Part shown: in pieces, positions 1 through 64,000 of the stretch
Position numbering within the stretch: position 1 is the first letter of the stretch
How the letters are laid out: every line of letters begins with the position of its first letter
Assembly: GCF_046105845.1 (NCBI RefSeq)
Contig: NZ_CP151004.1
Reading direction: 5' to 3' (one strand)
DNA from: Escherichia coli
GTDB taxonomy: Bacteria > Pseudomonadota > Gammaproteobacteria > Enterobacterales > Enterobacteriaceae
Length of the DNA stretch: 64,000 bases
Notes under the pieces: model-generated
Seen by the model: only the letters and a program-made list of their open reading frames with translations
Told to the model about the DNA's origin: nothing
Database searches by the model: none
Position numbers and translations under genes: made by a program

Positions 1-2075
1 ACAACCTGACGGAAGTCATCAACGGTTGTCTGGCGTATATCGATGATGAAGACATCAGCATTGAAGGGCTGATGGAACACATCCCGGGGCCGGACTTCCC
101 GACGGCGGCAATCATTAACGGTCGTCGCGGTATTGAAGAAGCTTACCGTACCGGTCGCGGCAAGGTGTATATCCGCGCTCGTGCAGAAGTGGAAGTTGAC
201 GCCAAAACCGGTCGTGAAACCATTATCGTCCACGAAATTCCGTATCAGGTAAACAAAGCGCGCCTGATCGAGAAGATTGCGGAACTGGTAAAAGAAAAAC
301 GCGTGGAAGGCATCAGCGCGCTGCGTGACGAGTCTGACAAAGACGGTATGCGCATCGTGATTGAAGTGAAACGCGATGCGGTCGGTGAAGTTGTGCTTAA
401 CAACCTTTACTCCCAGACCCAGTTGCAGGTTTCTTTCGGTATCAACATGGTGGCATTGCACCATGGTCAGCCGAAGATCATGAACCTGAAAGACATCATC
501 GCGGCGTTTGTTCGTCACCGCCGTGAAGTGGTGACCCGTCGTACTATTTTCGAACTGCGTAAAGCTCGCGATCGTGCTCATATCCTTGAAGCATTAGCCG
601 TGGCGCTGGCGAACATCGACCCGATCATCGAACTGATCCGTCATGCGCCGACGCCTGCAGAAGCGAAAACTGCGCTGGTTGCTAATCCGTGGCAGCTGGG
701 CAACGTTGCCGCCATGCTCGAACGTGCGGGCGATGATGCTGCGCGTCCGGAATGGCTGGAGCCAGAGTTCGGCGTGCGTGATGGTCTGTACTACCTGACC
801 GAACAGCAAGCTCAGGCGATTCTGGATCTGCGTTTGCAGAAACTGACCGGCCTTGAGCACGAAAAACTGCTCGACGAATACAAAGAGCTGCTGGATCAGA
901 TCGCAGAACTGCTGCGTATTCTTGGCAGTGCCGATCGTCTGATGGAAGTGATCCGCGAAGAGCTGGAGCTGGTTCGTGAACAGTTCGGCGACAAACGTCG
1001 TACTGAAATTACTGCCAACAGCGCCGACATCAACCTGGAAGATCTGATCACCCAGGAAGATGTGGTGGTAACACTCTCTCACCAGGGCTACGTGAAGTAT
1101 CAGCCGCTTTCGGAATATGAAGCGCAGCGTCGTGGCGGGAAAGGTAAATCTGCCGCACGTATTAAAGAAGAAGACTTTATCGACCGACTGCTGGTGGCGA
1201 ACACCCACGACCATATTCTGTGCTTCTCCAGCCGTGGTCGCGTCTATTCGATGAAAGTTTATCAGTTGCCGGAAGCCACTCGTGGCGCGCGCGGTCGTCC
1301 GATCGTCAACCTGCTGCCGCTGGAGCAGGACGAACGTATCACTGCGATCCTGCCGGTGACCGAGTTTGAAGAAGGCGTGAAAGTCTTCATGGCGACCGCT
1401 AACGGTACCGTGAAGAAAACCGTCCTCACCGAATTCAACCGTCTGCGTACCGCCGGTAAAGTGGCGATCAAACTGGTTGACGGCGATGAGCTGATCGGCG
1501 TTGACCTGACCAGCGGCGAAGACGAAGTAATGCTGTTCTCCGCTGAAGGTAAAGTGGTGCGCTTTAAAGAGTCTTCTGTCCGTGCGATGGGCTGCAACAC
1601 CACCGGTGTTCGCGGTATTCGCTTAGGTGAAGGCGATAAAGTCGTCTCTCTGATCGTGCCTCGTGGCGATGGCGCAATCCTCACCGCAACGCAGAACGGT
1701 TATGGTAAACGTACCGCAGTGGCGGAATACCCGACTAAGTCGCGTGCGACGAAAGGGGTTATCTCCATCAAGGTTACCGAACGTAACGGTTTAGTGGTTG
1801 GCGCGGTGCAGGTAGATGACTGCGACCAGATCATGATGATCACCGATGCCGGTACGCTGGTACGTACTCGCGTTTCGGAAATCAGCATCGTGGGCCGTAA
1901 CACCCAGGGCGTGATCCTCATCCGTACTGCGGAAGATGAAAACGTAGTGGGTCTGCAACGTGTTGCTGAACCGGTTGACGAGGAAGATCTGGATACCATC
2001 GACGGCAGTGCCGCGGAAGGGGACGATGAAATCGCTCCGGAAGTGGACGTTGACGACGAGCCAGAAGAAGAATAA
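1..2075 (+). CDS. gyrA: DNA gyrase subunit A, C-terminal ~691 codons (5' end upstream of window)
   Basis: Open frame runs from window start to TAA at 2073-2075; translation matches remembered GyrA C-terminal domain and acidic tail ...DDEPEEE. The QRDR (codons 67-106) is not in the window. Confidence 0.95.
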
Positions 2076-2082
2076 ATTCATC

Positions 2083-2106
2083 GCTTCATGCCAAAAGGGA
2101 GCTATT
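2083..2106 (+). terminator. Rho-independent terminator downstream of gyrA
   Basis: Hairpin aaaaggga/tccctttt with loop gctatt followed by a T-run, 8 nt after the gyrA stop. Confidence 0.6.
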
Positions 2107-2223
2107 TCCCTTTTTTGAATTGAAAAGTCCAGGCTGCAAAGTCTGGGCTTTTGTCGTATTAGGGCGCGGTAAAGTTTTGCTGTGCTCGTAAAAAATGGCT
2201 GGCTTTACACAAGGAATGTGGCA

Positions 2224-9070
<6,847 letters not shown>

Positions 9071-10720
9071 GTGAACTGGCGCAGAATCGTCTGGCTATTG
9101 GCGTTGGTTACTCTGCCAACGCTTGCGGAGGAGACGCCGTTACAACTGGTGCTGCGCGGTGCGCAGCACGATCAACTGTATCAGCTGTCGTCATCAGGCG
9201 TGACCAAAGCCTCGACATTACCTGACTCGCTCACCACGCCGTTAGGGAGTTTGTGGAAACTGTATGTTTACGCCTGGCTGGAGGATACCCATCAACCGGA
9301 GCAGCCCTACCAGTGTCGCGGAAACTCCCCGGAAGAGGTTTATTGTTGTCAGGCTGGGGAGAGTATAACGCGCGATACCGCGCTGGTACGTTCCTGTGGG
9401 CTCTATTTTGCGCCGCAGCGGTTGCATATTGGCGCAGATGTGTGGGGGCAATACTGGCAACAGCGTCAGGCACCTGCGTGGTTAGCGTCTCTTACTACGC
9501 TGAAGCCAGAAACCTCGGTAACAGTTAAATCGCTGCTTGATTCATTAGCGACGTTACCTGCGCAAAACAAAGCTCAGGAAGTCTTACTGGATGTGGTGCT
9601 GGACGAGGCGAAAATCGGTGTCGCATCCATGCTCGGTAGTCGGGTACGGGTGAAAACCTGGAGCTGGTTTGCCGATGATAAACAGGAAATCCGTCAGGGT
9701 GGTTTTGCTGGCTGGTTAACCGATGGTACACCGCTGTGGGTTACTGGCAGTGGCACCAGCAAAACGGTACTAACCCGTTATGCGACGGTGCTTAATCGGG
9801 TTTTGCCAGTGCCGACGCAGGTTGACAGTGGGCAATGTGTAGAGGTGGAGCTGTTTGCCCGCTATCCGCTGAAGAAAATCACAGCGGAAAAGAGTACGAC
9901 GGCAGTAAAACCCGGCGTACTTAATGGGCGCTATCGTGTGACGTTTACTAATGGTAACCACATTACGTTTGTCAGCCACGGTGAGACGACCTTACTGAGC
10001 GATAAGGGCAAACTGAAATTGCAGTCGCATCTCGATCGTGAAGAGTACGTTGCCAGAGTTCTGGATCGCGAGGCGAAAAGTACGCCCCCTGAGGCAGCGA
10101 AAGCCATGACCGTGGCGATTCGCACTTTTTTACAGCAAAACGCCAATCGGGAAGGCGATTGCCTGACCATCCCCGACAGCAGCGCCACGCAGCGTGTTTC
10201 TGCTTCGCCAGCGACCACGGGGGCGCGAACGATGACCGCCTGGACGCAGGATCTCATCTATGCAGGCGATCCGGTTCATTATCATGGCAGTCGCGCTACC
10301 GAAGGGACACTTTCCTGGGGGCAAGCCACGGCCCAGGCGGGGCAGGGAGAGCGTTACGACCAGATACTCGCGTTTGCTTATCCCGACAACAGCCTTAGCC
10401 GCTGGGGAGCGCCACGCTCAACCTGCCAGTTATTACCCAAAGCGAAAGCCTGGCTGGCGAAAAAAATGCCGCAGTGGCGGCGTATATTACAAGGCGAGAC
10501 GGGGTACAACGAACCAGACGTGTTTGCGGTCTGTCGTTTAGTCTCAGGTTTCCCCTATACCGATCGGCAGCAGAAACGGCTGTTTATTCGTAACTTCTTT
10601 ACGCTTCAGGATCGGCTCGATTTAACCCATGAGTATCTGCACCTGGCCTTTGATGGTTATCCCACCGGGCTTGATGAGAACTATATCGAAACGCTGACCC
10701 GACAATTATTAATGGACTAA
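9071..10720 (+). CDS. yfaQ: DUF2300-family secreted protein (549 aa) with C-terminal HEYLH motif
   Basis: GTG start immediately after the yfaS stop; signal peptide MNWRRIVWLLALVTLPTLA; length matches YfaQ. Confidence 0.85.
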   Translation: MNWRRIVWLLALVTLPTLAEETPLQLVLRGAQHDQLYQLSSSGVTKASTLPDSLTTPLGSLWKLYVYAWLEDTHQPEQPYQCRGNSPEEVYCCQAGESITRDTALVRSCGLYFAPQRLHIGADVWGQYWQQRQAPAWLASLTTLKPETSVTVKSLLDSLATLPAQNKAQEVLLDVVLDEAKIGVASMLGSRVRVKTWSWFADDKQEIRQGGFAGWLTDGTPLWVTGSGTSKTVLTRYATVLNRVLPVPTQVDSGQCVEVELFARYPLKKITAEKSTTAVKPGVLNGRYRVTFTNGNHITFVSHGETTLLSDKGKLKLQSHLDREEYVARVLDREAKSTPPEAAKAMTVAIRTFLQQNANREGDCLTIPDSSATQRVSASPATTGARTMTAWTQDLIYAGDPVHYHGSRATEGTLSWGQATAQAGQGERYDQILAFAYPDNSLSRWGAPRSTCQLLPKAKAWLAKKMPQWRRILQGETGYNEPDVFAVCRLVSGFPYTDRQQKRLFIRNFFTLQDRLDLTHEYLHLAFDGYPTGLDENYIETLTRQLLMD

Positions 10721-10724
10721 TGCT

Positions 10725-11501
10725 ATGCGAAAGATTTTTCTTCCGTTGTTACTGGTGGCGCTTTCGCCTGTCGCTCACAGTGAAGGTGTGCAGGAAGTCG
10801 AGATTGATGCACCGCTCTCTGGCTGGCATCCGGCAGAGGGCGAAGATGCCAGTTTTTCACAATCGATCAATTACCCGGCGTCGTCCGTCAACATGGCAGA
10901 TGATCAAAATATCTCAGCGCAGATCCGCGGCAAAATAAAGAATTATGCTGCGGCGGGTAAAGTTCAGCAGGGCCGGCTGGTGGTCAACGGTGCCAGTATG
11001 CCGCAGAGAATTGAATCCGATGGTTCATTTGCACGCCCTTATATTTTCACTGAAGGCAGCAACAGCGTGCAGGTCATCAGCCCAGATGGGCAAAGCCGAC
11101 AAAAAATGCAGTTTTACTCGACGCCGGGCGCTGGAGTGATCCGCGCGCGTTTACGGCTGGTTCTCTCCTGGGATACGGACAATACCGACCTCGACCTTCA
11201 CGTTGTTACACCTGATGGCGAACACGCCTGGTACGGTAACACCGTGCTGAAAAACAGTGGTGCACTGGATATGGATGTCACGACGGGGTACGGCCCCGAG
11301 ATTTTCGCTATGCCAGCGCCGATTCACGGACGTTATCAGGTGTATATCAACTACTATGGCGGACGCAGCGAAACGGAATTGACGACCGCCCAACTGACGC
11401 TGATCACCGATGAAGGATCGGTCAATGAGAAACAGGAAACATTTATTGTACCGATGCGTAATGCTGGCGAGCTGACGCTGGTGAAAAGTTTTGACTGGTG
11501 A
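10725..11501 (+). CDS. yfaP: DUF2135-family secreted protein (258 aa)
   Basis: ATG 4 nt after the yfaQ stop; signal peptide MRKIFLPLLLVALSPVAHS; length matches YfaP. Confidence 0.85.
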   Translation: MRKIFLPLLLVALSPVAHSEGVQEVEIDAPLSGWHPAEGEDASFSQSINYPASSVNMADDQNISAQIRGKIKNYAAAGKVQQGRLVVNGASMPQRIESDGSFARPYIFTEGSNSVQVISPDGQSRQKMQFYSTPGAGVIRARLRLVLSWDTDNTDLDLHVVTPDGEHAWYGNTVLKNSGALDMDVTTGYGPEIFAMPAPIHGRYQVYINYYGGRSETELTTAQLTLITDEGSVNEKQETFIVPMRNAGELTLVKSFDW

Positions 11502-11535
11502 TTAATGGGGTTACCTTCGCCGTCGATGTTCAAGA

Positions 11536-11570
11536 AAACGCCCGATAACTTTCGCTATCGGGTGTTTTTA
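11536..11570. terminator. Bidirectional rho-independent terminator between convergent yfaP and atoB
   Basis: Hairpin cccgata/tatcggg flanked by an A-run and a T-run (aaaacgcccgata...tatcgggtgttttt). Confidence 0.65.
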
Positions 11571-11574
11571 TTGA

Positions 11575-12759
11575 TTAATTCAACCGTTCAATCACCATCG
11601 CAATTCCCTGGCCGCCACCAATGCACAGTGTTGCCAGCCCCAGCGTTTTATCGCGTGCCTGCATGGCATGTAATAGTGTGACCAGAATACGAGCACCACT
11701 GGCACCGATAGGATGCCCGAGCGCGATGGCCCCGCCGTTGACATTCACTTTCTCAGAATCAAAGCCCAGGGTTTTCCCAACGGCAAGGAACTGTGCAGCA
11801 AATGCTTCATTAGCCTCAATGAGATCAATATCCGCCAGTTGCAGCCCCGCCAGTTGTAACGCTTTTTGCGTGGCAGGTACTGGCCCCATACCCATCAATG
11901 CGGGGGGCACGCCACCGCTGGCATAACTTTTAATGCGAGCCAGGGGGGTAAGGCCTGCTGCCAGCGCCGCAGATTCTTCCATAATCACCAGAGCGGCAGC
12001 ACCGTCGTTAATACCAGACGCGTTCCCGGCGGTGACTGTTCCTGCTTTATCGAAGGCCGGGCGCAATGCGCCTAACGCTTCAGTCGTAGAATCCGCTTTC
12101 GGGAATTCGTCTTGACTGAAGACGAAGGTTTTCTTCCGAGTGACAACATTTACCGGGACGATTTCGGCTGTAAAAGCACCGGACTCAATTGCGGCTGCCG
12201 CTTTACGCTGTGAATGTAGCGCCAGTTCATCCTGCATTTCTCGGGTAATTCCGTACTCTTTGGCCACGTTCTCGGCGGTAATCCCCATATGATAACCATG
12301 GGTGGCGCACATCAGACCATCGCGCAGGATTACGTCATAAACCTGTCCGTCTCCAAGACGATAACCAGAGCGTGCTTTTGCATCGAGTAAGTAGGGCGCT
12401 AAACTCATATTTTCCATACCCCCCGCCACAATGCTTTGCGCCTGACCTGCCTGAATTGCCTGGGCGGCAAGCGCCACACTTTTAAGACCCGAACCACACA
12501 CTTTATTGACCGTGAATCCGCACACCGTTTCTGCCAGCCCGCTTTTTAACAGTGCCTGACGTGCCGGATTTTGCCCCAACCCGGCTTGCAACACGTTACC
12601 CATAATCACTTCATCAATGTGTAGTGAATCGATTTTTGCACGTTCAATGGCGGCTTTAATTACTGTCGCCCCCAGGTCGATGGCGCTGGTGGAAGCGAGT
12701 GAACCGTTAAAACTACCGATAGCAGTACGTACCGCACTGACGATGACACAATTTTTCAT
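11575..12759 (-). CDS. atoB: Acetyl-CoA acetyltransferase (thiolase II), 394 aa
   Basis: Translation [17 protein letters not shown]... with thiolase active-site Cys motifs; last gene of atoDAEB. Confidence 0.95.
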
Positions 12760-12789
12760 TTTTTATTCCTTCTGTCTGTAGGGTTGCCG

Positions 12790-14112
12790 TCAGAACAGCG
12801 TTAAACCAATGACGAAAATGACGCCGGAGAAGAGCAGGGCAGTGATGCAATAGCCCATGATGTCGCGGACACCGAGTCCGGCGATTGCCAGTGCTGGCAG
12901 CGCCCAGAATGGTTGTGCCATGTTCATCCATTGCTCGCCGTAGGCGATCGCCATTACCGATTTACCGAGATCAGCGCCCAGCGCCTGGGCTGCGGGTATC
13001 ACGAAAGGTCCCTGAATAACCCAGTGACCGCCGCCAGACGGAACGGCGAAGTTAATCAGTGCAGAACTAAAAAAGGTCATTACCGGGAAGGTGTCTTTGT
13101 TCGCAACATTGATGAAGAATTCGGTAATGAGTCCGCCCAGACCGGAATGCTCCATCATCAGTTGGATCCCCGCGTAGAAGGGGAATTGCACCAGAATACC
13201 GGCAGTACTGCGTGCTGCCGCGCTGATAGCACGCATATAAGCCATTGGCGTTTTATGTAGCAGCAGACCCGCAATCATAAACATCAGGTTGACGGTATTG
13301 ATGGTGATGTTGAAGCCATGTTCGCTGAAGTACATCGCAAGGTAAGCGATACCGAGTGCGCCAATGATCAACGTCAGAATGCGGCTCTCTTCCAGTCGCT
13401 CGGATGGTGGGGCATCTTTCGGTAGCTGCTTTTGAAAATCAGCCTCTTCCATGAGTAGTTTCGGATCGATACTCACCACGTCAGACGGTTTTGGCATCAT
13501 CATGCGGGTGATAAATGGCATCACCACAATCAACGCCACAGTGATGAAAATGTTAAAACCACTGAACAGAGTATCGCCCACCGGGATCAGCCCGGCGATA
13601 TGCTCAACCGGGTTGCCCGGTGTTGCAGCCAACAGAGGCATTGAGCCAGAGAAACCGCCACCCCAGGTGAGAAAACCAATGTAGGCGCAGGCAATGAGCA
13701 ACGGATAATCAGAACCGGGTACTCGGCGGGCGACTTCACGGGCAAACATTGCGCCGACAACCAAACCAAATCCCCAGTTGATGACACAAGCGACTGAACC
13801 GAAGAAAGTAACCAGCATGACGCCCTGTACGGGCGTCTTTGCGGCGGAGGCGGCAGTACGCAGCAAACTTTTTACCGGAGCAGAGCTGGCAAGGGCATGA
13901 CCGGTAACGATGATAAGCGCCATCTGCATACCAAACGCCAGCAAGTTCCAGAAACCGTCACCCCACATTTTCACCATGCTGATCGGCGTTTGTGGTGTTA
14001 ACCAAAGCGCGATCACGAAAGTTAGCAATGTCAGCAACATGGCAAAGATCAGTGGATCGGGAAGCCACCGGCTGACAAAACGCGTCATAAAACGCGATAT
14101 GCGACCAATCAT
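12790..14112 (-). CDS. atoE: Short-chain fatty acid transporter, 440 aa
   Basis: Polytopic membrane protein ORF between atoA and atoB; length matches AtoE. Confidence 0.9.
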   Translation of the reverse strand: MIGRISRFMTRFVSRWLPDPLIFAMLLTLLTFVIALWLTPQTPISMVKMWGDGFWNLLAFGMQMALIIVTGHALASSAPVKSLLRTAASAAKTPVQGVMLVTFFGSVACVINWGFGLVVGAMFAREVARRVPGSDYPLLIACAYIGFLTWGGGFSGSMPLLAATPGNPVEHIAGLIPVGDTLFSGFNIFITVALIVVMPFITRMMMPKPSDVVSIDPKLLMEEADFQKQLPKDAPPSERLEESRILTLIIGALGIAYLAMYFSEHGFNITINTVNLMFMIAGLLLHKTPMAYMRAISAAARSTAGILVQFPFYAGIQLMMEHSGLGGLITEFFINVANKDTFPVMTFFSSALINFAVPSGGGHWVIQGPFVIPAAQALGADLGKSVMAIAYGEQWMNMAQPFWALPALAIAGLGVRDIMGYCITALLFSGVIFVIGLTLF

Positions 14113-14759
14113 AAATCACCCCGTTGCGTATTCAGATCGGCGGCAACTTCAAACCGAGCTTCTGTTTTGGCACACACGGTGGCTAAATCACACCCGTCGG
14201 CAATTTCGGTGAGCCACATTTTGCCGTCAATAAAACGAAAGACAGCCAGTTCAGTAACCAGCATATGCACCGCATGTTGCGCAGTGAGTGGCATGGTGCA
14301 GCGGCGCAAAATTTTTGCTGAACCATCTTTGGCACAATGTTCCATGGCGATGATCACTTTGCGCGACCCGGTCACCAGATCCATCGCGCCACCCATACCG
14401 GGCACCATTTTCCCAGGCACTACCCAGTTCGCGAGGTTTGCTTCTTCGTCTACTTGCAAACCGCCGAGCACGCAGGCATCAATATGACCGCCGCGGATTA
14501 GCGCAAATGACATGGCGCTATCAAACATGGCTGCACCGGGTAAAACACCGCACGGTTGTCCGCCAGCGTTCACCAGATCTGGATGCGCTGTCGTGACCGG
14601 GCCTAAACCGAGGAAGCCGTTTTCCGATTGCAGAGTGATATGAATACCCTCCGGTAAAAAATTGGCGACCATTGTGGGTAAACCGATCCCTAAGTTAACG
14701 ATGTCACCATCACGAAGCTCTTGCGCCACACGGCGCGCAATACGTTGTTTCGCATCCAT
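14109..14759 (-). CDS. atoA: Acetate CoA-transferase beta subunit, 216 aa
   Basis: Translation [15 protein letters not shown]...; 4-nt overlap with atoE. Confidence 0.93.
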   Translation of the reverse strand: MDAKQRIARRVAQELRDGDIVNLGIGLPTMVANFLPEGIHITLQSENGFLGLGPVTTAHPDLVNAGGQPCGVLPGAAMFDSAMSFALIRGGHIDACVLGGLQVDEEANLANWVVPGKMVPGMGGAMDLVTGSRKVIIAMEHCAKDGSAKILRRCTMPLTAQHAVHMLVTELAVFRFIDGKMWLTEIADGCDLATVCAKTEARFEVAADLNTQRGDL

Positions 14760-15421
14760 TATTTGCTCTCCTGTGAAACGATGATGTGGTCGATAACGGC
14801 ACCAGGGGTGACAATATGGTCAGGTTGCAGCTCGCCGGTTTCGACCAGTTCATCTGGCTCTACCAGCGTGATATCAGCCGCAAGGGCTATCAGGGGGTTA
14901 AAGTTGCGGGCGCTAAGTTGATAGGTCAGGTTGCCAAGTGTGTCGCAACGATGAGCGCGAATTAGCGCCAGGTCGGCGCGCAGTGGGCGTTCGAGCAGCC
15001 AGGTTTTACCGTCGAGTGTCAGTGTCTGTTTGCCTTCCTCTACGACGGTGCCGACACCCGTTGGGGTGAGAAAACCACCAAGTCCAGCTCCACCACAGCG
15101 AATTTGCTCGATTAGCGTACCTTGCGGCACCAGAACGACGTCCATCTCACCAGATATCATGCGCCGACCTGTTTCCGGGTTGGTGCCGATATGTGAAGCA
15201 ATCACTTTGCGGACTCGACCATTGACGATGAGCGGACCGATGCCAGTATCAACAAACGCGGTATCATTGGCTATCAATGTCAGGTCGCGAACACCAGATT
15301 CCAGTAATGCTTCAACCAGGCGGGATGGAGTGCCAATCCCCATAAATCCGCCCACCATGATGGTCATGCTGTCACGAAAGAAGCCGGTGGCGTCTTGTAA
15401 TGTCATCAATTTTGTTTTCAT
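14759..15421 (-). CDS. atoD: Acetate CoA-transferase alpha subunit, 220 aa
   Basis: Translation [15 protein letters not shown]...; first gene of the operon. Confidence 0.93.
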
Positions 15422-15464
15422 TTTTTATCCCTCTTGCATACACCGTTGTGGGTACAGTCAGGGA

Positions 15465-15484
15465 ATAGCAAGGGGAGTGCCAGA
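15465..15484 (-). promoter_or_regulatory. Sigma54 (-24/-12) promoter of atoDAEB
   Basis: Minus strand reads TGGCAC-tcccc-TTGCT (plus-strand gtgcca 15477-15482, agcaa 15467-15471), about 45 bp upstream of the atoD start. Confidence 0.75.
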
Positions 15485-15565
15485 ATGAGATTATTGGATT
15501 TAGTTATTTAACTAATTGAATAGAAAAGGATAAATTGGATGGGGATTTATAAGGAGAATGAGCGG

Positions 15566-15605
15566 CTATGCAGAAAATTGCGCACTGTGCAAATTTCTGC
15601 ATAGC
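15566..15605. promoter_or_regulatory. AtoC upstream activating sequence (40-bp imperfect palindrome)
   Basis: gctatgcagaaaattgcgcac / tgtgcaaatttctgcatagc inverted repeat about 100 bp upstream of the sigma54 promoter. Confidence 0.7.
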
Positions 15606-15616
15606 AAGTTTTGGCG

Positions 15617-17002
15617 TTATACATCCGCCGGATCGATACCGTATTCCTGGAGTTTATACATCAATGCACGGCGACTGATGCCCAGCATTAAAGCAGTGCG
15701 GGTTCGGTTTCCTTCTTGTTGTTCCAGCACTTCCATAATGATGCGTTTTTCGACGCGTTTAATTTCCTCTTTTAAATTACGCTCACCGACAGGGGATGTT
15801 TTTACCTCGCCAGCATTACAGACTGGCTGACGAATCTGCGGCGGAAGATCCTCAGAAAAAATGATCGGGCCTGAGTTCATCACGACGGCGCGTTCAATAA
15901 CGTTGGAAAGCTCTCGAATATTTCCCGGCCATGACCAGGCGGTAAGCAGTGACATTGCCATCGGATCGATGTCGATAATATCGCGCTGATTCTCACTACT
16001 GAATTTTTGCAAAAAGTGATTAGCTAACAGGGAAATATCTTCCCGGCGATCGCGCAGAGGCGGCAGTATTAAATGAATAACGTTAAGGCGATAAAAGAGA
16101 TCTTCACGGAAGGTGCCTTCTTTTACCATTGCCTGCAAGTCACGGTTGGTGGCAGCAATGATGCGGATATCAACTTTTATGGTCTGATGGCCGCCAATCC
16201 GTTCAAATTCCCGTTCCTGCAGAATGCGTAGTAATTTGGCTTGCAGTACGAGCGGCATTTCGCCAATTTCGTCGAGGAGCAGAGTACCTTCGTTGGCACG
16301 TTCAAATAATCCCTGACGCAAGGTTTGTGCACCAGTAAATGCACCTTTTTCATGACCAAACAGTTCACTTTCGAGCAACGATTCCGGCAGCGCCGCGCAG
16401 TTGACTTTAATGAACGGCCCCTTTGCCCGCCGCGAATTGTAGTGAATCGCTCTGGCAATCAACTCTTTCCCGGTGCCGCTTTCACCGCTAATCAAGACGC
16501 TGGCCTGAGAAAGGGCAATTTTGGCGGTGTCTTTGCAGATGTCCATCATCGCCGGGCTGTTGGTGAGAATGTGCCCCCATTGCCAGCTGGTGCTCAGTGC
16601 CTGGTGCAGATGACGGATCTCTTTTTTCATTGACTGGAGTTGTAAAGCGCGCTGAACGATTAAATTCAACTCATCGAGATCAAACGGTTTGATAACATAG
16701 TCGAAGGCTCCGCAGCGTAGCGCTTCGACGGCGGTTTCCACTTCAGCATAGGCCGTCATCAGAATAACGGGTGTCCGGGTCTCATTACTGCGCATCTCCT
16801 TTAGTGCCTTGATGCCGTCCATCTCTGGCATGCGGATATCCATCAACACCACGTCAGGGTGAATATCGACAAACAGGTGTAATGCTGTGCGTCCGTTGTT
16901 CGCACAATGTGTTTCGAATCCTTGTAGTGCAAAAGCGGTGCTCAGCATACGGCGAACATTATCTTCATCATCCACAATAAGGATGCGATTAATAGCAGTC
17001 AT
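15617..17002 (-). CDS. atoC: Sigma54-dependent response regulator AtoC (NtrC family), 461 aa
   Basis: Receiver domain, AAA+ Walker A GESGTGKE, GAFTGA sigma54-contact motif, C-terminal HTH. Confidence 0.95.
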   Translation of the reverse strand: MTAINRILIVDDEDNVRRMLSTAFALQGFETHCANNGRTALHLFVDIHPDVVLMDIRMPEMDGIKALKEMRSNETRTPVILMTAYAEVETAVEALRCGAFDYVIKPFDLDELNLIVQRALQLQSMKKEIRHLHQALSTSWQWGHILTNSPAMMDICKDTAKIALSQASVLISGESGTGKELIARAIHYNSRRAKGPFIKVNCAALPESLLESELFGHEKGAFTGAQTLRQGLFERANEGTLLLDEIGEMPLVLQAKLLRILQEREFERIGGHQTIKVDIRIIAATNRDLQAMVKEGTFREDLFYRLNVIHLILPPLRDRREDISLLANHFLQKFSSENQRDIIDIDPMAMSLLTAWSWPGNIRELSNVIERAVVMNSGPIIFSEDLPPQIRQPVCNAGEVKTSPVGERNLKEEIKRVEKRIIMEVLEQQEGNRTRTALMLGISRRALMYKLQEYGIDPADV

Positions 17003-18825
17003 ACAGTCTGATTTCCCTGCGGGTTGATCGGTAAAATAAGCGTGAAGGTTGCGCCGTAGCCCGGCAAACTGGCGACGCGAATATCACCCTGATGGGCATT
17101 AATGATGCGTTGACTTAACGCCAGACCAAGCCCGGTTCCTGAGGCTTTGGTGGTGAAAAAGGGATCGAAGATCTTTTTTTGCAGCGAGAGATCAATGCCA
17201 CAGCCGTTGTCCTCTATCGAAATGGCCTGTTGTGAGTCGCTGTATTGCCAGGTTTGAATGCGAATTTTCCCTCGTGCGCTGATAGCCTGGACGGCATTGA
17301 TCAGGATATTCAGTAGTACCTGTTTGAGCAGTTCACGATCGGCGTTAATCGGGTTTAATTCATTATCCAGTTCGCTTATGAAGTCGACCCGCGCTTGTAC
17401 GCCAGCGGTTTGTACCAGTACCAGAGTTTCTTCAACCAATGCATTGAGGCTGACTTGTTGCCATTGACTGTGGCGTGGACGTGAAAATTCGAGCAATTGC
17501 TGAATAACTTTGTTAATTGAATCGATTTCTTTGAGTACTACGGACAGATATTCCTGATGTATTGGGTCACCGGTTTGTTGGCGCAAGATCTGTACATAAC
17601 CACGAATAGCCGTTAGCGGATTACGTACTTCATGCGCGACGCCAGCCATCAGCTCACCCAGTGTGGCGAGGCGTTCTGCTTGCGCCATGCGGCGCTGGGT
17701 TTCTTTGCGGGCAGTTAAATCAGAGAAAATCACCAAAGCACCTATCATTTCACCATGCGTGTTATGAATACGACTGGTAGTGACACTGAGTTCAATGGTG
17801 CGGTCACGGCCTGGAAAACTGATCTCCAGCGCTACATGTTCGGTGCCATGTTCCAGCGTATCCAGTACTGGACTGTAGAACTGAGTATGGTCGAACAACA
17901 TGGAGTAAGGCTGCCCTACCAGTTCATGACGTTGATAGCCAGTGATGACTTCTGCTGCCGGGTTCATGGTGGTTACATCACCCTGGCGGTCAATGGCAAT
18001 GACGCCATCGGCAGCGTTTTCAATAATCAGATCGTTGAGTGTCCGCGTTTCACGCAGTGCCTGGGCGAGGTTGTTAACACTCTGACTGATTTGCCCCATT
18101 TCACCGGGCAATTGTGGTAATCGAGTGGGAATATTTTGCGCCAGAGTCGAGAGGCCATCGGTGATGATATCAATATTGGCGCTCAGGCGACGGGAGAAAA
18201 GGACAATCAACAGCAGGCTTATCAGCAAACCGGCGGTGAGCACAATGATAATCCTCACATCCATTCTCCAGGCCTGGCGGCGAATATCTTCGGTTAATTC
18301 ATTGGCCCAGATATAGCCGAGGATTTCACCATTACGCTCAATGGGGAGCATTGAATTCAAAATATCGCCGCGCACCTGCCTGCCTGAATAAACCAAAGGG
18401 GTATTTGTACGCATGACTTCGCGACCAGGGTGATCTGCGGCAATGGTAACGCCGACATTATTCTGATATAGCGCTGAAGGCGCGTAGGTGATTATCGCAT
18501 CCAGCGTTTTGTTGTAATAACCAGCGCCGATGCCAGGGAAGGCGTGAGTGATATTTTCGGTAATGGGGGCAAGTTCTGCATTTAATGCGCGGATACGCTC
18601 CTCACGTGGTAAGTCGATGTAGAGATCATAGCGATCGCCTAGTGCCTGATTAAGCAGGTTGACCACGGCAGAAAGTTTTTTCTCTTTTTCAGATAAGACT
18701 GCTGAACGTCCTTCCGTTTCTACGATATAACCAATAGTAAGCGTTGGGACAATGACCATCAGGATTGCCATCAGGATCATTTGATTGCGTAAGCGGCGTG
18801 GATAAATCCACTTCATATAATGCAT
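16999..18825 (-). CDS. atoS: Sensor histidine kinase AtoS, 608 aa
   Basis: ORF track 16999..18837 (GTG start); start set at ATG 18825 (MHYMKWIYPRR...); H-box AHEVRNPL; overlaps atoC by 4 nt. Confidence 0.9.
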   Translation of the reverse strand: MHYMKWIYPRRLRNQMILMAILMVIVPTLTIGYIVETEGRSAVLSEKEKKLSAVVNLLNQALGDRYDLYIDLPREERIRALNAELAPITENITHAFPGIGAGYYNKTLDAIITYAPSALYQNNVGVTIAADHPGREVMRTNTPLVYSGRQVRGDILNSMLPIERNGEILGYIWANELTEDIRRQAWRMDVRIIIVLTAGLLISLLLIVLFSRRLSANIDIITDGLSTLAQNIPTRLPQLPGEMGQISQSVNNLAQALRETRTLNDLIIENAADGVIAIDRQGDVTTMNPAAEVITGYQRHELVGQPYSMLFDHTQFYSPVLDTLEHGTEHVALEISFPGRDRTIELSVTTSRIHNTHGEMIGALVIFSDLTARKETQRRMAQAERLATLGELMAGVAHEVRNPLTAIRGYVQILRQQTGDPIHQEYLSVVLKEIDSINKVIQQLLEFSRPRHSQWQQVSLNALVEETLVLVQTAGVQARVDFISELDNELNPINADRELLKQVLLNILINAVQAISARGKIRIQTWQYSDSQQAISIEDNGCGIDLSLQKKIFDPFFTTKASGTGLGLALSQRIINAHQGDIRVASLPGYGATFTLILPINPQGNQTV

Positions 18826-18991
18826 GCTGAAATCCACTAGTCTTGTCCGGTATATGACGATTATCAGAGGTTAAGGTGATGATTTCTCGGCGGTGTATCA
18901 TATTCCAGAGAAGAGAGAACATTGCGGTAACACGCTTTTACCGCTACCTTAACCACACTCCATCGGTCACCTGAGGCGGAGCTTCGCCCCT

Positions 18992-21841
18992 TTGAAATAC
19001 CTTGCTTCTTTTCGTACAACCCTGAAAGCCTCGCGCTACATGTTCAGAGCATTGGCGTTAGTGCTCTGGCTGTTGATTGCTTTTTCATCCGTTTTTTACA
19101 TCGTTAATGCGTTACATCAGCGAGAATCGGAAATTCGTCAGGAATTTAATCTGAGTTCCGATCAGGCTCAGCGCTTTATTCAACGTACCTCTGATGTGAT
19201 GAAAGAGCTGAAGTACATCGCTGAAAATCGCTTATCGGCAGAAAACGGTGTGCTTTCCCCGCGTGGACGAGAAACGCAGGCGGATGTGCCTGCGTTTGAA
19301 CCGCTGTTTGCCGACTCCGATTGTTCCGCAATGAGTAACACCTGGCGAGGCTCTCTGGAGTCATTGGCGTGGTTTATGCGCTACTGGCGCGATAATTTCT
19401 CTGCGGCTTACGATCTCAACCGGGTATTTTTAATCGGCAGCGATAACCTCTGCATGGCCAATTTCGGTCTGCGTGATATGCCAGTGGAACGCGATACCGC
19501 GTTGAAAGCGTTGCATGAACGCATTAATAAATATCGAAATGCACCACAAGATGATAGTGGCAGTAACCTCTACTGGATCAGCGAAGGTCCGCGCCCTGGC
19601 GTCGGGTATTTTTACGCGTTGACGCCAGTTTATCTGGCGAACCGGTTGCAGGCGCTTTTGGGTGTCGAGCAGACTATCCGGATGGAGAATTTTTTCTTAC
19701 CTGGTACGTTGCCGATGGGGGTTACCATTCTTGATGAAAATGGTCATACCCTGATTTCGCTTACCGGACCAGAAAGCAAAATTAAGGGCGATCCTCGCTG
19801 GATGCAGGAACGCTCCTGGTTTGGCTATACGGAAGGTTTCCGGGAGCTGGTGCTGAAGAAAAATCTGCCTCCCTCATCGCTAAGCATCGTTTATTCGGTG
19901 CCGGTTGATAAGGTGCTGGAACGCATTCGCATGTTGATCCTTAACGCAATTTTGCTGAATGTGCTTGCCGGAGCTGCATTGTTTACTCTCGCGCGGATGT
20001 ACGAGCGGCGTATTTTCATTCCGGCGGAAAGCGACGCCTTGCGACTGGAAGAACATGAGCAGTTTAATCGCAAGATTGTCGCCTCCGCGCCAGTGGGTAT
20101 CTGCATTTTGCGTACCGCTGATGGCGTCAATATTTTAAGTAACGAACTGGCGCATACCTATCTCAATATGCTTACGCATGAGGACCGCCAACGGCTGACA
20201 CAAATTATCTGTGGGCAGCAGGTCAATTTTGTTGATGTCCTGACCAGTAACAATACCAATCTGCAAATCAGCTTCGTCCATTCGCGCTATCGTAATGAAA
20301 ACGTGGCCATTTGTGTGCTGGTGGATGTTTCTTCGCGCGTGAAGATGGAAGAGTCGTTGCAGGAGATGGCACAAGCAGCGGAACAGGCGAGCCAGTCAAA
20401 ATCGATGTTCCTTGCCACCGTCAGTCATGAGCTGCGAACGCCGCTGTATGGCATTATCGGTAACCTGGATCTGTTGCAAACCAAAGAGTTACCGAAAGGC
20501 GTCGATCGTCTGGTGACGGCAATGAACAACTCTTCCAGCCTGTTGTTGAAAATTATCAGCGATATTCTCGACTTCTCGAAGATTGAATCGGAACAGTTGA
20601 AGATCGAACCACGTGAGTTTTCACCGCGTGAAGTGATGAACCACATCACCGCCAACTATTTGCCGCTGGTGGTACGCAAGCAGCTAGGCTTGTACTGCTT
20701 TATTGAACCGGATGTGCCAGTGGCCTTAAATGGCGACCCAATGCGTTTACAGCAGGTCATCTCCAACCTGTTGAGTAACGCCATAAAATTCACCGATACC
20801 GGCTGTATAGTTCTGCATGTTCGCGCTGATGGCGATTATCTCTCTATCCGCGTTCGCGATACCGGCGTGGGTATTCCAGCGAAAGAAGTGGTGCGCTTGT
20901 TTGATCCCTTCTTCCAGGTCGGAACGGGCGTACAGCGTAACTTCCAGGGGACCGGTCTGGGGCTGGCGATTTGTGAAAAACTGATCAGCATGATGGACGG
21001 CGACATCTCGGTAGATTCAGAACCGGGAATGGGCAGCCAGTTTACCGTGCGTATTCCGTTGTACGGCGCTCAGTACCCGCAGAAAAAAGGCGTGGAAGGG
21101 TTGAGTGGTAAACGCTGCTGGCTGGCGGTCCGCAATGCGTCGCTCTGTCAGTTCCTGGAAACCAGTTTGCAGCGCAGCGGCATCGTCGTTACAACATACG
21201 AAGGGCAGGAACCGACTCCCGAAGATGTGTTAATCACTGACGAGGTAGTGAACAAAAAATGGCAGGGTAGAGCGGTAGTGACCTTCTGTCGTCGCCATAT
21301 TGGTATTCCGCTGGAGAAAGCGCCAGGGGAGTGGGTACACAGTGTGGCTGCCCCGCATGAGCTACCGGCATTGTTGGCGCGTATTTATTTGATCGAGATG
21401 GAGAGCGACGATCCTGCTAACGCTCTGCCGTCGACGGACAAAGCGGTCAGCGATAACGACGATATGATGATTCTGGTCGTGGATGATCATCCGATTAACC
21501 GGCGTCTTCTGGCAGATCAGTTGGGATCGTTGGGCTATCAATGTAAAACCGCGAATGATGGCGTCGATGCGCTTAATGTACTTAGCAAGAATCATATTGA
21601 TATCGTGCTTAGCGACGTCAACATGCCAAATATGGATGGTTACCGCTTGACGCAACGCATTCGTCAGTTGGGACTGACGTTGCCGGTAATCGGAGTAACT
21701 GCTAATGCGTTGGCTGAAGAGAAGCAGCGGTGTCTGGAGTCCGGTATGGACAGCTGCCTGTCGAAGCCGGTAACGCTGGATGTGATAAAACAGACGCTAA
21801 CGGTATATGCCGAGAGGGTCAGGAAATCGCGGGATTCGTAG
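18992..21841 (+). CDS. rcsC: Hybrid sensor kinase RcsC, 949 aa
   Basis: TTG start (no in-frame ATG upstream before a stop); H-box VSHELRTPL, C-terminal receiver domain. Confidence 0.95.
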   Translation: MKYLASFRTTLKASRYMFRALALVLWLLIAFSSVFYIVNALHQRESEIRQEFNLSSDQAQRFIQRTSDVMKELKYIAENRLSAENGVLSPRGRETQADVPAFEPLFADSDCSAMSNTWRGSLESLAWFMRYWRDNFSAAYDLNRVFLIGSDNLCMANFGLRDMPVERDTALKALHERINKYRNAPQDDSGSNLYWISEGPRPGVGYFYALTPVYLANRLQALLGVEQTIRMENFFLPGTLPMGVTILDENGHTLISLTGPESKIKGDPRWMQERSWFGYTEGFRELVLKKNLPPSSLSIVYSVPVDKVLERIRMLILNAILLNVLAGAALFTLARMYERRIFIPAESDALRLEEHEQFNRKIVASAPVGICILRTADGVNILSNELAHTYLNMLTHEDRQRLTQIICGQQVNFVDVLTSNNTNLQISFVHSRYRNENVAICVLVDVSSRVKMEESLQEMAQAAEQASQSKSMFLATVSHELRTPLYGIIGNLDLLQTKELPKGVDRLVTAMNNSSSLLLKIISDILDFSKIESEQLKIEPREFSPREVMNHITANYLPLVVRKQLGLYCFIEPDVPVALNGDPMRLQQVISNLLSNAIKFTDTGCIVLHVRADGDYLSIRVRDTGVGIPAKEVVRLFDPFFQVGTGVQRNFQGTGLGLAICEKLISMMDGDISVDSEPGMGSQFTVRIPLYGAQYPQKKGVEGLSGKRCWLAVRNASLCQFLETSLQRSGIVVTTYEGQEPTPEDVLITDEVVNKKWQGRAVVTFCRRHIGIPLEKAPGEWVHSVAAPHELPALLARIYLIEMESDDPANALPSTDKAVSDNDDMMILVVDDHPINRRLLADQLGSLGYQCKTANDGVDALNVLSKNHIDIVLSDVNMPNMDGYRLTQRIRQLGLTLPVIGVTANALAEEKQRCLESGMDSCLSKPVTLDVIKQTLTVYAERVRKSRDS

Positions 21842-21921
21842 GACGGATAAGGCGTTTACGCCGCATCTGGCATTCAGTGCAAATGCCAGATGCGACGCTG
21901 ACGCGTCTTATCTGGCCTACA
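21842..21921. repeat. REP/BIME element (two inverted REP units) between convergent rcsC and rcsB
   Basis: gacggataaggcgtttacgccgcatctggca ... tgccagatgcgacgctgacgcgtcttatctggcctac, the canonical GCCGGATG/CTTATCCGGCCTAC-type REP. Confidence 0.8.
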
Positions 21922-21926
21922 GATGA

Positions 21927-22577
21927 TTAGTCTTTATCTGCCGGACTTAAGGTCACAGAAGAGAGATAATTCAGCAGAGCAATATCGTTCTCGACACCCA
22001 GCTTCATCATCGCAGATTTCTTCTGGCTACTGATGGTTTTGATACTGCGGTTCAGCTTTTTAGCGATCTCGGTCACTAGGAAACCTTCCGCAAACAGGCG
22101 TAGAACTTCACTCTCTTTTGGCGAGAGACGCTTGTCACCGTAACCACCAGCACTGATTTTTTCCAACAGGCGAGAAACGCTTTCCGGGGTAAATTTCTTC
22201 CCTTTCTGCAGCGCGGCGAGAGCTTTCGGCAGATCGGTCGGTGCACCTTGTTTCAGCACGATCCCTTCGATATCCAGATCCAATACCGCACTAAGAATCG
22301 CCGGGTTGTTGTTCATAGTCAGAACAATGATCGACAGGCTTGGGAAATGGCGCTTGATGTACTTGATTAAGGTAATGCCATCGCCGTACTTATCGCCAGG
22401 CATGGAGAGATCGGTAATCAACACATGCGCATCCAGTTTCGGCAGGTTGTTGATCAGTGCTGTAGAGTCTTCAAATTCGCCGACAACATTCACCCACTCA
22501 ATTTGCTCAAGTGATTTGCGAATACCGAACAAGACTATCGGATGGTCATCGGCAATAATTACGTTCATATTGTTCAT
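21927..22577 (-). CDS. rcsB: Response regulator RcsB (LuxR/FixJ family), 216 aa
   Basis: ORF track 21927..22622; start set at ATG 22577 (MNNMNVIIADDHPIV...). Confidence 0.95.
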   Translation of the reverse strand: MNNMNVIIADDHPIVLFGIRKSLEQIEWVNVVGEFEDSTALINNLPKLDAHVLITDLSMPGDKYGDGITLIKYIKRHFPSLSIIVLTMNNNPAILSAVLDLDIEGIVLKQGAPTDLPKALAALQKGKKFTPESVSRLLEKISAGGYGDKRLSPKESEVLRLFAEGFLVTEIAKKLNRSIKTISSQKKSAMMKLGVENDIALLNYLSSVTLSPADKD

Positions 22578-22593
22578 GTAATAGGCTACCTTG

Positions 22594-25266
22594 CTACAGC
22601 AAGCTCTTGACATAACTGTCAATGTCGCTGATGTATTTTTCTATTCCTGAAACATCCTTCTCACGAATCAGATGTTCCAGCGTTTCACATAACTGCTTGC
22701 CGGGTACCAGATTTAGCATGGCAAATACGCCTTTAAGACGATGAGCCGTTTGGGCTAACGCAGCAAAGTCACTGGTTGCTGCTTCAGTATACAGCCTCTT
22801 AACATCATCCGGTACTGTGTCTACAAAGAGCGCATAATAGCCGCTGGCATGGAGTTGCGCATTTTCATCTCCGCCCAGAGGCGATTCTGTCACCTCTTCC
22901 TGCGCCAGTTGCACTTCAATTAATTGTAAGACCGCTTCCTGCATAGCGTTGCTCATATTGAAGTTGACGCACAATTGACCAGGCCCAATTTCCCGTACGC
23001 CAGACTCATCATCGCTTAAAAGCAAGCCAGAGGCAGTAAGATTAGACGGATTATCCGTTAAAAAGATATCATAATCTTGACTAATTAATCTTTCATCGGG
23101 TGTGATACAGGTTGCACCCCAATTTTCTAACTGGCGAGTGACAATATTCCGAATTTCTGCCGAAGTAACATCCACCATTACGCAGACATCATCCAGTAAT
23201 CGCTCTTCTTCCTCTTCAACTTCCGGGTCAGCTGCGAGCATTTTGATATGCACAGAGTAGCGTGTACCAAGCCCATCCCGCGTTTTGATGTTTAAATGAC
23301 CGCCCAGTTTACGCGCCAGTTGATCGCTCAGCCAGAATGCCAGCGGGTCCGCCTTGCCATAGCGATCGTTTTGGGTCTGGTTGATAAACGGGAAGTGCAA
23401 ATTATCCATTTCATGAATGCTTACGCCTTCTCCGGTGTCCAGAATGCGGAACGTCAGGCGGTCTTCGGAGGACTCATCCTGATCAACCTCAAGGGTGATT
23501 TTTCCCAATTGCGTTGAGGTCACGGCATATTGCATCAGTAACAGCAAAATACGTCGTAAGGCATCGCGATCGCCGCGGCGCATATCGTGTGCTTTCAGAT
23601 GATTGTTAATCAGCAGTTGCAGACCTTTACGCTTGATGGCAGGCAACACTGAAGGCACAACTTCATCAATCAAATCCTGCACGGAGAACAGCACCGTCTC
23701 ACTTTTCCAGCTATCGTCCGCAAGCATGTTCGCTAACTGTATTTCATCGACCAGCCGCACCAGCACATCAGCCTGATTCGCCAGTTGTTTGCTTTCCGGG
23801 GCGTTGAGTTTAGCCGCGCTCTCCGCCAGGGACTGTGCGGGTTCTTTCAGCGCATCGCCAATGTTTTTCATAAAGGTCATCCGCCCCTGCTGGTTTTTCT
23901 CATACAGACGCTGCGCCTGCTTGAGTTTCTTGTTTACCAGCACTTCGCGATCCTGATCGCGAATAATGAAAATTTGTGTGCGCGGCGCGACCTGGCTGCG
24001 GAACATGCGGATCTCATACAGCTCGTTATTGATCGTCGCCTGAATAATCCCCTGATGCTGTTCCGCCATGGTGGTGATGTTTTGCAGATTCAAATGCGGC
24101 AGCAAATGATCGGCAATTTTGTTACTTATGACAGTGCGGTTCGATTCCTGATCGTGAACCAGCAGGCCGAGCGGCAGCAGTGAGACTATCTCTTCATTGA
24201 TTGCCCGTAAAATGCGCAATTCGTTATTGACCGCCGAGCTGGGGACGTTTTCTGTACTGCGGCTGGAGAAATGGCGGAATGTGGTATAGCCAAATAACGC
24301 CAGCGCCAGCAAACCGATATTCAGCAGCAGTGGCAGCAGAATGTTTTGCAACGTATCCAGCAATAAGGTGCCATAAGGAACCTGCCAGACCAGGCGCATA
24401 TCGGTAGAGTTGAGTGCCGAGGAGATTTCAATCTTCGTACTGTTAAAGTGGATACTGACGCTATCCGTCCCTTCTTTCTCATTATCATTGTTTCCCGTTG
24501 CCGTCGCGTCTGGCTCAAGGCGGAAACTGTCCAGCGGCATACCCGGTGGGATCAAATCATTAATCGGCAGATCAAAAGCCACGACCGTTGCCAGATGTCC
24601 CGGCTGGTTGAACGTGGTACGCAAGGTAAAGTAATGACCGTTCTGCCAGGCCAGGCGGCGCATGTTAGAAAAGCTTTCGCGTTCATCGAGGGCGTTGGCC
24701 TGTTGCAACATCTCTGCACGACGTGAATCAACAATGTCGCTGACGGTCGATTCTTTAAATCCGGAGGTGAGATCTTTAAGGGGCAGGGTTGAGATCAGCA
24801 CCAGACTGTTATCCTGACCATTCAGGTAATACATCGACCACGGTACATTTTCTGCGCCCCACAATGTGTCCAGATAGGTGGACATCCGTTGAGTCATCTC
24901 AAGCGTTGAGTTGTCGTGAGAGCCAAAGATTAACGCTTCCGTTTTGCGGCGTGGTTTCTCCAGATAGTAGACATCCTGTTTCAGGCGCGTCTCTTGTAAA
25001 CCTTCGCCGGAGGAGGGGGAGGTCGTCGCGGCAATGTTGTCGTAGATCTGCCAGGTCACGTAACGCCAGGTATCGACGCGCTTTTGGATAGCGTGGGTAA
25101 TGTCGACAATCTGGTAACTTTTATCTTTCAGCCAGGCGTTAACGGCGCTTTGTACCATTACCCCCATCGTCACCAGTAACACAATGATCAACAGTAAAAA
25201 GAAGCGGGTAATGCTCCCCGGTAGGAGTGAAAAGCGGGTCGTGGCCGTTGTCTCTTTCTGACGCAT
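22594..25266 (-). CDS. rcsD: Phosphotransfer intermediate RcsD (YojN), 890 aa
   Basis: 890-aa ORF with N-terminal transmembrane segments and C-terminal HPt domain; immediately upstream of rcsB. Confidence 0.93.
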   Translation of the reverse strand: MRQKETTATTRFSLLPGSITRFFLLLIIVLLVTMGVMVQSAVNAWLKDKSYQIVDITHAIQKRVDTWRYVTWQIYDNIAATTSPSSGEGLQETRLKQDVYYLEKPRRKTEALIFGSHDNSTLEMTQRMSTYLDTLWGAENVPWSMYYLNGQDNSLVLISTLPLKDLTSGFKESTVSDIVDSRRAEMLQQANALDERESFSNMRRLAWQNGHYFTLRTTFNQPGHLATVVAFDLPINDLIPPGMPLDSFRLEPDATATGNNDNEKEGTDSVSIHFNSTKIEISSALNSTDMRLVWQVPYGTLLLDTLQNILLPLLLNIGLLALALFGYTTFRHFSSRSTENVPSSAVNNELRILRAINEEIVSLLPLGLLVHDQESNRTVISNKIADHLLPHLNLQNITTMAEQHQGIIQATINNELYEIRMFRSQVAPRTQIFIIRDQDREVLVNKKLKQAQRLYEKNQQGRMTFMKNIGDALKEPAQSLAESAAKLNAPESKQLANQADVLVRLVDEIQLANMLADDSWKSETVLFSVQDLIDEVVPSVLPAIKRKGLQLLINNHLKAHDMRRGDRDALRRILLLLMQYAVTSTQLGKITLEVDQDESSEDRLTFRILDTGEGVSIHEMDNLHFPFINQTQNDRYGKADPLAFWLSDQLARKLGGHLNIKTRDGLGTRYSVHIKMLAADPEVEEEEERLLDDVCVMVDVTSAEIRNIVTRQLENWGATCITPDERLISQDYDIFLTDNPSNLTASGLLLSDDESGVREIGPGQLCVNFNMSNAMQEAVLQLIEVQLAQEEVTESPLGGDENAQLHASGYYALFVDTVPDDVKRLYTEAATSDFAALAQTAHRLKGVFAMLNLVPGKQLCETLEHLIREKDVSGIEKYISDIDSYVKSLL

Positions 25267-25577
25267 TCGTGTTTATGACCTGTTAAAACTTCGCGAAGTG
25301 ATAGGGCAGTATAAAGGGTACAGTGTGAAATTCCAGACTCTTACCTGATTGATGATTTTCTATTCTCCCGTGATATTTATCATCCTGCATTGGGGGAAAT
25401 AGATGTACAAGCGCCATTTTGCTGTACAAATAACCTACAAAAAGCCCAACGAAATTAATTGCAAATAAACGAAGATTGCTGGAAATTATGCTGATGTTAA
25501 TTATTTGTGAAATAGTTAACAAGCGTTATAGTTTTTCTGTGGTAGCACAGAATAATGAAAAGTGTGTAAAGAAGGGT

Positions 25578-25670
25578 AAAAAAAACCGGATGCGAGGCAT
25601 CCGGTTGAAATAGGGGTAAACAGACATTCAGAAATGAATGACGGTAATAAATAAAGTTAATGATGATAGC
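25578..25670 (-). ncRNA. micF: MicF antisense sRNA (93 nt), divergent from ompC
   Basis: Minus strand reads GCTATCATCATTAACTTTATTTATTACCGTCATTCATTTCTGAATGTCTGTTTACCCCTATTTCAACCGGATGCCTCGCATCCGGTTTTTTTT, matching remembered micF including its terminator hairpin and U-tail. Confidence 0.9.
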
Positions 25671-25825
25671 GGGAGTTATTCTAGTTGCGAGTGAAGGTTT
25701 TGTTTTGACATTCAGTGCTGTCAAATACTTAAGAATAAGTTATTGATTTTAACCTTGAATTATTATTGCTTGATGTTAGGTGCTTATTTCGCCATTCCGC
25801 AATAATCTTAAAAAGTTCCCTTAAA

Positions 25826-25920
25826 TTTACATTTTGAAACATCTATAACGATAAATGAAACATCTTAAAAGTTTTAGTATCATATTCGTGTTGGATTATT
25901 CTGCATTTTTGGGGAGAATG
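25826..25920 (+). promoter_or_regulatory. ompC promoter with tandem OmpR boxes
   Basis: Three tandem ~20-bp boxes (tttacattttgaaacatcta, acgataaatgaaacatctta, aagttttagtatcatattcg), then -35 TTGGAT (25891-25896) and -10 GAGAAT (25915-25920). Confidence 0.8.
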
Positions 25921-25989
25921 GACTTGCCGACTGATTAATGAGGGTTAATCAGTATGCAGTGGCATAAAAAAGCAAATAAAGGCATATAA

Positions 25990-27132
<1,143 letters not shown>

Positions 27133-27150
27133 TCTCGATTGATATCGAAC

Positions 27151-27174
27151 AAAGGGCCTGCGGGCCCTTTTTTC
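27151..27174 (+). terminator. Rho-independent terminator of ompC
   Basis: aaagggcc-tgcg-ggcccttttttc hairpin plus T-run. Confidence 0.8.
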
Positions 27175-27243
27175 ATTGTTTTCAGCGTACAAACACAGTT
27201 TTTTGGTGTACTCTTGCGACCGTTCGCATGAGGATAATCACGT

Positions 27244-28299
27244 ATGGAAATAAGCTTTACCCGCGTGGCACTGCTGGCTGCCGCGCTCTTCTTTGTTGGT
27301 TGCGATCAAAAACCACAACCCGCCAAAACCCACGCTACTGAAGTTACCGTTCTTGAAGGCAAAACCATGGGTACCTTCTGGCGTGCCAGCATCCCGGGCA
27401 TTGACGCCAAACGCAGTGCCGAACTTAAAGAAAAGATTCAGACCCAACTGGACGCCGACGATCAGCTGCTTTCGACCTATAAAAAAGATTCCGCGCTGAT
27501 GCGCTTTAACGACTCGCAAAGTTTGTCGCCGTGGCCAGTAAGTGAAGCGATGGCCGATATCGTCACCACCTCGCTACGCATTGGCGCGAAGACCGATGGC
27601 GCGATGGATATAACCGTCGGGCCGCTGGTGAATCTGTGGGGCTTTGGCCCGGAACAACAGCCGGTTCAAATTCCGAGCCAGGAACAGATCGATGCGATGA
27701 AAGCCAAAACCGGCTTACAGCACCTGACGGTCATTAATCAGTCGCATCAGCAATATCTGCAAAAAGACCTGCCGGATTTATATGTCGATCTCTCTACCGT
27801 CGGTGAAGGTTATGCGGCGGATCACCTGGCTCGCTTGATGGAGCAGGAAGGGATTTCCCGCTATCTGGTATCGGTGGGAGGTGCGCTGGACAGCCGTGGT
27901 ATGAACGGTGAAGGCCAGCCGTGGCGGGTAGCGATTCAAAAACCAACCGATAAAGAAAACGCGGTTCAGGCTGTGGTGGATATCAACGGTCATGGCATTA
28001 GCACCTCTGGCAGCTACCGTAACTATTACGAACTGGACGGCAAACGCCTTTCCCATGTTATCGATCCGCAAACCGGGCGTCCCATCGAACACAATCTGGT
28101 ATCCGTGACGGTGATTGCCCCGACGGCGCTGGAAGCCGATGCCTGGGATACTGGCTTGATGGTGCTGGGGCCGGAGAAAGCCAAAGAGGTTGTTCGCCGG
28201 GAAGGGCTGGCGGTTTATATGATCACCAAAGAGGGCGATAATTTTAAAACCTGGATGTCGCCGCAGTTTAAAAGCTTCCTTATCAGCGAAAAAAATTAA
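27244..28299 (+). CDS. apbE: FAD:protein FMN transferase (ApbE/Ftp) lipoprotein, 351 aa
   Basis: Lipobox FVGC in the signal peptide; length and synteny match ApbE. Confidence 0.9.
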   Translation: MEISFTRVALLAAALFFVGCDQKPQPAKTHATEVTVLEGKTMGTFWRASIPGIDAKRSAELKEKIQTQLDADDQLLSTYKKDSALMRFNDSQSLSPWPVSEAMADIVTTSLRIGAKTDGAMDITVGPLVNLWGFGPEQQPVQIPSQEQIDAMKAKTGLQHLTVINQSHQQYLQKDLPDLYVDLSTVGEGYAADHLARLMEQEGISRYLVSVGGALDSRGMNGEGQPWRVAIQKPTDKENAVQAVVDINGHGISTSGSYRNYYELDGKRLSHVIDPQTGRPIEHNLVSVTVIAPTALEADAWDTGLMVLGPEKAKEVVRREGLAVYMITKEGDNFKTWMSPQFKSFLISEKN

Positions 28300-28305
28300 A
28301 GCGCA
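28293..28305 (+). promoter_or_regulatory. Ada box (AAANNAAAGCGCA) in the ada promoter
   Basis: aaattaaagcgca about 70 bp upstream of the ada ATG, overlapping the apbE stop codon. Confidence 0.65.
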
Positions 28306-28372
28306 AGATTGTTGGTTTTTGCGTGATGGTGACCGGGCAGACTAAAGGCTATCCTTAACCAGGGAGCTGATT

Positions 28373-29437
28373 ATGAAAAACGCCACATGCTTAACTGACG
28401 ATCAACGCTGGCAATCTGTCTTAGCCCGCGACCCGAATGCCGACGGCGAATTCGTTTTCGCCGTGCGCACCACAGGCATCTTTTGCCGTCCGTCTTGCCG
28501 CGCCAGACATGCCTTGCGGGAAAATGTCTCCTTCTACGCAAATGCCAGCGAGGCACTCACCGCCGGATTTCGCCCCTGCAAACGCTGCCAACCCGATAAA
28601 GCCAATGCCCAGCAACATCGGTTGGATAAAATCACCCACGCCTGCCGACTTCTGGAACAGGAAACGCCTGTAACGCTGGGAGCCTTAGCCGATCAGGTGG
28701 CGATGAGTCCGTTCCATCTGCATAGGTTGTTTAAAGCGACTACCGGAATGACGCCTAAAGCCTGGCAACAGGCCTGGCGCGCTCGCCGTTTGCGTGAATC
28801 GCTGGCGAAAGGGGAGAGCGTGACGAGGTCTATTCTTAACGCCGGATTCCCCGACAGCAGCAGTTACTACCGCAAAGCTGACGAAACGCTGGGCATGACG
28901 GCTAAACAATTTCGTCACGGTGGCGAAAATCTGGCGGTGCATTACGCGCTGGCTGATTGTGAGCTGGGCCGGTGCCTGGTGGCAGAAAGCGAGCGGGGGA
29001 TTTGCGCGATATTACTGGGCGATGATGACGGGACATTAATCAGCGAGTTGCAGCAGATGTTTCCCGCTGCCAACAACGCGCCTGCCGATTTGACGTTTCA
29101 ACAACATGTGCGTGAAGTGATCGCCAGCCTCAATCAACGCGATACGCCGCTGACGTTACCGCTGGACATTCGCGGCACTGCTTTTCAGCAACAAGTCTGG
29201 CAGGCACTGCGCACGATACCTTGCGGTGAAACCGTCAGTTATCAGCAACTGGCTAACGCCATCGGCAAACCGAAAGCGGTACGGGCCGTTGCCAGCGCCT
29301 GTGCCGCCAACAAGCTCGCTATCGTTATACCTTGTCATCGGGTGGTCCGTGGTGATGGAGCGCTTTCCGGTTACCGCTGGGGCGAGTCGCGTAAAGCGCA
29401 ACTGCTGCGCCGCGAAGCTGAGAATGAGGAGAGGTAA
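28373..29437 (+). CDS. ada: Ada bifunctional regulator / O6-methylguanine-DNA methyltransferase, 354 aa
   Basis: N-terminal Cys cluster (FCRPSCRARH), C-terminal PCHRV active site. Confidence 0.95.
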   Translation: MKNATCLTDDQRWQSVLARDPNADGEFVFAVRTTGIFCRPSCRARHALRENVSFYANASEALTAGFRPCKRCQPDKANAQQHRLDKITHACRLLEQETPVTLGALADQVAMSPFHLHRLFKATTGMTPKAWQQAWRARRLRESLAKGESVTRSILNAGFPDSSSYYRKADETLGMTAKQFRHGGENLAVHYALADCELGRCLVAESERGICAILLGDDDGTLISELQQMFPAANNAPADLTFQQHVREVIASLNQRDTPLTLPLDIRGTAFQQQVWQALRTIPCGETVSYQQLANAIGKPKAVRAVASACAANKLAIVIPCHRVVRGDGALSGYRWGESRKAQLLRREAENEER

Positions 29438-30087
29438 TGTTGGATCTGTTTGCCGATGCTGAACCGTGGCAAGAGCCACTGGCGGCTGGTGCGGTAATTT
29501 TACGGCGTTTTGCTTTTAACGCTGCGGAGCAACTGATCCGCGATATTAATGACGTTGCCAGCCAGTCGCCGTTTCGCCAGATGGTTACCCCCGGGGGATA
29601 TACCATGTCGGTGGCGATGACCAACTGTGGGCATCTGGGCTGGACGACCCATCGGCAAGGTTATCTCTATTCGCCCATTGATCCGCAAACAAATAAACCG
29701 TGGCCCGCCATGCCGCAGAGTTTTCATAATTTATGTCAACGTGCGGCTACGGCGGCGGGCTATCCAGATTTCCAGCCAGATGCTTGTCTTATCAACCGCT
29801 ACGCTCCTGGCGCGAAACTGTCGCTGCATCAGGATAAAGACGAACCGGATCTGCGCGCGCCGATTGTTTCTGTTTCTCTGGGCTTACCCGCGATTTTTCA
29901 ATTTGGCGGCCTGAAACGAAATGATCCGCTAAAACGTTTGTTGTTGGAACATGGCGATGTGGTGGTATGGGGCGGTGAATCGCGGCTGTTTTATCATGGC
30001 ATTCAACCGTTGAAAGCGGGGTTTCATCCACTCACCACCGACTGCCGCTACAACCTGACATTCCGTCAGGCAGGTAAAAAAGAATAA
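29437..30087 (+). CDS. alkB: Fe(II)/2-oxoglutarate-dependent DNA/RNA demethylase AlkB, 216 aa
   Basis: ATG overlaps the ada stop by 1 nt (TAATG); HxD motif LSLHQDKDE. Confidence 0.95.
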   Translation: MLDLFADAEPWQEPLAAGAVILRRFAFNAAEQLIRDINDVASQSPFRQMVTPGGYTMSVAMTNCGHLGWTTHRQGYLYSPIDPQTNKPWPAMPQSFHNLCQRAATAAGYPDFQPDACLINRYAPGAKLSLHQDKDEPDLRAPIVSVSLGLPAIFQFGGLKRNDPLKRLLLEHGDVVVWGGESRLFYHGIQPLKAGFHPLTTDCRYNLTFRQAGKKE

Positions 30088-30162
30088 AAATAAGAATTAT
30101 TATTGCTGTGCGCGCGAAGATGTTTAAACTGCGGGCTGTAATTCATTGTCCGGGTTTTCTGC

Positions 30163-31806
30163 ATGGAACTTCTTGTACTTGTCTGGCGGCAGTATCGCTG
30201 GCCATTTATCAGTGTGATGGCGCTAAGCCTCGCCAGTGCGGCATTAGGCATTGGCTTAATTGCTTTTATCAATCAGCGCCTTATCGAAACGGCGGATACC
30301 AGTCTGCTGGTGTTGCCGGAGTTTCTGGGATTATTGCTGCTGTTGATGGCAGTCACTCTCGGATCGCAACTGGCGCTCACCACTTTAGGACATCACTTCG
30401 TTTACCGACTGCGTAGTGAATTTATCAAGCGAATTCTCGATACCCACGTCGAGCGCATTGAACAACTTGGTAGCGCCTCGTTGTTGGCGGGGTTAACCAG
30501 CGATGTGCGCAATATCACCATTGCTTTTGTGCGTCTGCCGGAACTGGTGCAGGGGATCATCCTCACTATCGGTTCCGCGGCGTACTTGTGGATGCTGTCG
30601 GGCAAAATGTTGCTGGTAACGGCTATCTGGATGGCAGTCACCATCTGGGGCGGTTTTGTGCTGGTGGCGCGGGTTTACAAACATATGGCGACCCTGCGTG
30701 AAACCGAAGACAAGCTGTACACGGATTTTCAAACCGTACTCGAAGGGCGCAAAGAGCTGACTCTGAACCGTGAACGCGCCGAGTATGTGTTTAACAACCT
30801 CTACATTCCTGATGCGCAAGAGTATCGCCATCATATTATCCGCGCAGACACCTTCCATCTTAGTGCCGTGAACTGGTCAAACATCATGATGCTGGGCGCT
30901 ATCGGCCTGGTGTTCTGGATGGCGAACAGTCTCGGTTGGGCTGATACCAACGTTGCCGCGACCTATTCGTTGACGCTGTTATTCCTGCGTACGCCGCTGC
31001 TTTCGGCGGTTGGCGCATTACCGACGCTGCTGACGGCGCAGGTGGCGTTTAACAAGCTGAACAAATTCGCGCTCGCGCCTTTCAAAGCAGAGTTTCCGCG
31101 CCCGCAGGCGTTTCCCAACTGGCAAACGCTGGAGCTGCGTAACGTGACGTTTGCTTATCAGGATAACGCGTTTTCCGTTGGTCCGATTAATCTCACCATC
31201 AAACGTGGCGAGCTGCTGTTTCTGATTGGTGGCAACGGTAGTGGAAAATCGACGCTGGCGATGTTGCTGACGGGCTTGTATCAGCCACAAAGCGGCGAAA
31301 TCTTGCTGGATGACAACCCTGTCAGCGGCGAACAACCGGAAGATTATCGCAAACTGTTTTCGGCAGTGTTTACCGATGTCTGGCTGTTTGATCAACTGCT
31401 GGGGCCGGAGGGGCAACCCGCTAACCCGCAACTGGTTGAGAAGTGGCTGGCGCAGCTGAAAATGGCTCATAAGCTTGAGTTAAGTAACGGGCGTATTGTT
31501 AACCTGAAGTTATCGAAAGGGCAGAAAAAACGCGTGGCGCTGTTGCTGGCGCTGGCAGAAGAACGCGATATTATCCTGCTGGATGAATGGGCGGCGGATC
31601 AGGATCCACACTTCCGTCGTGAGTTTTATCAGGTGTTGCTGCCGCTGATGCAGGAGATGGGTAAAACTATTTTCGCCATCAGTCATGATGATCATTACTT
31701 TATCCACGCCGACCGCCTGCTGGAAATGCGCAACGGGCAACTTAGCGAGCTGACAGGCGAAGAGCGCGATGCTGCTTCGCGTGATGCCGTTGCCCGGACG
31801 GCATAA
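30163..31806 (+). CDS. yojI: ABC-type exporter YojI (fused permease/ATPase), 547 aa
   Basis: N-terminal TM domain, Walker [10 protein letters not shown] and ABC signature LSKGQKKR. Confidence 0.9.
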
Positions 31807-31818
31807 TATTACGACGCT

Positions 31819-31845
31819 GACCTGGCGGACTGCTGTCGCCAGGTC
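31819..31845 (+). terminator. Stem-loop downstream of yojI (possible terminator; no clear U-tract)
   Basis: gacctggcgg-actgctgt-cgccaggtc perfect 9-bp stem. Confidence 0.4.
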
Positions 31846-32011
31846 AATATGCTAAAAATCCCTTCATTTCTAATAACCCTATAATTAATCAACGAAACTA
31901 TAATGTTTCTAAAATTAGAATATAATTTATAAACATTATTTAAATGTTGTTACTTAAGTGTTACCGTTGATGCCGCGCAAATCTCACCTGCAATAAAGCG
32001 ACTAAAAGTAA

Positions 32012-33670
<1,659 letters not shown>

Positions 33671-33675
33671 TGATG

Positions 33676-33798
33676 TGCCACATCCGGCATGGTATGCCGG
33701 ATGTGGCGTATGCAGATAAGACGCGTCAGCGTCGCATCAGTCAACCGGCTCGGGCGTTAGATGTCGGATGCGGCGTGACCGCCTTATCCGACCTACGG
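33676..33798. repeat. BIME/REP cluster between convergent mqo and eco
   Basis: Palindrome gccacatccggcat-ggt-atgccggatgtggc followed by further REP units (cagataagacgcgtcagcgtcgcatc; gatgtcggatgcggcgtgaccgccttatccgacctac). Confidence 0.8.
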
Positions 33799-33819
33799 GG
33801 TGGAGCACTTCACGGCAGT

Positions 33820-34308
33820 TTAGCGGACTACCGCGTTGTCAATTTTCTCTTCCGCCTTCCAGATGCGGTACTTCACATCCACATTGTCTGGCGTATACAC
33901 CACGATCGGCAGCTTGCTGTTATAACGCAGCATTCCGGCATCGCCCAGATACGCGGTGACAAATTTCTTCTCTTTCTTGCCATCCGGGCAGGCCATCATC
34001 GTGGAAACCGGCGAGCTAACTTTATCAAAGACGTAATAATCATAGCCCCAGCCTTCCAGCGTTTTGCTTTCCAGCTTCCCGCCGAGACGATGCAAATTGC
34101 AATCGACTTCCAGCGTCTGGCCGATTAACAGTTCTACTTTCAGGGTAGATTCATCTTCTTGCGGGGTTAACTGAATCACCTGACGCTTCATGCCTTTTTC
34201 AGCTTGTGGATAAGGCGCGATTTTTTCCAGTGGCTGGACGCTTTCTGCCGCCCAGGCGGAAGTGGTAGCGAAAGCGGCAAACAATACTGCAGGTAGAATG
34301 GTCTTCAT
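33820..34308 (-). CDS. eco: Ecotin (periplasmic serine protease inhibitor), 162 aa
   Basis: ORF track 33820..34329; start set at ATG 34308 ([20 protein letters not shown]...). Confidence 0.93.
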
Positions 34309-34567
34309 TTTTTTGCTTTCCTTCTTCATTTATAGGTTTTCACCGATGATGTCGCTGAAGGTTAACATATTCATCAGATTTATTAATTTGCTTTATGAAT
34401 AACTTAAAGAACATTCAGATAATTTTACCTGCTCTTTTAGTGTTAAATTCTGATGAGGGAGCAAACCAGCAGAAATATCTCTGGTGAATTAATCGCTATA
34501 TAAATATGTTTATAACCATTTGAAATGTGAGCAAAAGCCCGTTTTTGCCACGCTTCCCGCCACTCTT

Positions 34568-34602
34568 TTGATCCTGCTACAGGTTTTACCCCGATCGGGG
34601 TA
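34568..34602 (+). promoter_or_regulatory. napF control region: FNR-like site and NarP/NarL 7-2-7 palindrome
   Basis: TTGATcctgCTACA (34568-34581) lies 20 bp upstream of the perfect palindrome TACCCCGATCGGGGTA (34587-34602); a TAATAT -10 candidate sits at 34623-34628. Confidence 0.8.
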
Positions 34603-34715
34603 TGCATCTTTGACACATCCTTTAATATCTTAGCGGCTATAAAAATGGCTTATTAATTATGCGGTTTATTTGGTCGCTCTCAATTTTCAGAGCGCGTTAA
34701 TGATGGAAGGTCAAT

Positions 34716-35210
34716 GTGAAGATTGATGCATCCCGTCGGGGCATACTCACTGGTCGCTGGCGCAAAGCCAGTAACGGTATCCGTCCGCCCTGGTCCGGTG
34801 ATGAATCTCATTTTCTGACCCATTGCACCCGCTGCGACGCCTGTATTAATGCTTGTGAAAACAACATTCTGCAACGCGGCGCGGGCGGCTATCCGAGCGT
34901 TAACTTCAAAAATAACGAGTGCAGCTTCTGTTACGCCTGCGCGCAGGCTTGCCCCGAATCGCTATTTTCTCCGCGCCACACCAGGGCCTGGGATTTGCAG
35001 TTCACCATTGGGGACGCGTGCCTGGCGTATCAGTCAGTTGAATGCCGCCGCTGTCAGGATAGCTGTGAGCCAATGGCAATTATCTTTCGCCCGACGCTCT
35101 CCGGGATCTACCAGCCGCAACTTAATAGCCAACTTTGCAACGGATGTGGAGCATGTGCAGCCAGCTGTCCGGTATCAGCCATAACTGCGGAGTATCTCCA
35201 TGCACACTAA
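34716..35210 (+). CDS. napF: Ferredoxin-type protein NapF, 164 aa
   Basis: GTG start; four Cys-cluster motifs; first gene of the nap operon. Confidence 0.93.
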   Translation: MKIDASRRGILTGRWRKASNGIRPPWSGDESHFLTHCTRCDACINACENNILQRGAGGYPSVNFKNNECSFCYACAQACPESLFSPRHTRAWDLQFTIGDACLAYQSVECRRCQDSCEPMAIIFRPTLSGIYQPQLNSQLCNGCGACAASCPVSAITAEYLHAH

Positions 35211-35463
35211 CTGGCAAGTTTGCAGCCTGGTCGTGCAGGCCAAAAGCGAACGAATTTCAGACATCAGCACCCAACTGAACGCCTTTCCCGGCTGTGAAGT
35301 TGCTGTCAGCGACGCGCCGAGCGGTCAGTTGATTGTGGTGGTGGAAGCAGAAGACAGCGAAACGCTGATCCAAACCATTGAGTCAGTACGCAACGTAGAG
35401 GGCGTGCTGGCGGTGTCGCTGGTTTATCACCAGCAGGAAGAGCAAGGTGAGGAAACACCATGA
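35200..35463 (+). CDS. napD: NapA chaperone NapD, 87 aa
   Basis: Small ORF overlapping napF by 11 nt and napA by 4 nt. Confidence 0.92.
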
Positions 35464-37946
35464 AACTCAGTCGTCGTAGCTTTATGAAAGCTAACGCCGT
35501 TGCGGCCGCTGCGGCGGCTGCCGGTCTCAGCGTGCCGGGCGTTGCCCGCGCCGTTGTTGGTCAGCAGGAAGCCATTAAATGGGATAAAGCGCCGTGCCGT
35601 TTCTGCGGTACTGGTTGCGGCGTTCTGGTCGGAACGCAGCAGGGGCGTGTGGTGGCCTGTCAGGGCGACCCGGACGCACCGGTTAACCGTGGTCTGAACT
35701 GCATTAAGGGCTATTTCCTGCCCAAGATCATGTACGGTAAAGACCGTTTGACGCAGCCGCTGCTGCGTATGAAAAACGGTAAATATGACAAAGAAGGCGA
35801 ATTTACCCCAATCACCTGGGATCAGGCCTTCGATGTGATGGAAGAGAAATTCAAAACCGCCCTGAAAGAAAAAGGGCCGGAATCGATCGGTATGTTCGGT
35901 TCTGGTCAGTGGACTATCTGGGAAGGTTATGCCGCGTCCAAGCTGTTTAAAGCGGGCTTCCGTTCGAACAACATCGACCCGAACGCGCGTCACTGTATGG
36001 CGTCGGCAGTAGTTGGCTTTATGCGTACCTTTGGTATGGATGAGCCGATGGGCTGCTATGACGACATCGAGCAGGCTGACGCGTTTGTGCTGTGGGGCGC
36101 AAACATGGCGGAGATGCACCCGATCCTCTGGTCGCGCATCACTAACCGTCGTCTCTCTAACCAGAACGTTACCGTGGCGGTGCTTTCTACCTACCAGCAT
36201 CGTAGCTTCGAGCTGGCAGATAACGGCATCATCTTTACGCCGCAATCTGACCTGGTGATCCTGAACTATATCGCCAACTATATCATTCAAAACAATGCGA
36301 TAAATCAGGACTTCTTCAGCAAACACGTTAACCTGCGCAAAGGGGCGACGGACATCGGCTACGGTTTACGTCCGACCCATCCGCTGGAAAAAGCAGCGAA
36401 GAATCCAGGTTCTGACGCCTCCGAACCGATGAGCTTTGAAGATTACAAAGCCTTCGTTGCCGAGTATACGCTGGAAAAAACCGCCGAAATGACTGGCGTA
36501 CCAAAAGATCAGCTGGAACAACTGGCGCAGCTGTATGCCGATCCGAACAAGAAAGTCATCTCCTACTGGACGATGGGCTTCAACCAGCATACTCGTGGCG
36601 TGTGGGCCAACAACCTGGTCTACAACCTGCACCTGCTGACCGGCAAAATTTCCCAGCCGGGTTGCGGTCCGTTCTCCCTGACCGGGCAGCCTTCCGCGTG
36701 TGGTACTGCGCGTGAAGTGGGCACCTTTGCTCACCGTCTGCCTGCGGACATGGTGGTGACTAACGAGAAACATCGTGATATCTGCGAGAAGAAGTGGAAT
36801 ATCCCGAGCGGCACCATTCCGGCAAAAATCGGTCTGCATGCGGTAGCACAAGACCGTGCACTGAAAGACGGCAAGCTGAATGTTTACTGGACCATGTGTA
36901 CCAACAACATGCAGGCCGGGCCGAACATCAATGAAGAGCGTATGCCGGGCTGGCGCGATCCGCGCAATTTCATCATCGTCTCCGATCCGTATCCGACAGT
37001 CAGTGCGCTGGCAGCGGACTTGATCCTGCCGACCGCAATGTGGGTAGAAAAAGAGGGCGCTTACGGTAACGCCGAACGCCGTACTCAGTTCTGGCGTCAG
37101 CAGGTACAGGCACCGGGCGAAGCGAAATCGGATCTCTGGCAGTTAGTCCAGTTCTCCCGCCGCTTCAAAACTGAAGAAGTATGGCCGGAAGAGCTGCTGG
37201 CGAAGAAACCGGAACTGCGTGGCAAAACGCTGTACGAAGTTCTGTATGCCACCCCGGAAGTGAGCAAATACCCTGTATCCGAACTGGCGGAAGATCAGCT
37301 GAACGATGAATCCCGCGAGCTGGGCTTCTATCTGCAAAAAGGGCTGTTCGAAGAGTACGCATGGTTTGGTCGCGGTCACGGTCACGATCTGGCACCGTTC
37401 GATGACTACCACAAAGCGCGCGGTCTGCGCTGGCCGGTGGTGAACGGTAAAGAAACACAGTGGCGTTACAGCGAAGGTAACGACCCGTACGTGAAAGCGG
37501 GCGAAGGCTATAAGTTCTACGGTAAACCGGATGGCAAAGCGGTGATCTTCGCACTGCCGTTCGAACCGGCGGCGGAAGCACCGGATGAAGAGTACGACCT
37601 GTGGCTCTCTACCGGACGCGTCCTGGAGCACTGGCACACCGGCAGTATGACTCGCCGTGTGCCGGAACTGCACCGCGCCTTCCCGGAAGCGGTCCTGTTT
37701 ATTCACCCGCTGGATGCGAAAGCGCGCGATCTGCGCCGTGGCGACAAAGTGAAAGTGGTTTCTCGCCGTGGCGAAGTGATCTCGATTGTCGAAACGCGCG
37801 GTCGTAACCGTCCGCCGCAGGGCCTGGTGTACATGCCGTTCTTCGACGCCGCACAGCTGGTTAACAAACTGACGCTGGATGCGACCGATCCGCTCTCGAA
37901 AGAGACGGACTTCAAGAAGTGCGCGGTCAAACTGGAGAAGGTGTAA
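35460..37946 (+). CDS. napA: Periplasmic nitrate reductase catalytic subunit NapA, 828 aa
   Basis: Tat signal SRRSFMK; [4Fe-4S] motif [10 protein letters not shown]; molybdopterin oxidoreductase. Confidence 0.96.
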
Positions 37947-37952
37947 GCCATT

Positions 37953-38648
37953 ATGTCCCGGTCAGCGAAACCTCAAAATGGTCGCCGCCGCTTTCTGCGC
38001 GATGTCGTTCGCACAGCTGGCGGGCTGGCTGCCGTGGGTGTGGCGCTGGGGTTACAACAGCAAACCGCACGCGCATCTGGCGTGCGGTTGCGCCCGCCCG
38101 GAGCCATAAACGAGAACGCCTTTGCCAGTGCCTGTGTGCGTTGCGGTCAGTGTGTTCAGGCTTGCCCTTACGACACCTTAAAACTGGCGACGCTGGCCTC
38201 TGGCCTGTCGGCGGGCACGCCATATTTTGTCGCACGGGATATTCCTTGCGAAATGTGTGAGGACATTCCGTGCGCCAAAGTGTGCCCGAGCGGTGCGCTG
38301 GATCGTGAGATCGAATCGATCGACGACGCGCGGATGGGGCTGGCGGTGCTGGTGGACCAGGAAAACTGTCTCAACTTTCAGGGGCTGCGCTGTGATGTTT
38401 GTTATCGCGAATGCCCGAAAATTGATGAGGCCATCACCCTGGAGCTGGAGCGCAACACGCGTACCGGTAAGCACGCCCGCTTTCTGCCGACGGTTCACAG
38501 CGACGCCTGTACCGGTTGCGGTAAGTGCGAAAAAGTATGCGTGCTGGAACAACCGGCAATCAAGGTGTTACCGCTGTCACTGGCGAAAGGGGAGTTAGGT
38601 CACCATTACCGCTTCGGCTGGCTGGAGGGGAACAATGGCAAATCGTAA
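37953..38648 (+). CDS. napG: Ferredoxin-type protein NapG, 231 aa
   Basis: Tat-like RRRFLR N-terminus; multiple CxxCxxCxxxCP clusters. Confidence 0.93.
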
Positions 38649-39498
38649 ACGTGACGCCGGGCGCGAGGCGCTGGAGAAAAAAGGCTGGTGGCGCAGCCAC
38701 CGTTGGCTGGTGTTACGTCGCCTTTGTCAGTTCTTCGTGCTGGGGATGTTTTTGAGCGGTCCGTGGTTTGGTGTGTGGATCTTGCACGGCAACTACAGCA
38801 GTAGCCTGTTATTCGACACCGTTCCGCTGACCGATCCGCTGATGACGCTGCAAAGTCTTGCCAGCGGTCATCTGCCTGCCACGGTGGCGTTGACCGGTGC
38901 GGTGATTATCACCGTGCTCTACGCGCTGGCAGGAAAGCGATTATTTTGCAGCTGGGTCTGCCCGCTGAATCCGATTACCGACTTAGCAAACTGGTTACGC
39001 AGGCGCTTTGACCTCAATCAGTCTGCGACGATCCCTCGCCACATTCGCTACGTGCTGTTGGTGGTCATTCTGCTGGGATCGGCCTTAACCGGCACGCTCA
39101 TCTGGGAATGGATCAACCCCGTTTCCCTGATGGGGCGCAGTCTGGTAATGGGATTCGGCAGCGGCGCGCTGCTTATTCTCGCGCTGTTTTTATTTGATCT
39201 ACTGGTCGTTGAACACGGCTGGTGCGGGCACATTTGTCCGGTTGGCGCGCTGTATGGCGTGCTGGGTAGCAAAGGTGTGATTACCGTTGCGGCCACCGAT
39301 CGGCAGAAATGTAACCGCTGTATGGATTGTTTTCATGTTTGCCCGGAACCGCATGTGCTACGTGCCCCGGTGCTGGATGAACAAAGCCCGGTGCAGGTCA
39401 CCAGCCGCGATTGCATGACGTGCGGTCGCTGCGTGGATGTCTGTTCTGAGGATGTATTTACAATAACTACACGATGGAGTTCGGGAGCGAAATCATGA
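38635..39498 (+). CDS. napH: Membrane-bound ferredoxin-type protein NapH, 287 aa
   Basis: TM segments plus C-terminal Cys clusters; overlaps napG by 14 nt. Confidence 0.93.
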
Positions 39499-39944
39499 AA
39501 AGCCATGACCTGAAGAAAGCGCTGTGTCAATGGACGGCGATGCTGGCCCTGGTGGTAAGCGGCGCGGTTTGGGCGGCTAATGGCGTCGATTTTAGCCAGT
39601 CGCCGGAAGTATCCGGGACACAGGAAGGGGCCATTCGGATGCCAAAAGAGCAGGAACGGATGCCGCTGAACTATGTGAATCAGCCGCCAATGATCCCGCA
39701 TAGCGTTGAAGGTTATCAGGTAACGACCAATACCAACCGCTGCTTGCAGTGCCACGGTGTCGAAAGCTATCGCACCACTGGCGCGCCGCGTATCAGTCCT
39801 ACTCACTTTATGGACAGCGACGGCAAAGTGGGCGCGGAAGTGGCTCCGCGTCGTTATTTCTGTCTGCAATGTCACGTACCGCAGGCCGATACCGCGCCAA
39901 TCGTGGGGAATACCTTTACCCCATCAAAAGGTTACGGGAAATAA
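39495..39944 (+). CDS. napB: Dihaem cytochrome c NapB, 149 aa
   Basis: ORF track 39474..39944; start set at ATG 39495 (MKSHDLKK...); two CxxCH motifs (CLQCH, CLQCH). Confidence 0.93.
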   Translation: MKSHDLKKALCQWTAMLALVVSGAVWAANGVDFSQSPEVSGTQEGAIRMPKEQERMPLNYVNQPPMIPHSVEGYQVTTNTNRCLQCHGVESYRTTGAPRISPTHFMDSDGKVGAEVAPRRYFCLQCHVPQADTAPIVGNTFTPSKGYGK

Positions 39945-39953
39945 GAGGTTATT

Positions 39954-40556
39954 ATGGGAAATTCTGACCGTAAGCCTGGTCTGATTAAGCGCCTGTGGAA
40001 ATGGTGGCGTACCCCCAGCCGTCTGGCGCTGGGGACGCTGCTGTTGATCGGTTTTGTCGGCGGCATCGTCTTCTGGGGCGGCTTTAACACCGGGATGGAA
40101 AAAGCCAATACCGAAGAGTTCTGCATTAGCTGCCACGAAATGCGTAACACGGTGTATCAGGAATACATGGATTCCGTGCACTACAACAACCGTAGCGGCG
40201 TCCGTGCGACCTGTCCGGATTGTCACGTTCCGCACGAGTTTGTGCCGAAGATGATACGCAAGCTCAAAGCAAGTAAAGAGCTGTATGGTAAAATTTTTGG
40301 CGTTATTGACACGCCGCAGAAATTTGAAGCTCATCGCCTGACGATGGCACAGAATGAGTGGCGGCGCATGAAGGACAATAACTCGCAGGAGTGCCGTAAC
40401 TGTCACAACTTCGAGTATATGGATACAACCGCCCAGAAATCGGTTGCCGCGAAAATGCATGACCAGGCGGTGAAAGATGGGCAAACCTGTATTGATTGCC
40501 ATAAAGGGATAGCGCACAAGCTGCCCGATATGCGCGAAGTCGAGCCAGGTTTTTAA
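39954..40556 (+). CDS. napC: Tetrahaem cytochrome c NapC (NapC/NirT family), 200 aa
   Basis: Four CxxCH motifs (CISCH, CPDCH, CRNCH, CIDCH); N-terminal membrane anchor. Confidence 0.95.
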   Translation: MGNSDRKPGLIKRLWKWWRTPSRLALGTLLLIGFVGGIVFWGGFNTGMEKANTEEFCISCHEMRNTVYQEYMDSVHYNNRSGVRATCPDCHVPHEFVPKMIRKLKASKELYGKIFGVIDTPQKFEAHRLTMAQNEWRRMKDNNSQECRNCHNFEYMDTTAQKSVAAKMHDQAVKDGQTCIDCHKGIAHKLPDMREVEPGF

Positions 40557-40568
40557 CAGGGTTATTGC

Positions 40569-41192
40569 GTGGGTATGCTTGAAGCCAGAGAGTTACTTTG
40601 CGAGCGGGATGAACGAACCTTATTTAGTGGCTTGTCATTTACGCTGAACGCAGGAGAGTGGGTACAAATCACCGGTAGCAACGGCGCGGGGAAGACAACG
40701 CTTCTCCGTTTGCTGACGGGGTTGTCTCGCCCTGATGCGGGTGACGTTCTCTGGCAAGGGCAGCCCTTGCATCAGGTACGCGACAGCTACCATCAAAACC
40801 TGTTATGGATAGGGCATCAGCCGGGGATCAAAACCCGGCTGACGGCGTTAGAAAATCTGCACTTTTATCATCGCGATGGCGATACCGCACAATGTCTGGA
40901 AGCCCTGGCGCAGGCTGGGCTTGCCGGATTCGAAGATATTCCGGTAAATCAACTTTCTGCCGGGCAACAACGCCGCGTCGCTTTAGCGCGTCTGTGGCTG
41001 ACCCGTGCCACGTTATGGATCCTCGACGAGCCTTTTACCGCGATTGACGTTAACGGCGTCGATCGTCTGACCCAGCGTATGGCGCAGCATACGGAGCAGG
41101 GGGGGATTGTGATTCTGACTACCCACCAGCCGCTCAACGTTGCTGAAAGTAAAATTCGCCGCATTTCACTGACGCAAACGAGGGCCGCATGA
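40569..41192 (+). CDS. ccmA: Haem exporter ATPase CcmA, 207 aa
   Basis: GTG start; Walker [10 protein letters not shown]. Confidence 0.93.
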
Positions 41193-41851
41193 TGTTCTGG
41201 CGCATTTTCCGTCTTGAGCTGCGCGTGGCGTTTCGCCACAGCGCCGAAATCGCCAACCCGCTGTGGTTCTTCCTGATTGTCATTACCCTTTTTCCGCTCA
41301 GTATCGGTCCGGAGCCGCAACTGCTGGCGCGTATTGCACCGGGCGTTATCTGGGTTGCCGCACTGCTTTCATCCTTGCTGGCACTGGAGCGACTGTTCCG
41401 TGACGATTTGCAGGACGGCAGTCTTGAACAATTGATGTTGTTGCCGTTACCCTTGCCCGCCGTTGTGTTGGCGAAGGTGATGGCGCACTGGATGGTAACC
41501 GGTCTGCCGTTACTTATCCTTTCGCCCCTGGTAGCAATGCTACTGGGAATGGATGTTTATGGCTGGCAAGTGATGGCGCTGACGCTACTGCTGGGAACCC
41601 CTACGCTTGGCTTTCTCGGAGCACCGGGCGTGGCGCTGACAGTGGGACTTAAGCGCGGTGGTGTGCTGCTCAGCATTCTCGTATTACCGCTGACTATCCC
41701 ATTACTCATCTTTGCCACCGCCGCGATGGACGCGGCTTCTATGCATTTGCCCGTTGATGGGTATCTGGCAATTTTAGGCGCGTTGCTGGCAGGCACCGCG
41801 ACATTAAGTCCTTTTGCGACGGCGGCAGCGTTACGAATCAGCATTCAATAA
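41189..41851 (+). CDS. ccmB: Haem exporter membrane subunit CcmB, 220 aa
   Basis: Polytopic membrane ORF overlapping ccmA by 4 nt. Confidence 0.93.
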
Positions 41852-41892
41852 CGCTGGATTACTGATTTTTGTTCGAGTCTGGTATCGAAACT

Positions 41893-50700: not shown

Positions 50701-52461
50701 TCAGTTAGCGATAAAACGCTTCTCGTCTGTCAGCACTTGCAATAACAAACTTAACTGTGGTTTTTCATCTTTCACTCTTTCACCACGTAAGTTGTAAGTG
50801 CGGTATTTACCGTTATTGTTCAGCACCAGCGTCTTTTTCGGGGTGGTAATTGCCAGCGTATCGTTATCCGCTGCGGTAACCCAGTAATGACGGCGTTGAG
50901 GGTTGAACAAATCCTGACCTTGCGAATATTCGCTGGCAGGTGTGCTGACATGTAGCAGGCGTTGCATCAGCGTCGTCATCAGATCGGTATGATCAGTCAG
51001 AGCATTAATACGCTGCGCCGGCGTGCCTGGCCAGTGAATCACTAATGGCACCTGCAGATGACCGTGGGACCAGTCAAAGGTTTCTTCCTCTTCGCTCAGC
51101 GGAATACCCCGACCGGCAGTGATAATCACCACCGTATTGTCCAGTTTGCCAGAATCATGCAGTGCATTGAGCACGCGGTTGATTTGGTCATCGACATTGC
51201 CTGCCGCCCGGCTATATTTCCGTGCAAATGCCTGCTGATTGCTGTCGTCAATGTTAGTGCCATTGAAAGAGATCCACGAGAACCAGCGGTTATCTTCTTG
51301 TGCGTAGCGGCCCAGCCAGTTGATCCACTGCGTGGCGGTCTGCTCGTCGGATTGGGTGCGTACGCTCGGCATCGAGAAATCTGACAACAATGCCTGGCGA
51401 TACAGCGGGCTGGTAAAGCCATCTGATGAGAATAACCCCAGCTGATAGCCTTGCTGATTAAGCGCAGTAATTAATGCCGCAGGCGTACGGGTCGACAGAA
51501 TACCGTCCATATAGCTCGGCGAGATGCCATAGAACAGGCCAAAGATGCCGTTGTCTGTAGTGTTGCCGGAGCTCATATGGCGCGTGAACGAAATATTTTG
51601 CTCAGCAAAACCTGCCAGCGCAGGCATCTGCTTCTCGAAGCGTGAGTAGTTCAGGCCATCGACAGTAATCAACAGCACATTCTGCCCGGTGCCCATATCG
51701 CGATAGCGCAGTTCGCTTAACGGATACTGAACGGAAACGGCGTCTGGATTACCTTGCTCAATGAGACGGCGTTGATACTCCTGCGCATCAAGCAGACCAT
51801 GCTTCTCAAGAAAACGTCGCGCCGTCATCGGGTACGAAAGCGGTAGGTTAGCGCGCTGCATGGTGATCGGGCGATAGAAGTTGGCATCGGCCCAGATATA
51901 AACCACATGCGAGGCGATAAAGGCGATAAATAAGAATGCGGCCAGCGGGCGCGCGAAGCGTCGACGACGCGTCAGGCTTCGCAGCTTTTGCCAGCTCCAC
52001 GTCGCAAACACCAGTTCAAGCAATAAAATAACCGGCACGCTGATGAACATCAGCTGCCAGTCGCGCGCCATCTCATTTTCGTCTGGGTTGATAACCAGTT
52101 GCCAGACGATGGGATTAAGATGGAGATGGAAACGAGTAAAGACTTCGCTATCGATCAGTAATAGCGTCATTCCCGCCGTTGCCAGAATGACGGACAAAAA
52201 CCTCATCAGCCTCTGGGAGCCGACGATAAAGGTCAGCGGGAAGAGGATCAGCAAGTAGGTGGCGAACACCAGGAAGCTGAAATGGCCGATAATGCTTACG
52301 TAGGAATAAATGCGACCAGCAAGCGTTGTCGGCCAGTCGGCGATAAACAGGTAACGGCTGCCAATGACGAGCGAAAGCAGAATATTGAACAGTGCAAACC
52401 AGTGCCCCCAACTGACCATCTGGGAGACTTTTTCACGGTAGCGCTGACGATGAGTTACCAT
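50701..52461 (-). CDS. yejM: LPS assembly/LpxC-regulating inner membrane protein YejM (LapC/PbgA), 586 aa
   Basis: N-terminal TM helices plus periplasmic sulfatase-like domain; length and synteny match. Confidence 0.93.
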   Translation of the reverse strand: MVTHRQRYREKVSQMVSWGHWFALFNILLSLVIGSRYLFIADWPTTLAGRIYSYVSIIGHFSFLVFATYLLILFPLTFIVGSQRLMRFLSVILATAGMTLLLIDSEVFTRFHLHLNPIVWQLVINPDENEMARDWQLMFISVPVILLLELVFATWSWQKLRSLTRRRRFARPLAAFLFIAFIASHVVYIWADANFYRPITMQRANLPLSYPMTARRFLEKHGLLDAQEYQRRLIEQGNPDAVSVQYPLSELRYRDMGTGQNVLLITVDGLNYSRFEKQMPALAGFAEQNISFTRHMSSGNTTDNGIFGLFYGISPSYMDGILSTRTPAALITALNQQGYQLGLFSSDGFTSPLYRQALLSDFSMPSVRTQSDEQTATQWINWLGRYAQEDNRWFSWISFNGTNIDDSNQQAFARKYSRAAGNVDDQINRVLNALHDSGKLDNTVVIITAGRGIPLSEEEETFDWSHGHLQVPLVIHWPGTPAQRINALTDHTDLMTTLMQRLLHVSTPASEYSQGQDLFNPQRRHYWVTAADNDTLAITTPKKTLVLNNNGKYRTYNLRGERVKDEKPQLSLLLQVLTDEKRFIAN

Positions 52462-52480
52462 AACCTGTTATCTGTTTCCC

Positions 52481-52708
52481 TTAGTGCGCTTTGTCTTCGT
52501 TGATAGAGGACTGTAAGGCGCGGGCAAAAGAGTTGGCAATTGCCTGGCGTTGGGCCGGGGCAATGCTGGTGTTGATAAGGTTAGTGACCATGTTGCCTAA
52601 CACCATCAGGGAAAGGTCGGTCGGAGCCTTATGTTTTTCCAGTACGTTGAGCAGCTCTGCGAGCAATTGTTCAACCTGTTCATCACTGTAGCGGGAAATT
52701 TGTGGCAT
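52481..52708 (-). CDS. yejL: UPF0352 family protein YejL, 75 aa
   Basis: Translation [27 protein letters not shown]...; 19 nt upstream of yejM. Confidence 0.9.
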
Positions 52709-52889
52709 AAATCGAAATCAGTTAGTTGATGAAAGGGCAACATATTACCGTAGCAACGGTTTTTTTTCTGCTTTTTTATGCGTTAAATCATTCTCGTTAC
52801 GCTGCCTTCTGTAAAATGACCGCCATCTTTTATTGCGTCGCTTAACCGGCGGTGGTTGAATACCGCCCGGTCTTAAAGGAGAGTTTATC

Positions 52890-53897
52890 ATGAGTCTGGA
52901 TATCAACCAGATTGCTCTGCACCAGCTTATCAAGCGTGATGAGCAGAACCTTGAGCTGGTGTTGCGCGATTCATTGCTGGAACCGACAGAAACCGTCGTT
53001 GAGATGGTGGCAGAACTGCATCGGGTCTATAGCGCCAAAAATAAAGCTTACGGCTTGTTTAGCGAAGAGAGTGAACTGGCGCAGACGCTGCGTTTACAGC
53101 GTCAGGGCGAAGAGGACTTTCTGGCATTTAGCCGCGCGGCAACCGGTCGCCTGCGTGACGAATTAGCGAAATATCCTTTTGCTGACGGTGGATTCGTGCT
53201 GTTTTGCCACTATCGCTATCTGGCGGTGGAGTATTTGCTGGTGGCAGTTCTGAGCAATCTGAGCAGTATGCGCGTTAACGAAAATCTCGACATCAACCCA
53301 ACCCATTATCTTGATATCAATCATGCGGATATTGTTGCGCGTATCGATTTAACCGAGTGGGAAACCAATCCAGAGTCGACCCGCTATCTCACTTTCCTGA
53401 AAGGGCGAGTAGGGCGCAAAGTGGCGGATTTCTTTATGGATTTCCTCGGTGCCAGCGAAGGGTTAAACGCGAAAGCGCAAAACCGTGGGCTGTTGCAAGC
53501 GGTCGATGATTTCACTGCCGAAGCACAACTGGATAAAGCAGAGCGACAGAACGTGCGCCAGCAGGTTTATAGCTACTGTAATGAGCAGCTACAGGCAGGT
53601 GAAGAGATTGAACTGGAATCGCTGTCGAAAGAGCTGGCAGGCGTCAGCGAAGTGAGCTTCACGGAGTTTGCGGCTGAAAAAGGCTACGAACTGGAAGAGA
53701 GCTTCCCGGCAGACCGTAGCACACTGCGTCAGTTGACGAAGTTTGCCGGTAGCGGCGGTGGCTTGACTATTAACTTTGATGCGATGCTGTTAGGTGAACG
53801 CATCTTCTGGGATCCAGCAACCGATACCCTGACCATTAAAGGCACGCCGCCGAATTTGCGCGATCAATTGCAGCGCCGGACGTCTGGCGGCAATTAA
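52890..53897 (+). CDS. yejK: Nucleoid-associated protein YejK (NdpA), 335 aa
   Basis: Translation [19 protein letters not shown]...; divergent from yejL. Confidence 0.93.
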
Positions 53898-53911
53898 TCG
53901 GTTTTGTGTTC

Positions 53912-53950
53912 TGAATGCCAGATGCGGCGTGAACGCCTTATCTGGCCTGC
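53912..53950. repeat. REP element downstream of yejK
   Basis: gaatgccagatgcggcgtgaacgccttatctggcctgc. Confidence 0.75.
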
Positions 53951-53991
53951 AAAAAATAGCAATACCGTAATCAGGCATAATTTGCAGAGAC

Positions 53992-54019
53992 AAAAAACCC
54001 CGCCGGAGCGGGGTTTTTT
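53992..54019. terminator. Bidirectional rho-independent terminator between convergent yejK and rplY
   Basis: aaaaaa-ccccgc-cgga-gcgggg-tttttt. Confidence 0.85.
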
Positions 54020-54035
54020 ACAACTTATTCAGCAA

Positions 54036-54428
<393 letters not shown>

Positions 54429-54444
54429 TCAATCAAAACTACCA

Positions 54445-56205
54445 TTAACCGCGTAATTCGTGCGCCCGACGAAAACGACCTTCGTAATCGAACACTTTTT
54501 CACGCACTTGCCAGTACTGACCTTTCATGCGGGCGACGACAAAATCCGGGTGTCGCAGTAATGCTTGCTGGGCGAGGATATCAGCGGCGGTGATCCAGCG
54601 CAGAGGGATGCCCGGTGTGCGCGTATGCGGGCGGATAAAAAGCTGCTCGAAGGCGGTACGCTGGGCGGGCGTTTGCAGACGGAAACGCTCACTCACATCC
54701 GCGCCGTCTTCATCGTAATAGGTGATTTTCAACCATTCGCCTTTCTCGTCGTGCCCATGCTGCAAAGACATGCCGCTACAGCGTAATACCAGCGCGTCTT
54801 TCAGTCGTAGCGCCGCTTTTAACATATCATCCGGATCAACCAGTACGGTGTCACATTCGCGGCAGCGGCGGGCGGCAATATCGTTTTCCGCGTTACATTG
54901 CGGGCAATTTTTAAAACGGAAACGGAAATCACACTGTTCTCGATGACCGTCGTCATCTTCAAACCATCCCTGACAGCGGCGACCAAAGTGTTCAATCAAT
55001 GTTCCGTCGGCGGTCGTTTTCCCCCAAAAGGTGTTGGCAAAACCGCAGGCAGGGCAGAAAACCTGTACCGGAACGTTGTCACTTTTGCCTTTCGGTGTAC
55101 CAACTTCCGGCGCGTAGAGGTCGTGAGGATTACCCGCATAATCAAGAATTAAGCAATCAGTCTTGCCAGGAGCGAGACGCAGACCGCGCCCGACAATTTG
55201 TTGGTAAAGACTCACTGATTCGGTAGGGCGCAGAATGGCGATAAGATCGACGTGCGGGGCGTCAAATCCGGTGGTCAGTACCGCGACGTTGACCAGATAG
55301 CGAAAACGCTGGGCTTTAAAATCTTCAATTAACACATCGCGCTCAGCGCCGGGTGTGTCGCCAGTAATCAGTGCTGCATCTTCGGCAGGCAGCAGTCCCA
55401 CTATCTCCTTGGCGTGTTCAACGGTGGCGGCGAAAATCATCACTCCTTTACGCTTTTCGGCGAACTCCATAATCTGGCTGATGATGTGCGGGGTAATACG
55501 TTGCTGTTTTTTCAGCTCGCGGTTGAGATCGGCTTCGCTGAAAAGCCCGTTACTCTGTGCCTGCAAGCGGCTGAAATCGTATTGCACTACCGGCATATCC
55601 AGCCGTTCTGGCGGCGTCAGATAGCCGTGTTTAATCATATAACGCAGCGGCAGCTCATAAATGCAGTCACGGAAAAGGGCTTTCTCATCGCCGCGTACCA
55701 TGCCGTGATAATGGAACTGATAAATCCAGCCTTTGCCCAGTCGAAAAGGCGTGGCAGTCAGCCCCAGCAGGCGTAAGTGGGGATTCACTTTGGTCAGGTG
55801 AGTGAGGATTTGCTGATACTGGCTCTCTTCATCGTCACCAATACGGTGACATTCATCGACAATCAACAGCGAAAATTCTCCCTGAAAGGCATCAAGATTA
55901 CGGGCGACCGACTGCACGCTGCCAAATACCACTTTACCGTGGCTCTCTTTGCGCTTTAGCCCGGCGGCAAAAATATCGGCTTCCAGCCCCAGCGCCTGAT
56001 ATTTTGCATGGTTTTGCGCCACCAGTTCTTTAACGTGTGCCAGCACCAGCACGCGACCACGCGCCAGCCGCGCCAGTTCCGCTATCACCAGGCTTTTACC
56101 TGCACCGGTGGGCAGCACGATAACGGCAGGGGTTTTATGACGACGAAAATGGTTGAGCGTGGCATCCACGGCTTCTTGCTGATATGGGCGGAGTGTAAAA
56201 ATCAT
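54445..56205 (-). CDS. radD: Superfamily-2 DNA repair helicase RadD (YejH), 586 aa
   Basis: Walker [13 protein letters not shown] box, C-terminal Cys4 zinc-finger region (CPACG...CPQCN...CRECD). Confidence 0.93.
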
Positions 56206-56354
56206 GGTCTCGCGTAGGTAGATTATTCTGCTAATAGTATGCCACGGATCTTTTTCCCTTGAGGGAAGTTATTAGACCGCTATACTGGGCAGACAACAGT
56301 TCAGATTTTCGGGTTATTACCCGACCTCCGTTTTTTACAGGCAAAATCACACAC

Positions 56355-57050
56355 ATGCGACTTGATAAATTTATCGCACAGCAACTCGGCGTTAGCCGTG
56401 CTATTGCCGGGCGTGAAATCCGCGGCAATCGTGTCACCGTCGATGGCGAAATCGTCCGTAATGCAGCGTTCAAACTGCTCCCTGAACATGATGTCGCTTA
56501 CGATGGCAACCCGCTGGCGCAGCAACACGGTCCACGTTACTTCATGCTCAATAAGCCTCAGGGCTATGTTTGCTCCACGGACGACCCGGATCACCCAACG
56601 GTGCTCTATTTTCTGGATGAACCGGTAGCGTGGAAACTGCACGCCGCAGGGCGTCTGGATATCGATACCACCGGTCTGGTGCTGATGACAGATGATGGTC
56701 AGTGGTCGCACCGCATTACTTCTCCGCGCCATCATTGCGAGAAGACCTATCTGGTGACGCTGGAATCACCCGTAGCTGACGATACGGCAGAGCAATTTGC
56801 TAAAGGCGTGCAGCTGCATAACGAAAAAGATCTCACTAAGCCGGCGGTGCTGGAAGTGATTACCCCAACGCAGGTTCGTCTGACCATCAGCGAAGGGCGT
56901 TATCATCAGGTGAAACGTATGTTCGCCGCCGTGGGTAACCATGTGGTTGAGCTGCATCGTGAACGTATTGGCGGCATTACGCTGGATGCTGATTTAGCCC
57001 CCGGTGAATATCGTCCGTTAACTGAAGAAGAAATTGCCAGCGTCGTCTAA
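56355..57050 (+). CDS. rsuA: 16S rRNA pseudouridine(516) synthase RsuA, 231 aa
   Basis: ORF track 56259..57050; start set at ATG 56355 ([15 protein letters not shown]...); S4 domain plus pseudouridine synthase core. Confidence 0.92.
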
Positions 57051-57077
57051 CTTTTCAATGACTTTCAGGAGCCCGTT

Positions 57078-58268
57078 GTGACCACCCGACAGCATTCGTC
57101 GTTTGCTATTGTTTTTATCCTTGGCCTGCTGGCCATGTTGATGCCGCTGTCGATTGATATGTATCTGCCCGCGCTACCGGTAATTTCAGCGCAGTTTGGC
57201 GTACCGGCAGGCAGTACGCAGATGACCCTCAGTACTTATATTCTGGGCTTTGCGTTGGGGCAGTTAATCTACGGGCCGATGGCAGACAGTTTCGGGCGTA
57301 AGCCGGTGGTGCTCGGCGGTACGCTGGTGTTTGCCGCCGCCGCGGTGGCGTGTGCGTTGGCAAACACCATCGATCAGCTGATTGTGATGCGTTTCTTCCA
57401 CGGGCTGGCTGCGGCTGCGGCCAGCGTGGTTATCAACGCTTTGATGCGTGATATCTACCCGAAAGAAGAGTTCTCGCGGATGATGTCGTTTGTCATGCTG
57501 GTGACGACCATTGCACCGCTGATGGCACCGATAGTTGGCGGCTGGGTGCTGGTGTGGCTGAGCTGGCATTATATCTTCTGGATCCTCGCTGTGGCGGCGA
57601 TTCTGGCTTCGGCAATGATCTTCTTTCTGATCAAAGAAACCTTACCACCGGAGCGTCGCCAGCCTTTTCACATTCGTACCACTATTGGTAACTTTGCGGC
57701 GCTGTTCCGTCATAAGCGTGTCCTGAGTTATATGCTGGCCAGCGGTTTCAGCTTTGCCGGGATGTTCTCGTTCCTGAGCGCCGGACCGTTTGTCTACATT
57801 GAAATTAACCACGTCGCGCCGGAAAACTTTGGTTATTACTTTGCGCTGAACATTGTTTTCCTGTTCGTGATGACCATCTTTAACAGCCGCTTTGTTCGTC
57901 GTATTGGCGCGTTAAATATGTTTCGGGCAGGATTATGGATCCAGTTTATGGTGGCGGCATGGATGGTCATTAGTGCGCTGCTGGGCCTGGGGTTCTGGTC
58001 GCTGGTGGTTGGTGTTGCGGCATTTGTCGGATGCGTGTCGATGGTGTCATCCAATGCGATGGCGGTCATTCTTGATGAGTTTCCCCATATGGCGGGAACG
58101 GCATCTTCGCTGGCAGGAACCTTCCGTTTCGGCATAGGGGCAATTGTTGGCGCATTACTTTCTCTTGCGACCTTTAACTCTGCATGGCCGATGATTTGGT
58201 CAATTGCATTCTGCGCAACCAGCTCCATTCTCTTCTGTCTGTACGCCAGTCGGCCGAAAAAACGGTGA
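57078..58268 (+). CDS. bcr: MFS efflux transporter Bcr (bicyclomycin/multidrug), 396 aa
   Basis: GTG start; 12-TM MFS profile; translation matches remembered Bcr. Confidence 0.93.
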
Positions 58269-58282
58269 TCTATTGCACAACG

Positions 58283-58307
58283 AGGAAGCTAAAAGGCTTC
58301 CTTTGTT
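58283..58307 (+). terminator. Rho-independent terminator of bcr
   Basis: aggaagc-taaaag-gcttcct followed by ttgtt. Confidence 0.7.
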
Positions 58308-58600
58308 GATGCATGTCAACCACAAATCTATCATTCCCCCGATATATGTTTATTTTATGTAAAATCAATTTATGTAAAAAGTCACATCATTGTAGTTAAA
58401 AAGGTTGAGTTAGATCGCAGAAACGGGTACATATAGCCCCGCAAACGTGACCACGCCCGCAGATATTATTTAAATCAGAGCCATAGAGGCCACGCTGGCA
58501 AGGCATCAATCTTTACGATCTGTATAAAGACGGATTGTTGATGATGTGTTAAAATTGATGTAAACAAATTGTGAAGTAAATGTGCTTCCGGGGAAAATAA

Positions 58601-58945
58601 GTGACTTCATTACAACTCTCAATCGTCCATCGACTGCCGCAGAACTATCGCTGGTCTGCTGGTTTCGCAGGTTCGAAGGTTGAACCGATTCCGCAAAATG
58701 GACCGTGCGGTGACAACAGCCTTGTGGCGCTTAAATTGCTTAGCCCGGATGGTGATAATGCATGGTCGGTGATGTACAAACTAAGCCAGGCGTTAAGCGA
58801 CATCGAAGTTCCATGTTCGGTGCTGGAGTGTGAAGGTGAGCCGTGCCTGTTTGTAAATCGCCAGGACGAGTTTGCAGCAACATGCCGATTGAAAAATTTT
58901 GGTGTGGCAATTGCCGAACCCTTCTCAAACTACAATCCTTTTTAA
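58601..58945 (+). CDS. yejG: Uncharacterized protein YejG, 114 aa
   Basis: Translation [18 protein letters not shown]...; convergent with yejF. Confidence 0.85.
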
Positions 58946-58948
58946 GCG

Positions 58949-60538
58949 TCAGCTCAACGCCAGTAGCTGACGCGTATACTCCTGCTGCGGTGCGGCAAAC
59001 ACGCGCGCGCACGGTCCTTGTTCCACTACTTCCCCTTGTCGCAGTACGATAACCTGATGACATAACGCGCGGACAACGTGCAAATCGTGGCTGATAAACA
59101 AATAGGCCAGTTGATGCTTTTGTTGCAATGATTTCAATAGTGTCAATATTTGCGCCTGTACCGTTTTGTCGAGTGATGATGTTGGTTCATCAAGAATGAT
59201 CAGCGAGGGCTTAAGAATTAACGCCCTGGCAATCGCAATACGTTGCCGCTGACCACCAGAGAACTCCGCCGGATAACGGTGGCGTGTTTCAGGATCTAAT
59301 CCCACTTCATGCATCACGGCTATCACTTGTTGTTCGCGTTGTGCGGCAGAAAGCGTCGGCTGGTGAACCCGTAAGCCTTCCTCAATAATCTGCAAAACGT
59401 TGAGTCGTGGGTTGAGCGAGGAGTTTGGATCCTGAAATACCACCTGAATGCGATGACGAATAGGTAACAGCTGGCGGCGATTTAAATTTTGCAGTGGCTG
59501 ACCGTCAAAGATAATGCTGCCCTGAGAATTAATCAGTCGCAGCAGCGCCAGTCCCGTCGTGCTTTTCCCGGAACCTGACTCGCCTACTAAACCCAGTGTT
59601 TCACCCGCTCGTAGCGTAAAACTGATGTTTTTCACCACCACATTATGATCCACAATGCGCTTCAAAATCCCTTTGCGAATGGGGAAGGCAACCTGAAGCT
59701 GTTCAACATCCAGCAACGTTGAGGCAGGTTCTGGCAATGGTACCGGGTCGCCTGACGGTTCACTGTTGAGTAGCTTTTGTGTGTAAGGATGAGTGGGTGA
59801 GGCAAATAGCGTAGCGGCGTTATTTTGCTCGACACAGCGACCGTTTTGCATTACCGCCACGCGATGGGCCAGTTTTCTGACAATGCTGAGGTTATGAGTA
59901 ATAAACAGCATACCCATATTCAGCTCGCCTTGCAGTTCGCGCAACAGCTGTAAAATCTGCGCCTGGACAGAGACGTCCAGTGCGGTGGTTGGTTCATCGG
60001 CAATTAATAATTCCGGTCGCGTTAACAGCGCCATCGCAATCATCACCCGCTGGCGTTCGCCGCCGGAGAGCTGATGCGGATAATCTGTCAGCCGTTTTGC
60101 CGCCTGGCGGATACCGACGCGATCAAGGCAGTTAAGAATTTCGCCACGAGCCGCTTCCCGACGCATCCCGCGGTGGAGTGAAAGCACTTCATAAAGCTGT
60201 TTTTCCAGGGTATGCAATGGATTTAATGACACCATCGGCTCCTGAAAAATCATGGCGATCTTATTACCGCGTACACCGCGCAACGTTTGATCGCTGGCAT
60301 GAAGCAGCGATTCGCCATGAAAACGAATATCGCCGGAGAGATATTCAACCGGCGGGGAAGGGAGCAGGCGTAAAATTGACAGCGCGGTAACGCTCTTACC
60401 TGAACCAGACTCACCCACCAGCGCCAGCGTTTCGCCAGCCTCAATCTGTAGTGAAACATCATTGACTACTGTGCGTACGGTTTGCTGATGGCGAAAACCC
60501 ACCGACAAATTTTCAATCGCTAACAGAGTTTGCGTCAT
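58949..60538 (-). CDS. yejF: ABC transporter ATPase YejF (duplicated ATP-binding domains), 529 aa
   Basis: ORF track 58949..60586; start set at ATG 60538 ([13 protein letters not shown]...); two Walker A motifs GESGSGKS. Confidence 0.92.
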
Positions 60539-60539
60539 G

Positions 60540-61565
60540 CTACACCGCCTTATTAGGATCAAATGCGTCGCGGACGGCTTCACCAATAAAGATCAGCAAA
60601 GACAACAATATCGCCACCGACAAGAAGGCGGTGATCCCAAGCCACGGGGCCTGAAGGTTATTTTTCCCTTGTAACAGCAGTTCACCGAGTGACGGTGAAC
60701 CGAGCGGCAGACCGAAGCCGAGGAAATCGAGCGAGGTCAGGGTGGTGATCGAACTACATAAAATAAACGGTAAAAAAGTGAGGGTAGCGACCATGGCATT
60801 TGGCAACATATGACGCAGGATGATACTGCGATCGCTGACGCCAAGCGCCTGCGCCGCGCGGATGTAGTCGAAATTACGGGTACGTAAAAACTCCGCCCGC
60901 ACCACGCCGACCAGACTCATCCAACCAAACAAGACGGTAATTGCCAACAGCCACCAGAAGTTAGGCTGTACGACGCTGGAAAGTAAAATAATCAAAAACA
61001 GCGTCGGCATCCCCGACCATACTTCAATAAAACGTTGCCCCCAGAGATCGACTTTACCGCCGTAATAGCCTTGTAGCGCCCCCGCCAGCACGCCCATCAC
61101 GCTGGAGCAGAGGGTCAGCATCAGGCCAAACAGAACTGAGATCCGCGTGCCATAGAGAATGCGCGCCAGCACATCGCCGCCATTGGCATCCGTTCCCAGC
61201 CAGTTTTGCCGGGAGGGTGGGGAGGGGAAGGGCTTGTCGGTAGAAAAGTTGATACTGGTAGCGCCAAAGCGAATCGGTGCCCACAGTACCCAGCCTTTAT
61301 CTTCCAACCGCTGTTTCAGCCACGGGTCCTGATAATCAGCCTGGCTTGCCAGCGGGCCGCCAAAATCGCTTTCGCTGTAGTTTTTCAACAACGGGAAATA
61401 CCAACTGCCGTCATAACGCACCAGCAACGGTTTATCGTTGGCGATCAGTTCAGAACACAAACTCAAACCAAACAAAACGAGGAAAATCCATAACGACCAG
61501 TAGCCGCGACGGTTATGACGAAAACGCGCCCAACGGGCCTGATTGACGGGGCTGAGTCGCGACAT
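60540..61565 (-). CDS. yejE: ABC transporter permease YejE, 341 aa
   Basis: Polytopic permease ORF between yejB and yejF. Confidence 0.92.
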   Translation of the reverse strand: MSRLSPVNQARWARFRHNRRGYWSLWIFLVLFGLSLCSELIANDKPLLVRYDGSWYFPLLKNYSESDFGGPLASQADYQDPWLKQRLEDKGWVLWAPIRFGATSINFSTDKPFPSPPSRQNWLGTDANGGDVLARILYGTRISVLFGLMLTLCSSVMGVLAGALQGYYGGKVDLWGQRFIEVWSGMPTLFLIILLSSVVQPNFWWLLAITVLFGWMSLVGVVRAEFLRTRNFDYIRAAQALGVSDRSIILRHMLPNAMVATLTFLPFILCSSITTLTSLDFLGFGLPLGSPSLGELLLQGKNNLQAPWLGITAFLSVAILLSLLIFIGEAVRDAFDPNKAV

Positions 61566-62659
61566 TAACGTCCCTCAAAATCTATACGCGGATCGACCAG
61601 CGTATAGCTGATATCACTGACAATATTCAGCAGCAGGCCAATCAGGGTGAAAATATACAAAGTACCAAACATTACAGGATAATCGCGCGAGACGGTCGCT
61701 TCGTAGCCCAGTAAGCCAAGACCATTGAGCGAAAACATTACTTCAATCAGCAGCGAGCCGGTAAAAAACATGCTGATAAACGTCGCCGGAAAACCGGCAA
61801 TCACCAGCAGCATGGCGTTGCGGAACACATGTTTCCAGAGAATATTTTTTTCACTTACCCCTTTCGCACGGGCGGTCACCACGTATTGCTTGCGCACTTC
61901 ATCAAGGAATGAGTTTTTTGTCAGCATGGTCAGCGCCGCAAAGCCGCCAATCACTGTCGCCAGCACTGGCAGCGTGATATGCCACAGATAATCGGTGATT
62001 TTCTGATACCACGTCAGCGAATCAAAGTTAGCGGAAACCAGGCCGCGCAGAGGGAATAGGTCGAAATAGCTGCCGCCTGCGAAGAAGACAATCAGCAGGA
62101 TGGCAAACAAAAAGGCCGGAATGGCGTAGCCGATGATGATAAATGCGCTACTCCAGACGTCAAAGCGGCTCCCATTATAAACAGCTTTGCGAATGCCTAA
62201 CGGAATCGACACCAGATAGATAATCAGTGTGCTCCACAATCCGAGGGTGATGGAAACCGGCAGACTGTCTTTAATCAGCGTCAGCACCGAGGCGCTGCGA
62301 AAAAGGCTATCACCAAAATCAAAGCGGATGTAGTCCCAGAGCATTTTGAAGTAACGTTCGTGGATCGGCTTATCGAAACCGTAGCGATGAGTGATCTCAG
62401 CGATCACTTCTGGATCTAATCCGCGTCCGCCACGGTAATTACTGTCGCTGATATTGCCGACGCCCGTTTGCGCATGGCTGGCACGAACACCTTCACCGCC
62501 TGCGCCGGGTAATACTCCGGCATTACCAAACTCAATGGCGGCGATGGCCTGATCGACCGGACCGCCAGGCGCAATTTGCACGATGAAAAAGTTGATAGTG
62601 ATAATCGCCCATAACGTTGGGATCACCAGCAACAGACGGCGAATCAGATAAGCGCCCAT
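61565..62659 (-). CDS. yejB: ABC transporter permease YejB, 364 aa
   Basis: Polytopic permease ORF; 1-nt overlap with yejE. Confidence 0.92.

Positions 62660-64000: not shown

Follow-up and report, generated by a model that had tools for sequence, protein, structure and literature searches.

Results

The yfa operon and its product YfaQ

The DNA analyzed here is a stretch of 64,000 nucleotides from Escherichia coli (the window; all positions given are those of the window, and all features described lie on the + strand). It carries a type II alpha-2-macroglobulin (A2M) operon, of a kind that is widespread in bacteria. The genes are yfaA (2182 to 3912), encoding a MagB-like DUF2138 protein according to Pfam (E = 7e-288) and the RefSeq annotation; yfaT (3882 to 4532), a DUF1175 gene orthologous to magC (E = 9e-103 to PDB 7bk8, 'MagC'), whose product also gave a sub-threshold NlpC/P60 match in Pfam; yfaS (4451 to 9070, with the RefSeq start at 4556), which encodes the type II A2M itself, the orthologue of MagD, with the Pfam domains MG2, A2M_BRD, A2M and bMG10; yfaQ (9071 to 10720); and yfaP (10725 to 11501), the last gene of the operon, encoding a MagF-like DUF2135 protein by both Pfam and RefSeq. 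The yfaS stop codon directly abuts the GTG start codon of yfaQ (junction AAA TAA GTG), and the operon is kept even in the most distant family members, where the genes abut or overlap.

The yfaQ reading frame comprises 549 codons plus the stop, and its start and stop agree with those in RefSeq, where the product is named 'YfaQ family protein'. The match to DUF2300 (PF10062; E = 2e-90, 299.9 bits against a gathering cut-off of 25) places the protein securely in that family, and YfaQ is the E. coli orthologue of Pseudomonas aeruginosa MagE. The gene was found in 5381 of 5426 complete E. coli genomes. Databases list the protein under the names 'YfaQ family' and 'tandem DUF2300', the latter being the K-12 annotation. 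PF10062 does match two regions, residues 84-205 and 412-532, but the profile-profile probability between them was 0.15%; since their predicted folds also differ, we rejected the tandem architecture and regard the two regions as not homologous. The first region has no counterpart of the HExxH motif described below.

YfaQ begins with a probable Sec signal peptide (MNWRRIVWLLALVTLPTLA / EE; 9071 to 9130) with a putative cleavage site, and residues 1-20 have low confidence (pLDDT 55-66) in the AlphaFold2 (AF2) model. Together with six conserved cysteines, the signal peptide leads us to infer that YfaQ is secreted to the periplasm. The mag-operon literature treats MagE as possibly a cytoplasmic helper or chaperone.

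The N-terminal and middle modules of YfaQ

The N-terminal part of YfaQ, from about residue 22 to 248 (9134 to 9814; limits approximate), resembles beta-lactamases and penicillin-binding protein (PBP) transpeptidases. Foldseek placed this domain, among PDB structures, with class A beta-lactamases and with the transpeptidase domains of PBP3 (E = 1.7e-6, prob 1.00, about 265 aligned columns), and a profile of YfaQ matched PBP 7rd0 at E = 0.078 with the SxxK and SxN motifs aligned; Pfam Transpeptidase matches were weak and seen in 4 of 62 members. The SxxK-like tetrad S60-L-W-K63 (9248 to 9259; codons checked) lies at the N-terminus of helix 59-73 and aligns with the PBP sequence 'GSVFK', and both S60 and K63 are present in all 61 aligned sequences. 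The SxN motif is only partly preserved: S108-C109-G110 (9392 to 9400) aligns with the SCN of 7rd0, and S108 and C109 occur in 62/62 sequences, but Asn is absent. The same holds for the KTG motif, represented by K195-T196-W197 (9653 to 9661) on strand 192-200, in which K195 and T196 are invariant (62/62), but position 197 is Phe, Trp or Tyr in place of Gly in 61/62. Of the features of penicillin-binding proteins and serine beta-lactamases, the domain thus has the predicted fold and the SxxK motif, and the SxN and KTG motifs in part only.

The middle module, from about residue 250 to 447 (9818 to 10411; limits approximate), is similar to SpoIID, that is, lytic transglycosylase-like. The Pfam SpoIID model scored 26.7 bits on E. 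coli YfaQ against a gathering cut-off of 23 and matched 62 of 62 members (best E = 1e-9), and the YfaQ profile matched SpoIID structure 4rwr at E = 9e-4. The signature Y326-VARVLDR-E334 (10046 to 10072) has Y326, R329, V330, R333 and E334 in every one of the 62 sequences, and E334 aligns with E101 of Clostridioides difficile SpoIID (5txu numbering), which is the catalytic residue of that enzyme (PMC6221140). The NCBIfam full-length SpoIID_LytB model scored 18.7 against a cut-off of 83.3, and this large shortfall marks the YfaQ domain as a divergent member.

An invariant HExxH motif near the C-terminus of YfaQ

The first-pass annotation had pointed out an HExxH sequence at positions 10628 to 10642, and the codons CAT GAG TAT CTG CAC in the yfaQ frame indeed encode H520-E521-Y522-L523-H524 (context LDLTHEYLHLAFDGYP), 29 residues from the C-terminus. 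Given the composition of YfaQ (10 His and 27 Glu in 549 residues), 0.009 HExxH sequences are expected; finding one is thus mildly unusual in a protein of this makeup, though unremarkable across a proteome.

Conservation was examined in an alignment of the C-terminal domain from 88 homologues, these being the representatives that reach the C-terminus (23-56% identical to the E. coli protein over this domain). H520, E521 and H524 were unchanged in all 88, P. aeruginosa MagE included, and Pseudomonas fluorescens, Acinetobacter and Tahibacter sequences likewise have the motif. Mean column identity in this alignment was 39%, and only 4 of the 104 columns were invariant, three of which are H520, E521 and H524. 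The same residues were present in 62/62 sequences of a full-length alignment with a mean column identity of 26% and 21 invariant columns out of 549. Three columns named beforehand would all prove invariant by chance with a probability of ~2e-5 to 5e-5. Position 522 is always aromatic (Tyr in 71, Phe in 11 and Trp in 6 of the 88).

Predicted fold of the C-terminal domain and candidate metal ligands

The motif belongs to a minimal zincin-like domain formed by residues 448-549 (10412 to 10717), for which the AF2 model is confident. A backing helix (456-473) and three strands (486-489, 496-498 and 503-506) that make up a mixed beta-sheet precede helix 512-526, which bears H520, E521 and H524 at pLDDT 97-99, with the two histidines on the same face, and corresponds to the active-site helix of zincins; a helix hairpin follows (531-534 and 536-548). 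The overall likeness is to known zincins: the structural neighbors found with Foldseek were almost all zincin metallopeptidases, with selecase at the top (E = 0.016, prob 0.92). Selecase was also the top match when the domain profile was compared with PDB profiles, where a weak alignment (E = 0.26) covered HExxH and the preceding strand, and sub-threshold Pfam matches to SprT-like and Peptidase_M78 occurred in 15 and 11 of the 88 homologues, respectively. These three signals are independent and weak, and all point to a zincin. A direct sequence search of YfaQ against the PDB gave no match, and profile searches against the PDB gave zincin matches at sub-significant levels only. A search of 5.8 billion proteins with the domain profile recovered only fragments of DUF2300, with neither a different architecture nor another named family among them, and no selecase homologues for a profile-profile comparison were found with a 51-residue fragment as query. 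Reading HExxH as the zinc signature of a metallopeptidase, as had been suggested from the motif, thus agrees with its conservation and with its placement in the predicted structure.

Candidates for a third zinc ligand exist downstream of the motif. The sequence D535-E536-N-Y-I-E540 (10673 to 10690), at the start of the last helix, conforms to [D/N]-E-x-x-x-[E/D] in the alignment of 88: position 535 is Asp in 66 and Asn in 17, position 536 is Glu in 85, Asp in 2 and Gln in 1, and position 540 is Glu in 82 and Asp in 6. P531 is, like E536 and E540, nearly invariant. By analogy with the gluzincin pattern HExxH...ExxxD, for which MecR1 (HELSH / EKVCD; PMC6925264) provides an example, E536 is a candidate third ligand and E540 a candidate for the acid that orients a histidine. 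Position 530, six residues past the second His (10658 to 10660), is another candidate, with His in 77, Tyr in 5, Thr in 3 and Arg, Gln and Ala in 1 each of the 88. E. coli shares its Tyr at this position with a few relatives, and the acidic pair E536/E540 is kept in the clade that lost His530. The third ligand is ambiguous, and its commonest candidate, His530, is absent from the E. coli sequence; both points weigh against a zincin site. The domain also contains a probable disulfide between C452 (10424 to 10426; present in 62/62) and C488 (10532 to 10534; on strand 486-489 and invariant in 88/88), suggested by the conservation of both residues.

The spacing between H524 and position 530 is that of the metzincin motif HExxHxxxxxH, and a metzincin assignment was considered and rejected: the third residue past the second His is Phe in 69 and Leu in 16 of the 88, not Gly, the motif is followed by a single helix, and neither a conserved Met nor a Met-turn is present.

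Discussion

Relation to known families

The C-terminal domain of YfaQ is, as judged from its predicted structure, a new and unannotated member of the zincin superfamily. In the literature that we searched, DUF2300, YfaQ or MagE was nowhere tied to HExxH or to SpoIID or PBP folds. The minigluzincins (proabylysin, 4jiu; projannalysin, 4jix; selecase, 4qhf; provisionally MEROPS M95) have no significant sequence similarity to the domain (E = 0.26). They are free-standing archaeal proteins, whereas the YfaQ domain is the C-terminal module of a secreted bacterial protein of three domains; furthermore, the His of the YfaQ family lies 6, not 7, residues past the second His of the motif and is not invariant (77/88), and the family has a conserved [D/N]ExxxE on its last helix and an internal pair of conserved cysteines. 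Compared with gluzincins of the HExxH...ExxxD type (M48 Ste24/HtpX/BepA and M56 BlaR1/MecR1; NExxxD in the thermolysin type), the spacing from His to Glu is far shorter in YfaQ (12 residues), the second acidic residue is mostly Glu instead of Asp, the role of E536 as a ligand is putative, and membrane segments are absent. BlaR1 differs in addition in that its domain order is the reverse of that in YfaQ, where the SpoIID-like domain is inserted between the two. Matches of YfaQ to SprT-like and WLM proteins (Spartan, Wss1) and to M78 (ImmA/IrrE) were all below the Pfam thresholds, and those proteins are cytoplasmic or nuclear regulators and DNA-repair proteases, while YfaQ is predicted to be periplasmic and is encoded in an envelope operon.

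The presence of a SpoIID-like domain with a conserved catalytic Glu recalls the SpoIID/SpoIIP pair of sporulating Firmicutes. In that system SpoIIP removes the peptides and SpoIID then cuts the denuded glycan, acting only on glycan already stripped of peptides (PMC6221140), so that peptide cleavage by a module neighboring the SpoIID-like domain would mirror the pair. SpoIIP, however, is an amidase/endopeptidase of another fold and not an HExxH zincin, and the putative activities of YfaQ are fused in one polypeptide of the Gram-negative periplasm with no link to sporulation. A likeness also exists to the type I bacterial A2M (YfhM/ECAM), the gene for which is coupled to that for PBP1c (PMC5764988). 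Here, too, an A2M gene is coupled to a cell-wall gene of the penicillin-binding type, and in the type II operon YfaQ would fill the place of PBP1c. The two proteins differ, however: PBP1c is a synthase with both glycosyltransferase and transpeptidase functions, whereas in YfaQ a PBP-like fold is joined to a lytic-type (SpoIID-like) module and a zincin module, and its gene belongs to an operon of five or six genes.

Function of the HExxH domain

We conclude that HEYLH is probably a functional metal-binding or catalytic site of the zincin type. The reading that we favor, with some reservation, is that it forms the active site of a minimal zincin (zinc metallohydrolase) domain of ~100 residues that ends YfaQ/MagE, with peptidoglycan peptide as the substrate that we prefer. 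By analogy with known zincins, Zn2+ would be bound by H520 and H524, which are separated by one turn of helix 512-526, and possibly by E536 as the third ligand. E536 belongs to the first turn of the last helix, which runs antiparallel and is N-capped by D535. E540 may orient H520, and E521 would serve as general base and activate the water bound to the zinc. The His found at position 530 in most members (Tyr in E. coli) would adjoin the metal and might act as an extra ligand or stabilize the transition state, and a substrate peptide could add itself as a further strand next to strand 503-506. Following the logic of SpoIIP and SpoIID, the zincin would remove or cleave the stem peptides and so leave denuded glycan on which the fused SpoIID-like domain could act, a division of labor within one protein of an A2M (Yfa/Mag) envelope-defense operon.

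That the substrate is the peptide part of peptidoglycan is a tentative proposal, and one that could well be wrong. It draws on the SpoIID-like domain with its catalytic Glu, the PBP-like fold, the peptidoglycan binding of MagC, and the protection that the mag operon was found in 2025 to confer against peptidoglycan-targeting type VI secretion system (T6SS) effectors, by a mechanism explicitly left open in that study (PMC12663445). The report of MagE in cytoplasmic fractions, with no co-purification with MagD (PMC3735191, PMC5764988), counts against our proposal. So does the fact that, to our knowledge, peptidases acting on peptidoglycan do not usually belong to the HExxH zincins. It had been suggested that YfaQ could be a second hydrolase in the operon; this says too little, as YfaQ alone has three hydrolase-like modules.

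Could the HExxH of YfaQ be a coincidental match of five residues without functional meaning, as the first-pass annotation had cautioned? The caution holds across a proteome, in any of which HExxH arises by chance many times, and three of the homologues (P0005, P0021 and P0055) contain further chance matches elsewhere; for YfaQ, however, the invariance in 88/88 homologues lifts the motif above chance. Coincidence is already contradicted by this conservation (the motif supplies three of the domain's four invariant columns; p about 2e-5) and by the location of the motif on the equivalent of the active-site helix in a zincin fold, and we regard it as very improbable. A domain that has the zincin fold, perhaps with a structural metal, might on the other hand only bind or scaffold peptide stems, MagD or other Mag proteins without hydrolysis. 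What keeps this reading in play is MagC, a DUF1175 protein encoded in the same operon, which resembles NlpC/P60 enzymes and was reported to be inactive and to bind peptidoglycan (PMC10318531); a partner in the same complex that is apparently an inactive look-alike of an enzyme argues against an active zincin. Minimal zincin scaffolds have moreover been crystallized without detectable activity, and proabylysin (M95), of the closest minimal type, had none detectable when its structure was first solved (PMC3890501), which we also count against activity. His530 is replaced in 11/88 members, E. coli among them, and the bulky aromatic residue that takes the place of Gly in the KTG-like motif hints that not every module of YfaQ is a canonical enzyme. 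Nevertheless, the general base E521 and both histidines never vary, and E536 and E540 are retained in the clade without His530, a pattern typical of selection for catalysis rather than for folding. Because a purely structural metal site would not need the Glu, its invariance supports catalysis, and we consider a domain devoid of hydrolytic activity quite improbable.

An active zincin might also have a protein as its target, either YfaS/MagD, in processing from the 165 kDa to the 100 kDa form or some other maturation step, or toxins that arrive in the periplasm and are held by the Mag complex, which it would degrade. Chemically, such an enzyme would work as proposed above, and the target alone differs. 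A2Ms are protease-triggered devices, yfaQ was strictly linked to the gene for the A2M in every lineage that we examined and appears to be translationally coupled to it, the source describing the 100 kDa form of MagD names no protease, and the nearest structural relatives of the domain (selecase, Wss1/Spartan, IrrE and BlaR1) all cleave proteins. Yet no stable MagD-MagE complex was obtained, the stability of MagE is independent of MagD, and the effect of the magE deletion was read as the appearance of extra forms of higher mass, and not simply as cleavage being lost. The K-12 strain of E. coli has yfaS as a pseudogene but retains an intact yfaQ in which HExxH is unchanged; this argues for a role of YfaQ beyond A2M processing. 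The PBP-like and SpoIID-like domains to which the zincin is fused suggest the cell wall instead. A protein substrate is thus an unlikely alternative to peptidoglycan peptide, although one with arguments in its favor.

Implications for the type II A2M operons

A link to virulence has been described for the type II A2M operons, which are called yfa in E. coli and mag in P. aeruginosa (PMC3735191). More speculatively, and with rather low confidence, YfaQ/MagE may be the enzymatic core of this defense, with three live sites (the PBP-like serine, the SpoIID-like glutamate and the mini-zincin) that would repair or remodel peptidoglycan damaged by T6SS or host effectors, or would sense wall damage through the PBP-like domain, as BlaR1 does, and respond through zincin proteolysis of MagD or of a trapped effector. 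If true, this would explain how an operon with a thioester-less A2M protects against peptidoglycan-targeting toxins.

The zincin signature of YfaQ is relevant to the mechanism of that protection. An invariant signature next to SpoIID-like and PBP-like modules gives the uncharacterized partner of the A2M a likely and testable enzyme activity, and protection by the operon may be enzymatic, beyond a protease trap alone. With this domain the zincin superfamily would gain a new family, and YfaQ would possibly represent a previously unrecognized protein of the penicillin-binding type in E. coli.

The HEYLH motif of YfaQ and its genomic setting

The yfaQ ORF (9071-10720, plus strand; GTG start, 549 codons) has the same limits as the RefSeq CDS, which bears the product name "YfaQ family protein". 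Within it, 29 residues upstream of the stop, the in-frame codons CAT GAG TAT CTG CAC (10628-10642, plus strand) encode H520-E-Y-L-H524 in the context LDLTHEYLHLAFDGYP; the coordinates, codons and residue numbers reported for this HExxH motif in the first-pass annotation were all right when checked against the window and the yfaQ frame. Among the 5426 complete genomes of E. coli, 5381 carry the gene. The window is a piece of E. coli chromosome in the order gyrA, yfaA (DUF2138), yfaT (DUF1175), yfaS (alpha-2-macroglobulin, A2M), yfaQ and yfaP (DUF2135), followed on the opposite strand by the acetoacetate/short-chain fatty acid genes atoB, atoE, atoA, atoD, atoC and atoS (11575-18837, minus strand), which are convergent with the yfa operon as in other E. 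coli and show nothing unusual.

The TAA stop of yfaS directly adjoins the GTG start of yfaQ (AAA TAA GTG, 9068-9073). The most remote homologues (30-35% identity) keep the order DUF2138, (MagC), A2M, YfaQ, YfaP, and their genes overlap; in four such loci (L002-L005) the overlaps among the A2M, YfaQ and YfaP genes range from a few bases to about 30. This arrangement suggests operon-wide translational coupling. yfaS is an intact long ORF in the window (4451-9070) and an annotated pseudogene in K-12 MG1655 (4799-9403 of locus L006); the K-12 yfaQ gene is intact, its product having 7 substitutions relative to the window protein, none at the conserved motifs, with HEYLH unchanged. YfaT (3882-4532) is the orthologue of MagC, the structure of which has been solved (PDB 7bk8, E = 9e-103), and it contains NlpC/P60-like sequence motifs, including GDMIFF...HLMVWMG; DUF1175 is described in the literature as inactive and peptidoglycan-binding, MagC itself being NlpC/P60-like, peptidoglycan-binding and regarded as inactive (PMC10318531).

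The motif is invariant among YfaQ homologues

From the composition of YfaQ, 0.009 HExxH motifs are expected, a value that is by itself unremarkable across a proteome. A homologue search over 1.84 billion cluster representatives yielded 294 relatives (129 at E <= 1e-30); among the best 150 of these, HE[YFW]xH was present at the same place in every sequence that reached the C-terminus, and those without it were truncated or frameshifted fragments. The motif is also carried by P. aeruginosa MagE and by P. fluorescens, Acinetobacter and Tahibacter sequences. When 62 full-length proteins were aligned (28-49% identity to E. coli YfaQ, mean column identity 26%), 21 of 549 columns were invariant, and in the alignment of the C-terminal domain (residues 448-549; 88 sequences) only four were, namely C488, H520, E521 and H524. 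Conservation of the two histidines and the glutamate in orthologues, proposed earlier as a check, thus holds in 62/62 and 88/88 sequences. The chance of three pre-named columns landing in the invariant sets is about 2e-5 to 5e-5, and the chance origin that had been allowed for a five-residue motif is effectively excluded. Within the 88 sequences, position 522 is always aromatic (Y71, F11, W6), and P531 (P85), D535 (D66, N17), E536 (E85, D2, Q1), E540 (E82, D6) and A543 (A87) are also conserved; position 530 is H77, Y5 (including E. coli), T3, R1, Q1 and A1.

A predicted zincin-like C-terminal domain and its putative metal site

AlphaFold2 modeling of YfaQ with the 62-sequence alignment gave a confident model (pLDDT 93.7, pTM 0.89), and the C-terminal 104 residues modeled alone reached pLDDT 94.6. 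From the N-terminal side, the predicted elements are helix 456-473; strands 486-489, 496-498 and 503-506; helix 512-526, on which HExxH sits; a short turn, xxH(Y)PxG; and helices 531-534 and 536-548. The structural neighbors of the domain (scores in parentheses) were ERAP1 (7.1), Spartan (7.0), M32 carboxypeptidase (6.9), proabylysin (6.8), projannalysin (6.7), Wss1, selecase and ArdC (6.2 each), BlaR1 (5.5), BepA (5.2) and an M48 peptidase (4.9). No match reached 1e-3 in the Foldseek search with this domain; its top ranks were the same small zincins, selecase (E = 0.016, prob 0.92) followed by IrrE/PprI, proabylysin, Wss1, BlaR1 and BepA. In a PDB search with the domain profile, selecase again came first (E = 0.26), its HExxH and the strand before it aligning with those of YfaQ. 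When the 88 members were scanned singly against Pfam, the recurrent matches, all sub-threshold, were to zincin families only: SprT-like (15/88), Peptidase_M78 (11/88), DUF6782 (3), eCIS_core (2) and Tox-MPTase2 (1). Together with the conservation, the predicted zincin-like fold supports the metallopeptidase signature that had been cautiously read from the motif.

In the putative metal site, a single helical turn separates H520 from H524 on a helix predicted with very high confidence, the same spacing that the HExxH histidine pair has in all zincins. The gluzincin pattern HExxH...ExxxD is exemplified by thermolysin N165-E166-A-I-S-D170. A search for the downstream third zinc ligand provided two candidates, the His six residues past the second His (position 530) and E536. 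A third His serves as ligand in minigluzincins; the first turn of the next helix holds E536, E540 follows one turn on, and the two reproduce the gluzincin pattern as seen in MecR1 (HE205LSH/E245KVCD) (PMC6925264). E536 is our favored candidate for the third ligand, and E540 would be the acid orienting H520, because both are better conserved than His530 and are kept in the Tyr530 clade; His/Tyr530 would then lie beside the metal, a His-to-Tyr exchange appearing more typical of a transition-state-stabilizing residue than of a ligand. A metzincin assignment was rejected: in the 88-sequence alignment there is neither a Gly third after the second His nor a Met-turn.

Other domains and localization of YfaQ

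The N-terminal domain (residues ~22-248, ~230 residues; 9134-9814, plus strand) matched class A beta-lactamases and PBP3 transpeptidase domains in Foldseek (E = 1.7e-6, prob 1.00). When aligned by means of the family profile, PLGS60LWK63 pairs with PPGSVFK of a PBP, and S108-C-G with the PBP SCN; every aligned sequence has S60 and K63 (61/61) and S108, K195 and T196 (62/62). S60/K63, S108 and K195-T196 are predicted at the SxxK (helix N-terminus), SxN (loop) and KTG (strand) places of the fold; the SxN-like motif lacks its Asn, and F/W/Y stands in place of the KTG Gly. The modeled domain may represent an unrecognized penicillin-binding-type protein of E. coli.

In the E. coli protein and in all family members (62/62), the middle domain (residues ~250-447; 9818-10411, plus strand) passes the threshold of the Pfam SpoIID model, and it matches SpoIID structures at E = 9e-4. 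Its invariant E334 (codon 10070-10072) aligns with E101 of C. difficile SpoIID, the catalytic residue (PMC6221140). The Pfam DUF2300 matches (PF10062; 9320-9685 and 10304-10666, residues 84-205 and 412-532) cut across the predicted structural domains, and the two regions are mutually unrelated (hhalign probability 0.15%); the K-12 product name "tandem DUF2300 domain-containing protein" therefore looks like a model artefact.

A probable signal peptide, together with six conserved cysteines (C82, C92, C93, C109, C452 and C488), argues for a periplasmic, disulfide-bonded YfaQ, which conflicts with the report of P. aeruginosa MagE in the cytoplasmic fraction (PMC3735191).

Possible function

The C-terminal domain is probably a functional zincin site, and the overall explanation that we find best, with somewhat less assurance, is a zinc-dependent hydrolase module in which E521 would act as general base in the periplasm. 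MagC and minimal zincin scaffolds that lack activity (PMC3890501) are precedents for a pseudo-enzyme, which is improbable here because the general-base Glu is invariant.

As substrate of such a hydrolase we tentatively favor the peptide moiety of peptidoglycan, because the putative zincin is permanently joined to a SpoIID-like and also to a PBP-like domain, and because the operon is tied to peptidoglycan both biochemically, through MagC, and genetically: the mag operon shields P. aeruginosa from the peptidoglycan-targeting T6SS effectors VgrG3 and Tae1, by a mechanism left open in that study (PMC12663445). SpoIID-type enzymes cut solely glycan stripped of peptides (PMC6221140). The main alternative, that the same enzyme acts on a protein, either MagD/YfaS itself or incoming toxins, seems rather unlikely; MagD/YfaS as target fits the strict coupling of the genes and the phenotype of the magE deletion, which changes the amount and forms of MagD and led its authors to propose a chaperone or signal-peptide-processing role (PMC5764988).

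The zincin fold and its chemistry are already known; DUF2300 and the "YfaQ family protein" are unannotated as zincins. In the searchable literature we found no link of YfaQ, MagE or DUF2300 to HExxH, SpoIID or a PBP-like domain, a PDB search with YfaQ returned no structure of the protein, and, within the same literature, the three-module architecture next to a type II A2M seems not to have been described.

Follow-up and report, generated by a model that had tools for sequence, protein, structure and literature searches.

The spacer between atoC and atoD of Escherichia coli raises the question of how the operon atoDAEB is switched on, and whether a sigma-54 promoter and the enhancer of its activator are both encoded there. 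The original prediction, made for positions 15465-15605 of the 64,000-nucleotide stretch of E. coli DNA analysed here (the window), was that they are. According to our analysis, this region is, with a probability of about 0.96, the E. coli atoDAEB control region, composed of a sigma-54 promoter and an AtoC enhancer; the functional data stem from strain K-12. The atoDAEB promoter, the AtoC palindrome and the sigma-54 dependence are already known from K-12, and the promoter is in use as a part of acetoacetate biosensors.

Layout of the ato locus

On the minus strand, atoS and atoC are followed by a spacer of 195 bp and then by atoDAEB (Table 1). The regulated operon occupies 11575-15421, and all four of its reading frames are intact. 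Over its 7.5 kb, the ato locus shares 99.6% identity with complete E. coli genomes, and in 3,923 E. coli genomes RefSeq labels the matching stretch atoC / atoD. A search with positions 15380-15680 of the window as query detected the spacer in 3,923 of 5,426 complete E. coli genomes (72%), which means that the ato locus is absent from more than a quarter of them. One of the E. coli copies of the spacer region is plasmid-borne.

The presence of AtoC with a GAFTGA motif next door, which had been part of the prediction, was borne out: the 3' end of atoC (15617) is 11 nt away from the palindrome, and GAFTGA corresponds to residues 220-225 (nucleotides 16345-16328). The protein consists of REC (residues 7-115), AAA+ (145-311), lid (317-393) and HTH_8 (415-454) domains, which are matched by the Pfam families Response_reg, Sigma54_activat (1.5e-75), AAA lid and HTH_8. 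A REC domain, a sigma-54 interaction AAA+ domain with GAFTGA and a C-terminal HTH are the constituents of an NtrC-family enhancer-binding protein. The NCBIfam equivalog models were passed by AtoC (1000 bits, cut-off 714), AtoS (993 bits, cut-off 646) and AtoD (443 bits, cut-off 315). For NtrC and ZraR, the score of AtoC is below the NCBIfam equivalog cut-offs.

Table 1. Coordinates of the features of the ato locus and of RNA elements elsewhere in the window.
Feature	Position	Strand	Basis
atoS, sensor histidine kinase	16999-18837	minus	HAMP, PAS, HisKA, HATPase_c
atoC, sigma-54 enhancer-binding response regulator	15617-17002	minus	Pfam/NCBIfam domains
atoC-atoD spacer, 195 bp	15422-15616	minus	
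AtoC enhancer (upstream activating sequence)	15565-15605	minus	20+1+20 inverted repeat; identity to verified AtoC sites
IHF-like site ATTCAATTAGTTA	15509-15521	minus	one mismatch to WATCAANNNNTTR
Sigma-54 -24/-12 element CTGGCACTCCCCTTGCT	15467-15483	minus	consensus match; weight matrix; identity to OS21
Predicted transcription start	15456-15459	minus	motif rule; footprint coordinates
atoD leader	15422-15455	minus	conserved block GTACCCACAACGGTGTATGC (15455-15436); Shine-Dalgarno AGAGGGA (15434-15428)
atoD	14759-15421	minus	
atoA	14109-14759	minus	
atoE	12790-14112	minus	
atoB	11575-12759	minus	
naRNA4, REP-derived RNA directly after rcsC	21841-21917	plus	Rfam, above gathering score
MicF sRNA	25578-25671	minus	Rfam, above gathering score
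tRNA-Pro (GGG)	50553-50626	minus	Rfam, above gathering score
L25 ribosomal protein leader	54342-54367	minus	Rfam, above gathering score

The AtoC palindrome

The palindrome consists of two arms (15586-15605 and 15565-15584) which are separated by a single nucleotide and are complementary at 18 of 20 positions; its letters are GCTATGCAGAAATTTGCACA, g, TGCGCAATTTTCTGCATAGC. No other palindrome of the window reaches 18 of 20 matches, and none of this quality occurred in 100 simulated windows. Its centre (15585) is located 104 nt upstream of the -24 GG, and the edge-to-edge gap to the promoter element is 81 nt; relative to the predicted start site it extends from about -109 to -149. The prediction of a 40-bp imperfect palindrome about 100 bp further upstream was therefore fair in position, and its length has to be corrected to 41 bp. 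The spacing claimed for an NtrC-family enhancer also held, given a dyad-symmetric site centred 104 nt before GG and within the expected range of about 100-150 bp. In the study of Matta et al. 2007 (J Bacteriol 189:6324), the AtoC footprint reportedly reaches from -146 to -107; promoter mutants reportedly supported sigma-54 dependence, and IHF was reportedly required.

The enhancer reading could be compared directly with K-12 data. AtoC is described as binding to a 40-bp palindrome located upstream of atoDAEB and as activating the expression of the operon in a sigma-54-dependent manner (PMC3118216; K-12). Table 5 of that paper lists two sites that were ChIP-positive for AtoC in vivo, GCTATGCAGAAATTTGCACA (-184/-165) and GCTATGCAGAAAATTGCGCA (-163/-144), numbered from the atoD start. 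The arms found in the window are letter-for-letter identical to these sites and lie at the same distances from A15421 (15605-15586 and 15584-15565). Dyad symmetry, distance and identity to verified AtoC sites coincide in one element, which supports the AtoC enhancer that had been proposed. In addition, deletion of atoS, atoC or atoSC abolished the response of a Pato reporter (PMC7618054). A search of the window for further AtoC half-sites with at most three mismatches gave no hit.

The 301 bases around the spacer, which is flanked by atoC and atoD in RefSeq, are 98.3% identical to K-12, and AtoC is identical at 458 of 461 residues (99%). The 17-mer of the promoter and both 20-bp AtoC arms are the same as in the K-12 Pato region, at identical distances from atoD. 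Five single-base differences were found (15615, 15527, 15524, 15523 and 15463), all of which are outside the palindrome, the core of the IHF-like site and GG/GC; the three at 15523-15527 are neighbours of the IHF-like site. As none of them affects a core element, the copy in the window should work like that of K-12; judged from its sequence, the ato control region of this strain is intact and should be inducible. At position 15463 (-7), the window has a C (TTGCTATTCCC), which is the majority state in other genera; K-12 has a G.

The -24/-12 element upstream of atoD

The near-consensus element TGGCAC-N5-TTGCT was predicted about 45 bp before atoD. It occupies 15482-15467 on the minus strand, with GG at 15481-15480 and GC at 15469-15468, and there are exactly 45 nt between 15467 and the A of the ATG codon (15421). 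The exact -24/-12 consensus occurs once in the window, compared to an expected number of 0.19; at least one match was present in 19 of 100 shuffled sequences.

For scoring, a sigma-54 weight matrix was derived from 41 published sites, leaving out atoD. The atoD site reached 14.2 bits, which is the top score in the window and rank 33 of 42 among real sigma-54 sites. Among simulated 64-kb sequences, 89.5% contained a site of at least 14.2 bits, with 2.15 such sites per 64 kb on both strands; for a single strand of the 195-bp spacer, this corresponds to about 0.003 expected sites. The weight-matrix scan that had been suggested as a check consequently ranked the site first and did not make it significant at the 64-kb scale, which is why the case has to rest on the context of the site, on its conservation and on the binding data in the literature.

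Further matrix matches of 12-14 bits were noticed on the plus strand at 19364-19400 in rcsC, at 17578-17594 and at 58724-58740. These were dismissed as promoters and treated as chance matches, since they are missing from the published ChIP-seq list. Their scores are nearly as high as that of the atoD promoter, which indicates that the motif taken on its own is weak.

In a ChIP-seq map of sigma-54 in K-12, site OS21 upstream of atoD has the motif CTGGCACTCCCCTTGCT, and its promoter is flagged as experimentally confirmed in EcoCyc (PMC4591121). The 17-mer 15483-15467 of the window is identical to the motif of OS21. Moreover, in genomic SELEX the atoC-atoD spacer is among the DNA bound in vitro by the RpoN holoenzyme (PMC8743547). 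Together, these results support the sigma-54 reading of the atoD promoter. A consensus scan for sigma-70-like promoters detected none in 15300-15800, where 1.1 were expected. GG/GC spacing, orientation and distance, conservation (see below) and the lack of a rival sigma-70 promoter in the consensus scan are all as they should be for a sigma-54 promoter.

Conservation across genomes and alternative readings

When species-representative genomes were scanned with AtoD, 80 loci were obtained. In 28 of these (L003-L027 and L029-L031), a match to AtoC is directly upstream of atoD; they belong to the genera Escherichia, Citrobacter, Edwardsiella, Atlantibacter, Serratia, Symbiopectobacterium, Entomohabitans, Enterobacillus and Morganella. 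The best sigma-54 motif in the 400 nt upstream of atoD scored between 12.7 and 17.8 bits in all 28 cases and ended 40-48 nt before the ATG. More generally, about 40 Enterobacterales loci have kept GG/GC at 40-50 nt from the ATG, and the neighbouring bases vary. High-scoring motifs were also found upstream of the gene in Hafnia, in several Photorhabdus and Budvicia loci, and in five loci of Bacillota.

These five loci (L043, L052, L053, L059 and L071, from Bacillus and other Bacillota) contain genes for CoA-transferase subunit A that are 60-64% identical to AtoD. Their sigma-54 motifs score 19.5-21.9 bits and are located 42-60 nt upstream of the gene; a gene for an AtoC-like activator lies upstream in two of the five. 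The motifs indicate that sigma-54 control of this type of operon extends beyond Proteobacteria.

For the spacer itself, conservation was calculated as the fraction of 30 aligned Enterobacterales spacers that share the base of the window. The values are 0.85 and 0.75 (arms of the palindrome), 0.74 (IHF-like site) and 0.80 (-24/-12 element), compared to 0.39 and 0.44 for the two stretches between these elements. This cross-genus footprint marks the constrained bases in enhancer, IHF-like site, promoter and leader.

In each of 32 loci there is exactly one copy of the palindrome core, TGCACA-N(1-2)-TGYGCA, which is always located 170-215 nt before atoD. Its inner part TTGCRCA is fixed, and both outer arms change together between lineages. 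The outer arm reads GCTATGCAGAA in Escherichia and Citrobacter, GCCATGCAATA in one C. freundii, CCAGGCAAAGA in Atlantibacter, TGAGAAGGAA in Serratia and GGGAAGAAA in a further group. Such concerted changes are as expected for a site that would be read by a symmetric dimer. The core also stays with atoD where atoC is not adjacent, as in Budvicia aquatica (L045) and Photorhabdus bodei (L034).

Upstream of atoD in loci L003-L045, the distance between the centre of the enhancer and the -24 GG clusters at about 103-107 nt in Escherichia and Citrobacter, 117-118 nt in the Serratia group and 126-128 nt in Hafnia and Photorhabdus. These clusters are about one helical turn apart; a strict helical phasing is not claimed on account of outliers at 96.5 and 143 nt.

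The lineage-specific rewriting of the outer arms from GCTATGCAGAA to CTGAGAAGGAA or CCGGGAAGAAA around a constant inner TTGCRCA bears on a variant of the enhancer reading which we regard as rather unlikely but worth naming. Either the AtoC palindrome may also act as a hairpin at the 3' end of atoSC (-23 kcal/mol), so that selection would act partly on the hairpin, or the DNA-reading helix of AtoC and its site may have co-evolved. If the former is true, the hairpin could stabilise the atoSC mRNA at its 3' end besides the enhancer role.

Considerably less probable, and in our opinion very improbable, is a reading in which the palindrome acts mainly, or in addition, at the RNA level, as a hairpin that terminates or stabilises the atoSC transcript at its 3' end, and not as an enhancer. 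The element does begin 11 nt downstream of the stop codon of atoC and has, as RNA, a fold of -23.3 kcal/mol (z = -5.1), but the stem is followed by CCGCUCAUUCUCC and not by a U-tract, and the terminator scan of the minus strand did not identify an intrinsic (Rho-independent) terminator. A hairpin would likewise predict the concerted changes of both arms across lineages; what it requires is complementarity, whereas the inner core is conserved in its sequence as such. Furthermore, the core of Budvicia aquatica is part of the atoD promoter region and is separated from the atoC end by about 1.3 kb, including an inserted gene, and in Photorhabdus bodei it is present with no atoC within 2.5 kb upstream. 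Finally, binding of AtoC to exactly these arms has been published (PMC3118216).

The reading of the -24/-12 element as a chance match, with AtoC acting on a sigma-70 promoter of atoD, can appeal to the fact that chance alone should yield a sigma-54 site of this quality at the 64-kb scale and that the exact consensus appears in 19% of shuffles, yet it has practically no credit left, given that the consensus scan found no sigma-70-like promoter in the atoC-atoD spacer, that about 40 genomes have GG/GC fixed at 40-50 nt from the ATG among variable neighbours, that AtoC has a sigma-54 interaction domain and GAFTGA, and that the occupancy of the identical 17-mer by sigma-54 in K-12, both in vivo (ChIP-seq) and in vitro, already contradicts it.

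IHF-like site and proposed mechanism of activation

The account of a sigma-54 promoter and an AtoC enhancer, correct with respect to these two elements, had left unmentioned an IHF-like site which is located between them, at about -53 to -65 from the predicted start. On its own, the match is weak: 58 one-mismatch IHF matches were counted in the window compared to 50 expected by chance. Its position is conserved to 74% across the 30 spacers versus 39-44% for the flanking spacer, and at the same place Morganella psychrotolerans has the exact IHF consensus. IHF-assisted looping at this predicted site (15521-15509) is likely. Matta et al. 2007 reportedly found a role of IHF at the atoDAEB promoter as well.

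The following course of activation can be proposed. RNA polymerase containing sigma-54 would form a closed complex on CTGGCACTCCCCTTGCT (15483-15467), for which binding in K-12 has been published. According to the literature, acetoacetate would act via AtoS to give phosphorylated AtoC. The latter would occupy the 41-bp palindrome (15605-15565), about 105 bp upstream; again, binding to the exact arms has been published for K-12. The A/T-rich spacer would then bend, probably with the help of IHF at 15521-15509, and bring AtoC to the polymerase. As may be concluded from its family membership, the AAA+ domain of AtoC with its GAFTGA loop would spend ATP to open the promoter, and transcription would proceed from about 15456-15459 through atoD, atoA, atoE and atoB.

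This arrangement resembles the systems NtrC/glnAp2, ZraSR/zraP and PrpR/prpBCDE, with which it has in common an activator composed of REC, AAA+ and HTH_8, a GG-N10-GC promoter with a dyad site located about 100-150 bp before it, and a spacer that is A/T-rich or bent by IHF. In contrast to systems of the NtrC/glnAp2 type, ato has its own signal (acetoacetate via AtoS), its own site sequence GCTATGCAGAAATTTGCRCA, and a single palindrome instead of tandem sites.

Start site, atoD leader and Spot 42

The sigma-54 ChIP-seq study predicts the start site 19 nt downstream of the motif centre, which for OS21 is 35 nt before atoD (PMC4591121). Due to the identity of the 17-mer with OS21, the predicted start in the window is 15456. 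If the footprint reported at -146/-107 is mapped onto the palindrome, a start at about 15459 results, 3 nt from the position predicted by means of the motif.

The beginning of the leader, GTACCCAnAAnGGnGTATGC (15436-15456, minus strand), is conserved in 24 Enterobacterales, and the spacer upstream of it is not; the first 20 nt of the atoD leader are conserved about as much as the promoter. UGUACCC (15456-15450) is the exact complement of nucleotides 4-10 of the small RNA Spot 42, the sequence of which was checked against E. coli genomes. The duplex of the leader with nucleotides 1-11 of Spot 42 has an energy of -12.8 kcal/mol. For nucleotides 1-50, the duplex energy is not significant in comparison with shuffled leaders, so that the short 5' seed match and the conservation are what stands.

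According to PMC7618054, which cites Beisel et al. 2012, Spot 42 (spf) represses atoD, and atoD is among the targets of the 5' single-stranded region of Spot 42 (PMC6127932). In agreement with this repression, the leader opens with UGUACCC, the complement of that region. Pairing with Spot 42 would probably account for the conserved leader block and tie the operon to catabolite repression, a connection which is already known. The element would act post-transcriptionally and lies just downstream of the promoter/enhancer region 15465-15605.

A hairpin in the conserved leader block was considered and discarded. The fold has an energy of -3.8 kcal/mol (z = 0.22); a single pair exhibits a compensatory change, and shuffling gave values that were not separated from the one observed. 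Likewise, the search for known RNA families in the atoC-atoD spacer gave no match, even at E-values up to 10.

Other palindromes of the window

Besides the RNA elements listed in Table 1, two other long palindromes were observed, at 33672-33712 and 50675-50715, with 16-17 of 20 matches. The former has a REP-like appearance (GCCGGATGTGGC...) and directly follows the open reading frame 32024-33670. The latter overlaps the stop end of a minus-strand open reading frame of 586 amino acids, just upstream of the minus-strand tRNA-Pro.

Follow-up and report, generated by a model that had tools for sequence, protein, structure and literature searches.

The operator of the ada-alkB operon does not lie wholly between genes: in the Escherichia coli DNA analysed here (a stretch of 64 kb, hereafter the window), its upstream half is written into the end of the preceding gene, apbE, and this arrangement recurs in all 11 enteric loci recovered by an independent scan. 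We regard it as highly probable that the apbE-ada junction carries the autoregulatory operator of ada-alkB, that its promoter is activated in the class I manner, and that transcription reading through from apbE passes over the operator. Under this reading, methylated Ada would bind the core AAT-N6-GCAA at 28294-28306, centred some 62 bp ahead of the transcription start (28362), and would act as a class I activator, bringing RNA polymerase to a promoter whose -10 element, TATCCT, is usable but whose -35 is poor. The bases at the end of apbE would then double as coding sequence and operator, with the codon for Asn351 serving as the A box and the stop codon falling in the spacer. With just 73 bp between apbE and ada, the upstream half of the operator comes to lie inside apbE; polymerases from apbE would run over it because no terminator follows the gene, and those leaving apbE probably enter ada at a low level.

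The junction belongs to a run of five genes, ompC, apbE, ada, alkB and yojI, which the ORF list of the window places on the + strand at 26005-31806. All five products score above the cut-offs of curated NCBIfam models, of equivalog rank for ApbE, Ada, AlkB and YojI and of subfamily rank for OmpC. The 351-aa ORF of apbE (ftp; 27244-28299, +) encodes an FAD:protein FMN transferase lipoprotein (NCBIfam equivalog NF007774, 725 bits), matches PDB 2o18/4xgv with E = 2e-220 and ends in Ser-Glu-Lys-Asn-TAA; its K-12 counterpart is annotated as ftp/b2214. After the 73-bp gap, which is annotated at the same length in K-12 (ftp/apbE-ada), come ada (28373-29437, +; NCBIfam equivalog NF011964, 742 bits) and the second gene of the operon, alkB (29437-30087, +; ORF list, NCBIfam and K-12 annotation). 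The encoded Ada retains all seven residues checked, namely the methyl-acceptor Cys38, the zinc ligands Cys42, Cys69 and Cys72, the DNA-contact residues Arg45 and Arg71, and Cys321 (the roles of R45, R71 and C38 being those given in the review PMC4437013). The ATG of alkB shares one base with the TAA of ada (TAATG, 29435-29439), as it does in K-12, and this one-base overlap suggests translational coupling within the operon. On the other side of the run, the small RNA MicF (25578-25671, -; Rfam RF00033, 116.8 bits), a known feature, is divergent from ompC as in K-12; it was the only hit in an Rfam scan of 24000-32000, which gave no match at the apbE-ada junction.

The junction itself was found in 5421 of 5426 complete E. 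coli genomes. As a side observation, the particular version in the window is a rare one: across 401 bp (28100-28500) at least 99% identity was reached in only four of the 5421, most falling between 95 and 99%, and OmpC (26005-27132) has 375 aa against the 1104-nt gene (367 aa) of K-12. From the OmpC length and the rare junction identity, the window therefore represents either a less commonly sequenced E. coli lineage or a mosaic at the apbE-ada locus.

Within this junction the classical 13-mer Ada box AAATTAAAGCGCA (consensus AAANNAAAGCGCA) has its sole exact match in the window, on the + strand. The earlier note had proposed that an Ada box overlaps the stop codon of apbE, and this proved exact to the base: aaattaaagcgca occupies 28293-28305, 66 nt upstream of the ATG of ada, and the TAA at 28297-28299 falls inside it. 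Structural work reviewed in PMC4437013 (see also PMC6505713) defines two elements in the unit recognised by Ada, AAT (the A box) and GCAA (the B box), set 6 nt apart, a definition that AATTAAAGCGCAA at 28294-28306 fits. Here the A box (28294-28296, +; -68 to -66 from the start site) coincides with the codon for Asn351, the final sense codon of apbE, the apbE stop (28297-28299, +; -65 to -63) supplies the first three bases of the 6-nt spacer, and the B box (28303-28306, +; -59 to -56) is wholly intergenic. Six of the 13 bases of AAT-N6-GCAA thus belong to the apbE coding sequence, stop codon included, which bears out the accompanying claim that the adaptive-response promoter begins inside the upstream gene.

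Could this be a chance resemblance, with the functional Ada operator lying elsewhere? The motif counts by themselves would allow it. The classical consensus has one match in the 64-kb window against 0.11 expected, and at least one match arose in 10 of 100 shuffled sequences, so that the count of the 13-mer alone is weak statistical support; the revised consensus AATNNNNNNGCAA (AAT-N6-GCAA) is even under-represented, with five matches against 15.4 expected, and is equally frequent upstream of non-responsive genes according to the survey in PMC6505713. It is too short to have discriminating power by itself. The support for the Ada box is instead its position and its sequence identity. The single 13-mer match in 64 kb stands at a class I distance from the mapped start of ada; it is base-for-base the same in K-12 MG1655, whose promoter is the one treated in the Ada literature, and in four divergent E. 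coli strains; and, of 5421 E. coli genomes, 5025 match a 30-nt core around it at 99% identity or more, the other 396 differing by one base. Moreover, the seven bases of the A and B boxes are invariant over seven genera amid variable flanks, and the motif recurs ahead of non-enteric ada genes far above background, as set out below. Chance resemblance is thereby effectively refuted: this is both the sole candidate site in the window and the conserved one, and the different upstream operator that would have spoken against the earlier note did not appear. The element shows every testable defining feature of the known Ada operator of the ada-alkB promoter, and by identity with K-12 we predict that methylated Ada binds it in this strain as well; for the identical K-12 sequence, both the binding of methylated Ada and its need for induction by alkylation are known (literature summarised in PMC4437013).

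The geometry of the promoter is in keeping with this assignment. A genome-wide K-12 data set, obtained without alkylating agent, is the one source for the start of ada, which it places at 2308438 with 29 reads, a 5' UTR of 11 nt and the flank ...GGCTATCCTTAACCAG (Kim et al. 2012, PMC3415461, Table S1); transferred by sequence identity, this is the G at 28362 (+) in the window, giving the same 11-nt leader. Relative to it the Ada box spans -68 to -56 and is centred at about 28300, or about -62, which is a class I activator position. The -10 hexamer TATCCT (28350-28355, +; -12 to -7) lies at the correct distance from the published start, and the pattern TAnnCT is conserved there in all genera (TATCCT, TATGCT, TACACT, TAAGCT). 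Another candidate arrangement, which paired a -10 at TAAAGG (28343-28348) with a -35 at TTGCGT and would start transcription near 28355, was rejected, TAAAGG not being conserved between genera; TATCCT with the start at 28362 was preferred because of the published start site and the conserved TAnnCT. Seventeen bp upstream of the -10, the -35 region TGGTGA (28327-28332, +; -35 to -30) is weak and variable between genera, as expected for an activator-dependent promoter. The Shine-Dalgarno sequence GGGAG of ada (28362-28366, +) sits at the extreme 5' end of the transcript from the ada promoter (P_ada), and its GGAG is invariant across genera. Data on the ada promoter were also looked for in two sigma-S papers, and none were found.

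Between the B box and the -10, the cross-genus alignment picks out two further blocks: a conserved T-tract, GGTTTTTG (28314-28321, +; -48 to -41), and a near-invariant GGGCA in the promoter spacer (28335-28339, +; -27 to -23), which reads GGACA in Salmonella. Both are kept across the seven enteric genera, whereas the -35 between them is not. Activation by Ada at ada requires the C-terminal domain of the RNA polymerase alpha subunit (review PMC4437013), and the T-tract is a plausible candidate for its docking site. A reporter covering -100 to -1 from the ATG in K-12, and so including the last 27 nt of apbE, was strongly induced by MMS and MNNG on a plasmid (PMC3788762).

Salmonella departs from the common spacing in an informative way. 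Six genera have 42-43 nt between the B box and the -10, whereas Salmonella has 53 nt (the E. coli SCPM row is left out of this measure, the pattern having picked TAACCT in place of TATCCT). The box is accordingly centred near -61 or -62 in the six and at about -72, one helical turn further, in Salmonella. A shift of one turn fits the face-of-helix dependence of a class I activator. The two Salmonella loci (subsp. diarizonae and arizonae) carry an insertion of 10-11 bp between the B box and the -10, in the stretch corresponding to 28307-28349 of the window; this insertion may be tied to the weak adaptive response, of lower activity, reported for Salmonella (PMC3788762).

The overlap also recurs across genera. 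A degenerate pattern for the coding sequence of the Ada N-terminus, independent of both the box and apbE, was run against a single genome of each species and gave 120 hits, among them 11 enteric loci: Escherichia coli (two), E. albertii, Leclercia, Pseudocitrobacter (two), Salmonella (two), Phytobacter, Pseudenterobacter and Kosakonia. In all 11, apbE is directly upstream of ada and ends in AAT plus a stop, and AAT-N6-GCAA is intact. The cross-genus comparison drew on 12 sequences from seven enteric genera, throughout which (12/12) the A box is AAT and the B box is GCAA at a fixed distance after the apbE stop; the stop never shifts, and 11 sequences have TAA there, Phytobacter alone having TAG. 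The neighbouring positions are much freer: the A/B spacer reads TAAAGC, TAAAAA, TAAAAC, TAGACA or TAAACC, the bases equivalent to 28300-28302 are accordingly AGC, AAA, AAC, ACA or ACC, and the two residues ahead of the terminal Asn vary among EK, GA, GK, DK and GR. The gap between apbE and ada is 69-73 nt across the seven genera, except for 80 in Salmonella, and Klebsiella is likewise listed with apbE-ada synteny (PMC3415461).

These comparisons call for one refinement of the earlier note. The identification of the box as the Ada operator, the same as in K-12, stands; however, in the 12 enteric sequences the classical AAAGCGCA is confined to Escherichia, and it is AAT-N6-GCAA at 28294-28306, rather than that longer motif, that is in these alignments the recognition unit conserved across genera.

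The coding side of the overlap bears the mark of the same unit. In a codon test over nine species, 15 of 193 degenerate codons whose amino acid is invariant were also invariant as codons (7.8%), and the terminal Asn codon of apbE was AAT in all nine. Of the seven Asn columns that are invariant in the protein, the terminal one alone is fixed as AAT; both AAC and AAT occur in each of the six internal columns. As the fold that ApbE has in common with the solved Vibrio and Pseudomonas homologues stops at residues 342-346, the tail beyond it is not constrained at the protein level. A single codon offers modest statistical support (about 0.08-0.12), in line with which GCAA too stays invariant while its neighbours vary. 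Together, these patterns indicate that the Ada operator constrains the last codon of apbE to AAT across enteric genera.

The motif is not confined to the enterics: of 105 loci outside them, 17 carry AAT-N6-GCAA ahead of their ada homologue, where the background rate for a comparable stretch is 0.005. This suggests that the A/B box operator is conserved well outside the enteric group. The loci that carry it include eight from Caballeronia, Burkholderia and Paraburkholderia, three from Inquilinus, two from Kaistia and one from Paracoccus, among others. Their spacers are lineage-specific, an example being AATGACAGCGCAA in the Caballeronia group. As for the box overlapping an upstream gene in these loci, their genomes have 60-72% GC, and at that composition raw ORF lists fill all frames with long spurious ORFs.

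We now turn to transcription across the junction. Between the apbE stop and the ATG of ada (28300-28372) there is no terminator-like hairpin, the nearest lying within apbE (28194-28213) and within alkB. RNA from 28250-28400 folds no better than its shuffled versions (z = +0.61). In the 73-nt gap G outnumbers C by 23 to 13, and the C/G ratio is 0.54-0.6 in 78-nt windows; with no C-rich, G-poor stretch for Rho to load on, the gap would be a poor loading site. A K-12 tiling-array transcript on the apbE strand, classed as 'similarly expressed' in an MNNG study (2308447-2309581; PMC6505713 supplement), corresponds to 27219-28353 of the window: it crosses the box, extends 54 nt beyond the apbE stop and ends 9 nt short of the ada start. 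Intergenic probe resolution in that array is 7-14 nt, and the apbE signal, at log2 10.3 against a threshold of 9.0, is just above background (PMC6505713). The missing terminator, the unstable fold of the junction, the G-rich gap and the array transcript show that apbE transcription crosses the Ada operator, as the earlier note had expected of read-through. The 3' boundary of the array transcript may reflect no more than the onset of the MNNG-induced ada segment, in which case it is silent on continuation into ada. Neither the SMRT-Cappable-seq supplement nor the 3'-end tables of Adams 2021 have an entry for apbE, ada or alkB. Basal Ada, tagged at its native locus, amounts to about one molecule per cell (PMC8643705), and any read-through into ada must therefore be rare or poorly translated.

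Some further observations concern the transcription units on either side. A terminator-like site was looked for on the + strand of the alkB-yojI gap (30088-30162) and none was found; in the tiling-array paper a single MNNG-induced transcript covers ada, alkB and yojI (PMC6505713). The same-strand run from apbE to yojI thus seems to be free of intrinsic terminators once past that of ompC (27151-27170). Within the 3' end of apbE and facing the Ada box and ada lies a sigma-70-like match, TTTATA-17 nt-GATAAT (28214-28242, +), whose GATAAT is GATAGC in K-12; it may be a chance match (three such sites against 2.4 expected), and, if active, it would send transcripts through the Ada operator. Three starts assigned to apbE by Kim et al. 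2012 (PMC3415461) map 263-273 nt upstream of its ATG, at about 26971-26981 of the window, that is, inside ompC and upstream of the ompC terminator. Internal promoters could account for them, as could processing of the abundant ompC mRNA. By the tiling array, in contrast, the apbE transcript begins some 25 nt ahead of its ATG (27219).

What the traffic over the operator does, if anything, can be read in two further ways. It might have no transcriptional consequence at all, apbE transcripts being stopped ahead of ada by Rho, RNase processing or a roadblock. The array transcript does stop short of the ada start, at 28353, the basal level of Ada is extremely low, and the C-rich 5' coding region of ada (C/G 1.3-1.5) could let Rho act on untranslated read-through RNA. 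We nonetheless hold such insulation to be doubtful, for the junction has neither a hairpin with a U-tract nor any stable structure, and its G-rich gap leads into a good Shine-Dalgarno sequence and an ATG, through which translation would be coupled and Rho kept off. The array boundary, for its part, falls where a differentially expressed segment starts, lies within probe resolution of the ada start and is likely a segmentation effect; the supplement of one 3'-end mapping study (Adams 2021) lists no 3' end for apbE, ada or alkB.

Conversely, the overlap might be functional: read-through from the apbE promoter could supply part or all of the rare basal ada transcripts that seed positive feedback, or passing polymerases could interfere with P_ada and keep it quiet, and in either case apbE expression would tune the speed of switching on. 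The lack of an intrinsic terminator, the poor Rho-loading character of the gap and an apbE-strand signal that reaches within 9 nt of the ada start would all permit this. So would the adjacency of apbE and ada at a near-constant gap across the seven genera (with Klebsiella sharing the synteny), but inherited synteny accounts equally well for it. Models of the noise in Ada induction place a constant basal rate at P_ada and never consider upstream transcription (10.1101/551911), which leaves room for such a role. Yet the P_ada start was seen, with 29 reads, in the absence of alkylating agent, so that the promoter fires basally by itself; the basal level at the native locus is merely about one molecule per cell; the apbE array signal is barely over background; and a 100-bp fragment taken out of its native context is fully inducible. 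Hence, we consider a functional overlap unlikely. The more specific form of the idea fares worse still: that apbE read-through, and not leakiness of P_ada alone, makes a meaningful share of the approximately one molecule of basal Ada per cell, and so lets apbE expression influence cell-to-cell variation in alkylation mutagenesis, because basal Ada sets the random delay before the adaptive response, strikes us as improbable. The reading that we favour remains an autoregulatory class I operator that shares its upstream half with apbE and is traversed by apbE transcription.

As a type, the favoured arrangement has several precedents. In compact bacterial genomes, promoters and operators are commonly found within the 3' end of an upstream gene on the same strand, and the present case resembles them in that regulatory DNA shares coding bases and upstream transcription passes through; it differs in that just 6 nt are shared and in that the dual constraint is visible as a fixed AAT codon on a variable tail. 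Among class I activators, an example is CRP, which binds at about -61.5 at lac. The Ada box, centred at about -61/-62 and likewise dependent on the C-terminal domain of RNA polymerase alpha, is comparable in position, but Ada is a monomeric suicide methyltransferase activated by self-methylation, whereas CRP is a ligand-bound dimer. The Ada sites of aidB and alkA share the AAT-N6-GCAA core bound by the N-terminal domain of methylated Ada, though they stand at other distances from their start sites and alkA has a different mode of activation (PMC4437013). Both lie outside the window, and, to the extent checked, neither shares bases with the stop codon of a preceding gene. The closest counterpart is the K-12 ada-alkB promoter itself, with the same 73-bp gap, inferred start, -10, Shine-Dalgarno sequence and downstream ada-alkB operon. 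From the tail of apbE through the -10 the two are identical except at one position, -22 in the promoter spacer, where the window has a (as do four of five E. coli compared) and K-12 has c; the last 20 codons of apbE differ by a few synonymous or conservative changes that leave the operator untouched.

The Ada box of the ada promoter is already known as a classic bacterial operator, and that it overlaps the apbE stop can be read off public annotation, although our literature search found no paper that remarks on it. The overlap is an ordinary consequence of tight packing across a 73-bp gap. Stochastic models of Ada induction credit basal expression wholly to P_ada (10.1101/551911), while the native locus has an unterminated gene upstream, even if it is improbable that apbE read-through matters much for basal Ada. 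What the comparison adds is twofold: the conserved recognition unit is cleanly resolved as AAT-N6-GCAA rather than AAAGCGCA, and the terminal AAT of apbE offers a tidy example of a codon apparently fixed by an overlapping operator.

Follow-up and report, generated by a model that had tools for sequence, protein, structure and literature searches.

Palindromic REP units of classes y and z2 at three convergent gene junctions in a segment of the Escherichia coli genome

In the window, the whole 64,000-nt stretch of Escherichia coli DNA analysed here, palindromic elements occupy three gaps between converging genes: rcsC-rcsB, mqo-eco and yejK-rplY. These gene names, all but rplY already given in the preliminary description, agree with the RefSeq annotation of matching E. 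coli genomes. REP-derived sequence makes up 80% of the rcsC-rcsB gap and 68% of the mqo-eco gap. Five REP units are recognised, all of them between convergent ORFs, in keeping with the extragenic position, mostly at gene 3' ends, of E. coli REPs in general; the sole overlap with a gene is the rcsC stop codon, which lies within a GTAG tetranucleotide. The three gaps are laid out below, with E-values from the REP profile HMM.

rcsC-rcsB gap: 85 bp, convergent; rcsC ends at 21841, rcsB ends at 21927 (minus strand)
21838-21872, plus strand: y REP unit, 35 nt, E 1.3e-9; the rcsC stop codon TAG (21839-21841) lies within its GTAG (21838-21841)
21873-21883, no strand: head-to-head linker, 11 nt (TTCAGTGCAAA), short as in BIME-2; aligns to the naRNA4 linker
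21884-21920, minus strand: z2 REP unit, 37 nt, E 2.5e-10; GTAG at 21920-21917; 6 nt past the rcsB stop codon (21927-21929)
mqo-eco gap: 149 bp, convergent; mqo ends at 33670, eco ends at 33820 (minus strand)
33668-33670: mqo stop codon TGA, followed by a 6-nt spacer before the palindrome
33677-33707, no strand: perfect palindrome, GCCACATCCGGCAT-GGT-ATGCCGGATGTGGC; 14-bp arms, 3-nt loop
33708-33743, plus strand: z2-like REP unit with degenerate foot, 36 nt; GTAT for GTAG and a 1-nt deletion (GTATGCAGATAAGACGCGTCAGCGTCGCATCAGTCA); HMM match at 33715-33742, E 3.3e-7
33744-33761, no strand: head-to-head linker from z2 to y, 18 nt; aligned to the linker of the naRNA4 model, it shows 7 inserted nt
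33762-33796, minus strand: y REP unit, 35 nt, E 1.6e-8; GTAG at 33796-33793; compensatory foot changes GGTCGG...CCGACC
33797-33819, no strand: tail flank, 23 nt, up to the eco stop codon (33820-33822, minus strand)
yejK-rplY gap: 138 bp, convergent; yejK ends at 53897, rplY ends at 54036 (minus strand)
53916-53950, minus strand: single y REP unit, 35 nt, E 1.6e-7; GCAG for GTAG; 18 nt past the yejK stop codon (53895-53897)

The profile HMM was built from 13 distinct REP units of K-12 loci that have no relation to the window, namely REP325 (yjdM-yjdN), the BIMEs on either side of rayT, and the pgi-to-malE region. Exactly five matches in the 64-kb window are significant, with E from 2.5e-10 to 3.3e-7, and all lie inside the three gaps; the next best match has E 0.31. 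The units of the window do align with REPs from other loci. The Rfam family naRNA4 (RF02564), whose model is itself one y-z2 BIME unit of REP325, matches the rcsC-rcsB pair with 73.8 bits at 21841-21917 on the plus strand, above its gathering score of 59.5. The mqo-eco pair reaches 54.4 bits (E 3.5e-9), a little below this threshold because of its longer linker and damaged z2 foot. Moreover, the y unit at rcsC shares 31 of 32 positions with the REP oligonucleotide present in crystals of TnpA_REP (PMC3479197). The independent HMM, the naRNA4 model and this oligonucleotide bear out the REP/BIME identity proposed in the preliminary description; the elements at all three sites are genuine, ordinary copies of a well-known repeat. 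As to dispersal, near-identical REP units are present at unrelated K-12 loci, and a search with the rcsC-rcsB query has a median of 5 match places in each genome.

Two other candidates in the window were considered. The half-match of the HMM at 6573-6586 (E 0.31) has neither a partner arm nor a GTAG and is apparently a chance match. A palindrome at 2812-2841, found in a structural-pattern search, lies inside an ORF of 576 aa and is therefore not taken as a REP.

The sites also stand far beyond chance in shuffling and folding tests, and all three lie essentially where they had been placed beforehand. A correction concerns the rcsC side, where the first unit starts at 21838 and not at 21842, its GTAG including the rcsC stop. 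The head motif GCCKGATGCGRCG has 21 matches in the window at up to 2 mismatches, compared to 8.7 +/- 2.7 in shuffled sequences, and none of 100 shuffles reached 21; at up to 1 mismatch there are seven matches, all within the three REP loci. Every single unit and every composite region folds much better than its shuffled versions (z from -2.8 to -8.7). For the composite regions, folded on both strands, z ranges from -3.7 to -8.7 and none of 200 shuffles folds as well. The whole rcsC-rcsB BIME is predicted to form one long hairpin, its y unit pairing with its z2 unit, at -50 to -52 kcal/mol (z about -8). The y unit of the mqo-eco gap gives a hairpin of -19.1 kcal/mol (z -3.85), and the hairpin of the yejK unit has z values of -4.2 and -5.8.

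The stems are also maintained between units. In an alignment of 22 REP units, in which the reference units were chosen by a pattern requiring GATAAG and GCATC and the window units without any pattern, pairing is kept in 97.5% of the stem cells, and in 5 of 11 pairs both sides have changed, as in the compensatory U-A pair of the mqo-eco y unit at alignment columns 6/36. The covariation score was reached by none of 500 shuffles. The AA/GC stem mismatch, a described feature of REPs (PMC8266576, PMC3333891), is invariant in all 22 aligned units, including all five of the window.

Class names are used here by length. The published lengths for E. coli REPs are 35 nt for y, 29 nt for z1 and 37 nt for z2 (PMC8266576), and the 37-nt unit of REP325 is called Z2 in Harris et al. 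2026; a figure legend in PMC3479197 labels the REPtron partner z1, and those units are 37 nt in sequence. A BIME-2 consists of y and z2 in inverse orientation with a short linker (PMC3333891). The rcsC-rcsB element has this form, namely y on the plus strand (35 nt), a linker of 11 nt and z2 on the minus strand (37 nt). The mqo-eco element, z2 on the plus strand followed after 18 nt by y on the minus strand, is likewise of BIME-2 type and is tandemly amplified in other strains; it differs in its linker, which is 18 nt instead of about 11, and in the damaged foot of its first z2 unit (GTAT and the 1-nt deletion). Tandem copies varying by strain, which characterise BIME-2, are found at both loci, the window carrying one copy at each. 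DNA gyrase is reported to bind and cleave BIME-2 (Espeli and Boccard 1997, as cited in PMC8266576).

Two other composite types were compared. BIME-1, composed of y and z1 with a long L linker carrying an IHF site, shares with the window the inverse arrangement of a y and a z-class unit. However, the gaps of the window contain no 29-nt z1 unit and no long linker, their linkers being 11 and 18 nt. The best match to a z1 consensus has 10 mismatches of 30 positions, so that no z1 unit is assigned here. BIME-1 is rejected because the IHF consensus is absent from all three gaps. REPINs, as described by Bertels and Rainey, are REP doublets that form one long hairpin, and the rcsC-rcsB pair resembles them in folding as a single long hairpin. 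They were, however, defined in Pseudomonas with its own REP sequences.

The literature on REP and BIME elements goes back to the 1980s. For two of the three sites, the K-12 counterpart already bears a catalogue name, REP161 (eco-mqo) or REP162 (rcsB-rcsC), and has the same locus, flanking genes and unit types as in the window. The K-12 RefSeq record was searched for repeat features and lists none; therefore, the names were taken from the supplement of Harris et al. 2026. The BIME of the rcsC-rcsB gap is the counterpart of the rcsC-proximal copy in REP162. The palindrome next to mqo corresponds to the REP161 hairpin, the first 60 nt of the gap differing by three substitutions. Overall, it is highly probable that the three sites are ordinary E. 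coli REP elements of classes y and z2, at two of them in BIME-2-type y/z2 pairs, for which we propose a role in 3' UTRs.

The palindrome at 33677-33707 deserves separate treatment. Each of its arms is the head half of a y REP, and together they form a 100% complementary inverted repeat, which in RNA is lengthened by G-U pairs to about 33673-33711. Alone it folds at -27.8 kcal/mol (z -6.2). Against the REP HMM it gives only weak half-length matches, to model positions 20-37 and 23-37. Therefore, the preliminary count of at least three units in the mqo-eco gap holds for two REP units, and the remaining element is a palindrome of two head halves, that is, a non-canonical REP-derived hairpin. In at least 4092 of 5426 E. 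coli genomes, the palindrome occurs at a single place, which is always the 3' end of mqo. The GTAT variant of the z2 unit that follows it is also present at the first position in K-12 and the other strains compared. At the other end of the gap, the 23-nt tail flank is near-identical to the tail-to-tail linker of the 113-bp repeat in multi-copy strains, K-12 differing at 2 positions. In the seven-copy strains VE-V11-M and BL21, a GG insertion in the right arm (ATGCCGGGGATGTGGC) breaks the symmetry of the palindrome that is kept in the window and K-12.

The number of units had been said to vary between strains, and this is the case at mqo-eco and rcsC-rcsB but not at yejK. Between mqo and eco (149 bp), the window has a single 113-bp z2-y unit, compared to 6 in REP161, where a tandem repeat of 5.9 copies with 96% matches fills a gap of 714 bp. 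Among ten sequenced examples, gaps of 149, 375, 601, 714 and 829 bp correspond to 1, 3, 5, 6 and 7 copies and contain 2, 6, 10, 12 and 14 distinct HMM-detected units, respectively (the two loci of 829 bp have one extra overlapping HMM match beyond the 14). In a larger sample of 59 genomes, where counts were inferred from gap length (the match span of a flank-only query) and not from sequences, 40 have one copy, 4 have four, 8 have five, 6 have six and 1 has seven. This sample is not random, since its members were evenly spaced by BLAST rank. Taken together, the mqo-eco gap occurs with 1, 3, 4, 5, 6 or 7 copies.

At rcsC-rcsB, the single BIME of the window (85-bp gap) compares to two in REP162 (199-bp gap). 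Among 29 sampled genomes, 7 have the one-BIME length and the other 22 are about 114 bp longer, corresponding to two BIMEs. Whole BIME units of 113-114 bp are thus gained or lost between strains, consistent with published reports that the number of tandem BIMEs differs between strains (PMC8266576, PMC3333891). The yejK unit, on the other hand, does not vary: its length is constant in 29 of 29 sampled genomes (one is off by 1 bp), and it is identical in K-12, including its degenerate CTGC. Copy-number change would most likely result from slippage or unequal recombination between tandem units, possibly helped by TnpA_REP. The second BIME in the K-12 rcsB-rcsC gap, which lies within K-12 positions 2316000-2318000, is preceded by GGGAATCGTAGG, which echoes the last rcsC codons (GGGATTCGTAGG); it therefore looks like a tandem duplication that took in the gene end. 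The z2 unit of this second copy is degenerate (GATAAGACACTAACGCG).

As DNA, REPs would be non-autonomous elements, recognised as single-stranded hairpins by the RAYT/TnpA_REP protein if their GTAG is intact. TnpA_REP binds single-stranded REP with GTAG, and its cleavage takes place at CT in the inverted partner and in linkers; it requires both the GTAG and the stem mismatch (PMC8266576, PMC3333891). In the window, GTAG is intact in three units, at 21838 (plus strand), 21920 (minus strand) and 33796 (minus strand). In the other two, the tetranucleotide reads GTAT (33708) and GCAG (53950). These two units should no longer be substrates of TnpA_REP and would best be viewed as decayed REPs; the other three retain GTAG. 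The rayT gene lies outside the window, its K-12 position being 247.6 kb.

When transcribed, the hairpins would form part of the 3' UTRs of both genes of a converging pair, where they may stop or attenuate transcription in both directions, partly via Rho, and may block 3'-to-5' exonucleases, so that the 3' ends of the mRNAs are defined and protected. A hairpin whose start is no more than 15 nt from a stop codon may, in addition, stall ribosomes at termination and reduce the protein yield; the distances in the window are 6 nt at mqo (or less with the G-U extension), 0 nt at rcsC, where the stop is inside the GTAG, and 6 nt at rcsB. The most likely role of the elements, by analogy, would thus be that of 3'-UTR hairpins that end or attenuate transcription, shield mRNA 3' ends and possibly brake translation. 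The preliminary description called them structural or RNA-stability elements, which is also how the literature regards REPs. For the strain of the window, we infer these functional steps from K-12 studies. The source of the bidirectional-terminator list in Harris et al. 2026, their reference 47, is presumably Ju et al. 2019. According to the supplement of Harris et al. 2026, the mapped bidirectional terminators of K-12 include, under REP161, the palindrome next to mqo and, for REP162, each of its two z2 units. The same authors report that REP325 is a partial Rho-dependent terminator and mRNA stabiliser, and that a REP between convergent genes correlates with higher expression of both (Harris et al. 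2026). In their data, mRNA half-lives of REP-terminated genes did not differ in general, and the effects varied widely (Harris et al. 2026); therefore, any single REP may do little.

At the yejK-rplY junction, most of the terminating is probably done by another element. A perfect 12-bp hairpin flanked by A/T runs, AAAAAACCCCGC-CGGA-GCGGGGTTTTTT, is located at 53992-54019, between the yejK REP and rplY. This is a strong, classic bidirectional intrinsic terminator, separate from the adjoining REP. Its K-12 counterpart is the mapped bidirectional terminator given for rplY:yejK, and the REP is not (supplement of Harris et al. 2026).

The absence of any obvious constraint on the mqo-eco copy number, which ranges from 1 to 7, may be taken to mean that the elements do nothing for the host at these loci and are selfish or neutral DNA, relics of RAYT-driven spread that are harmless between convergent genes. 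The two units without the GTAG that TnpA_REP needs and the lack of a general REP effect in published half-life data (Harris et al. 2026) are consistent with this possibility. It is nevertheless rather unlikely. Compensatory changes maintain the stem pairing, the mqo-proximal hairpin is kept in the thousands of genomes counted above, the yejK unit is unchanged in K-12, and the K-12 counterparts coincide with mapped bidirectional terminators. Moreover, neutral spread is compatible with a role in 3' UTRs and does not exclude it. Another possibility is that the main role of the elements is translational braking, in which hairpins at most 15 nt from the mqo, rcsC and rcsB stops would lead to ribosome stalling, mRNA cleavage, tmRNA tagging and less protein. 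A REP less than 16 nt from a stop codon lowers translation according to Liang, Rudd and Deutscher 2015, as summarised in PMC12306157, and the three distances given above fall within this rule. However, the units at eco (23 nt) and yejK (18 nt) are beyond it. As the main role, braking is likewise rather unlikely.

The naRNA4 match of the rcsC-rcsB pair, being above the gathering score, might suggest that y-z2 pairs are genes for naRNA4-like nucleoid-associated sRNAs compacting the chromosome with HU. The match does no more than restate the REP identity, because the Rfam family is one REP325 BIME unit. In addition, REP325 and naRNA4 produced no measurable nucleoid compaction and REP-REP contacts were not seen (Harris et al. 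2026), so that such a function is very improbable. An identity as intrinsic terminators, CRISPR repeats or chance palindromes has hardly any likelihood, even though the sites are G+C-rich hairpins at gene ends. The U-tract pattern of intrinsic terminators is absent in the mqo-eco and rcsC-rcsB gaps, and no terminator-like sites were found in 33400-34100 or 21600-22150. The preliminary description was right to set the elements apart from CRISPR repeats, since the orientation of the units alternates and the K-12 "spacers" themselves repeat together with the units in the 113-bp period, unlike CRISPR spacers. Chance palindromes are excluded by the HMM E-values and the shuffle tests. The reading as REP elements acting as 3'-UTR hairpins is therefore preferred. 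Within this reading, a more speculative idea may be mentioned, to which we attach a low probability. The mqo palindrome may be a fixed, locus-specific exaptation that serves as a shared bidirectional terminator and, given its place 6 nt past the stop of mqo, also slows translation; the variable array of 1-7 BIMEs of 113 bp would then be a lineage-specific dial on mqo/eco expression.

Apart from annotation, the finding is of little consequence. Annotators should avoid reading these gaps as sRNA genes, CRISPR arrays or intrinsic terminators. The gap between mqo and eco shows a clean polymorphism in length, from 149 to 829 bp in 113-bp steps, and can break assemblies or serve as a typing marker. 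Since the stops of mqo, rcsC and rcsB are within 6 nt of a strong hairpin, they are reasonable test cases for the lowering of translation by near-stop REPs.

Some further observations concern the surroundings of the sites. Among 5,426 complete E. coli genomes, the highest identity to the kilobase around the mqo-eco gap (33300-34300) is 99.0%, and only one genome reaches it. The rcsC region (21500-22260) reaches 99.9% and the yejK region (53560-54300) 100%, each in a different strain. This contrast across the window suggests that the background is mosaic (recombined) or that the mqo-eco allele is rare. The eco gene is a pseudogene in two sampled genomes, OkiPb01695 and PM4, one copy having an internal stop and one being truncated beside an ISVsa5-family transposase. 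Rfam models also place on the minus strand a ribosomal protein L25 leader at 54342-54367, just upstream of rplY, a tRNA gene at 50553-50626, and the gene for the antisense sRNA MicF at 25578-25671 (116.8 bits), upstream of the rcsD-rcsB operon.

What the first reader, a model, noticed from the sequence alone, without database searches (positions are those of the whole stretch)
34568..34602. Perfect NarP/NarL 7-2-7 palindrome next to an FNR-like site upstream of napF
TACCCCGATCGGGGTA is a perfect 16-bp inverted heptamer pair. Its centre lies 20 bp downstream of the centre of TTGATcctgCTACA, and a TAATAT -10 candidate follows about 25 bp later. This reproduces the known class-II-like FNR (-64.5) plus NarP (-44.5) architecture of napF, and narP itself is encoded 12 kb downstream in the same window.
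Basis: partly seen in the sequence, partly recalled or inferred. Interest (0 to 1): 0.25.

Follow-up and report, generated by a model that had tools for sequence, protein, structure and literature searches.

The report
Known E. coli napF promoter sites
This is the well-studied switch in front of the E. coli periplasmic nitrate reductase genes, where the oxygen sensor FNR and the nitrate-responsive regulator NarP bind side by side; it is real and conserved, but already known.

Summary
TTGATCCTGCTACA lies at 34568-34581 and the perfect palindrome TACCCCGATCGGGGTA at 34587-34602, with centres 20 bp apart, 114 bp upstream of a GTG-initiated napF. narP lies 12.3 kb downstream on the opposite strand.

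The window is E. coli. The 91-bp core (34555-34645) is identical to K-12 MG1655 and to 4918 of 5421 complete E. coli genomes. This is therefore the experimentally characterised napF control region: FNR upstream, a NarP/NarL 7-2-7 site at -40 to -49, activation by FNR and phospho-NarP, antagonism by phospho-NarL.

An ungapped, strongly conserved module from TTGATC to TATCTTA persists in E. albertii, Citrobacter and Leclercia.

- FNR at about -64.5 is an upstream, class-I-type position, not "class-II-like".
- The FNR match is weak (7 of 10) and not distinctive on its own.
- Perfect symmetry is not the conserved feature. O157:H7 and E. albertii carry TACCTCG, and heptamer position 7 varies.
- The invariant -10 is TATCTT (34626-34631), overlapping TAATAT by 3 bp. 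TAATAT is more likely the -10 of the minor P2 promoter.

Already known; low interest.

The parts
34568..34581 (.). FNR binding site TTGATCCTGCTACA: perfect left half, degenerate right half; inferred centre -64.5
   Evidence: Sequence; 7 of 10 to TTGAT-N4-ATCAA. TTGATC is invariant in 7 species; the right half is 3 of 5 invariant. A K-12 FNR ChIP peak is annotated napF/yojO with a weak PWM score, ln(p) -5.37.
34587..34602 (.). NarP/NarL 7-2-7 heptamer pair TACCCCG-AT-CGGGGTA, centre -44.5
   Evidence: Sequence. It is the only perfect TACYYM 7-2-7 in the window, against 0.003 expected. 13 of 16 columns are invariant across genera. Literature: the napF 7-2-7 site lies at -40 to -49 (PMC4549865), and napF is listed among the four reported 7-2-7 genes (PMC2718512).
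34626..34631 (+). TATCTT, inferred -10 hexamer of the major FNR/NarP-activated promoter P1 (-13 to -8 if +1 = 34639)
   Evidence: 6 of 6 invariant in 7 species and retained in the divergent E. coli strain MFDS1006657. The assignment is an inference.
34623..34628 (+).
   Evidence: It overlaps TATCTT with a 3-bp offset. It reads AAATAT in Citrobacter and Leclercia and TTATAT in MFDS1006657. A P2 start 3 nt upstream of P1 is from my memory of Stewart et al. 2003, which was not readable here.
34639..34639 (+). Inferred P1 transcription start (A); P2 would be G34636
   Evidence: Computed from the NarP site centre (34594.5) at -44.5, the position given by PMC4549865. It is consistent with the ModE-like palindrome falling at -133.5. 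It is not mapped here.
34494..34517 (.). ModE-like imperfect palindrome CGCTATATAAAT|ATGTTTATAACC, centre 34505.5 = -133.5
   Evidence: Sequence. It is conserved in Escherichia and Citrobacter and absent in Leclercia. ModE activation of nap is stated in PMC8139620. The position -133.5 is from memory.
34523..34544 (.). Conserved block AAATGTGAGCAAAAGCCCGTTT with a perfect CRP left half-site (TGTGA 34526-34530), centre about -105.5
   Evidence: TTGAAATGTGAGCAAAAGC is nearly identical in Escherichia and Citrobacter. A Crp site upstream of the Fnr and NarP sites is from my memory of Stewart et al. 2009, which is not held.
34716..35210 (+). napF coding sequence (GTG start), first gene of napFDAGHBC
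   Evidence: NCBIfam TIGR00402 equivalog, E 2.7e-74; RefSeq annotation in K-12.
46890..47537 (-). narP, the response regulator that binds the 7-2-7 site
   Evidence: NCBIfam NF007708 equivalog, E 7.6e-138, aligned from residue 11 of the ORF. The translation begins MPEATPFQVMIVDDH.

Best explanation
This is the E. coli napFDAGHBC (periplasmic nitrate reductase) control region, identical to that of K-12. Under anaerobiosis, dimeric FNR binds the weak site TTGAT-N4-CTACA centred about 64.5 bp upstream of the major start. In the presence of nitrate or nitrite, NarQ-phosphorylated NarP binds as a dimer to the 7-2-7 heptamer pair TACCCCG-AT-CGGGGTA centred at -44.5, two helical turns downstream on the same face. 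Together they activate promoter P1, whose -10 is probably TATCTT and whose start is inferred at A34639. At high nitrate, phospho-NarL competes for the same 7-2-7 site and antagonises NarP, so the operon is expressed best at low nitrate. Upstream ModE and CRP sites and a second overlapping promoter (P2, -10 probably TAATAT) modulate this.

Shown here: sequence identity with K-12, site geometry, and conservation of the sites and their spacing across genera.
Taken from the literature: binding and the regulatory logic.
Inferred: the exact start point and the assignment of the two -10 hexamers.
For: The sequence at the stated coordinates was read.

Identity with E. coli:
- 34555-34645 is 100% identical to K-12 MG1655.
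- It is identical in 4918 of 5421 complete E. coli genomes; a further 442 carry a single C-to-T allele within the consensus.
- Gene context is eco / yojO / napF-napD-napA ... narP.

Rarity: a perfect TACYYM 7-2-7 is expected 0.003 times per window.

Phylogenetic footprint over E. coli, E. albertii, four Citrobacter and Leclercia:
- The stretch 34568-34632 has no gaps.
- 48 of 65 columns are invariant, against 5 of 53 further upstream.
- TTGATC is 6 of 6 invariant, the NarP site 13 of 16, and TATCTT 6 of 6.
- In Leclercia everything upstream is replaced by a tRNA-Arg gene, yet the module is kept.

Literature:
- napF 7-2-7 site at -40 to -49 (PMC4549865).
- napF is one of four genes with reported 7-2-7 sites (PMC2718512).
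- The NarP-dependent napF::lacZ fusion needs a NarQ kinase (PMC1802743).
- FNR ChIP-seq and ChIP-chip peak at napF/yojO, with co-activation by NarP (PMC3688515).
Against: - The FNR-like site matches the consensus at only 7 of 10 positions. There are 345 equally good matches in the window, including a better but unconserved one in the napF leader at 34670-34683.
- Its ChIP peak was called by only 2 of 4 peak callers, with a weak PWM score.
- The simple sigma-70 scan finds no + strand promoter here. That is expected for an activator-dependent promoter, but it means the -10 and the start are inferred.
- The primary papers that mapped the start and the footprints could not be read. The figure -64.5 therefore rests on the 20-bp spacing plus the -40 to -49 statement and my memory.
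Confidence: 0.95

Rival explanations
1. The architecture is as described, but TAATAT (34623-34628) is the -10 of the FNR/NarP-activated promoter. The start would then be near 34635, with NarP centred near -40.5 and FNR near -60.5.
For: TAATAT is closer to the TATAAT consensus (5 of 6) than TATCTT (4 of 6). No start was mapped here.
Against: - PMC4549865 places the 7-2-7 site at -40 to -49, so its centre is -44.5. That gives +1 = 34639 and puts TATCTT, not TAATAT, at the normal -10 distance.
- TATCTT is invariant in 7 species and in the divergent E. coli strain. TAATAT loses T1 in Citrobacter and Leclercia, and loses the critical A2 in MFDS1006657.
- From memory, two starts 3 nt apart were mapped, matching the 3-bp offset of the two hexamers.
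Confidence: 0.08
2. The conservation of this stretch reflects the annotated small protein gene yojO (34443-34607, minus strand), which reads through both sites, rather than regulatory DNA.
For: RefSeq annotates yojO over this region in K-12 and in many other genomes.
Against: - The ORF is cut to 15-20 codons in E. albertii, Citrobacter and Leclercia, and its start codon is lost in C. werkmanii.
- It matches no NCBIfam family.
- In the divergent E. coli strain MFDS1006657 the body of yojO is scrambled and unannotated while the NarP site is intact.
- Conservation ends exactly where the regulatory module ends.
Confidence: 0.02
3. The palindrome is a chance or structural feature (a hairpin, terminator, or PvuI/Dam-type palindrome) with no regulator bound, and the FNR-like match is coincidental.
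For: Perfect 16-bp palindromes are not rare: 4 occur in the window against 1.24 expected. FNR-like matches at 3 mismatches are everywhere.
Against: - The hairpin is weak: -4.4 kcal/mol, z = -1.76, no T-run.
- It lies upstream of the napF start.
- Conservation is at TACCYC and GGGGTA, not at stem complementarity.
- Spacing to TTGATC and to TATCTT is invariant across genera.
- The sequence is identical to an experimentally characterised promoter.
Confidence: 0.01

Closest known systems
E. coli K-12 napF (aeg-46.5) operon control region, promoters P1/P2 (Choe & Reznikoff; Darwin & Stewart 1995; Darwin et al. 1998; Stewart et al. 2003, 2009; McNicholas & Gunsalus 2002)
   Same: Identical sequence over the core promoter, with the same flanking genes, the same FNR and NarP/NarL sites, and the same spacing.
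   Different: Nothing in the core. Upstream, the window strain differs from K-12 at a few bases, including one in the ModE-like palindrome (G34508 versus A).
NarL/NarP 7-2-7 sites of yeaR (-43.5) and ogt (-44.5 and -77.5)
   Same: An inverted heptamer pair with a 2-bp spacer abutting the -35 region, and a -10 of TATCTT as at ogt (PMC7419079, PMC10853779).
   Different: Those promoters are activated by NarL alone. napF needs FNR as co-activator, prefers NarP, and is antagonised by NarL.
nirB and nrfA promoters (FNR class II at -41.5 with NarL/NarP at about -69.5 or -74.5)
   Same: The same pair of regulators integrating anaerobiosis and nitrate or nitrite.
   Different: The order of the sites is reversed. 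At napF the response regulator is promoter-proximal and FNR is upstream, which is why 'class-II-like FNR' is a mislabel (nir arrangement from PMC10853779; the rest is established knowledge).

Membership tests
NarL/NarP 7-2-7 heptamer-pair binding site | Two heptamers in inverted orientation separated by exactly 2 bp | tested here: met
   TACCCCG-AT-CGGGGTA at 34587-34602 has perfectly complementary arms.
NarL/NarP 7-2-7 heptamer-pair binding site | Heptamer positions 1-6 match TACYYM (consensus TACYYMT-NN-AKRRGTA, letters as in PMC7419079) | tested here: met
   TACCCC in both arms. TACCYC and GGGGTA are invariant across 7 species.
NarL/NarP 7-2-7 heptamer-pair binding site | Heptamer position 7 = T (A in the other arm) | tested here: not met
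   G and C here, giving 2 mismatches to the 16-mer consensus. The position varies (G, A, C) among genera, so it is evidently not critical. The napF site is itself one of the founding examples.
NarL/NarP 7-2-7 heptamer-pair binding site | Bound by phospho-NarP or phospho-NarL, with nitrate- or nitrite-dependent regulation | not testable with these tools
   Literature only: PMC9262595, PMC1802743, PMC4549865, PMC2718512.
FNR binding site (TTGAT-N4-ATCAA) | Match to the 14-bp dyad consensus | tested here: inconclusive
   7 of 10: left half 5 of 5, right half 2 of 5. There are 345 matches of this quality in the window. The published PWM ln(p) of -5.37 is among the weakest bound sites.
FNR binding site (TTGAT-N4-ATCAA) | Conserved across related species at a fixed distance from the promoter | tested here: met
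   TTGATC is invariant. The right half is C-[TA]-A-C-[AT]. There are no indels between it and TATCTT in 7 species.
FNR binding site (TTGAT-N4-ATCAA) | Occupied by FNR in vivo or in vitro | not testable with these tools
   Literature: a ChIP-seq (MOSAiCS) and ChIP-chip peak at napF/yojO in K-12. The in vitro work (Darwin et al. 1998) is not held.
E. coli napF P1 control region (Fnr -64.5 / NarP -44.5) | Sequence identity with the characterised K-12 region and location directly upstream of napF | tested here: met
   100% identity over 34555-34645. napF begins at 34716.
E. coli napF P1 control region (Fnr -64.5 / NarP -44.5) | Transcription start that puts the sites at -64.5 and -44.5 | not testable with these tools
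   Inferred +1 = A34639 from the published -40 to -49. No 5' end data were available, and the primary papers are not held.
Class II FNR-dependent promoter | FNR dyad centred near -41.5, overlapping the -35 region | tested here: not met
   The FNR-like site lies 20 bp upstream of the NarP site, which itself occupies -40 to -49. FNR is therefore near -64.5, an upstream class-I-type position.

The most novel reading that the evidence does not exclude
The only two GATC (Dam) sites in the whole eco-napF intergenic region sit inside the two activator sites: one in the FNR half-site TTGATC and one at the dyad centre of the NarP palindrome CGATCG. Hemimethylation or methylation state could therefore modulate FNR or NarP/NarL binding and tie napF induction to replication. 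Alternatively, the O157:H7 / E. albertii allele TACCTCG could shift the NarP/NarL competition. Neither effect has, to my knowledge, been reported.
Probability: 0.04. Interest if true: 0.3.

Novelty: already known. Interest (0 to 1): 0.05.

Why it matters
It matters only as a positive control. A reader working from raw sequence correctly recognised a textbook dual-activator promoter that tunes periplasmic nitrate reductase to anaerobiosis and low nitrate. The cross-genus footprint gives a clean minimal module, from TTGATC to TATCTTA, 65 bp and ungapped. It also shows which features are actually constrained: TACCYC and GGGGTA, the FNR left half, TATCTT and all the spacings. Perfect symmetry, heptamer position 7 and TAATAT are not constrained. 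No new biology is implied.

Tried and rejected
1. Consensus scans as a test of significance. Both the FNR and the NarL consensus at the observed mismatch level are at or near chance frequency, so they cannot validate the sites. I replaced them with a joint palindrome-plus-half-site test and a phylogenetic footprint.
2. A first shuffle script timed out. I reran it with Markov simulations.
3. Reading the primary papers (PMC107417, PMC193976, PMC135098, PMC2632075). None is held.
4. Full-text searches for '44.5' or '64.5' with napF, and for 'napFp', gave no usable statement of the mapped start. The supplement of PMC9262595 is not held.
5. The sigma-70 consensus scan finds no + strand promoter. 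This is uninformative for an activator-dependent promoter.
6. yojO coding constraint as the cause of conservation: rejected.
7. A hairpin or terminator reading of the palindrome: rejected.
8. The better FNR consensus match at 34670-34683 in the leader is not conserved and is treated as chance.
9. The protein-anchored scan of genome contigs returned only 7 enterobacterial napF loci. The other 14 hits are unrelated ferredoxins and were not used. Salmonella, Yersinia, Pasteurellaceae and Vibrionaceae were not sampled.

Full report
**1. What is in the sequence**

Reading 34200-35100 and 34490-34720 confirms every element at the stated positions.
- TTGATCCTGCTACA is at 34568-34581, centre 34574.5.
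- TACCCCGATCGGGGTA is at 34587-34602, centre 34594.5. It is a perfect 16-bp palindrome, that is, two inverted heptamers around a central AT.
- TAATAT is at 34623-34628.
- The two site centres are exactly 20 bp apart.
- The next gene, 34716-35210 (+ strand, GTG start), is NapF (NCBIfam TIGR00402, E 2.7e-74). It is followed by NapD and NapA.
- NarP (NF007708, E 7.6e-138) is encoded at 46890-47537 on the minus strand, 12.3 kb downstream and convergent with the nap-ccm genes.
- Upstream lie eco (ecotin, 33820-34329, minus strand) and mqo.

**2. Is it more than chance?**

Taken singly, no.
- TTGAT-N4-ATCAA with up to 3 mismatches, which is the quality of this site (7 of 10), matches 345 times in the window. 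One better match, with 2 mismatches, lies in the napF leader at 34670-34683.
- The NarL/NarP consensus TACYYMTNNAKRRGTA with up to 2 mismatches matches 3 times against 2.2 expected.
- Perfect 16-bp palindromes occur 4 times against 1.24 expected, and perfect 7-2-7 inverted heptamers 7 times against 4.6.

The joint property is rare. A perfect 7-2-7 whose arms begin TACYYM occurs once, against a mean of 0.003 in 300 simulations. The real proof is comparative and historical, as follows.

**3. Identity**

The window is E. coli.
- A 501-bp query around the site matches 5421 of 5426 complete E. coli genomes, annotated eco / yojO / napF.
- The K-12 MG1655 sequence upstream of napF (b2208) is base-for-base identical from upstream of the FNR-like site through the napF start codon.
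- The 91-bp core 34555-34645 is 100% identical in 4918 genomes.
- A further 442 genomes, of the O157:H7/O145 lineage, share one allele, TACCTCG-AT-CGGGGTA. This breaks the perfect symmetry but stays within TACYYM.

The finding is therefore the K-12 napF (formerly aeg-46.5) control region.

**4. What is known about that region**

The primary papers are not in the held library. Open-access papers state the essentials:
- NarP binds only 7-2-7 sites, and such sites are reported for fdnG, napF, nirB and nrfA (PMC2718512).
- The napF 7-2-7 site lies at -40 to -49, so its centre is -44.5 (PMC4549865).
- napF is induced by FNR and phospho-NarP and repressed by NarL, because phospho-NarL binding prevents phospho-NarP binding. 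It is therefore expressed best at low nitrate (PMC9262595).
- A napF::lacZ fusion is silent without a kinase able to phosphorylate NarP (PMC1802743).
- FNR-dependent transcription of napF requires co-activation by NarP. An FNR ChIP peak is centred at 2301669 (U00096.2) in the napF/yojO intergenic region. It was called by MOSAiCS and by ChIP-chip but not by two other callers, and its PWM score is weak, ln(p) -5.37, against -13 to -16 for narG and nirB (PMC3688515). By my offset estimate of about +1976 bp to U00096.3, this peak falls within about 10 bp of the site.
- ModE activates nap and IscR represses it (PMC8139620).

From memory, not verified here: FNR is centred at -64.5, ModE at -133.5, there is a Crp site upstream of FNR, and a second promoter P2 starts 3 nt upstream of P1.

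**5. Geometry inferred from the sequence**

If the palindrome centre (34594.5) is -44.5, then +1 is A34639 and the FNR-like site is at -64.5.

The imperfect palindrome CGCTATATAAAT|ATGTTTATAACC (34494-34517) then centres at -133.5. This matches my recollection for ModE and is an independent consistency check.

TAATAT (34623-34628) would lie at -16 to -11, too far from +1. The overlapping TATCTT (34626-34631) lies at -13 to -8. The 3-bp offset between the two hexamers equals the remembered 3-nt offset between the P2 and P1 starts. I therefore assign TATCTT to the FNR/NarP-activated P1 and TAATAT to the minor P2. This is an inference.

The sigma-70 consensus scan finds no + strand promoter here, as expected for a promoter lacking a -35 and dependent on activators. 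TTGACA at 34610-34615 is at the wrong distance from either hexamer.

**6. Phylogenetic footprint**

A protein-anchored scan with NapF recovered napF loci from E. coli, E. albertii, four Citrobacter species or strains, and Leclercia adecarboxylata. The remaining hits were unrelated ferredoxins. Aligning the upstream regions and counting invariant columns gave the following.

| Element | Invariant columns |
|---|---|
| Module 34568-34632 (no gaps in any species) | 48 of 65 |
| Far upstream 34440-34492 | 5 of 53 |
| TTGATC | 6 of 6 |
| FNR right half, C-[T/A]-A-C-[A/T] | 3 of 5 |
| NarP site (variable only at position 5, C/T, and position 7, G/A/C, and its mirror) | 13 of 16 |
| TATCTT | 6 of 6 |
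| TAATAT (AAATAT in Citrobacter and Leclercia) | 5 of 6 |

- In the one strongly divergent E. coli (MFDS1006657) the yojO region is scrambled, the palindrome is intact, TAATAT is TTATAT and TATCTT is kept.
- In Leclercia the region upstream of the module is replaced by a tRNA-Arg gene, so the ModE and CRP blocks are absent, yet the FNR / NarP / -10 module persists.
- What is under constraint is therefore the FNR left half, TACCYC-N4-GGGGTA, TATCTT and all the spacings. Perfect dyad symmetry is not constrained.

**7. Rivals**

- *Coding constraint from yojO.* This annotated small ORF (34443-34607, minus strand) has a start codon abutting the palindrome. It is excluded because the ORF stops after 15-20 codons in every non-coli species and has no family match.
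- *A hairpin or terminator.* The structure is weak (-4.4 kcal/mol, z -1.76), has no T-run, and lies upstream of the napF start.

**8. Verdict**

Corrections:
- FNR at -64.5 is an upstream, class-I-type position. Class II would be -41.5, as at nirB and nrfA, where the order of FNR and NarL/NarP is reversed.
- The FNR site is weak and could not be called from sequence alone.
- The palindrome departs from the consensus at heptamer position 7.
- TATCTT rather than TAATAT is the conserved -10.
- narP is on the other strand.

Everything here is already known, so interest is low. The only unexcluded novel angle is that the two GATC sites of the intergenic region lie exactly in the FNR half-site and at the NarP dyad centre. 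The NarP-centre GATC is not conserved in Citrobacter or Leclercia, which argues against a conserved Dam role.

Noticed in passing
window 34443-34607 (- strand): The annotated small ORF yojO (54 aa) starts 3 bp from the NarP palindrome and reads through the NarP, FNR, CRP-like and ModE-like sites. Outside E. coli the frame stops after 15-20 codons, and the start codon is lost in C. werkmanii. It matches no NCBIfam family. It looks like a spurious annotation over regulatory DNA.
   Followed up: yes
window 34591 (NarP heptamer position 5): 442 of 5421 complete E. coli genomes (O157:H7, O145 and relatives), and also E. albertii, carry TACCTCG instead of TACCCCG. In these lineages the palindrome is imperfect. 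The change stays within the TACYYM consensus.
   Followed up: yes
window 34570-34573 and 34593-34596: The only two GATC (Dam) sites in the eco-napF intergenic region lie inside the FNR left half-site (TTGATC) and at the centre of the NarP dyad (CGATCG). The first is invariant across 7 species. The second is lost in three Citrobacter and in Leclercia (AATT, GATT or CATT).
   Followed up: partly
window 34519-34544: The block TTGAAATGTGAGCAAAAGC is nearly identical in Escherichia and Citrobacter and contains a perfect CRP left half-site (AAATGTGA) with a poor right half, centred at about -105.5. It is probably the Crp site that I remember from Stewart et al. 2009. It is absent in Leclercia.
   Followed up: partly
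window 34494-34517: A ModE-like palindrome is centred at -133.5 relative to the inferred start. The window strain differs from K-12 at one base within it (G34508 versus A).
   Followed up: partly
window 34602-34622: The promoter spacer is unusually conserved; ACACATCCT is invariant in 7 species. ATGCATCTT (34602-34610) resembles an NsrR half-site. In Citrobacter, ACATCCTGAAATATCTTACGGCTA fits my recollection of the IscR type-2 motif (AxxxCCxxAxxxxxxxTAxGG). E. coli has one extra base there. This may be the site of the reported IscR repression.
   Followed up: no
window 34670-34683: TTGGTCGCTCTCAA in the napF leader matches the FNR consensus better (2 mismatches) than the real site (3 mismatches), but it is not conserved in E. 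albertii or Citrobacter. It is a reminder that consensus score alone misleads here.
   Followed up: partly
window 34661-34686: A terminator-like hairpin (GCGGTTTATTTGGTCGC followed by TCTCAATTTT) lies inside the 77-nt napF leader and is partly conserved (TGCGGTTT...GTCG). Its possible role is unexplored. ArcZ-napF mRNA pairing has been reported by RIL-seq (PMC8139620).
   Followed up: no
window 34683-34656 (- strand): A promoter-like site on the opposite strand (TTGAGA, 16-bp spacer, CATAAT; 10 of 12) points towards yojO and eco, so it would be divergent from and overlapping the napF leader. It is a consensus match only.
   Followed up: no
L011 367-443 (Leclercia adecarboxylata): A tRNA-Arg(TCT) gene sits about 110 bp upstream of the FNR half-site, replacing eco, yojO and the ModE and CRP blocks. 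The FNR / NarP / -10 module is nevertheless intact.
   Followed up: partly
window 44872, 47489, 47764: There are three other perfect 16-bp palindromes: GATATTCATGAATATC (inside a ccm gene), GTGGATGATCATCCAC (inside narP) and CAGTTTTTAAAAACTG. The last lies in the intergenic region between narP and an 863-aa ORF at 47857-50448, which may be an intact yejO autotransporter.
   Followed up: no

Follow-up and report, generated by a model that had tools for sequence, protein, structure and literature searches.

The direct repeat that lies upstream of yejG in Escherichia coli sits, with a probability that we put at about 0.78, in the distal of two operator regions through which ArcA-P controls this gene. 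The first of its two copies is one repeat of an ArcA box, the partner being a TGTTTA found 11 bp upstream. The sequence-only reading, made before the present analysis, had proposed an uncharacterised operator of yejG; a conserved cis-regulatory element is indeed present at this place, but it is a characterised one, lying in the region "yejG2" mapped for the oxygen-responsive repressor ArcA (PMC3798270), which a genome-wide study of this protein records solely in its supplementary tables. The present analysis contributes a phylogenetic footprint, in which the distal box is invariant over 25 or more genera of enterobacteria and keeps a constant distance of 83 bp to the -10 element of the promoter P2, together with one conserved repeat-like element, the second copy of the repeat, that falls outside the described ArcA spacing rules. 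The importance of this is modest and amounts to little beyond annotation tidying, with copy 2 left as a small loose end in ArcA site architecture, but the sequence-only reading had nevertheless recovered a genuine transcription-factor site.

The repeat pair and the promoters of yejG

The window, by which we mean the whole 64-kb stretch of E. coli DNA that was analysed, runs in the reverse of the K-12 orientation. In it bcr (57078-58268) is followed by a spacer of 332 bp (58269-58600) with a G+C content of 37.7%, compared to 52.0% for the window, and then by yejG (58601-58945, + strand), with which yejF is convergent. According to the open reading frame list and the RefSeq K-12 annotation yejG has a GTG start and encodes 114 aa; the product matches the Pfam family YejG (PF13989, E = 5.8e-51), and this is a conserved gene of unknown function.

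Reading of the sequence and a pattern search place exact copies of TTTATGTAAAA on the + strand at 58354-58364 (copy 1) and 58369-58379 (copy 2), 15 bp apart from start to start and with 4 bp (TCAA) in between. The pattern search finds no further exact copy elsewhere in the 64-kb window, and a repeat finder detects a diverged third copy, AATTGATGTAAA, at 58553-64. Dinucleotide-preserving shuffles yield an exact direct repeat of at least 11 nt at an offset of 4-30 nt in 17 of 5000 cases for the spacer and in 12 of 5000 for its AT-rich core alone; the pair exceeds chance. The earlier description of an 11-mer present twice, 15 bp apart, in an AT-rich spacer of 332 bp is thus confirmed by the sequence, its composition and the shuffles. 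The same holds for the claim that the bcr terminator precedes the repeats, as a terminator-like hairpin, GAGGAAGC / GCUUCCUU, is found at the 3' end of bcr (about 58283-58304, + strand) with an RNA folding energy of -22.3 kcal/mol (z = -5.7). A simple terminator scan did not call this hairpin; compensatory changes in its stem preserve the pairing across genera, and it forms the upstream boundary of the regulatory region. Directly after it lies an FNR-type palindrome, TTGATGCATGTCAA (58306-58319), that is conserved from genus to genus, with the perfect form TTGAT-N4-ATCAA in Salmonella, Kluyvera and Klebsiella. It is listed as a predicted FNR site (score 14.14) outside the FNR ChIP-seq peaks and overlapping Fis ChIP-seq enrichment (PMC3688515, Table S6).

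Two starts of yejG transcription have been determined by primer extension, at U00096.2 positions 2,276,299 (P1) and 2,276,419 (P2) (dPeak paper, PMC3798280, Table 1). The K-12 gene is NC_000913.3 2277893..2278237(-), the offset from U00096.2 to NC_000913.3 is here +1978, which we validated by finding published site strings at the computed positions, and the K-12 spacer differs from that of the window by four substitutions and no indels. P2 (+ strand) therefore starts at 58441, with a -35 hexamer TTGAGT (58405-10) and a -10 hexamer TACATA (58428-33) read from the sequence and separated by a 17-bp gap, and P1 (+ strand) starts at 58561, with an extended -10 motif TGtTAAAAT, likewise read from the sequence, at 58547-55. 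Neither mapped promoter was called by a simple sigma70 scan; the dPeak analysis of sigma70 ChIP data places only two binding events here, at 58428 and 58572 (PMC3798280). The 11-mers occupy -87 to -62 of the P2 start and both mapped starts lie downstream of them, so the 5' ends leave room for the operator that had been proposed. We rejected a third promoter, TTGATG-17-TATCAT (58306-34), which Ishihama placed ahead of the repeats: it is guessed from the sequence inside a SELEX peak of low resolution, only Escherichia, Salmonella and Citrobacter keep its -10, and dPeak resolved just the two events.

The core of P2, AAAAAGGTTGAGTTAGATCGCAGAAACGGGTACATATAGCC (58398-58440), shows 91% conservation in the 25-genus comparison, its spacer and a GATC at 58413-16 included, which is far above what a weak sigma70 promoter needs. 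Published SELEX and ChIP-chip signals for sigma32 map to 58394-58408. At the P2 start, CGCAAACGTG (58440-58449) matches the left half of the PurR operator consensus; this match is not conserved outside Escherichia and is probably due to chance.

Two ArcA sites and the oxygen response of yejG

Park et al. (2013; PMC3798270) mapped ArcA across the genome by ChIP-seq and ChIP-chip, and their supplementary tables hold two yejG regions, the ChIP-chip region at this gene having been resolved into yejG1 and yejG2 (Tables S1/S2). The distal site, yejG2, is ATGTTTATTTTATGTAAAATCAATTTATGTA (U00096.2 2276484-2276514; window 58346-58376, + strand; Tables S1/S2/S4) and comprises the elements DR1, DR2 and a weak DR3, scoring 8.0/8.5/1.4 bits (Table S4), with an ArcA box of 17.6 bits at 2,276,511(-) (Table S1). 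Its ChIP-seq position, 2,276,488, corresponds to 58372 in the window. The proximal site, yejG1, is TTGTTGATGATGTGTTAAAATTGATGTAAACAAATTGTGAAGT (58535-58578, + strand; Tables S1/S3/S4/S6) and has four DR elements; its sequence, TTGTTGATGATGTGTTAAAATTGATGTAAACAAATTGTGAAGTG, extends from -26 to +18 of the P1 start, with DR scores of 8.6/9.7/9.8/5.3 bits, a box of 18.8 bits and ChIP enrichments of 8.2 and 8.5 (PMC3798270). The published strings of yejG2 and yejG1 are located exactly at the computed window positions, 58346-76 and 58535-78.

We rebuilt an 18-bp ArcA PWM from 114 boxes of Table S3 of PMC3798270, leaving out yejG1, and a single-repeat PWM from Table S4; an ArcA box is defined by two co-oriented repeats 11 bp apart centre to centre and by a score above 10 bits, the cut-off in use for the 18-bp box. 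The distal segment 58346-63 agrees with this in both sequence and spacing and scores 17.5 bits, compared to a median of 15.7 for the training boxes. The repeats had earlier been left without a match to a familiar consensus; motif comparison gives an ArcA box. At 16 bits or more, counting either strand, the 64-kb window has five sites, each a published target of ArcA: rcsD, mqo, two overlapping yejG1 boxes (18.8 and 18.7 bits on the rebuilt PWM) and yejG2. The strong boxes elsewhere in the window, ATGTTAATTATTTGTGAA (25494-25511, 21.1 bits) and TTGTTACTTAAGTGTTAC (31947-31964, 20.7 bits), are the published ArcA ChIP targets at rcsD and mqo, respectively.

Within the distal box, DR1 (58346-58355, + strand; core TGTTTA at 58347-52) scores 8.0 bits in Table S4 of Park et al. 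and 7.1 bits on the rebuilt single-repeat PWM. DR2 is the 10-bp element 58357-66, which scores 8.5 and 8.9 bits, respectively, and its core is the TGTAAA (58358-63) of copy 1 (+ strand). The two cores are 11 bp apart and lie at -94 to -78 relative to the P2 start. The functional period is accordingly that of TGTTTA and the TGTAAA of copy 1, 11 bp, and not the 15-bp periodicity on which attention had first fallen. The proximal site is stronger than yejG2, covers promoter P1 and includes the third TGTAAA copy; the TGTAAA-like motifs seen near 58560-58590 in the sequence-only reading are real and correspond to DR3 and DR4 of yejG1, the third copy being at 58553-64.

Expression and occupancy data tie yejG to oxygen and to ArcA. 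The gene shows an 11.9-fold change in an arcA mutant compared to wild type, which Table S6 labels as repression (PMC3798270, Tables S5/S6), and is likewise derepressed in a Salmonella arcA mutant (PMC3848847). Occupancy by sigma70 at yejG is 1461.7 aerobically vs 56.1 anaerobically (Myers et al. 2013, PMC3688515, Tables S2/S12), i.e. 26-fold lower without oxygen, and yejG is given as 4.0 among the operons differentially expressed between aerobic and anaerobic growth (same tables). As a single sigma70 peak over both promoters collapses anaerobically, we infer that silencing extends to P2 in addition to P1. Published data show, and the present analysis reproduces, an ArcA ChIP signal in vivo, the match to the PWM, derepression of the gene in arcA mutants and the anaerobic loss of sigma70. 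However, the 11.9-fold derepression is indivisible between the two sites, and the proximal one alone could explain all of it. Two further points speak against the distal site: ChIP occupancy is weak, with an enrichment of 1.9 seen in replicate 2 only of the two ChIP-seq replicates (PMC3798270), and repressors that work by promoter occlusion do not usually sit at -94 to -78.

At low oxygen the sensor kinase ArcB phosphorylates ArcA, and ArcA-P dimers bind co-oriented direct repeats with the consensus TGTTAA, 11 bp apart centre to centre. At yejG they would occupy both the four-repeat site that covers P1 and, ahead of P2, the distal box. The two sites would then jointly shut off yejG anaerobically, the distal one perhaps acting on P2 either by spreading toward the A-tract and the -35 or by blocking an upstream activator. 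The arrangement resembles the multi-repeat ArcA-P operators of Park et al. (such as icdA, acs, astC, trxC and paaA) in its co-oriented TGTTAA-type repeats 11 bp apart centre to centre, its 17.5-bit 18-bp box, its ChIP signal in vivo, its anaerobically repressed target and its extra repeat-like elements; a second ArcA site within the same intergenic region is also found at cydA, sdhC/gltA and nuoA. It differs from these operators in that the distal site is far upstream of P2 and not over a promoter, in its weak, single-replicate ChIP signal, and in carrying a strong copy 2 at 15 bp, outside the 11/22-bp spacings.

A conserved 95-bp block upstream of P2

We collected 80 yejG loci, one per species, across the Enterobacteriaceae and derived a 25-genus alignment from them. 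About 75 of the 80 loci keep the 11-mer pair in the same 15-bp register, in genera that include Escherichia, Salmonella, Citrobacter, Kluyvera, Kosakonia, Enterobacter, Leclercia and Mangrovibacter; close relatives thus conserve the repeats, as the proposal of an operator supposed. Two blocks are conserved in the alignment, the first at about 58345-58440, which reads TGTTT(a/c)TTTTATGTAAAATC.ATTT(A/G)TGTAAAAAGTCACAT..TTGTAgTTAAAAAGGTTGAGTTAGATCgCAGAAACGGGTACATATAGC, and the second at about 58531-58600. The DNA between them is unconstrained (58441-58530, 41% identical), as is that preceding the first (58320-45, 49% identical). Within block 1, TGTTT (58347-51) and TGTAAA (58358-63) are invariant in 25 of 25 genera, and so are the G, T, C and C of a GTCAC at 58381-85 and a TG at 58391-92. 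The TGT of copy 2 is 84-88% conserved, with position 58372 alternating between A and G, and Klebsiella, Siccibacter and Franconibacter have lost copy 2 and kept copy 1.

In most of the 80 loci the orthologous distal box scores 15 bits or more. The bases between the repeats differ in Siccibacter, Franconibacter and one further locus (L075), and TGTTT and ATGTAAA are still 11 bp apart there; judged from the alignment, such fixed half-sites with changing bases in between are the signature of a bipartite protein site. Of 63 distinct blocks, 60 have the box at a distance of 83 +/- 1 bp from the P2 -10, and the 95 bp from 58346 to 58440 are free of indels across the family. This invariance, together with the fixed distance to P2, argues that the distal site is functional and not ChIP noise, and the footprint as a whole argues that yejG is under ancient oxygen-linked control from two promoters. 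The stretch between P2 and P1 is shorter by about 55 bp in some Enterobacter (L066, L068-L070) and by about 20 bp in Kluyvera (L029, L030, L034, L035, L037), and since both conserved blocks remain intact in these loci the P2 and P1 modules behave as independent units. Looping between the distal and proximal ArcA sites, which are 189 bp or 18 helical turns apart in E. coli, was discarded, as this distance differs between genera by tens of bp.

Several other explanations of the conserved block were tried and set aside. A structured RNA or small RNA does not fit, as conservation ends at the P2 start and the transcribed stretch 58441-58530 is conserved at a level of only 41%; an Rfam scan of 58100-59100 gave as its sole match a eukaryotic lncRNA model (E = 0.078), far below the gathering score. 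A palindromic reading, ATATGTTTATTTTA / TAAAATCAATTTAT, has a conserved left arm only. An ATG-TAA start-stop mini-ORF in each copy lacks a Shine-Dalgarno sequence, and both copies are upstream of both transcription starts.

Copy 2 and the alternative readings

Copy 2 (58369-58379, + strand) contains a DR-like 10-mer at 58372-81 that scores 8.9 bits on the single-repeat PWM. With its zero position at 58375 it is 15 bp from DR2 and 26 bp from DR1, and not 11 or 22 bp from either; no 18-bp ArcA box of at least 6 bits includes it. The weak DR3 of Park et al. is in a different register, and the published model leaves copy 2 out. Directly after copy 2 comes the GTCAC (58381-58385, + strand) whose G, T, C and C are 100% conserved, and 21 bp after copy 2 there is another ArcA DR-like element, TAGTTAAAAA (58393-58402, + strand), which has a single-repeat score of 10.6 bits and shares bases with the A-tract that immediately precedes the P2 -35. 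This element (zero position 58396) is the only in-phase partner of copy 2, and its GT is 72-88% conserved. Scores of at least 5 bits are reached by copy 2 in 20 of the 25 genera and by TAGTTAAAAA in 19. In all, four co-oriented DR-like elements of at least 7 bits lie within 66 bp (58340-58405), a count equalled in 61 of 5000 shuffles.

That copy 2 and TAGTTAAAAA are extra ArcA half-sites in a second register is plausible, with the odds somewhat below even. ArcA-P protects 30-60 bp or more and tolerates varied architectures. However, the most conserved part of copy 2 is AAAAAGTCAC and not TGT, a pattern that could point to a different factor. More tentatively, the segment 58346-58440 as a whole may be a composite switch that goes beyond a plain ArcA box, with either a second ArcA register or a site for a second factor (CRP or another). 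If so, copy 2, GTCAC and TAGTTAAAAA would form an ArcA register offset by about 1.4 helical turns, which is undescribed for ArcA, or ArcA-P would compete with a second factor for promoter P2. For copy 2, a second ArcA register, CRP and other factors or nucleoid proteins are inseparable computationally.

The best candidate for such a factor, still an unlikely one, is cAMP-CRP: copy 2 would form the left half of its site, and ArcA-P bound next to it would repress P2 by blocking CRP (anti-activation). The sequence T(A/G)TGT-N6-TCACA at 58371-86 pairs a perfect TCACA with an incomplete half-site across a gap of 6 bp, and is centred at 58378.5, or -62.5 of the weak promoter P2. This is a helical-turn multiple upstream and near the -61.5 of class I CRP promoters such as lac, though one base off. 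The core matches at 8 of 10 positions in E. coli, a level that only 14 sites in the window reach, and at 9 of 10 (TGTGT...TCACA) in 8 of 63 distinct orthologous blocks, with a score of 11.2 bits for the G variant. The TCAC in the right half is invariant, and Klebsiella shows joint decay of the two halves (CGCTC...TCGCA). Additionally, genomic SELEX gives a CRP peak in the yejG-bcr spacer (PMC3105977), and ArcA repeats overlap a CRP site at paaA (Park et al., PMC3798270). However, with its poor left half (TATGT) the E. coli site is weak by a rough PWM, where its 7.5 bits correspond to the 20th percentile among the SELEX boxes and to rank 55 in the window. The spacer holds better CRP-like boxes, at 58264-79 (11.6 bits) and 58404-19 (10.0 bits), which are those that the SELEX authors chose, and conservation extends to the A-run separating the halves, for which CRP has no need.

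A second group of alternatives assigns the block to nucleoid proteins or RNA polymerase (Fis, IHF or an UP-element-like A/T tract), the repeat being a by-product of selection for A/T-rich, bendable DNA. The neighbouring palindrome at 58306-19 was flagged as overlapping Fis ChIP-seq enrichment (Myers et al., PMC3688515), AATCAATTTATGT is, as read from the sequence, one mismatch from the IHF core WATCAANNNNTTR, and AAAAAGG (58398-58404) resembles a proximal UP subsite. We consider this improbable, as the base-specific invariance of G and T in TGTTT, TGTAAA and GTCAC over 25 genera is unlike selection on composition or bending, the ATCAA core is only 44-92% conserved, and neither yejG nor bcr appears in the IHF and H-NS peak tables (PMC3688515).

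Slightly less probable again is a dedicated operator of yejG in which another transcription factor reads TGTAAA-N9-TGTAAA as a 15-bp direct repeat. Such a reader would account for the copy that the published ArcA model leaves unexplained, and its period fits none of the known consensuses that we compared. The 15-bp register kept in about 75 of 80 loci seems to favour it, but because the whole 95-bp block is indel-free this is not specific evidence for a 15-bp reader. Against it, ArcA DR2, placed 11 bp after the invariant TGTTT, accounts for copy 1 in full, and the two copies are under unequal constraint, with TGTAAA of copy 1 at 100%, TGT of copy 2 at 84-88%, and copy 2 lost in several genera that keep copy 1.

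Other known boxes fit less well. The CpxR box is GTAAA-N5-GTAAA, and tandem GTAAA pentamers do occur upstream of yejG (58359-63 and 58374-78), but they are separated by N10, which places them on different helical faces. The TyrR box is a palindrome, TGTAAA-N6-TTTACA, and the TGTAAA at 58358-63 is followed after 6 nt by TTATGT, which matches TTTACA at 2 of 6 positions. The consensuses of EvgA, RstA, OmpR, Fis, IHF and DnaA misfit in spacing or symmetry. The PhoP box, (T/G)GTTTA-N5-(T/G)GTTTA, belongs to the OmpR/PhoB response-regulator family and shares the 11-bp period. That TGTTTA-N5-TGTAAA (58347-63), with its perfect first half-site in E. coli and agreement at 10 of 12 positions, is a putative PhoP box through which PhoP represses yejG is very improbable: yejG rises 2.7-fold (3.9-fold by qRT-PCR) in a Shigella flexneri phoPQ mutant (PMC5775216), but this effect may be indirect, the second half-site is TGTAAA in every genus, the first is TGTTTC in many, and both variants are common in bona fide ArcA boxes.

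We add some minor observations on sites around the distal ArcA box. The best CRP-like box of the 64-kb window is GGTGATCTATTGCACA (58264-58279, 11.6 bits on the rough PWM), which overlaps the bcr stop codon, is one of two that Shimada et al. proposed for the CRP SELEX peak, and is conserved only in Escherichia, Citrobacter and Intestinirhabdus; another, GTTGAGTTAGATCGCA (58404-19, 10.0 bits), lies inside the P2 core and holds rank 7 in the window. The coding sequence of yejG contains GGTTGAACCGATTCCGC (58679-58694), a predicted GalR-type operator (PMC5110547). A Cra ChIP-exo site has also been reported inside yejG (bioRxiv 10.1101/080929), and another study finds yejG to be Cra-repressed.
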